From an uncultured Dehalococcoidia bacterium (GTDB lineage: Bacteria; Chloroflexota; Dehalococcoidia; Lucifugimonadales; UBA3495), in the NCBI GenBank assembly GCA_950072105.1, contig CATMOE010000044.1, positions 1 through 31,342 on the forward strand: DNA of 31,342 nt. The letters are read 5' to 3'. The translations under genes were made by a program, and so were the position numbers. Shown piece by piece: positions 1 through 31,342 of this stretch. Below the pieces are notes generated by a model that did no database searches, was not told where the DNA came from, and was given only the letters and a program-made list of their open reading frames with translations. Position 1 is the first letter of the stretch, and every line of letters begins with the position of its first letter.

Positions 1-1412
1 GAAGTGGGGTCGCTCCAGTGCACGTCCTCGAAGACCAAAAGAAGGGGATGGCGCTGCGCTTCACGCTCGAAGATTTCCCGGGTTGCCGCGAATATCTTCT
101 CCCGGATCTGGGGAGGCTGAAGGTACGGGATATGCTCAGCGTCTTCCTCGGGTACTGCAACTTCCAGCATGATGGCCATGAACGGCGCTGACGTACCTGG
201 GCCGTCAGGCATTAACCCGGCGAGCTTCCTGGTTATCTTGGCGTATTTCTCCTGGTCGGTATCATCGAGACCTAACCCGAAATAGCCGCCGAAAAGGCTG
301 ACGAAGGTAGTGTAAGGTGTAGCGGTCTCGTAGGAACGGGAACGCCCTTCGTACTATTGGAGTTGGGGGTCCGCCTCCGTGCCATTGCCGGAGCCGCCCT
401 CGACCTCGGTCGCCGCTGCATTACGTAGCTCGGCGACCAGCCGGGATTTTCCGAGGCCGGCCTCACCCATCACCGATACGATTTGGCCGCTGCCCTGGGA
501 AAGGCCGTCAACCAGTTCCCGCAACACATCAATCTCCCGGTCCCGGCCCACCATCGGGCTGTCCAGGCCTTCGATGCCTCGTTCCCGTTCCGGCTGTGCC
601 TTTCGAGCCAGAACTCTAAACGTGCCCACCGGTTCGCTCTTCCCTCTTACTTCGAGAGGTCCTAGGTCCTCGAAGTCGAAGAGGGGCGCGATCAATCGGT
701 GGGTGTCGGCAGCAATCAAGACGGTGCCGGGAGACGCTGCCGACTCCATTCGGGCGGCAACGTTGATGGCGTCGCCCAGGGCGGTGTACTCTACTCTTAG
801 GTCGGAACCAACTTCGCCCATGACCACCAAGCCGGTGTTGATGCCCACCCGTACTTGAAAGTCCACCCCCCATTTGCGCTGGACCTCATCCCGGTAGGGC
901 CCTATAGACTGGATGATTTCCAAACCCGCCAGAACGGCCCGGTGTGGGTCATCCTCGTGGGCGATGGGGGCGCCGAAGAAGGCCAGAATCGCGTCGCCCA
1001 TCAACCGGGCCAACGTGCCCTCGTAACGATAAACCGGCGCTATCAGGTGCTCGAAGGCCCCGTTCATGATCTGGGCCCACTCTTCCGGGTCCAATTGCTC
1101 TGCGGCGGCGGTGGAACCGGTCACGTCGCAGAACAGCATCGTGACCACCCGGCGTTCGCCCTGGATACCACCGCTGGTCCGGGCAGACTCCAGCTTTTGC
1201 AGCAATTCTCTTGGAATATATTGTTCCAGTTGGGCGCGGACCGACGCCGCCTCGGCAGCTTGGCCCAACTGATGGCCGCAGTTTAGACAAAATCGCGCTT
1301 CGGTTGGCAGTTCGGTACCGCATTCGGGACACGATGCGGCGAGGGGACTCCCGCAGGACATGCAGAACTTTGCGCCCTCTGGATTAGCGGTTTGGCATTG
1401 AGAGCAGTTCAT
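1..1412 (-). pseudogene. Double zinc-ribbon + class III adenylate/guanylate cyclase + STAND/AAA ATPase protein, interrupted by an in-frame TAG at 354-356; 3' end runs off the window
   Basis: ATG at 1412 after GAGGAG. Four CxxC pairs (CSQC, CMSC, CPEC, CLNC), cyclase motifs VTMLFCDVTGST, GDAILAFFG, RVGINTG and GDAINVAARME, Walker A GEAGLGKS. The same frame stays open past the TAG (YEGRSRSY...LLLVFEDVHWSD, Walker B-like) to position 1. Confidence 0.8.
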
Positions 1413-1634
1413 GTCCTTCTCCTCGAAACGGACTGATGCCGATTTGTCATAGGATGGCAGAAATTGAGCGCAAAACAACCGATTTACTCGGTAGAGCTTC
1501 AACACCCACACCAGCCATGCAAAGCTGGTGCGCTGAACGTCTGGCCGGTGTAAAATCAGGGGCTAGCAGGACTTCTTGATCACCATGACAGCTTGCACCA
1601 CGGCGATGAGCAAGTAATTAGGGGAAACTTCGGT

Positions 1635-2642
1635 TTGAAGCTTAGCATCCTGGATCAAAGCCCGATGAATGGGGCCGAAACCGCCACCGAAGCCTTTCAA
1701 CACACCATTGAGCTGGCTCAAAAGGCGGAGGAGTGGGGGTATCATCGCTTCTGGGTCGCCGAGCACCACGGTTCCAGCCGGGTGATGGGGTCGTCCCCTG
1801 AAGTGCTGATCTCCCATCTATTGGCCAAGACCTCGCGTATCAAGGTCGGTTCCGGCGGGGTGATGTTACAGCATTACAGCCCGTATAAAGTGGCGGAAAA
1901 CTTCAACGTTCTGGCATCCCTCGCGCCTGGCAGAGTGGACCTGGGGGTCGGCGGAGGGCCGGGTGGCATGCCGAGGTCGACCCAGGCTTTGCGGCAAGAC
2001 ACTGTGCCGGAATCGATACCGGTGGCGGAAAAATTAGCGGAGCTGATTCAATTCCTCCACAACCGATTGGAGGAAAGCAACCCTCTTTACGGTTTGCGCG
2101 CCAGCCCGGCGCCGTCCCAACCTGCCGACGTCTATCTTCTTGGCACTACCCCTTCCAGTGCGGAAACCGCGGCAAAGCTGGGTTTGCCTTACGTGTATGC
2201 GTTGTTCCTTAACAACGATGACGTCATGATGACCGAGGCCGTTGAAACATACCGGAATCAGTTCGACATTACCAACGGCGCCCGGCCACAGACTTTGCTG
2301 GCGTTACCGGTGATCGCGGCCGACTCTGATGATGAAGCCCAAGAGTATGCCTCGCAGATAAAGCTGGTCCGGATCTACGTGGAAAATGGCAGAACGCTGA
2401 CCGTGTTTTCCCTGGATGCGGCCGAAGAGTACAGCAGACAGTCCGAGGAAAAGTGCACCTTCGAGGTTCAAGAGGCCAATGTGATATTCGGTTCTCGAGA
2501 CACTGCAGGAGAGAAATTGGCCGATATTCAGCGTCGATACCAAGTTGACGAATTAATCATCCAAACGGTCATCCCCGACTTTAAGAAAAGACTCCACTCC
2601 TATGAATTGCTGAGCGAAATAGTTAAGCAGGTCCAGGTCTGA
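1635..2642 (+). CDS. LLM-class flavin-dependent monooxygenase, similar to Bacillus CmoO/YtmO
   Basis: KLSILDQSP start, RFWVAEHH, GSGGVMLQHYSPYKVAENF and GRVDLGVG motifs. TTG start at 1635 after AGGGGA is preferred to the ORF-track start at 1593. Confidence 0.88.
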   Translation: MKLSILDQSPMNGAETATEAFQHTIELAQKAEEWGYHRFWVAEHHGSSRVMGSSPEVLISHLLAKTSRIKVGSGGVMLQHYSPYKVAENFNVLASLAPGRVDLGVGGGPGGMPRSTQALRQDTVPESIPVAEKLAELIQFLHNRLEESNPLYGLRASPAPSQPADVYLLGTTPSSAETAAKLGLPYVYALFLNNDDVMMTEAVETYRNQFDITNGARPQTLLALPVIAADSDDEAQEYASQIKLVRIYVENGRTLTVFSLDAAEEYSRQSEEKCTFEVQEANVIFGSRDTAGEKLADIQRRYQVDELIIQTVIPDFKKRLHSYELLSEIVKQVQV

Positions 2643-2714
2643 TCAAATATCGAGTTATGTCGATAGGTTCGTTAGTCACCGTTCGTTGATTGAGAAGAGA
2701 GGGCAGGTTACAAC

Positions 2715-4046
2715 ATGACGAATGAGCGGAAGATGCGTCTGGGCGCGTTTCTAGCCGGAACCGGAAGCAACATGGCCTCCTGGCGGCATCCCAACGCCGT
2801 GGCCGACGCGGCAATCAATCTGGACTACTACCGGCAACTGACTCGGAAAGCCGAAACGGCCAAGCTGGACTTCGTGTTTTTTGGCGACGGTTTGTACATC
2901 AGCGAAAAGTCTCATCCCAACTTTCTCAACCGGTTCGAGCCCCTGACGCTGTTGGCGGCCCTGGCCATGGACACGACCCATATCGGTCTAGCTGCCACCC
3001 TGTCCACCAGCTACAGCGAACCATTCACCGTGGCTCGGCAGTTTGCGTCCATCGACCACATCAGCGGCGGCCGGGCGGGGTGGAACATCGTCACTTCTCC
3101 GCTGGAGGGGTCAGCCCTAAATTACAGCAAAACAGAACATCCGGAGCACGACCTACGGTATCGCATGGCCGCTGAATATATAGAAGTGACCAAGGGCCTA
3201 TGGGATTCGTGGGAAGACGATGCCTTTGTTCGCAACAAGGAAACCGGGCAATTTTTCGATCCGGAAAAGCTGCACCGAGTGAACCACCAAGGGGAATTTT
3301 TCTCCGTCCAAGGGCCGTTGACCATCTCCCGGTCTAAACAAGGGAGGCCGATTCTTATCCAAGCCGGTTCGTCGGAAGCGGGAAAGGACTTCGCCTCCCG
3401 GGTGGCCGACGCCGTGTTTACGGGACAAGCCAACATTGACGACGCTAAGGAGTTCTACCAGGACGTGAAAGGCCGGGCCGCCAAGCACGGCAGGCGCCCC
3501 GAGGAGATCTTGATGCTCCCGGGTTGCAACCCCATCGTGGGGTCGACGGCGGCGGAAGCTGAGGAGAAGTATCAGGAGATCGCCAACTTGGTGGTTATCG
3601 GCGATGCTCTCAATTACCTGGGCCGGTATTTCAACGACATCGACTTTACCCAGTACGACTTGGACGAACAGTTCCCAGACCTCGGGGATTTCGCCCGTAA
3701 CGGTTGGGAAAGCGCCACGGATAGGATAAAGAAGGTATCCAAAGAAGAGGGGTTGACCCTGCGTCAGATGGCCCTCCGGTCAACCACGCCGAAGGGCCCA
3801 TTCATCGGAACAGCGGAGCATATCGCCGACACCATGCAAGCCTGGTTCGAGGCCGGGGCGGCGGACGGTTTCATGATGAACGCCTCCGTTTTGCCCCAGG
3901 GGTTCGACGATTTTATCGACCACGTCCTGCCAATCTTGAAAGACTGCGGGCTCTTCCGTACCGAGTACGAGCATGACACCCTGCGGGGGAATTTAGGCCT
4001 GGCAAAACCGGCCAACCGGTACGCCAAAACGGGCGTGGTGCAGTAA
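2715..4046 (+). CDS. cmoJ: NtaA/DmoA/SnaA-family FMN-dependent monooxygenase, CmoJ/YtnJ (MoxC)-like
   Basis: [52 protein letters not shown] and TLRGNLGL motifs closely resemble my recollection of B. subtilis YtnJ/CmoJ. Confidence 0.85.
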
Positions 4047-4069
4047 GGAACTTTCGGGCGTTCTGAGGG

Positions 4070-4600
4070 TTACGCTCCAGGAATCGCTCCCAATTGTACG
4101 AGCAGACCGAGAAGGTCGACTTCGGACCACATCTCGGCGATCTTGCCGTTCTCCATCCGGTAGATGTGGATCTCGGTCCAGGCTACCTTATTGCCGGTTG
4201 CCGGTATGCCATTGAAATCCCCGGTGTGGGTTGCCGCCGCCGAGGTCCGTTCAATCACTGTGTCTCCATCGGCGAGCAATTCATCCACGGTCGCTTGTAC
4301 GTCTGGAAATCCGCCTGCGACGACCTGGCCTAACAGTTTCATGCCTGCCCGGCCCGCCGGTAGCCGTGGGTCCTTGAGATGGTGAATGAAGCCGGGAGTC
4401 ATGAGTTCGTCGACGATATCGTGATTGGCTTGGTTCTTAAACTCCTCGATGAACCTGGCGACAACCTGCTTGTTGTCCTCCTCTTGTGAGGAAACCGATG
4501 CCCCACAACCGATCAAGGCCAGCATGCCTAAGACCACAATCACGGACAACCAGGGTGCTAGACGGTTGCCTAAAAATCTCTGATTTGTTCTTGCATCCAT
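4070..4600 (-). CDS. Ester cyclase / SnoaL-like (NTF2-fold) protein with predicted lipoprotein signal peptide
   Basis: NKQVVARFIEE, GFPD, THTGDFNGIPATG and GKIAEMW are SnoaL-type motifs. N-terminal hydrophobic stretch ends in LIG-C. GGAG RBS upstream. Confidence 0.85.
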   Translation of the reverse strand: MDARTNQRFLGNRLAPWLSVIVVLGMLALIGCGASVSSQEEDNKQVVARFIEEFKNQANHDIVDELMTPGFIHHLKDPRLPAGRAGMKLLGQVVAGGFPDVQATVDELLADGDTVIERTSAAATHTGDFNGIPATGNKVAWTEIHIYRMENGKIAEMWSEVDLLGLLVQLGAIPGA

Positions 4601-4813
4601 GGTGCGCTCCTGTAGGTAACAAAGGCGGGGCTAAGTGTGCTGCTTGGTTCTGCCGGAATGCCTGTCACCTCGTTAGATTGCGCCCATCGTATACCCCGTA
4701 TGTTGCAAAAACTTTGGCAAAAGTTTGGCACTCATAGGGCATGGCAGTTACCAGATTAGCCCGTCACCCTGTTATCCTAGCTGGGAAATACGGCTGCGCT
4801 TGGAGGTACGAGG

Positions 4814-5392
4814 TTGCCCACGTTGCTTGGAATCCACGGGTCGGTGACCAGGCCTGGCAGGTTGTATCAGGCTCTGGAGTTGGCGTTGCAGGCGGTTGGG
4901 AACGGAGATAATCCCGTAACGACGAGCCTGCTGCACTTGGGCGAGCACCGGATATCCTTCGCCGATGGACGCCCCTTATCTGATTTCTCCGACGACACTG
5001 AAGCGGTGGTGGAGCGGGTGATGGCGGCGGACATGTACATCATCGCCACGCCCATCTTCCGCGCGTCGTTCACCGGCGCGTTGAAGAACCTGTTGGACCT
5101 GGTACCGGTGGAAGGCCTGATGGGGAAGGCGTGCGGTTTACTGGCCATGGGCGCCACGGACCACCACTACCTGACAGTGGACACCCAACTGCGGCCGGTG
5201 CTTGCCTGGTTCGGCGCTCACCTAGTTCCCGGCGCGGTTTACCTACAGTCGCGCCACTTCCAAGACGGCCAACTTGCCGACGCCCAGGCAATCACCGATC
5301 TCCAGAGCCTAGCCAAAGCCGTGGTAGCGATGCAGCGGGCGATAGCCGACAACGCGGGGATGATGGGGCCATCGCCCCTGCCCGCCGGTTAA
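4814..5392 (+). CDS. NAD(P)H-dependent FMN reductase (SsuE-like flavodoxin fold)
   Basis: GIHGSVTRPG and ATPIFRASFTGALKNLLD motifs; TTG start after GGAGG; extended -10-like TGTTATCCT at 4770-4778. Confidence 0.9.
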   Translation: MPTLLGIHGSVTRPGRLYQALELALQAVGNGDNPVTTSLLHLGEHRISFADGRPLSDFSDDTEAVVERVMAADMYIIATPIFRASFTGALKNLLDLVPVEGLMGKACGLLAMGATDHHYLTVDTQLRPVLAWFGAHLVPGAVYLQSRHFQDGQLADAQAITDLQSLAKAVVAMQRAIADNAGMMGPSPLPAG

Positions 5393-5501
5393 TTGTTAAC
5401 CCGCGGATGGGGGCTATTTCCCATTTTATTTTAATACTTTGGTCCTAACTGCCGATGCTAGCAGTTAGTAAACTCGGTGTTAGCACCAACCGCGAAGCCT
5501 G

Positions 5502-5603
5502 CCCCCACTCTAACTCTCCCCCTTTTCGGGGGAGAGGACAACCCATTCCCCTTGGATGGGCGAAGGCTAGAGCCTGCCCTGAGCGCAGCCGAAGGGATGG
5601 GGG
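5502..5603 (+). repeat. REP-like palindromic intergenic repeat (copy A) carrying a 25-bp insertion
   Basis: CCCCCACTCTAACTCTCCCCC-N5-GGGGGAGAGGACAA is shared with the reverse complement of 26591-26667. Lies between convergent genes. Confidence 0.8.
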
Positions 5604-5623
5604 CGATTGGCCGCATCACAATA

Positions 5624-7915
5624 CTAGGTTGACGTAGTGTTCCCGTTCCCTTCGATCGCATCCATGATCGCGCCGGGCGATAGGGGAAGCTCGTTTATGC
5701 GCTTTCCGATGGCGTGGTAGACGGAGTTGGCCACGGCGGCCATGACTGGGACTAGGTTGCCCTCGCCGATGCCTCTTACGCCGAAGGGGTGGCCGGGGTT
5801 GGCGACCTCGACGACGACTGTGTCGATCATCGGCAGGTCCAGGGAGGTCATCATCCGGTAGTCTAAGAAGCTGGAATTGAGCATCTGGCCGTCGTCGCTC
5901 ATGAAATACTCTTCGTTCAGCGCCCAACCCAAGCCCTGGACGGTGCCGCCTTGAAGCTGGCCTTCCACGTAGCTGGGGTGGACCGCCTTCCCGGCGTCCT
6001 GGAAGGCGGTGCAACGGAGAACTTGGGTCTTGCCGGTTTCCGGATCGACTTCCACGTCCACCAGGGTCGCCGCCAGGGAAGCGCCGACGCCCCGGGGGTT
6101 AACGTTGCCCCGTCCCACCACCGGCCCGCCGGTTTCGATGAGCCTGGGTGTGATCTGCTTGAAGGTCAATTTCAGTTCCGGGTCGGACTTGTGCTGCAGC
6201 GCGCCCTTGACGTACTCCACGTCATCCGGTGAGGCTTCCCATATCATCGCCGCCCGTTGAATCAACTGGCGAATGATGTCGTGTGCCGCTTCGTAGACGG
6301 CCCACCCGGTTTTGAAAGCGACGCCGCTGCCGGCGGTCAATGAGGTGTAGCCTATCGAGTCGGTATCACCAACCTCGGGGAATACGTCGGTCACGGGGAT
6401 GCCGAGCACCTCGGCCAGTTGCTGGGCCACCGCGGTACGGCTGCCACCGATGTCCACGGAGCCTTCGACTAGCATGATGGTACCGTCGGGATTGACGTTA
6501 GCTATCGCGCATGAAGGTCCGGAGTTGTTGCGCCAGTATCCAAAAGCCACGCCGCGGCCTTGGTTCTTTCCTGGTAGCGGCGCGTTGTAATGGGGATGGG
6601 CTTTCACCGCCTCCAGAATCTCGATACCGCCGACTAATGGACTCAGGGTGCCGTCAGCCCGCCTAGTCCCCTCTTTAGCCGCGTTCAACAGCCGGAAATC
6701 GACGGGGTCCATTCCCAGTTTTTCGCTCAACTCGTCCAGCAGCGCCTCGGTTGGGAAGGCGGCGATGGGCGCGCCGGGCGCGCGGTAGGCGGCCGTCTTG
6801 GGTTTGTTGTTCACCACGTCGTAGCCGTCGATGAGAATGTTTGGAATGTCATAAGGAGTGAACATACAGGAGGTGGCGCCGCCGATAGGAGCGCCGGGAT
6901 AGGCGCCGGCTTCAAAGGCCAGATAAGCCTGAGCGGCGACGATGCGGCCGTCCTTGGTCGCACCTATCTTCAGCTTCATGTAACTGCCACAGGCGGGTCC
7001 GGTAGCCTCCATAACCTCGATACGGCTTAAGGAGATAGAAACGGGGCGTCCGCATTTCTTGGACAGGGCCGCGGCCACACCCTCAATGTAAGTGGAGTTC
7101 TTTCCGCCGAAGCCACCGCCGATCTCCAGAGGTATCAGCTTGATCTGGGAGGACTTTAATCCTAGTATCCGGGCCACGTTGTCTCTGATTCCGAAGGGAT
7201 TCTGAGAGCTGTTCCAGATGGTCACCCGGCCATTGTGGTTCCACATCGCTGTGGCGCTCTGAGGCTCGATGTACCCCTGGTGCACCGTCTTGGTGCGGAA
7301 CTCTCCTTCCACCACAAAGTCGGCTTGCTTGAAACCTTCATCCACGTCACCCAGCTTGAGTTGCTGGTATCCGGCGATATTGGTCTGCTTGGGGAAGTTG
7401 TCGTCGAAGCTGGCCGTGGTCATGTGCTCGTGAAGGATCGCGGCGTCTGGTTTCATCGCGTCTTCCACGGTCACCACCGTTGGCAATACTTCGTAGTCGA
7501 CCTTGATCAGCTTCAACGCCGCTTCGGCTTCGTGGGCGTTCTCGGCGGCCACCGCGGCTACCGGATGTCCTTTGTACAGGACTTTGTCCCCGGCCAGAAT
7601 GTTGTTGCTGAGGTATTTGAGGCTCAGTACCGCGTCCTCGCCGATCTCGGCCAGGATGTCGGGCACTTCAGCCAGGTCTTTGGCGGTGACTACCGCCAAC
7701 ACGCCCGGATGGGCTTCGGCGGCGCTGGTGTCGATGGACTTAATCTTGGCGTGAGCGTGGGGGCTGCGTAGGATCTTGCCACGTACTTGCCCGGGCACTT
7801 TGACATCCCCGCCATAGGTGGCCTTACCGGTGACTTTGTCGACACCGTCGTGTCTGATCGGCCGTTTGCCAACTACGTCGTACTCCACGTTGGAAAGCAC
7901 TAGATTTGAGGTCAT
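5624..7915 (-). CDS. Xanthine dehydrogenase/aldehyde oxidase family molybdopterin-binding (large) subunit
   Basis: DGVDKVTGKATY, LRSPHAHA, IGGGFGGK, AYRAPG, VEGQLQGG and RGIGEG motifs; AGGAGG RBS. Confidence 0.93.
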   Translation of the reverse strand: MTSNLVLSNVEYDVVGKRPIRHDGVDKVTGKATYGGDVKVPGQVRGKILRSPHAHAKIKSIDTSAAEAHPGVLAVVTAKDLAEVPDILAEIGEDAVLSLKYLSNNILAGDKVLYKGHPVAAVAAENAHEAEAALKLIKVDYEVLPTVVTVEDAMKPDAAILHEHMTTASFDDNFPKQTNIAGYQQLKLGDVDEGFKQADFVVEGEFRTKTVHQGYIEPQSATAMWNHNGRVTIWNSSQNPFGIRDNVARILGLKSSQIKLIPLEIGGGFGGKNSTYIEGVAAALSKKCGRPVSISLSRIEVMEATGPACGSYMKLKIGATKDGRIVAAQAYLAFEAGAYPGAPIGGATSCMFTPYDIPNILIDGYDVVNNKPKTAAYRAPGAPIAAFPTEALLDELSEKLGMDPVDFRLLNAAKEGTRRADGTLSPLVGGIEILEAVKAHPHYNAPLPGKNQGRGVAFGYWRNNSGPSCAIANVNPDGTIMLVEGSVDIGGSRTAVAQQLAEVLGIPVTDVFPEVGDTDSIGYTSLTAGSGVAFKTGWAVYEAAHDIIRQLIQRAAMIWEASPDDVEYVKGALQHKSDPELKLTFKQITPRLIETGGPVVGRGNVNPRGVGASLAATLVDVEVDPETGKTQVLRCTAFQDAGKAVHPSYVEGQLQGGTVQGLGWALNEEYFMSDDGQMLNSSFLDYRMMTSLDLPMIDTVVVEVANPGHPFGVRGIGEGNLVPVMAAVANSVYHAIGKRINELPLSPGAIMDAIEGNGNTTST

Positions 7916-8236
7916 GAAATGGGTTTCCTCCTAAAAGTCCAGCTAGGTTTGTTCAGCTTAGTGATCGGTTGGGGTGATTTACTACTTGGTCCATCTTACA
8001 ACTGTTGCCGGAAGCATTCCAGATGCCACAGAACTCCCGAATGATTACAGTTCGTTGATTGTTGCTGCCGCAGCAGGTCTTTCCTGTAGTCGTTGTTGTT
8101 GGGAATTCCGACCAGCTTTATCTTGCCTTTAATCAAGGCCGTAGACACAGAGCGACCCCCAAAGCCTCCAGGACGGGGCGTTTTCGCTCAGAGGTAATGG
8201 GGGTGTCTGCCAGAGGTAATCTTGCCCGGACCGCCA

Positions 8237-8689
8237 CTATCCGGCGGTGATCTGGGCGGCCAACTCCTCGGCGCTCTTTTCCAGGTCGATGGGTCCGCTG
8301 TAGCCGCGGCCTCCCTCAACCTCAATGTCGGCGAATACTTCTAGGCGATTGCCTTCGGGATCGTAGAAGTAGCAGGAAGCCCCGGCCCCGTGGCTCACCG
8401 TCTGCTGGATCTCGACACCCATCTGCTGGAAGGTCTGATAGAAAGCCTTGACGTCTTCGATGGTACCCACGCGGAACGACAGTTGCTGAATGATCTTGGC
8501 GTCGCCGTCCCGGCCACGGACCAGAACCACTTCATGGTCTTCTTTCTCGACATCCGCGGTCAGGAAAACCATCCGGTCTCCGTTGCGGTGCGACTCGGTG
8601 AGGCCCAAGGTCTCGCAATAGAACTGGGTCATCGTATCCAAGTCTTTGACGAACACTCCGACATGACTGAGACCACTGATTCTGCCCAT
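8237..8689 (-). CDS. VOC/glyoxalase (extradiol dioxygenase-like) family protein
   Basis: LSHVGVFVKDL...FYCETLGL, SHG and YFYDPEGNRLE motifs; ATG at 8689 after GGAAGGAGG. Confidence 0.88.
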   Translation of the reverse strand: MGRISGLSHVGVFVKDLDTMTQFYCETLGLTESHRNGDRMVFLTADVEKEDHEVVLVRGRDGDAKIIQQLSFRVGTIEDVKAFYQTFQQMGVEIQQTVSHGAGASCYFYDPEGNRLEVFADIEVEGGRGYSGPIDLEKSAEELAAQITAG

Positions 8690-8789
8690 TAGGAACCCTC
8701 CTTCCGTGTATTGCAATGAGGTTCGGCGGCATCAGGAGATGTTGCGAGAATTGTAGCCGTCTGTCTACGAGGGGTCAAACGGCATTTCG

Positions 8790-10562
8790 TTACAAGCTCA
8801 TTTCCTCCACCAGAGTGGGTAGCATAATCGCTAGGACCGCGGGAGTGCCGTCGCGGACGTGCTCCAACCCCCGGCGCATCGCCGGGCCTACGTCCTCGGG
8901 TTCAGTGACCGTTTCGCCGTAGCTATTGGCGGATTCGGCCATCTTGGCAAAGTCCGGCGGTGGATCGAAAAGGCCGCCGTCGTAGTTGCCGGCGCTGACC
9001 GCCGACCCATCCGGGTAGGTGCCGATAAGACCGCGGGTGCCGGTGCTGTATGAGCGATTAACGAAGACGATGGACAGGAAAGGGGCGCCATGGTGCGCCG
9101 CGGCCCAAAGGGCGGCCATCGGCGTGCCAAACATGAAATAGCCGTCGCCCGTGGCCAGGATAACGTCGCTTTGGGGCCGGGCCAATTTAGCCCCAAAGGC
9201 CGCGCCGCTGCCCCAACCGCCGCTGCTGCCGCCGCTCTTGAAGTAAGTGCTGGGCTGAGTTCGGCCACGGTAGGTCTGAACCAAGGGAGCGCTGCTCAGG
9301 GCGTCGTCCAGCAAGATGGTATCCGGCTCCAGGATCTGCCCGAGTTGGTAGGCCACCCAACGGGGGTGGATGGGGCGGCGTTGACCGGCCTTAAGCGCCG
9401 CTTCCTCGGCGGCGGCTACCTGCTCGCGTTTTCGTTCCTCCAGTCGTGCCCGCCGGTCAGCGATACGGGAGATATCGCCGGCGGTTAGCAAGCTGGTAGC
9501 TGCCTCGTAGATCGCCTGGGCAGCCCCAGCCGTCGAAACTGGCAGCCACAGGTCGGCGCGGTGCTCCATGGTCTTATACCGGGAAAATACCGGGTCCACG
9601 TCCACCCAAATGACTTTGGCGCTGGACTGGGGCGAGTCGATCCCAGGGCTGTAGGGTATGGGCGACTCCATGACCAGCAAGGCATCGGCATCCCTGGGAG
9701 CCGGGCCGGTCCCGAACAGCGGATGGGTCGTGGGAAAGTTGAGGCGGTCGGTGTGGCCCTCGGCAACCGGCAAGGCCAGCAGTTCCGCCAGCCGTACGAC
9801 ATGCTCCACCGACTCAGGGTTGCGCCCGGACTTGGCCAGGCACAACAGCGGATTGTCGGCTTTGATCAGCCACTCCGCGGCCCGGCGGGCGTCGGCGGGG
9901 TCGGGCCAGGCCGGGCGCGCCAACCCCATCTCGTCGCGAGTGGGGAAGCGGGTGACGCCGGGCAGGCGTTGCATGGCGGTCTCTCGAGGCACCGTAAGGT
10001 AAACCGGGCCCTTGGGCTCACTCATGGCTACCTGGAGCAAGCGGCTAATCATCATGCCAGGGTTATCCTGATGCTCCAGCCGGTGGTCTACCTTGGTGTA
10101 TTGTCGCACGATCTCGCCTTGGTCCCGGGGCTCCTGTACCCATTGGACCGGGCTATCTCTTCCCCCCGTCATGGAGCCGGGAAATCCCCGAGGACCGGTT
10201 CCAGCGGTCATGAGCACTGGATAAGAGCCCCGCCAGACGGTGTGGATGGCGGCGCCGAAGTTCAGAGTTCCCACGTCCACGTGGACGGCGGTGGCCGAGG
10301 GTTTGCCTGACACCATGGCGTCGCCCGCGGCGGCGTTAAGGGCGACGCCTTCGTGGGTTACCGTAACCAGGCGAGGGGCCGGCCATTCCCGCTCCTTGGC
10401 CTTGGCTATAGACTCTTGCCAGAAAGCGATCTCCGAGCCGGAAACGAAGAAGAGGTTGTCCACCCCGCCCAGCTTCATGGAGGCTATCATGGCGTCGGAC
10501 CACTCGTCGGCCCCATATTGGCCCCAGCTTGCCTCGTAATTTCCAAGATTTGTTTGAGTCAT
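8790..10562 (-). CDS. Thiamine diphosphate-dependent enzyme (acetolactate synthase/benzoylformate decarboxylase superfamily)
   Basis: Conserved HE Glu (THEGVA), PKGPVYL and ThDP-binding GDG...N (TGDGYFMFG...FVNRSY). Confidence 0.9.
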   Translation of the reverse strand: MTQTNLGNYEASWGQYGADEWSDAMIASMKLGGVDNLFFVSGSEIAFWQESIAKAKEREWPAPRLVTVTHEGVALNAAAGDAMVSGKPSATAVHVDVGTLNFGAAIHTVWRGSYPVLMTAGTGPRGFPGSMTGGRDSPVQWVQEPRDQGEIVRQYTKVDHRLEHQDNPGMMISRLLQVAMSEPKGPVYLTVPRETAMQRLPGVTRFPTRDEMGLARPAWPDPADARRAAEWLIKADNPLLCLAKSGRNPESVEHVVRLAELLALPVAEGHTDRLNFPTTHPLFGTGPAPRDADALLVMESPIPYSPGIDSPQSSAKVIWVDVDPVFSRYKTMEHRADLWLPVSTAGAAQAIYEAATSLLTAGDISRIADRRARLEERKREQVAAAEEAALKAGQRRPIHPRWVAYQLGQILEPDTILLDDALSSAPLVQTYRGRTQPSTYFKSGGSSGGWGSGAAFGAKLARPQSDVILATGDGYFMFGTPMAALWAAAHHGAPFLSIVFVNRSYSTGTRGLIGTYPDGSAVSAGNYDGGLFDPPPDFAKMAESANSYGETVTEPEDVGPAMRRGLEHVRDGTPAVLAIMLPTLVEEMSL

Positions 10563-10577
10563 AGGTCCTCCGCTTTC

Positions 10578-11564
10578 TTAAATATTAACCCGGGCAAGTT
10601 GGGCGTCGTTCAGCCGCAAACCGGCGGCGGCGCCCATGGGCATGATCTTGTCCAGGCGTGCGAGGTCGTCCTTGGTTAGCTGTATGTCGATGGCTTTGAC
10701 GTTCTCCTCCAGGTGCTTGCGGCTCTTGGCCCCTGGAATCGGGATGATGTCGTTGCCTTGAGCCATCAGCCACGCCAGGGCCAATTGGGCCAGGGTGGCG
10801 GACTTCTCTTGGGCCAGGGATTCCATTCGGGCCAGGAGTTGCAGGTTCTGCTGGAAGTTTTCCGGTTGGAAGCGGGGAGAATTCAGCCTGGCGTCGCCTT
10901 CCTCGAGTTCATCAAGGGCGCGGAACTGGCCCGCCAAGAATCCACGGCCCAGGGGAGAGTAGGCCATGAACCCCATGCCGTGGTCCCGGCAAGCCTGGAT
11001 GTTGCCACTCTCGGGGTCCCTGGACCAGAGGGAGTATTCCATCTGTAGGGAGACGATGGGATGAACCTTGTTGGCCCGTTGGATCGACCCCGCGCCGGCT
11101 TCCGACAGGGAGATGTAGCGGGTCTTGCCCTGCTCGACCAACCGGACCATGGCTCCCACCGACTCCTCGATGGGCACGTTTGGGTCTACTCTGGACATGC
11201 AAAATATGTCCAGAGTCTCGATCTCGAGACGCCGTAGACTTTCTTCGCATACGCGAGTGAGGTAATCGGGAGAACTCCCACTTCGCGAACCCGAGGCATC
11301 CGGCGTTCGGGGGCTGCCGGACTTGGTGTGAACGATCACATCCTCCCGCCTGCCCTTCAGGGCGCGGGCTATTAGCTCGTGATTGTGGCCTTGTCCATAA
11401 TTAGCTGATGTGTCCAGAAAATTGATGCCCAGGTCGAAAGCCATGTGCATCGTGGCGATGGACTCGTCGTCGTCCGCTCCTTCTTTGGGCTCGGACATCC
11501 GCAAGCAACCTAGGCCCATGGGCGAAACCTGGAAATCCGTAGTCCCGAAGGTGCGGTACTCCAT
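10578..11564 (-). CDS. Aldo/keto reductase
   Basis: [37 protein letters not shown] and IPIPG motifs; GAGGAG RBS; TATAAT on the - strand at 11603-11608. Confidence 0.93.
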
Positions 11565-11780
11565 CCGGTTCTCCTCGCCGCGGGGGGCTGTGGTTCGCCC
11601 CGATTATATCGAGGTCACCACGAACGGGCTATTGTTCGTGGCATTTGGTTGCCGACGGTCTTCAGTGTACGACAAGGCCAACCGTCCCACAATTCCCGGT
11701 GTCCGCATTCAGCGATTGGGGTAAAATACGGCAGTTGGCCGCCGGGGTACGAGATACCCGGCCTACGGAGAGGTGATGCC

Positions 11781-12516
11781 ATGGCCGCTCAGAAGTATCC
11801 AAGCTATTGTTGGGGCGTCATTGCCCCGGCCAGAGGCGACGAAACCGGGGACGCCAGCCCCCAGTCGGAGTCCTTGTTGCCTCCGGAGGTGGTGACTCTA
11901 TCCAACGTCCTGGGTATCGAAGACTACACCGTTCAGGGCGTGGAAGACGCCATGAGCCGCTATGCCGATTGCGTCCAAGACCTGGTGAGCCGTGGCGCGC
12001 AGCGGGTTTCCTTGAACGGCATACCGATCTCGGTCCAGTTGGGACGCCAACGGGTGCTGGAGTTGATCGAGGATACCCAGAATACCTTGGGAGTCCCCGG
12101 TGACACGGCGGGCGAAGCCGTGGTTGCCGCCATGCATCACATGGGGGTCAGCAAGATTGCCGTGGGCAGCCGCTGGGCCGATCAAGTAAATGAAGCACTC
12201 ATACGCTATCTGGACCATGCCGGAATCGAGGTGTTGACCGTTACCAGCAGAGGCCAGTGGGCCCAGCAGGCGTTCAGCATGAGCATTGAGATGGGGGTCA
12301 AGCTGGCATTTGAGTTGGGCCGTGAGGCAAGCGCCCCAAGCCGACGCTCTGTTCCTGCCCGGCGGCGCTTGGCGGCCCCTGCCGGCGGTGCCAATTCTGG
12401 AGGAGGATTACAACAAGCCGGTGTTCACCAACGGCAACACCCGGGCCTGGCGTCTGATCCACGACGGCATCGCCCCGCCGGTTTCCGGTTGGGGCCGGCT
12501 TTTGGCGAACCCCTAA
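11781..12516 (+). pseudogene. Arylmalonate decarboxylase / maleate isomerase (Asp/Glu racemase superfamily)-like gene, frameshifted near 12318-12328
   Basis: The N-part (MAAQKYP...MGVSKIAVGSRW...ELGREA) is in the frame of ORF 11649. The natural C-part (VRQAPQADALFLPGG...ILEEDYNKPVFTN...GWGRLL) is in the frame of ORF 12286..12516. Confidence 0.8.
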
Positions 12517-12552
12517 GGGCCGTACCAAATCTTGGACAGGAAGGAAAGTACG

Positions 12553-13575
12553 ATGGCAGTGATTGACTCCGATGCCCACGTGGTGGAAACGGAACGCACA
12601 TGGGAGTTCATGGAGGACTTTGAATCCTCCTTCAAGCCCGAGGTGGTGGTCCCCAAGGCCGGGGGAGACCGTGAATACTGGATGGTGGAGGGCCGGACTT
12701 TCGCCAAGAACAGCAACATCGGGAAGGATACCCCGGACGAGGCCAGGGAGATGTCCGATATCGACTCCCGGCTCGCCCACATGGATGAATTGGGTGTCGA
12801 CGTACACGTGCTGTACCCAACCATCTTCCTCAGGCCGCTCACCCGCCGGCCCGATGCCGAGGTGGCCTTGTGCAAGAGCTATAACCGGTGGCTGGCGGAC
12901 ATCTGGCGAAAGGGCGGCGGCAGATTGCGTTGGGTCGTGCTCCCGCCGGTTATGAGCCTGGATAAAGTCATCGAGGAACTACAGTTCGGTAAGGAGAACG
13001 GCGCCTGCGGAGTCTACATGCGCTCCGCGGACGGAGACCGGCGGCTATCCGATTCCTACTACGCTCCTATGTATCAAGAGGCGGCCAAGCTGGATCTGCC
13101 CATCTGCGTCCACGCCAGCACCGGAAATTTCGGCATGTACGACCTGTTCAGTCAGGACTCCGGGTTCTCCCAGTTCAAACTGCCCGTGGTCGGGGCATTC
13201 CACGATCTGCTGATGAAAGGAACGCCTGAGAAATATCCGGATTTAAGATGGGCGTTCATCGAGGTGAGCTCCCAGTGGATACCCTATGCCCTCAATGATC
13301 TGGAACTAAGGTTCCGCAGGATCGGCAAAGAGTGGCTGGGCAAGGACACCCTCCGGGAAAACCGGATGTACGTGGCCTGCCAAACTTCCGACGACATTGC
13401 CTACGTGGTGGACAGCGTGGGAGACGAGAACATCATCATCGGCACCGATTACGGGCACAACGACACGTCTTCGGAGCTGATCGCTTTACGCAAGCTACGA
13501 GAGGACGCGAAGATCGACCCGGCCACGGTGGACAAGTTTTTGGACCGCAACGCCAAGACTCTGTACGCTTTGTAG
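12553..13575 (+). CDS. Amidohydrolase_2 family protein (ACMSD/LigW-like decarboxylase/hydratase group)
   Basis: IDSDAHVVE, YNRWLAD, PICVH and GTDYGH motifs; ATG after AGGAAGGA. Confidence 0.9.
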   Translation: MAVIDSDAHVVETERTWEFMEDFESSFKPEVVVPKAGGDREYWMVEGRTFAKNSNIGKDTPDEAREMSDIDSRLAHMDELGVDVHVLYPTIFLRPLTRRPDAEVALCKSYNRWLADIWRKGGGRLRWVVLPPVMSLDKVIEELQFGKENGACGVYMRSADGDRRLSDSYYAPMYQEAAKLDLPICVHASTGNFGMYDLFSQDSGFSQFKLPVVGAFHDLLMKGTPEKYPDLRWAFIEVSSQWIPYALNDLELRFRRIGKEWLGKDTLRENRMYVACQTSDDIAYVVDSVGDENIIIGTDYGHNDTSSELIALRKLREDAKIDPATVDKFLDRNAKTLYAL

Positions 13576-13605
13576 CCTCAGCCAGTCGTCCGAATGATGT
13601 CCCGG

Positions 13606-14814
13606 CTAGACACTGGTCATCATGGCCCGGGAAGGCATGGAGTTGCGCCAGGTTTTGACTTCCGGCGTGGGTATGGAGTTGAGCAGAGCTTGGTCCGGAC
13701 CCTCCAGTTCGAAGGGTAGATCATAAAGCTCCACCACGTTTTTCACCGTCAACTCATAGCGCTCTTCCGGCGTGCAGTCGGATAGAATTTCGCTCAGCAC
13801 TTGTTGGGAATGGGGGAAGATCGAGTCGCCGTGTGGGTAGTCGCTGCCCCACATCATGGTGCTCGTGCCGATGAAATCCCTGGTCATGATTCCCAAGGGG
13901 TCGTCCTCGAAGGTCACCCGGAAGTTGCGCTTCCAATATTCGCTGGGCAACATGGGCAGGCCGAAGACCTTCTCCCCGCCGCCTCTGATGTAGGCCCAAT
14001 CCAAACGCTTCAGCATTATCCCCACCCAGCCGGTCTCGAACTCGGTCACGACGAACCGTAAGCCCGGGAACCGTTCGCACACCCCTGACTGGATGATGTC
14101 GGCGATGGTGAACATGACCCCGGCGAAGGACAAGGCGCTGCCCGCTTGGCGGAAGGGCAGGCCGTGGTTGTCGGTAGCGCCGGTGAATATATGCCAGTGC
14201 ATGGGCATATTCATGGCCTGGGCCGCCTCCCAGAACTTGTCGTAGAACGGGTCGGAGTACAGCCGGTCCGGGGGCGCGGTGGCCGCTATCGAGACGCCAA
14301 CGTGTCCCAGCTTCTTGGACCGCTCCATCTCTTGGATGGCTTCGTCCAGATCAAAGAGCTGCAGGCTGGCCAGGGGGAACAGACGGTCCGGGGCCTGCTT
14401 GCAGTAATCGGCCACCCAGTCGTTGTACAGGGCGAAAGACGCTTTCACGATGTCCAGATTCTCGATCTGATAAAGGTTGAAGATCACGCTGGGGTAAACG
14501 ATCTCGGCGGCAAGGCCGTCCAGTTCCTGGTCGTTTAGTCTCTCCGCCACGTCGTAGCAACCCGGCCGGGCCAGCGCGTAGCCTAGCTTGCGCATCTCCA
14601 TGGCTTCCGGCGTGGTGAAGTCCACGTTCTGCATGAAAAAGCCGGATAGGCCGATGCCCAACTTCCCGTTGCGCAAGTCTAGTTGGGGACCCCGGGCTGC
14701 GTCCGCGATCACCATGCGGGGAGCGTCTTCGCCGAAAAGCTTTTCCAACGGCTCGAAGAACTCGGCTGACTCGACAACATGAGAATCCGCTGAGATACAA
14801 ATCTTCTGGCCCAT
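13606..14814 (-). CDS. Amidohydrolase_2 family protein
   Basis: ISADSHVVE, YNDWVADYC, MHWH and MWGSDYPHGDS motifs; ATG at 14814 after AAGGAG. The ORF-track N-terminal extension is a translated repeat. Confidence 0.9.
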   Translation of the reverse strand: MGQKICISADSHVVESAEFFEPLEKLFGEDAPRMVIADAARGPQLDLRNGKLGIGLSGFFMQNVDFTTPEAMEMRKLGYALARPGCYDVAERLNDQELDGLAAEIVYPSVIFNLYQIENLDIVKASFALYNDWVADYCKQAPDRLFPLASLQLFDLDEAIQEMERSKKLGHVGVSIAATAPPDRLYSDPFYDKFWEAAQAMNMPMHWHIFTGATDNHGLPFRQAGSALSFAGVMFTIADIIQSGVCERFPGLRFVVTEFETGWVGIMLKRLDWAYIRGGGEKVFGLPMLPSEYWKRNFRVTFEDDPLGIMTRDFIGTSTMMWGSDYPHGDSIFPHSQQVLSEILSDCTPEERYELTVKNVVELYDLPFELEGPDQALLNSIPTPEVKTWRNSMPSRAMMTSV

Positions 14815-14873
14815 GTGTACATCTCTCCTTGTGATTCGGTCGCCACCCGCCGCCGATTCTATCGCCGGCACTT

Positions 14874-14908
14874 CTCTCCCGCCGGGAGAGGGGACGGAGG
14901 TGAGGGGG
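14874..14908 (-). repeat. REP-like repeat (single-hairpin form)
   Basis: The minus strand reads CCCCTCACCTCCGTCCCCTCTCCC-GGC-GGGAGAG, the same architecture as the copies at 5502, 26591 and 30793. Confidence 0.7.
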
Positions 14909-14931
14909 TTCTGCCTCAAATTAGCGGTGCG

Positions 14932-14940
14932 ATTATATCA
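14932..14940 (-). promoter_or_regulatory. Extended -10 promoter element TGATATAAT
   Basis: Matches TGnTATAAT upstream of the 14814 gene; an identical 9-mer occurs at 27700-27708. Confidence 0.55.
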
Positions 14941-15025
14941 CCACCGCTCGCCCAATACGTAGACAAGCCGTCTGACGCGACGTACCATTTCCGCGTTACT
15001 GAGGCGAACCGGGGAGAAGAGACCA

Positions 15026-15790
15026 ATGGACAGGCTTAAAGACCAGGTGTTGATCGTCACCGGAGGAGCCCATGGCATCGGCCGGGCCTACTGTGAGGGG
15101 CTGGCCGGGGAAGGAGCCCGGGTTGTTGTGGCCGATATCGACGGCAATGGAGCCGATGCGGTGGCAGCAGCCCTGGGTGAAGCCGGCCACGACGCGCTGG
15201 CCGTTGCCGCCGACGTGTCTCAACCCGAGTCAACGGACAATATGGCCCAGGCGGCGATGGAGCGGTTCGGCCGCATCGACGGCCTGGTGAACAACGCCGC
15301 GATCTATCAGCGCCCCGCCGTTACCCGAGGGCCCTTCGAGGAGATTCCCCTCGATGAATGGGACCGGCTGATGGCGGTGAACCTTCGTGGGGTTTTCTTG
15401 TCCTGCCGGGCGGTGGTCCCCCATATGAAAGAACAGGGTAGCGGCAAGATCGTCAACATCAGCTCAGGAACGGTTTTCAACGGCTCGGCCCAGATGCTGC
15501 ACTACGTTACGTCCAAAGCTGGGGTGATCGGTCTTACCAGGGCCTTGGCTAGGGAACTGGGAGACTACAACATCAACGTGAACGCGGTGGCCCCCGGCCT
15601 CACCGTTAGCATGGATGAGCACGACGAGGAAAAGGAGATACGGTTCCAGACCCGCCTGCAGGCCAGGTCCCTAAAACGCCTTGAGAGTCCCCAAGACTTG
15701 GTCGGAGCCGTATTATTTCTGTGCTCTTCCGACAGCGACTTTATGACGGGGCAAACCATGGTCGTGGACGGCGGAGCGCAGATGCACTAA
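15026..15790 (+). CDS. Short-chain dehydrogenase/reductase (classical SDR)
   Basis: TGGAHGIG, VNNAA, NISS, YVTSK (YxxxK), VNAVAPG and TGQTMVVDGG motifs. Confidence 0.95.
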   Translation: MDRLKDQVLIVTGGAHGIGRAYCEGLAGEGARVVVADIDGNGADAVAAALGEAGHDALAVAADVSQPESTDNMAQAAMERFGRIDGLVNNAAIYQRPAVTRGPFEEIPLDEWDRLMAVNLRGVFLSCRAVVPHMKEQGSGKIVNISSGTVFNGSAQMLHYVTSKAGVIGLTRALARELGDYNINVNAVAPGLTVSMDEHDEEKEIRFQTRLQARSLKRLESPQDLVGAVLFLCSSDSDFMTGQTMVVDGGAQMH

Positions 15791-15816
15791 CCTTTGGCTC
15801 TGGAGTTGTTGAGAAT

Positions 15817-16878
15817 ATGGAATTCGGCCTACAGTTTTTCCCCGACGTGTCTCCTGAAGAGAAGTCCGCGCAACAGTATTGGAACGAGTCTCTAGATCTC
15901 ACCAGTCTTTGCGACGATTTGGGATATACCCACGTCCGCACTGTGGAGCACTACTTTGAGCCCTACGGCGGTTACAGTCCGGCGCCACACATATTTCTGA
16001 CCGCCGCGTCCCAGCGCACCAGCAAGGCCAGGTTGATCACCGGGGCGCTGGTGCCGGCGTTCAACCATCCTCTTAAAGTGGCTGGAGAGATCGGCATGCT
16101 GGACGCAATCTCCAATGGCCGGTTGGACTGCGGGTTTGCCAGGGCCTTCCTGCCCCACGAGTTCCAAAGGCTGGAACGTTCCATGGACGAAAGCCGGGCA
16201 CGGTTCGACGAGGGTGTGGCAGCTATCCGCCTACTTCTGGAGGAAGAAAACGTTACTTTTGAAGGACAGTTTCACCGTTTCAAGAACGTCACGTCCCTTC
16301 CCCGCCCCACCCAAAAGCCTCGGCCGCCCTTCTGGGTAGCGGCCTTGGGAACCCCCCAATCGATCTTGGCCGCGGCGTCAAATGGCTTCAATCTTATGCT
16401 TGTTCCCTTTGCTGGACCGCAAACCCGGGAGATCGCCGGCATGTACCGGGATGCCTGGAAAGAAGCGGGGCACGAAGGCCAAGGAAAGATAGCGCTGGGC
16501 TTTCATATGTTTTGCCATCAAGACCGCGAGGAGGCCCGCCGCATCGCCGAGCCCAATCTGAACCGCTACCTCCGGTCGCTGGCCGCGGCTTCGGAGAAGG
16601 ACGCGGGCTGGGGGGCGGGAGCTTCCTCCAAGGACTATCCGGGCTACGAAGCAAGCTACGAGAGGCGGCAAACGGCGACCTTCCAATCGATGGTAGATGC
16701 CGGCACGGTTTGGGTGGGCACCCCGGATGATATTAGCCAGCAGATTGCCGGGTACCGGGACCAGCTGGATGGCTTCGATATTGCCTCGATGCAAGTGAAC
16801 TTTAACCAGATAACCTACGACGAGGCCCAGGCGTCGGCGACCCTTTTCGCCCGGGAAGTTATCCCCAATTTCCAGTAA
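15817..16878 (+). CDS. LLM-class flavin-dependent oxidoreductase
   Basis: MEFGLQ start, VEHYF, LDAISNGRLDCGFAR, PRPTQKPRPPFW and VGTPD motifs. Confidence 0.9.
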   Translation: MEFGLQFFPDVSPEEKSAQQYWNESLDLTSLCDDLGYTHVRTVEHYFEPYGGYSPAPHIFLTAASQRTSKARLITGALVPAFNHPLKVAGEIGMLDAISNGRLDCGFARAFLPHEFQRLERSMDESRARFDEGVAAIRLLLEEENVTFEGQFHRFKNVTSLPRPTQKPRPPFWVAALGTPQSILAAASNGFNLMLVPFAGPQTREIAGMYRDAWKEAGHEGQGKIALGFHMFCHQDREEARRIAEPNLNRYLRSLAAASEKDAGWGAGASSKDYPGYEASYERRQTATFQSMVDAGTVWVGTPDDISQQIAGYRDQLDGFDIASMQVNFNQITYDEAQASATLFAREVIPNFQ

Positions 16879-16993
16879 TAAGCCGTGCCCGGCCCGTACA
16901 TATCTCCAAACCCCTGGGTGAATTTCCGGCCGGTATCCAGTTCCCCCAGGTCCCATCGGAATACACTACCGGTCCGTCTCCGGCGCTTCCCCC

Positions 16994-17024
16994 GCCCGAA
17001 ATAGGGGCAAACCCTATTTCGGGC
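16994..17024. other. Perfect 13-bp inverted repeat (possible terminator or operator)
   Basis: GCCCGAAATAGGG-GCAAA-CCCTATTTCGGGC, about 115 nt after the LLM stop; no clear U-tract. Confidence 0.5.
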
Positions 17025-17416
17025 CGATCTTCCCTTTGGGGTGATGGGTGTACCTCCTCTTAAGCAAATCCTCCACCGCTGGTATCTTGCTATAAACGTC
17101 TAGGCGCGGCGGGAACTTTCGCCGCCGGTTACCCGTGCCGGCAGGGAAGTCCTCCTCGATATTGGAAAGAAAAACCGTGGATATGGCCGCGCTTAAACGC
17201 TCTAAGTAAAAACCGCGGTTTTAGTATGTCCGTGGCAGCGTCCTATGCCGGGCGATGGCTTCGGCCTGAAGCGAATTCCTATCGTTCTAGAGAACGACGG
17301 GAAAGGGAGCAATTATTGACCGGTCTGAACAACATTGCCGGATGTTATTCCGTTTTCGATTGGGTTAAAGCCGCGTCTACGCTGATAGGCCGAAAGATTG
17401 GGAAGGCGCGCGAACG

Positions 17417-19429
17417 ATGACGCTGGCATTGACGCTGGACAAACCCATGGAACGGGTCAGACGAGTGTTGGGCATCTCGTCAATCCTGACGCTCGCTCTC
17501 GTCTTCTTGATCGCCGTGTTGATGGCCTTGATCACCATGTACGACATACAGCGCGAGCGCACGTCCTTCTATGACAACCTGGAGAAAAGAGGCGACTTCT
17601 TAAGTAACGGTCTGACCGAGGTATTCGCGGACCACCTTTATTACGCCAGAGTCCGGGAATTGCAAAGTGCGGCCGACCGAGTTATGGCCAGCCTGCCGGA
17701 TATCCAGGCCATTCGGGTGTTCAGAAGAGACGGCAGTGTATTGGTGGACCGGCAAGGGCACGCGGGCAATTCGGCCTACGTTGTTGGCACTGCTAAAGGA
17801 CCGGTGATCTCGGACACCGTGGATACCGGGATATTCGCGTACAGTTACACCAGAGATAGTTTGCTGGTCACCAGCCCCTTAGAGATAAACAGCGAGGTCA
17901 TCGGCACCGTTCAGTTTGCCTTCGACCAAGGGCCATTAAACGCGGAGATAACCCAGATACTTTTGGAGCGGGCCTGGCAGAGTTCGGCGCTTATCGCCTT
18001 GGGCATCGCCCTGGCCTACTTGATCTCACGTGAGGTGACTCAGCCGCTTAAGACATTGGCGGCTTCCGCCGAGAGAATCGGAAACGGCGATCTGGAGGAA
18101 CCCGTTCCAGCCCAGGGCGCGAAAGAGACCAAAGTGCTGGCCAACGCATTGGAGCGGATGAGAGTGGAGCTAAGGGGGCTCTATGGCGGACTAGAGATCA
18201 AGGTGGCGGCAAGGACCCAGGAAATTTCCAATATCAACCAAGATCTAGAAAGAGAGATCGAGGTGCGCAAACTGGCTGAAGGAGCGCTTCGCGACAGCGA
18301 AAGCAGGCTGCAATCCATGATCGATTCCGCCGCCGCGGGAATCATCACCATCGATGATGAGGGCATCGTCGAGTCCGTTAATTCGGCAGCGGAGAAACTG
18401 TTCGGCTATCGCCCGGACGAAATCGTCGGGCAGTCGGTTTCGCTTCTGATGCCGGCGCCCTATCAAGATGCGCACGACGGATATCTGGCAAGCTACAGGG
18501 AAACCGGCAGGTCCGAGATCGTCGGTACCAATCGTGAATTGCAAGCCCAACGCAGGGATGGGACGGTTTTTCCCATCGAGCTGGCGGTGAGCGAATCATG
18601 GTCGGGTGGCCGTAGGACCTTCATCGGAATCATCACTGACGAGACAGAACGTAAACGAGCCGAAGATGAGCGGGCGCGTCATGCCCTGGCTCTTGAAGCG
18701 GCCAACAAAGAGTTGGAAGCGTTCAGCTACTCGGTTTCCCACGACTTGCGGGCCCCGTTGCGGTCTATCAACGGTTTCAGCCAGGCTTTGCTGGACGACT
18801 GTGCCGATGAGTTGGGTGAATCCGGGCAGGACTACCTACATCGGGTGAAGGCTTCCAGCGAGCACATGGCCGAGCTGATCGACAATCTTCTCCAGTTGTC
18901 GCGCATCACCCGGTCGGAGATGAAGTGGGAACAGGTTGACCTCTCCGCGATCGCCGGGTCCATCGCCGCGGAGGTCCAAAGGTCCCAACCCGAACGCCAG
19001 GTGCGGTTCGATATAGCCGAGGGCCTGGCGGACCAAGGGGATGGAAGGTTGTTGCAGGTGGTGTTGGACAACCTGCTGAGTAATTCTTGGAAATTTACCG
19101 CCAAGCAGCCTCAGGCGCATATTGAGTTTGGCGCGGAACGGTTTGACGGTGTGCCGGCTTATTTCGTTCGGGACAACGGGGCTGGATTCGACATGGCCTA
19201 TTCAGGAAAGTTGTTCGGGGCGTTCCAACGGCTACATCCTACGTCCGAGTTCGAAGGCACGGGGGTGGGCCTCGCCATCGTGCAGCGGGTTATCCACAGA
19301 CATGGAGGCAAGGTGTGGGCGGAAAGCGCTGTAGATCGAGGCGCGACATTTTATTTCACACTGAAAACAGGGGAGGAGAATGGAAGTGGAGGGAAAATTA
19401 ATCTTGTTGGTGGAAGACAATCCGGATGA
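17417..19429 (+). CDS. Membrane sensor histidine kinase: 2 TM, HAMP, FixL-like heme PAS, HisKA, HATPase
   Basis: Two hydrophobic segments; HAMP TQPLKTLAASAERIGNGDL; PAS LMPAPYQDAHDGYL...RRDGTVFP; H-box VSHDLRAPLR; N-box NLLSNSWKF; DNGAGF; FQRLH; GTGVGL. Confidence 0.93.
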   Translation: MTLALTLDKPMERVRRVLGISSILTLALVFLIAVLMALITMYDIQRERTSFYDNLEKRGDFLSNGLTEVFADHLYYARVRELQSAADRVMASLPDIQAIRVFRRDGSVLVDRQGHAGNSAYVVGTAKGPVISDTVDTGIFAYSYTRDSLLVTSPLEINSEVIGTVQFAFDQGPLNAEITQILLERAWQSSALIALGIALAYLISREVTQPLKTLAASAERIGNGDLEEPVPAQGAKETKVLANALERMRVELRGLYGGLEIKVAARTQEISNINQDLEREIEVRKLAEGALRDSESRLQSMIDSAAAGIITIDDEGIVESVNSAAEKLFGYRPDEIVGQSVSLLMPAPYQDAHDGYLASYRETGRSEIVGTNRELQAQRRDGTVFPIELAVSESWSGGRRTFIGIITDETERKRAEDERARHALALEAANKELEAFSYSVSHDLRAPLRSINGFSQALLDDCADELGESGQDYLHRVKASSEHMAELIDNLLQLSRITRSEMKWEQVDLSAIAGSIAAEVQRSQPERQVRFDIAEGLADQGDGRLLQVVLDNLLSNSWKFTAKQPQAHIEFGAERFDGVPAYFVRDNGAGFDMAYSGKLFGAFQRLHPTSEFEGTGVGLAIVQRVIHRHGGKVWAESAVDRGATFYFTLKTGEENGSGGKINLVGGRQSG

Positions 19430-19823
19430 AGAGGCGCTGACACTACGGGCATTGGATCGTAGTGGTATCGACAGTCAAGTGGTGGTAGCTCGAGATGGAG
19501 CCGAAGCCCTGGATTACTTATTCGGGACCGGCGCATATGCCGGGCGCGACACGACCATCATGCCCACCGTGACTTTCCTCGACTTGAGGCTGCCCAAGAT
19601 AGACGGTCTGGAAGTGTTGCGGCGGATGCGGGCTGATGAGCGCACCAAATTGCTTCCCGTGGTGACTCTATCTTCTTCCGACGAGAAACATGACATCTCC
19701 ACTTGCTATGAATCCAAGGCGAACAGCTACATCCGTAAGCCCGTCAGCTTTATCGAGTTCACCGAGACGGTGCGCCAATTGGGCCAATACTGGATGGAGT
19801 TGAATGTGCCGCCTGGGATCTAG
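19380..19823 (+). CDS. Single-domain response regulator (Rcp1-like)
   Basis: ILLVEDN, LDLRLPKIDG, ANSYIRKPV and YW motifs; GGAGGAG RBS; overlaps the kinase 3' end. Confidence 0.92.
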   Translation: MEVEGKLILLVEDNPDEEALTLRALDRSGIDSQVVVARDGAEALDYLFGTGAYAGRDTTIMPTVTFLDLRLPKIDGLEVLRRMRADERTKLLPVVTLSSSDEKHDISTCYESKANSYIRKPVSFIEFTETVRQLGQYWMELNVPPGI

Positions 19824-19850
19824 CCGCCTGGGATTTAGAGGAAGGTACGT

Positions 19851-21398
19851 ATGAATAAACCGATCTGCGTTTTGATCGTCGAGGATTCCGAAGACGACGC
19901 ATTCTTCCTGCTGCGCGAGATCCGGCGTGGCGGTTACGACCCATCTCATCGTCGGGTCGATACCCCGGAGGCGATGAAGTCGGCGTTGTCTGACGATAGC
20001 TGGGACATCGTATTGATCGACCACGTTATGCCCCTATTCAGCGGACCGGCCGCGCTGGCTTTGCTGAAAGAGTCGGGGCTGGACTTGCCCGCGATCATAG
20101 TGTCCGGCGTGATCGGAGAGGATGCGGCAGTCGACGCCATGAGAGCTGGCGCTAGAGACTACATCCTCAAGGATCGGCTGAACCGCATGGTGCCGGCCAT
20201 CGATCGCGAACTGGGAGAGTCGCGTCAGCGAAAAGATCTCAAGGCGATGCAAGAGCATGTGTTCCAGTCTCAAAAAATGGAAACCGTTGGACGACTGGCC
20301 GGCGGTATAGCCCATGACTTTAACAACATGCTTACGGCGATCTTGGGCTATACCTACTCGGGGATCAGAGACTTGCCTGAAGGGGACCATCGCCGCTTAT
20401 ATTTCGAAGAGATCCAGAAGGCCGCTGAACGGGCTGCCAACCTAACGCAACAACTCCTGGCATTCTCCCGGCGGCAGATCATAGAGCCTAAGATCGTCGA
20501 TCTAAACCGGCTCGTGATAGATACCAGCACGATGATTCGCAGCGTGATCGGTGAAGGGATCGAGTTGGTCACGTTGCTTGAGCCCGATCTTTACAACGTT
20601 GAAGTGGATTCAGGCCAAATGGCAAGGGTGCTGATAAACCTGGCCACCAACGCTCGGGACGCTATGCCCCAGGGCGGCAAGCTCACCGTGGAGACCAACA
20701 AAGTGACCGTAGGCCAGGGCGCCAACGGAACCGGCAACTCGGTTGCTCCCGGAGACTATACCTTGCTCACGATTTCCGACAACGGAGTGGGCATTTCGCC
20801 GGAGGATAAAGAACATCTTTTTGAGCCCTTTTTCACTACCAAGGAAGTTGGGAAGGGGACGGGATTAGGATTGGCGACATGCTTCGGTATCGTTGAGCAA
20901 AACGGCGGGCGCATCGAGGTTGATAGCGACCTGGACCGGGGCACTACGTTTAGGATTCACTTACCCCGAGTGCCGGATGAAGAGCCGCCGGTTCCCGTCG
21001 CGGATGAACCTGTCAATCTCCATCGCGGAACGGAGACGGTATTAATAGTGGAAGATGAGCCCTTGGTGCGCAACATGGTGGTCCGCATCCTGTTCGAGCA
21101 GGGATACCGGGTGCTGGAAGCTTCCAATGGAGAAGAGGCGCTAAGGGTGGTTAAGAGCCATGTCGGAGAAAATATCCACCTGCTGCTCACCGACTTGGTG
21201 ATGCCCCAGATGGGCGGTAAAGACTTGGCCGAGCAGCTTAAAACCTTGCGGCCCAACACCAAAGTACTGCTAACCTCCGGGTACAGCAACGATCTCGTAT
21301 TTCAAAACGGTGAATTGGGCGGCAATGTTTCATTCATACAAAAACCGTTCATGCCGGCGGACCTGGTAGCCAAAGTTCAGGAAGTATTGGGAGCGTGA
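19851..21398 (+). CDS. Hybrid sensor kinase/response regulator (REC-HisKA-HATPase-REC, CckA-like kinase core)
   Basis: VLIVEDS; GRLAGGIAHDFNN; NLATNARDAM; FEPFFTTK..GKGTGLGL; C-terminal VLIVEDE...LLTDLVMP...KP. Confidence 0.93.
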   Translation: MNKPICVLIVEDSEDDAFFLLREIRRGGYDPSHRRVDTPEAMKSALSDDSWDIVLIDHVMPLFSGPAALALLKESGLDLPAIIVSGVIGEDAAVDAMRAGARDYILKDRLNRMVPAIDRELGESRQRKDLKAMQEHVFQSQKMETVGRLAGGIAHDFNNMLTAILGYTYSGIRDLPEGDHRRLYFEEIQKAAERAANLTQQLLAFSRRQIIEPKIVDLNRLVIDTSTMIRSVIGEGIELVTLLEPDLYNVEVDSGQMARVLINLATNARDAMPQGGKLTVETNKVTVGQGANGTGNSVAPGDYTLLTISDNGVGISPEDKEHLFEPFFTTKEVGKGTGLGLATCFGIVEQNGGRIEVDSDLDRGTTFRIHLPRVPDEEPPVPVADEPVNLHRGTETVLIVEDEPLVRNMVVRILFEQGYRVLEASNGEEALRVVKSHVGENIHLLLTDLVMPQMGGKDLAEQLKTLRPNTKVLLTSGYSNDLVFQNGELGGNVSFIQKPFMPADLVAKVQEVLGA

Positions 21399-21413
21399 CT
21401 CTTCTCGGGGAGA

Positions 21414-21460
21414 CCGCAAACGCCCCGGCAGTACGTCGCCGGGGCGTTTGCGGACTTTTT
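21414..21460 (+). terminator. Rho-independent terminator between convergent genes
   Basis: 16-bp perfect stem CCGCAAACGCCCCGGC / GCCGGGGCGTTTGCGG with an 8-nt loop, followed by ACTTTTT. Confidence 0.8.
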
Positions 21461-21483
21461 GGCGGGACTAGTGCCTAGGTAAG

Positions 21484-22407
21484 CTATTTGGCATACTTCC
21501 CTGAGATCTGCGGCGTCGTGCCTTCCAAGCCCTGGTTCGCCCGGTCCAGCCGGGTATCTCTGGCCCAGGTCCGCTTCAAGTCGTCTTGAATGTTGAAGTG
21601 GAGGGTTCCCAGACCCTCGACCTCCAAGTCGATCTTGTCCCCGTCCATAAACGCGCTTAACCCGCGGTGGTTGGTGCCGGTGGCAACCACGTCACCGGGC
21701 TCCAAGGTGTGGATCGAAGATACCCACTCCATTATCCTGGGAATCTTGTGGGCCATGTCGCTGGTGTTGAAGTTCTGCTTAAGCTCTTCGTTGACCCATA
21801 GCCTGATCTGTAGATTGTCCACGTCCGATATCTCGTCGGCGGTGACGATTACCGGTCCCATGGGCGCGAAGGTCTCCCGGGACTTCATCTGGTAGAAGGT
21901 GTTCCCGGGCGGCTCCAATCCACGAGCCGAGCCGTCGATGAAGTTCACGTAGCCGAAGATGTGGTCGAAGGCGTTTTCCGGGCTGATGTTGGACGCCCGT
22001 TTGCCGATGACCAAAGCCATCTCCGCTTCACCCTCAAATATGGCGGCGGGAACATCCGGTAGGACCATCGTGTCCCCATTGCCGATGACCGCGTTGGGCG
22101 ACTTCTGGAAGGCGTTGATGGGCGCAGGGGCGGCCCTGGTGCCATCCTCCATGTAGTTGACGGCCATGGCTACTATGTTGGGGTGGGGCAGTGGCGACCT
22201 GATCCTGACCGAATCTAATGGCACCCCACTGCCACTGTTGATGGCCGCTTCCAATCCAGCTTTGTGCTGTGAGAAGTTCTCAATCACCTTGTTGAGCAGG
22301 TCCTGGGGCGAAGTATGCTCGATCCCACTTACGGCCCCGGTCAGATCAACAACCGTGTCTCCCTTGAGAGCGCCAAATTTAAAGTCGTCGTAAAAAAGTA
22401 GTTTCAT
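21484..22407 (-). CDS. Fumarylacetoacetate hydrolase family protein
   Basis: AVNY, EGEAEMALVIGK, DGSAR, KSRETFAPMGP and LEPGDVVATGT motifs; ATG at 22407 after GGAGG. Confidence 0.92.
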   Translation of the reverse strand: MKLLFYDDFKFGALKGDTVVDLTGAVSGIEHTSPQDLLNKVIENFSQHKAGLEAAINSGSGVPLDSVRIRSPLPHPNIVAMAVNYMEDGTRAAPAPINAFQKSPNAVIGNGDTMVLPDVPAAIFEGEAEMALVIGKRASNISPENAFDHIFGYVNFIDGSARGLEPPGNTFYQMKSRETFAPMGPVIVTADEISDVDNLQIRLWVNEELKQNFNTSDMAHKIPRIMEWVSSIHTLEPGDVVATGTNHRGLSAFMDGDKIDLEVEGLGTLHFNIQDDLKRTWARDTRLDRANQGLEGTTPQISGKYAK

Positions 22408-22562
22408 GTTTCCTCCAAAAATTATCGATAGCTGGTAATGCCGGAGATGCGCTTCATCGTAGTTTTGAACCAAAACATGATAACCACTCCGTTCATGGCT
22501 ATCAAGTTTTTACCGAAATTCTCACCCTTATCCTGAACGGAGACATGTGCGATCAGGGACGG

Positions 22563-23450
22563 TTATGCCTCTGGGGCGCCCCCGGCCAACCGGCGCAATA
22601 TGTCGAACAGAATAACGAAGTCTTTATCGGCAAGGCCCATACCTTGAGCGGCGTTGAGAAATTGATCGGTTACTGCGGTGGTCGGAAGAGGGACGCCCAA
22701 TTCACCACCGGCTTCCAGGGCCAGCCGCAGGTCTTTTTGTATCATGTTGACGTCAAAGAGCGGTTCTTCGGGCATGTTAAGCACCATGGGAAAGCGGTAC
22801 TTCAACGCCGGGGAAGCGACCACGCTGTTCAACAGAACCGTGGTGGCCAACTCTCTGGAGATGCCCATCTTCTCTGCTAACAAGAGGCTCTCGCTGAAGG
22901 CGAGAATCTGCACCGGCAGGTTCAGGTTGACCGCCACCTTCATCATCGCGGCCAATCCGTTAGCGCCGACGTAATCAACTGTCGGCCCGATGTCCTGCAG
23001 TATAGGTTTGATCTCCTCCAAGGCGTCTTGGTCCCCACCGACCATGAAGGAAAGTTGGCCGGCTTTCAAAGTGATCAGGCTTCCGGACACGGGGGCGTCG
23101 AACATCTTGGCCCCGGCCTCTGCCACTTGAGCCGCGATCTGCTTGCTGGCGGCGGGACTGACGGTGCTCATGTCGATGTAGAATTTCCCCGGACTCAAGC
23201 CCGCCAGCAGACCGTCTGGGCCGCCGGTCACGGCGTGCAGAGCCTCGGTGTCCCTCACCATGCTCAGGATAACATCGGACGACTGGGCCACGGCTCGTGG
23301 CGTTTCCCCCCAAGCCATCCCCAAGTCCATCAGCCACTGGGCCCTGGATCTGGTCCGGTTGTAGCCGGTAACCGAATGCCCGGCTTCCAGCAGTCGCCGG
23401 GCCATCTCTCCGCCCATGGAGCCCAGACCGACAAATCCGATATTAGCCAT
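22563..23450 (-). CDS. NAD(P)-dependent beta-hydroxyacid dehydrogenase (3-hydroxyisobutyrate dehydrogenase family)
   Basis: GFVGLGSMG, IDMSTVSP, DAPVSG, catalytic Lys in MKVAVN, and KDL. Starts 11 nt after the upstream stop. Confidence 0.92.
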   Translation of the reverse strand: MANIGFVGLGSMGGEMARRLLEAGHSVTGYNRTRSRAQWLMDLGMAWGETPRAVAQSSDVILSMVRDTEALHAVTGGPDGLLAGLSPGKFYIDMSTVSPAASKQIAAQVAEAGAKMFDAPVSGSLITLKAGQLSFMVGGDQDALEEIKPILQDIGPTVDYVGANGLAAMMKVAVNLNLPVQILAFSESLLLAEKMGISRELATTVLLNSVVASPALKYRFPMVLNMPEEPLFDVNMIQKDLRLALEAGGELGVPLPTTAVTDQFLNAAQGMGLADKDFVILFDILRRLAGGAPEA

Positions 23451-23461
23451 ATTCTGCCCTC

Positions 23462-23986
23462 TTACCGGGTTGGGGCCGGGTAGTCGTCCATGTTGAAGGG
23501 GCTGCCGTTCAGGTTGACGGTGTCGTGGAACAGTTTGGGGTCGGCTATCGTCTGCCTAACGTAGCAGCCGTTCCTAGCGTTTCTTAGAAGACCGGCTACC
23601 TCTGCCGGAGTGTTGGAGGACTCTATCTCGTAGTGGATCTCGATCTTGTCTGCCCGGGCTTGGACCGTTTGGGCCAGCACCGAGCCCTCGGACGCTACGT
23701 GCAAAGCGATGGTAGCTGTAACGTTGCTGACTTCGACCTTCATCATTTGAGCGTACCGCTCAATCTGGGTCATCTCTCAAAATAAGATGGACGAGGCAAA
23801 ATAAGCCAGAGGCGACGGCGCGGAGTTATCCCCCATGGGCTCCCGCTCGGCGCATTTGATGGTGAAGCCGCGAATCTCCGCCTCTTTATTCTGATGCTCC
23901 AGGATCCGGGCGTTGCCCTCCATGGAGAAGGACCGGGAGATGATGTCCGCGGACGCAGGCTGGGAGGAAGGAGCCGGTGTAGTCAT
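23462..23986 (-). CDS. OsmC/Ohr-like peroxiredoxin, predicted selenoprotein (Sec at codon 70, TGA 23777-23779), 174 aa
   Basis: ORFs 23777..23986 and 23462..23773 are in frame (TTT TGA GAG ATG). SP-x10-U matches the OsmC/Ohr P-x10-C catalytic motif; the second Cys is in ARNGCYVRQT; a SECIS-like hairpin follows the TGA. Confidence 0.85.
23735..23771 (-). promoter_or_regulatory. Bacterial SECIS-like stem-loop
   Basis: mRNA after UGA: GAGAU-GACC-CAGA-UUGAGC-GGUAC-GCUCAA-AUGAUGAA-GGUC. Perfect apical stem, G-initiated loop about 19 nt from UGA, lower GACC/GGUC pairing. Confidence 0.75.
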
Positions 23987-24017
23987 GACTGCCTCCAGAT
24001 GGGATTAGATTTCGGGA

Positions 24018-24026
24018 AGTATAGCA
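24018..24026 (-). promoter_or_regulatory. Extended -10 element TGCTATACT upstream of the OsmC-like gene
   Basis: TGnTATACT about 30 nt upstream of the ATG at 23986, which has a GGAGG RBS. Confidence 0.5.
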
Positions 24027-24121
24027 CGGGGAATTCCCTGTAATGAGTGTTCCAATAATGGGTTGAATCGCGCCGGTGGCACGTCGGTCCTGGGCCGATT
24101 CCAGCGCTACCTCCAAGCTGG

Positions 24122-25168
24122 CTAGAAGCCGGGCATCACATCGGCCATAAAAAGCCCGAGGGAATGGGATGCTTCTTCGTGGCTGAGGTCGCCCCACTGG
24201 ACCGATGAAACTAGGTAATTACAGTTGCTTTCGGCGGTATATCGTTCCACGAATTCTCTGACCGTTGCGGGTGATCCTACGATCAACTGCTCACCAGTTA
24301 TTGCTTGGTCGAAGTCTGGGTCCCAAGGATAGCGCCCAACATGTGGTATTGGGCCGTATGCTTCTGGCCTTCTCCACGTGCCTCCCGGCAGAGGTTTTCT
24401 GAAGTTGGCGCGATAAACCTCATACGCCGAACGGGCTCGCCGCATCGCCTCTTCGTTGGTGTCGGCCAGGTATATCCGTTTCGTGCCGCCGTAAAGGGGT
24501 TCAGTTGGCTGGAGCGCGTCGGAGCTATTTTCGTCGACATGCTTTTGAAAGTTCTCCTTGAAGGTCTCCACGGTGGCTGGAAGGCTCTCGATGGTGCCAA
24601 AGTTGATGAAGTTAGCGCCGTATCTGCCCGCGGTTGCCGGGTTTCCCGCATACCAGAAGGGGGGATGCGGTTTCTGCTTGGGCTTGAGCTCCATCCACAA
24701 GTCTTTGAACTGGTAGTACTTGCCCGAAAAGTTGATGAATTCTTGGGTCAGGCCTTGTTTGAGAATCTCGAAGGTCTCATCAAAACGCTCTGTCACCTCG
24801 GCGGGGTCACCGCCCCACATAGCGAACTCCTCCCCGATAGGAGCGCCCTTGCCGATGCCGATCTGGTACCGGCCTCCGCTCAGGTTATCCACCATGCAGA
24901 TCTCTTCGATTAGGCGGATGGGGTGATACATGGGCAATACGTACACCAAGGGGCCGAAGTTGATGCGCTCAGTGCGGGCCGCGACCGCCGACAGGTAGAT
25001 CCCCTGACTTGGAGTCGCGGAAAGCGGGGAGTGGTGGTGTTCCGCCACGTGGTAGCCATACACGCCGCCCCGGTCCGCCTGGGCAAGCAGGTCAAGACGA
25101 TCTGAGTACTGCCGGTCTAACGAAACATCGTCGAGCCGTTCCACGTGATCGAAGATACCGAATTTCAT
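24122..25168 (-). CDS. LLM-class flavin-dependent oxidoreductase
   Basis: MKFGIFD, VAEHH, HPIRLIEE, DNLSGGR, PKQKPHPPFWY and VGSP motifs; GGAGG RBS. Confidence 0.92.
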   Translation of the reverse strand: MKFGIFDHVERLDDVSLDRQYSDRLDLLAQADRGGVYGYHVAEHHHSPLSATPSQGIYLSAVAARTERINFGPLVYVLPMYHPIRLIEEICMVDNLSGGRYQIGIGKGAPIGEEFAMWGGDPAEVTERFDETFEILKQGLTQEFINFSGKYYQFKDLWMELKPKQKPHPPFWYAGNPATAGRYGANFINFGTIESLPATVETFKENFQKHVDENSSDALQPTEPLYGGTKRIYLADTNEEAMRRARSAYEVYRANFRKPLPGGTWRRPEAYGPIPHVGRYPWDPDFDQAITGEQLIVGSPATVREFVERYTAESNCNYLVSSVQWGDLSHEEASHSLGLFMADVMPGF

Positions 25169-25315
25169 GAACGGCCTCCAAATGTAGTGGGTTAACCAGG
25201 CGTGGCGTGGGGACAGTTCTAGGATTGTAAACCTAAACCAAGGGTCTGGGGGGGTGGGGATTTATTGGAGAGCGAATGCCTACGGGAACGCGGGAGTGGC
25301 GAGTGGGGTGGAAAT

Positions 25316-25353
25316 CCCCCCAACCCCCCTTTACAAAAGGGGGGCTAAAGGGG
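25316..25353 (+). repeat. REP-like hairpin repeat
   Basis: CCCCCCAA-CCCCCCTTT-ACA-AAAGGGGGG-CTAAAGGGG, just 3' of the VOC gene. Confidence 0.65.
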
Positions 25354-25369
25354 TTAGTTTCGCTGATCT

Positions 25370-25900
25370 CTAGTCGGCTTGGCCTACGGGGAGTTTGGCG
25401 CCTTGGAAGGGGCCTTCGCTCTCTTCGAATGACTTGGAGTACGCCAGGATCTCTTCGTCGGTTTGGGTGTCTAGGTCGATGGGTCTGCCGAAGCCTTGTT
25501 TAACGACGTAGCCGGTCTTGTAATAGACCTCGCCGATGTTGTTTTCCGGGTCGTTGTAATAGATGCTGACCGAGATTCCGTGGGTTACGGTTCGGAGAAT
25601 CTCAGTTCCCTCTTTCTTGAACCTGCGGTTGAACTCCCGCAAGGCGGCCATGTCTTCCACGATGAAGGAAACCTGTCCCACGTTCTGGGTGCGGGGACGG
25701 GCGCCGTCCGGGTGGTCCGCGCCTCTGGACTTACCAAGGTTCAACTCATGATGCTCGGTGTCCGGGTGAGCGCTGAGGAAACAACTGCCCCGGTCCGGGT
25801 CTTCATCGGTGACCGTTAGACCAATGACGCGGGTGTAGAAATCGCGCATTTTCAGGAAGTCGTCGCAAATTATGCCTAGATGTCCAAGACCTGTGACCAT
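25370..25900 (-). CDS. VOC/glyoxalase family protein
   Basis: LGHLGI, FYTRVIGL, EHHEL, THG and YYNDPENNIGE motifs; AGGAGG RBS. Confidence 0.88.
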   Translation of the reverse strand: MVTGLGHLGIICDDFLKMRDFYTRVIGLTVTDEDPDRGSCFLSAHPDTEHHELNLGKSRGADHPDGARPRTQNVGQVSFIVEDMAALREFNRRFKKEGTEILRTVTHGISVSIYYNDPENNIGEVYYKTGYVVKQGFGRPIDLDTQTDEEILAYSKSFEESEGPFQGAKLPVGQAD

Positions 25901-25959
25901 GTTACCTTCCTCCTACTTGCTCGCTTTTTGAGATTGGCTGGCGCTACGTGGGCTGACGG

Positions 25960-26538
25960 TTACGACGACTGCTCCATCGTCCGAACCGTACCCCGGTGGT
26001 ACCTTTCCGCCGTGGTTTCCGGGTCCCAATCGTCTGGCACCCCGGTTGCCCAGGGAGGTACCGGGTCGTCAAAGGTGAAGATGAAGTCCCGGTCGCCCCG
26101 GCCCCGCCGAAACAGTTCCCGGGCCGTCGGATACTCGTAGTAGATCTCCAGCCGGTTGCCGTCGGGGTCTGCGAAGTAGATGCTCCGCTGATTGGCGTGC
26201 TCAATCATCCGGTCGACGGTCACGCTGTGGGAGACCAGGTGGTCGTGGGCCTCTTTGAGATTGTCGTGGGTATCGACTTTGATCGCGATGTGGGCGTACC
26301 CGACGCCGTTTCGGTCCGGAGGTGGTGACGCGGTTTGGGGGTCTTCTACTTGGACCAGGTCAAAGGTATGTCCGTCGTTATGGTCGTCGTGGCCAAGGCT
26401 CAAGAACACGTCGTTGCCGTGCTCGAGGTCCTCTTCGGCGACTTTGAATCCCATGACCTCGGTATAGAACTTCTTGGCCCGCTGCAAGTCCCGTACCCGG
26501 AGCGCCACGTGACCAATCCTGGATAGTCGAATCGCCAT
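25960..26538 (-). CDS. VOC/glyoxalase (catechol 2,3-dioxygenase-like) family protein
   Basis: IGHVALRVRDL, FYTEVMG, AHIAI and SIYFADPDGNRLE motifs; ATG at 26538 after GGGGAGG. Confidence 0.9.
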   Translation of the reverse strand: MAIRLSRIGHVALRVRDLQRAKKFYTEVMGFKVAEEDLEHGNDVFLSLGHDDHNDGHTFDLVQVEDPQTASPPPDRNGVGYAHIAIKVDTHDNLKEAHDHLVSHSVTVDRMIEHANQRSIYFADPDGNRLEIYYEYPTARELFRRGRGDRDFIFTFDDPVPPWATGVPDDWDPETTAERYHRGTVRTMEQSS

Positions 26539-26590
26539 AAGATCCTCCCCGTCTGTGGGAATTGAGAGCATGATTCGTGGTGGACAAAAA

Positions 26591-26667
26591 CCCCATCCTA
26601 ATCTTCCCCCACAAGGTGGGAAGGGATTTGTCCTCTCCCCCTTTATGGGGGAGAGTTAGAGTGGGGG
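26591..26667 (-). repeat. REP-like palindromic intergenic repeat (copy B, two hairpins)
   Basis: The reverse complement matches 5502-5603 apart from loop changes, a diverged second hairpin and the missing 25-bp insert. Confidence 0.8.
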
Positions 26668-26718
26668 TGAATCATTTCTGATTCAACCTGATTGGCTAAT
26701 TGCCTGCCTAGGGGAAAA

Positions 26719-27576
26719 CTAGCCGTTTAGGTTGCCGGTAACCTCGGCGGGCATGCCTCCAGCCTGCATGTCAATAGCCCTCTTTTCAATAGCGGGCATC
26801 AGAGAGTCGAGCAGGTCCTGGTCGAGGTCGGCGGCGACGCCGGGGTATCCGGCCCGTTCGATCATGGCCGCAAGTTTTCTGCTCTTGAACTGACCCAATG
26901 TCCACTTGAGCGGATCAGGAACTAGGGTTTTGTCGAAGAAGATCCGGTGATTCTTGTTCCTGGGCCCGTAGTGGTAATGGGGAGCGTCGCGGAAGCAGTC
27001 AAATGCCAGCAATTCGGTTTCTTCCGTGTAGTGACGGCCTGGGGTGCCGGCCAGGTCGGCCAAAACGTGGATCGCCAGGCCTCCGTCGCCGCTGGTCTGC
27101 CGGCGCATCTCCAGGCCGAATCGAATGTTGCCTACTTCGAATATATCGGTGCCGCGGTTGTGCTTAACCGTATTTCTGCCTGTCATGTACAATTCGCGGG
27201 CCGTGGATTCAACGTCACCCAGGACTTTTTCCACCTGCTTCGTGTCCACCTCTTTGGCGATCTCCTCGTATCCGGCCGTCTCCAACATGATGGACAGATT
27301 GTTCCGGATCTGCTGGATAGTCCAGTTGATGGGGTTGCCATCGGTGGTGTGGTCCATCCGAAACTTTTTATTCTCTTTATCAGGACCGTATATATAGCTC
27401 TTTTCGATGTCGAAACAGTTGAACCGCAACAAAGTCGTTTCGTCGTCCTGTTTGGCTACTAAAACGGCGACTCCTTGGTCCGAGTGATCCTGAACGTTGC
27501 CGTCCCACAGCTCGTGCTGAACGATGAACGTCACTGGTCCGGCTTCAAATTTGACTCTGCCCTTTTGTTGCATCAT
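26719..27576 (-). CDS. Hypothetical protein with two tandem homologous domains
   Basis: Long ORF with GGAGGT RBS; repeated motif LLRFNCF..KSYIYGP / LLAFDCF..PHYHYGP, each followed by P..WT...L..M.E.AGY. Confidence 0.8.
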   Translation of the reverse strand: MMQQKGRVKFEAGPVTFIVQHELWDGNVQDHSDQGVAVLVAKQDDETTLLRFNCFDIEKSYIYGPDKENKKFRMDHTTDGNPINWTIQQIRNNLSIMLETAGYEEIAKEVDTKQVEKVLGDVESTARELYMTGRNTVKHNRGTDIFEVGNIRFGLEMRRQTSGDGGLAIHVLADLAGTPGRHYTEETELLAFDCFRDAPHYHYGPRNKNHRIFFDKTLVPDPLKWTLGQFKSRKLAAMIERAGYPGVAADLDQDLLDSLMPAIEKRAIDMQAGGMPAEVTGNLNG

Positions 27577-27699
27577 CGCTATACCTCCGGAAAATTTATG
27601 TGTTTTGGGGTAATGGTACTTGTCGGTTAAATCGCACCGGCCGCCCACCATCGTGCCTGGGAGTACGTGTTTCAGACGGCTCCAGCGAATATTGGACGG

Positions 27700-27708
27700 A
27701 TTATATCA
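27700..27708 (-). promoter_or_regulatory. Extended -10 element TGATATAAT for the hypothetical gene
   Basis: Consensus TGnTATAAT in the divergent intergenic region. Confidence 0.55.
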
Positions 27709-27743
27709 CGCCGCTCGAACTCGCTGAACCCTTTTTGTCTCCC

Positions 27744-27772
27744 TTGACACCAAAGTTCCGGAGGATTAGGCT
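27744..27772 (+). promoter_or_regulatory. Sigma70-type promoter for the ThDP lyase / CoA transferase pair
   Basis: TTGACA-N17-TAGGCT, 73 nt upstream of the ATG at 27846. Confidence 0.6.
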
Positions 27773-27845
27773 CCTGGCATCGGAACCGGCACGACATAAT
27801 ATGTCTCCAATCCAGGCGGCAAAATCCCGACTTTGGAGTTGAACC

Positions 27846-29516
27846 ATGGCCGAAATTAGCGGAGCACAATTGGTGATAGATTCCCTGCGGCGAGAGGGTG
27901 TAGATACGATTTACGTCTTACCCGGCGACCCAGTGGGAGACATAGTAAATGGATGGGCGGACGCTGGGCACAAAGCGATCGCTGTTCGTCACGAGCAGGC
28001 GGCCTGCATGGCCGCTCAGGCCCATTCCTACCTGACACGGTCCGTGGGGGTATGCATCGCCGCTTCCGGCGTGGGACAGACCAATACCCTGACCGGAATA
28101 GCCAACGCTTACGCCAACTGCTGGCCGCTGTTGGTCATCGGCGGCTCGTCTGAATTGCGCCGCAGCAACATGGGTGACTTCCAGGAGTTGCCTCAAGTGG
28201 CGATGACGGCCCCGGTTTGCAAATGGACTGCTACGGTGGACAGCATCGCCCGCATCCCAACCCTTATCAACATAGCGATGAAACAGGCCATGTCCGGGCG
28301 TCCTGGCCCGGTCTACATCGACCTGCCCGCCGAGATGATTTCCGGCTCTGAGGACGAGGCCAACATCATCATCCCCCAACCGGCTCCCGAGCCGGCTCGG
28401 CCCCTAGCTGATCCCAATGAGGTTCGGAAGGCATTGGAAGTTCTAGCCGAGGCTGAGCGTCCGTTGTTGATTGTGGGCAAAGGAGCCGCCTGGTCCTGGG
28501 CTGAGAACGAACTGCTGGAGTTCGTAGACCAGACCCAGATCCCCTTCTTGACGTCTCCGATGGGGATGGGAATGCTTCCTCCGGAACACCCGATGAACGT
28601 TTCCGCCGCCAGGACTCAGGCCCTACAGGGCGCCGATACGATATTGATGGTGGGAGCCCGGTTCAACTGGCTCTTCCACTTTGGCCAGCCGCCCCGGTTC
28701 GCCGCCGCATTCAAGTTGGTCCAGATCGATATTGAGGGCACGGAGATCGGAACCAACGTTCCCGCCACCGTCGGTCTGGTAGGGGATGCTAAGATGGTCC
28801 TGGGACAGATGGTGAGCGCATTGAACGATGTGCCCATCTCTTATGGCGAAAGCGCCTGGCTGACCGGGCTGAAAACCAAGTGCGAGGAGAATGCCGAGTC
28901 CATCGAACCGATGCTCAACAGCGACGCCCCAGATATCGGCTACTACCGCATATTGAAAGAGATTCGCGACTACCTGCCCAAGGACGCCATCGTAGTCGCC
29001 GACGGCGCTAGCACCATGGACATCTCTCGCCAGGTCGTGCCGGTGTGGCACCCCAGGCACCGCTTGGACGCCGGAGTGGCCGGTTGCGTCGGCACCGGTG
29101 TTCCCTTCGCCATCGCCTCTCAGGTAGTGCACCCGGACAAGCCGGTTATCTGCCTGCAAGGGGACTGGGCCTTCGGCTTTAACGGCATGGACATCGAAAC
29201 CGCCGCCCGGTTCAAGCTCCCCATCGTTTGGGTAATCTTCCAGAACGCCAACGTCGACAAGTGGGTCCGGAGTCACGTGGACAAGGTAGAAGACCCCAAC
29301 GACTTCACCCCCAGTCTCCGATTCGATGTGATGATGGAGGCGCTGGGAGGACACGGCGAGTTCGTGGAAGGCCCAGAGCAGATACGGCCTGCGTTGGAAA
29401 GGGCCTTTAGCTCCGGCAAAGCCTCGGTGATCAACGTGATCATGGACCCCGGCGCCGGAAGGCGTCAGCAGCAATTCGCTTGGTTGGCCCGGGAAGGGAA
29501 GATGGGTTACTCATAG
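27846..29516 (+). CDS. Oxalyl-CoA decarboxylase / 2-hydroxyacyl-CoA lyase family ThDP enzyme
   Basis: RHEQAA, ANAYANCWPL, GDFQE, SGRPGPVYIDLP, VGKGAAW, VGARFNWLFHFG, RHRLDAG and GDWAFGFNGM motifs; C-terminal RRQQQFAWL. Confidence 0.88.
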   Translation: MAEISGAQLVIDSLRREGVDTIYVLPGDPVGDIVNGWADAGHKAIAVRHEQAACMAAQAHSYLTRSVGVCIAASGVGQTNTLTGIANAYANCWPLLVIGGSSELRRSNMGDFQELPQVAMTAPVCKWTATVDSIARIPTLINIAMKQAMSGRPGPVYIDLPAEMISGSEDEANIIIPQPAPEPARPLADPNEVRKALEVLAEAERPLLIVGKGAAWSWAENELLEFVDQTQIPFLTSPMGMGMLPPEHPMNVSAARTQALQGADTILMVGARFNWLFHFGQPPRFAAAFKLVQIDIEGTEIGTNVPATVGLVGDAKMVLGQMVSALNDVPISYGESAWLTGLKTKCEENAESIEPMLNSDAPDIGYYRILKEIRDYLPKDAIVVADGASTMDISRQVVPVWHPRHRLDAGVAGCVGTGVPFAIASQVVHPDKPVICLQGDWAFGFNGMDIETAARFKLPIVWVIFQNANVDKWVRSHVDKVEDPNDFTPSLRFDVMMEALGGHGEFVEGPEQIRPALERAFSSGKASVINVIMDPGAGRRQQQFAWLAREGKMGYS

Positions 29517-29580
29517 GCGATCACACAGACCTTAGTGGCGAAGAGCTAATCTATTGCCGATCGGCAAGGAGACGTGAAAA

Positions 29581-30789
29581 GTGGGTAAAGCGCTAGAAGG
29601 AGTCCGAATAATCGACCTGACTCAGTTCGAGGCCGGCACTTCGTGTACCCAGTTGCTGGCTTGGCTGGGAGCGGACGTTATAAAGGTGGAAGAGCCGACT
29701 CACGGCGATCCGGGCCGGGTCACCAATACCGACATGCCGGGCGTGGACAGCGGTTACTTCCTCAACCTGAATTCCAATAAGCGCAGCGTCGCCCTGGACC
29801 TGAAGCAGCCAAAGGGGAAGGATATCTTCTTCGAGTTGGTGCGGCAGGGCGACATCGTGGCCGAAAACCTAGCCCCTGGCACTCTGGAAAGGCTGGGATT
29901 GGGCTACGACGTTCTCAGCGAGGTTAACCCCAAGATTATTCTGGCTAGGATCAAGGGGTTTGGCACCTACGGTCCCTACTCCGAATACAAGAGCTTCGAC
30001 ATGATTGCCCAGGCCACCGGCGGGTCCATGGCCGTGACCGGCAAAGCCGGCGACCCACCGATCCGTCCCGGCGCGACCATCGGCGACACCGGCACCGGCC
30101 TCCACGCCGCCGTGGGCATCATGGCCGCCTTGTGGCAGCGCCAAACCACCGGTAAGGGACAGGTCGTCGAAGTCGCGATGCAGGACGCAGTGGTCAACCT
30201 GACCAGGGTAGCCATGTGCACCTTCAATGAAACCCATCAATCCCGTCCCCGGGCAGGCAACAATGCGCAAGGATTGCCGGGCACCCGGACCTACCCCTGC
30301 AAACCCGGCGGATCGGACGACTGGGTCTACACGGCCGCCACGCCCCGGCGCTTAGGTCTTTGGCTGACGTTGATCCGTGCGATCGGCGGCGATGAGATGG
30401 CCGACGACCCCAACTATTCGGACTTTGACTGGGTAGTGGAGCACACCGATGAAATCAACGAAATGATTGAGGCCTGGACCATGGAGCGCACCAAGTACGA
30501 GGTGTTCCACATCCTGGGCAAGGCTGGTGTTCCTTGCGGTCCCACCCTGAACGCCGTAGACATTTACAGTGATCCCCAGTTGTTGGCGCGAGACATGATC
30601 GTGACTCTGGAACACCCGGACCGCGGCCCCTTCATGGTCCCCGGCTGCCCCGTAAAGATGTCCGACTCGCCAGTCGAGTTGGAGATCGGCCCGTCCCTAG
30701 GCATGCAGACCGAAGAGGTCCTGAAAGAACTGCTCCACATGACTGATGGTGACTTGGCGGAGCTACGGGAGCAGAAGACGATTCCGTAG
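29581..30789 (+). CDS. frc: Class III (CaiB/BaiF) CoA transferase, formyl-CoA transferase-like
   Basis: LEGVRIIDLTQFEAGTSCTQLLAWLGADVIKVE, NSNKRS, catalytic Asp in IGDTGTG; adjacent to the oxc/HACL-like gene; GTG start after AAGGAG. Confidence 0.8.
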   Translation: MGKALEGVRIIDLTQFEAGTSCTQLLAWLGADVIKVEEPTHGDPGRVTNTDMPGVDSGYFLNLNSNKRSVALDLKQPKGKDIFFELVRQGDIVAENLAPGTLERLGLGYDVLSEVNPKIILARIKGFGTYGPYSEYKSFDMIAQATGGSMAVTGKAGDPPIRPGATIGDTGTGLHAAVGIMAALWQRQTTGKGQVVEVAMQDAVVNLTRVAMCTFNETHQSRPRAGNNAQGLPGTRTYPCKPGGSDDWVYTAATPRRLGLWLTLIRAIGGDEMADDPNYSDFDWVVEHTDEINEMIEAWTMERTKYEVFHILGKAGVPCGPTLNAVDIYSDPQLLARDMIVTLEHPDRGPFMVPGCPVKMSDSPVELEIGPSLGMQTEEVLKELLHMTDGDLAELREQKTIP

Positions 30790-30792
30790 TTT

Positions 30793-30827
30793 CCCCTCAC
30801 CCCGGCCCCTATTCCAGGGAATAGGGG
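30793..30827 (+). repeat. REP-like hairpin directly after the CoA transferase stop
   Basis: CCCCTCACCCCGG-CCCCTATTC-CAGG-GAATAGGGG; leader similar to the 14874-14908 copy. Confidence 0.7.
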
Positions 30828-30854
30828 CGAGTTACGCAAGAACGGTGATTTTAG

Positions 30855-30894
30855 AACTCAGTTGGGGCACTGCTAGCAGTGCCCCAACTGAGTT
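30855..30894. repeat. Perfect 40-bp palindrome centred on CTAG
   Basis: AACTCAGTTGGGGCACTGCT|AGCAGTGCCCCAACTGAGTT, with no spacer. Confidence 0.9.
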
Positions 30895-31120
30895 TAGTGT
30901 GCCAGCCCTTAATCTAAGGGTGAGAGTTAATGAGGTGGTGCCTGACATCGCTCCCATTTGAGTCAACATGCGGCTCAAAAAGAAGTCCTTTTGGTGCCCT
31001 GAATTCTATAACTTTCGTGGCTACACAGGTTAGGGCTCCCATTGTAGAGCGCCTTGGCTCAGGACTATGACGCCGCTTGCCGCACTAGCAGGCCTATGCC
31101 CTTCCGACTATACTGGGCGC

Positions 31121-31342
31121 ATGTCTAAGATGTCCTCTAATCTGGACCATGTCGCGCCGCCTCTTTGGCCCCGGCCCAACGTGATTGTCCGCCGGCAACC
31201 CGAGATGGAAAGGTTGAATGTAGCATTGTGCAACCTCGTCACGGAGGGCCGGGGCGACTTGGTGTTTATCACCGGGCGTAGAGCGGAAGACAGGATCGGC
31301 CAGAGATGAGCGCGGTCTACAGTCCTCATGTCAAGTTCCTGC
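31121..31342 (+). pseudogene. Degenerate N-terminus of a STAND/AAA ATPase gene
   Basis: IVRRQPEMERL...EGRGDLVFITG resembles MVGRDREIDVL...QGSGQIVSVMG of the gene at 1-1412, but Walker A is disrupted and a stop follows at 31307-31309. Confidence 0.45.

Follow-up and report, generated by a model that had tools for sequence, protein, structure and literature searches.

A probable OsmC-like selenoprotein gene spanning an in-frame TGA in an uncultured Dehalococcoidia bacterium

The locus and its surroundings

The window, by which we mean the whole stretch of 31,342 nucleotides that was analysed (contig CATMOE010000044.1, assembly GCA_950072105.1), carries two short open reading frames in register on its minus strand (23986..23462), as seen by direct reading of the frames. 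The upstream frame encodes 69 aa (23986..23777) and closes with a TGA at 23779..23777; a GAG lies directly 3' of this TGA and is followed by the ATG at 23773 that opens a frame of 103 aa (23773..23462), TGA-GAG being the in-frame joint between the two. When the TGA is taken as a residue, a product of 174 aa with U70 and C141 results, the sequence around U70 being ...SPLAYFASSILF-U-EMTQIERYA... (in a longer form ...APSPLAYFASSILF-U70-EMTQIERYAQ...) and that around the second position ...NARNG-C141-YVRQT... (ARNGCYVRQT). The product also has the spacing P59-x10-U70. A GGAGG precedes the upstream ATG (23996..23992), and nothing comparable was found upstream of the internal ATG at 23773. A preliminary description of this DNA had reported the two in-frame ORFs of 69 and 103 aa joined by TGA-GAG, a GGAGG ribosome-binding site at the upstream start only, a second Cys at position 141 and the P-x10-C/U spacing; all of these sequence details are correct, and only the minus strand was left unstated there. 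The features of the locus are the following.

23462..23986, minus strand: complete coding sequence of a predicted 174-aa OsmC-like selenoprotein, with ATG at 23986, Sec at codon 70 and TAA at 23464..23462
23777..23779, minus strand: in-frame TGA, predicted from comparative evidence to encode Sec (U70), at the first conserved Cys column of OsmC/Ohr proteins
23747..23763, minus strand: SECIS-like hairpin within the coding region (fold and covariation)
23992..23996, minus strand: GGAGG ribosome-binding site, 5 nt 5' of the ATG at 23986 (direct reading)
23564..23566, minus strand: TGC codon of Cys141, a candidate resolving cysteine (translation, conservation and PDB alignments)

The gene belongs to a run of seven consecutive minus-strand genes (21484-27651) encoding a DUF7700 protein, two glyoxalase/dioxygenase-fold proteins, a luciferase-like monooxygenase, the OsmC-like protein, a 3-hydroxyisobutyrate-dehydrogenase-like (HIBADH-like) dehydrogenase and an FAA-family hydrolase, the ATG of the dehydrogenase gene lying 11 nt past the OsmC-like stop. 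The run looks like a catabolic cluster. Genes for a TPP enzyme and a family III CoA-transferase flank it on the plus strand (27846-30789), and two adjacent sensor kinase genes, both ending in TGA, are found at 17417-21398 (plus strand), one encoding a HAMP-PAS-HisKA-HATPase protein of 670 aa and the other a hybrid HisKA-HATPase protein with receiver domains (515 aa). Searched by tblastn with five of the window neighbours, 43 homologous loci proved syntenic in just two cases, the closest relatives L025 and L026; in addition, a single FAA-hydrolase match lies near a paralogue in the same genome (L046). Pfam searches of flanking ORFs (30 of 71, drawn from 25 loci) revealed neither a recurring partner nor any thioredoxin or lipoyl protein. 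As gene order is limited to two relatives and no partner recurs, the context yields neither a reductant nor a firm functional link.

Of the sampled words of 23300-24200, 98-100% also occur in each of thirteen DNA runs that come from several studies, and 56-83% in six metatranscriptomic libraries. RNA-library contigs from three runs, of 587 nt (23461-24047), 608 nt (23486-24070) and 691 nt (23304-23994), span the TGA and have no differing letter at 23777-23779, and a contig from X12, one of the thirteen DNA runs and possibly the one this DNA came from, agrees at the same three positions. A TGC, TGT or TGG, which had been named as the observation that would speak against Sec, was looked for in other data, and the public assemblies and RNA-library contigs have TGA. 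The RNA-library contigs attest presence and continuity of the locus and leave transcription unproven, since DNA carry-over is possible. In two of the runs they stop at 24047 and 24070, the second running into an adapter-like loose end. None of the three RNA libraries covers the bins 24075-24105, through which the DNA contig continues; this faintly suggests that a transcript may begin 60-85 nt 5' of the ATG, apart from the monooxygenase gene. At the other side, two RNA-library contigs leave the window sequence at 23461-23463, precisely where the OsmC-like gene ends, and one close relative (L025, 3523-4276) has about 750 extra bases between the OsmC-like and dehydrogenase genes; strains therefore differ in downstream content.

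Family, fold and the codon 70 column

The read-through product scores 54.8 bits with the Pfam model PF02566 OsmC (gathering score 27.5) and 140.4 bits with NF041052, 'OsmC-related (seleno)protein' (OsmC_like_Se; curated cut-off 95), residues 23-161 matching model positions 5-144 of 144. A six-frame genome search with NF041052 recovers the same site at 131.9 bits, marked '1 TGA'. The preliminary description had assigned the protein to the OsmC/Ohr-like group and suggested a family search; both models, each over its cut-off, bear this assignment out. An AlphaFold2 (AF2) model built on an alignment of 36 rows (A2) has a mean pLDDT of 90.8 and a pTM of 0.81. With this model as query, Foldseek returned 64 PDB matches at E <= 0.001, and the 33 of them that are listed are all OsmC, OsmC-like, Ohr or related structural-genomics entries, the best being 1lql and 2onf (E 1.5e-9, TM 0.65-0.79). 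The A2 profile matched 23 distinct PDB sequences, all OsmC/Ohr, with 3cje at the top (5.9e-22) and 2onf at 1.5e-13. The U70 column aligns with a Cys of 3cje, 2opl, 9wo1, 2onf and 1lql, and the C141 column with the second Cys of 3cje, 9wo1, 2onf and 1lql. The columns invariant in the 36 sequences of A2 are P59, U/C70, A137 and C141, and the redox motif U70-E-M-T73 has the form UxxT.

Zhang, Fomenko and Gladyshev (2005, Genome Biol 6:R37; PMC1088965) list an OsmC-like protein (COG1765) with the motif UxxT as one among 15 new prokaryotic selenoprotein families, and the legend of their Fig. 3 gives a predicted SECIS element for it, in which the apical-loop G is conserved; the family, with the same motif, is tabulated again in reviews of 2022 and 2026. 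The preliminary description, too, had mentioned Sec-containing OsmC-like proteins as described before. Because the family with UxxT was published in 2005 and the window gene passes the cut-off of a curated NCBI model, we rate it as already known: the selenoprotein call is correct, and the gene is a plain member of low novelty.

Codon 70 was compared among homologues from several searches. A scan with one genome per species gave 13 relatives, all from metagenome-assembled genomes (MAGs) of Chloroflexota/Dehalococcoidia and 58-95% identical, with TGA at the aligned column in 13/13. The six-frame NF041052 search of 401 genomes of the phylum (tallies that take in the unpublished genomes G272 and G227, on which none of the conclusions depends) gave 26 places over the cut-off in 23 genomes; 25 of these have exactly one in-frame TGA and the remaining one (G042, L049) has none, carrying TGC. 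The OsmC-like family of Chloroflexota appears almost obligately Sec-dependent (25/26 over the cut-off). Some Chloroflexota genomes, including the window's own, have two OsmC-like copies. An alignment of 44 sequences was assembled from the window gene, the 13 MAG loci and 30 loci from the phylum search (23 over the NF041052 cut-off and 7 just under it), leaving out the over-cut-off places G140:C11 and G387:C168 (each '1 TGA'). The Sec column holds TGA in 36/44 and a Cys codon in 8/44 (5 TGC, 3 TGT), and neither Trp nor any residue other than Sec or Cys was found at codon 70 in the 44 aligned homologues. The second Cys (C141) is present in all 43 homologues covering its column. The proposal that the TGA sits at the catalytic position and encodes Sec is supported by this exclusive alternation of TGA and Cys (n=44), as far as comparison of homologues can tell.

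The sole Cys form over the family cut-off (L049; G042:C3:604033-604458, minus strand) still pairs 6/7 of the stem positions of the hairpin described below and has lost the loop G (CUU, not GUU). The gene has the appearance of one that changed from Sec to Cys recently and keeps the stem as a relic.

A database search with the read-through product, restricted to proteins of 95-305 aa, gave 151 matches, of which the best 120 are 95-114 aa long and extend over no more than 59% of the query. With lengths of 103-104 aa and a coverage of 59%, the short matches would be C-terminal pieces. Among the matches listed, gene callers therefore cut the OsmC-like family at the TGA, much as had been foreseen for standard callers.

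Hairpin, Sec machinery and alternative readings of the TGA

A bacterial SECIS element is a stem-loop just 3' of the UGA with a G in the apical loop (the bSECISearch model). The window gene has a hairpin with a 7-bp stem (UUGAGCG/CGCUCAA) and the loop GUA (23756..23754), of the form G-U-N; the stem starts 13 nt past the UGA, and the whole element occupies +17..+33 counted from the U of UGA. In an ungapped alignment (A1) of 36 TGA genes (31 distinct) over 48 nt from the UGA on, the first loop base (G24) is invariant, and stem columns 17-23 form standard pairs with columns 27-33 in 86.6% of cells, compared with 29-48% in a slid-partner control in which the 3' partner was moved by 1-3 columns; the hairpin was derived from these same sequences, which gives it an advantage over the slid controls from the outset. 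Compensatory changes, affecting both sides of a pair, occur in 6/7 stem pairs (39 cells), and the covariation score is 0.516 vs. 0.151 ± 0.024 for shuffled alignments, 0/500 shuffles reaching 0.516. The stem lies inside the conserved peptide TQ[IL]ERYAQM, so nucleotide conservation partly reflects protein-coding constraint. Support for the hairpin rests on covariation and not on energy, since the 101 nt 3' of the TGA, folded as a whole, are not unusually stable (z = -0.62).

Sec and Cys forms differ at these columns. Among the window gene and L038-L067, the 23 TGA genes pair 136/161 cells and the 8 Cys genes 22/56, and by this pairing count the hairpin is absent from Cys forms. The first loop base is G in 23/23 Sec forms, with loops GUA, GUU, GGU or GUC. 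An Rfam scan of 23400-24100 at E <= 1 found no model matching the hairpin. The same region gave a match to HCV_SL1412, which we consider to be due to chance (16 bits vs. 38, E 0.99).

The assembly encodes the Sec machinery, with profile matches to selA (550 bits), selB (352 bits), selD (385 bits) and tRNA-Sec (66 bits), all over their cut-offs; ARAGORN also reports a tRNA-SeC with anticodon tca (UCA). The selA, selB, selC and selD genes, whose presence had been put forward as a check, are thus all found in the genome. They lie on contigs other than that of the window, in an assembly of 164 contigs (92% complete, 6% contamination), and their origin from one organism with the window gene therefore rests on binning. 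An in-frame TGA is also present in selD, within HCAG-U-AGK (L001 1531-1533; own genome, G000:C60). A second OsmC-like selenoprotein gene is found in the same genome (G000:C74:10383-10811, plus strand; L046 at about 1420-1950), with 144.9 bits to NF041052, one in-frame TGA in the motif ...ASILF-U-EMTQIERY... and a hairpin UUGAGAG-GUA-CUCUCAA that shows compensatory changes; on the opposite strand 3' of it are a gene of the FAA-hydrolase family and a LUD-domain gene. The Sec-containing SelD and the two OsmC-like copies together give the organism at least three selenoprotein genes, which agrees with the earlier claim that it uses selenium. As for the genetic code, TGA is the stop codon in 2/11 genes examined around the locus and in 5/21 long frames of the window, and no internal in-frame TGA was found in the other 10 genes examined around the locus; codes 4 and 25 are therefore ruled out.

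The position of the TGA is beyond chance, because 35 other homologous genes from other assemblies have an in-frame TGA at the identical column and 8 have a Cys codon there without any stop. Comparative sequence evidence makes it very probable that the locus is a genuine Sec-decoded gene of the OsmC-like selenoprotein family, and we are almost as confident that it is a single gene, not two, for a 174-residue selenoprotein of OsmC/Ohr fold belonging to the OsmC-like (COG1765/YhfA-type, NF041052) family. One alternative is that the TGA terminates translation, leaving either one gene that is split or in decay, or two separate small ones for 69 and 103 aa, without Sec. Gene callers treat the locus in this way, as do the best 120 database matches with their short lengths and partial coverage, and TGA is an ordinary stop in other window genes. 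Nevertheless, termination is very improbable: across 36 genes with identities as low as about 20%, the stop falls at a single column and is TGA in every case, neither TAA nor TAG occurring there, and the protein is conserved on both of its sides. A pseudogene would keep neither a covarying hairpin nor a Cys-only alternation, the OsmC fold cannot form from half a domain, and the GGAGG stands at the upstream ATG only.

Read-through of the TGA as a standard residue (Trp, Cys or Gly), by a variant code or near-cognate suppression, would give a product of identical length. Such decoding is hardly credible in view of the ordinary use of TGA in the neighbouring genes, where it ends two of the 11 and is lacking in frame from the other 10, and of a complete Sec system that includes a Sec-containing SelD; moreover, the position alternates with Cys alone, and TGA forms have the SECIS-like element whereas Cys forms lack it. 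A sequencing or assembly error for TGC or TGT would require a single base, and the source is a metagenome-assembled genome, yet this is the most far-fetched of the explanations: four runs (one DNA run, possibly the source, and three RNA libraries) agree at 23777-23779, the 13 DNA runs contain 98-100% of the sampled words of the region, and 35 other assemblies share the TGA.

Proposed function and comparison with known systems

By analogy with related families, we lean towards a role of the OsmC-like selenoprotein as a hydroperoxide reductase. SelB carrying Sec-tRNA(Sec) would bind the hairpin that starts 13 nt past the UGA, and selenocysteine would enter at codon 70, replacing termination; SelB-mediated delivery of Sec via a hairpin is presented as established for bacteria generally (PMC9312934). 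Judging from the family, U70 would lie in the N-terminal part of a long helix (H59-81 in the AF2 model), where it may attack a hydroperoxide or other oxidised substrate and be converted to a selenenic acid. Cys141, in a second helix, would then resolve the selenenic acid to a selenenyl-sulfide, and a thiol donor, e.g. a lipoyl protein or thioredoxin, would re-reduce the latter. This U70/C141 peroxidase chemistry is carried over from the Ohr/OsmC families. In Ohr structures, a catalytic Arg and a Glu activate the peroxidatic residue. No invariant Arg column was found in the 36 sequences of A2; E47 is nearly invariant in them and D46 mostly so, the window protein having A46.

A hydroperoxide reductase competes chiefly with some other redox role, since the closest solved structures belong to uncharacterised proteins and no invariant Arg was seen: the gene would still encode a true Sec protein of OsmC fold, but one with thiol-disulfide (selenenyl-sulfide) oxidoreductase activity or with a different electrophile as its target. 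The annotation of COG1765 goes no further than 'predicted redox protein', the nearest solved structures (3cje, 2onf, 1lql and 2d7v) are structural-genomics entries without known function, identity to characterised Ohr/OsmC proteins is just 10-18%, and Arg invariance is absent in A2. The position of the gene in a catabolic-looking run, with glyoxalase-fold, luciferase-like monooxygenase, dehydrogenase and FAA hydrolase genes, is also in keeping with such a role, although this neighbourhood is retained in the two closest relatives only. On the other side, the window protein retains both Cys columns of the peroxidase subfamilies and has the same fold as the Ohr/OsmC peroxidases, and to our knowledge all assayed subfamilies (Ohr, OsmC and mycoplasma OsmC-like) are peroxidases; the portions of the family literature available to us contained no assayed member of the OsmC-like Sec clade. 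A non-peroxidase role is therefore possible and seems to us the less likely one.

It is also conceivable, and we regard it as improbable, that the clade serves as a selenium-dependent partner of recalcitrant-carbon oxidative catabolism in marine Dehalococcoidia and not as a general peroxide scavenger. Its substrates might, e.g., be organic hydroperoxides that flavin monooxygenases form as intermediates or by-products. The idea draws on the nearly obligate Sec dependence of the family in Chloroflexota and on the window copy, which lies directly upstream of a dehydrogenase gene and among oxygenase, glyoxalase and FAA-hydrolase genes. If it were true, deep-ocean carbon turnover would be tied to selenium supply.

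The value of the locus lies chiefly in annotation. Callers split the gene into two hypothetical ORFs, as in essentially all database relatives among the matches listed, and the selenoproteomes of marine Chloroflexota are therefore under-counted. The organism, with its two OsmC-like genes and SelD, is marked as a selenium user. No new question is raised by the gene, since the family, UxxT and the SECIS element were already published in 2005 and the family has a curated model at NCBI that names it.

The window gene shows no essential difference from the OsmC-like selenoprotein family as known. Like other members it exceeds the NF041052 cut-off and has the UxxT motif (here U-E-M-T), and an in-frame TGA followed by a hairpin with an apical-loop G is common to it and to the family as described in the published figure legend; the origin is marine metagenomic both for its relatives and for the runs in which the gene occurs. 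The sub-clade formed by the window gene, L025-L037 and the paralogue L046 has U-E-M-T, in contrast to the commoner U-L-L-T of most other members, and exceeds the 144-position NF041052 model by an extra 22 aa at the N-terminus and 13 aa at the C-terminus. The nearest solved relatives are 3cje (Jannaschia sp.) and 2onf (Ta0195) by sequence, and 1lql (Mycoplasma pneumoniae MPN625) and 2onf by fold; both Cys positions align in all three, which are Cys forms, and the entry titles mostly give no function. With the Ohr/OsmC hydroperoxide reductases (PDB 1n2f, 1zb8, 1nye and 1qwi) the window protein shares the fold, two conserved redox positions on two helices and the P-x10-C/U spacing. It differs from characterised members in its low identity to them, with weak profile E-values to Ohr (1e-4 to 1e-2), and in having no invariant counterpart in A2 to the catalytic Arg of Ohr, and where these enzymes have their first Cys it would have Sec.
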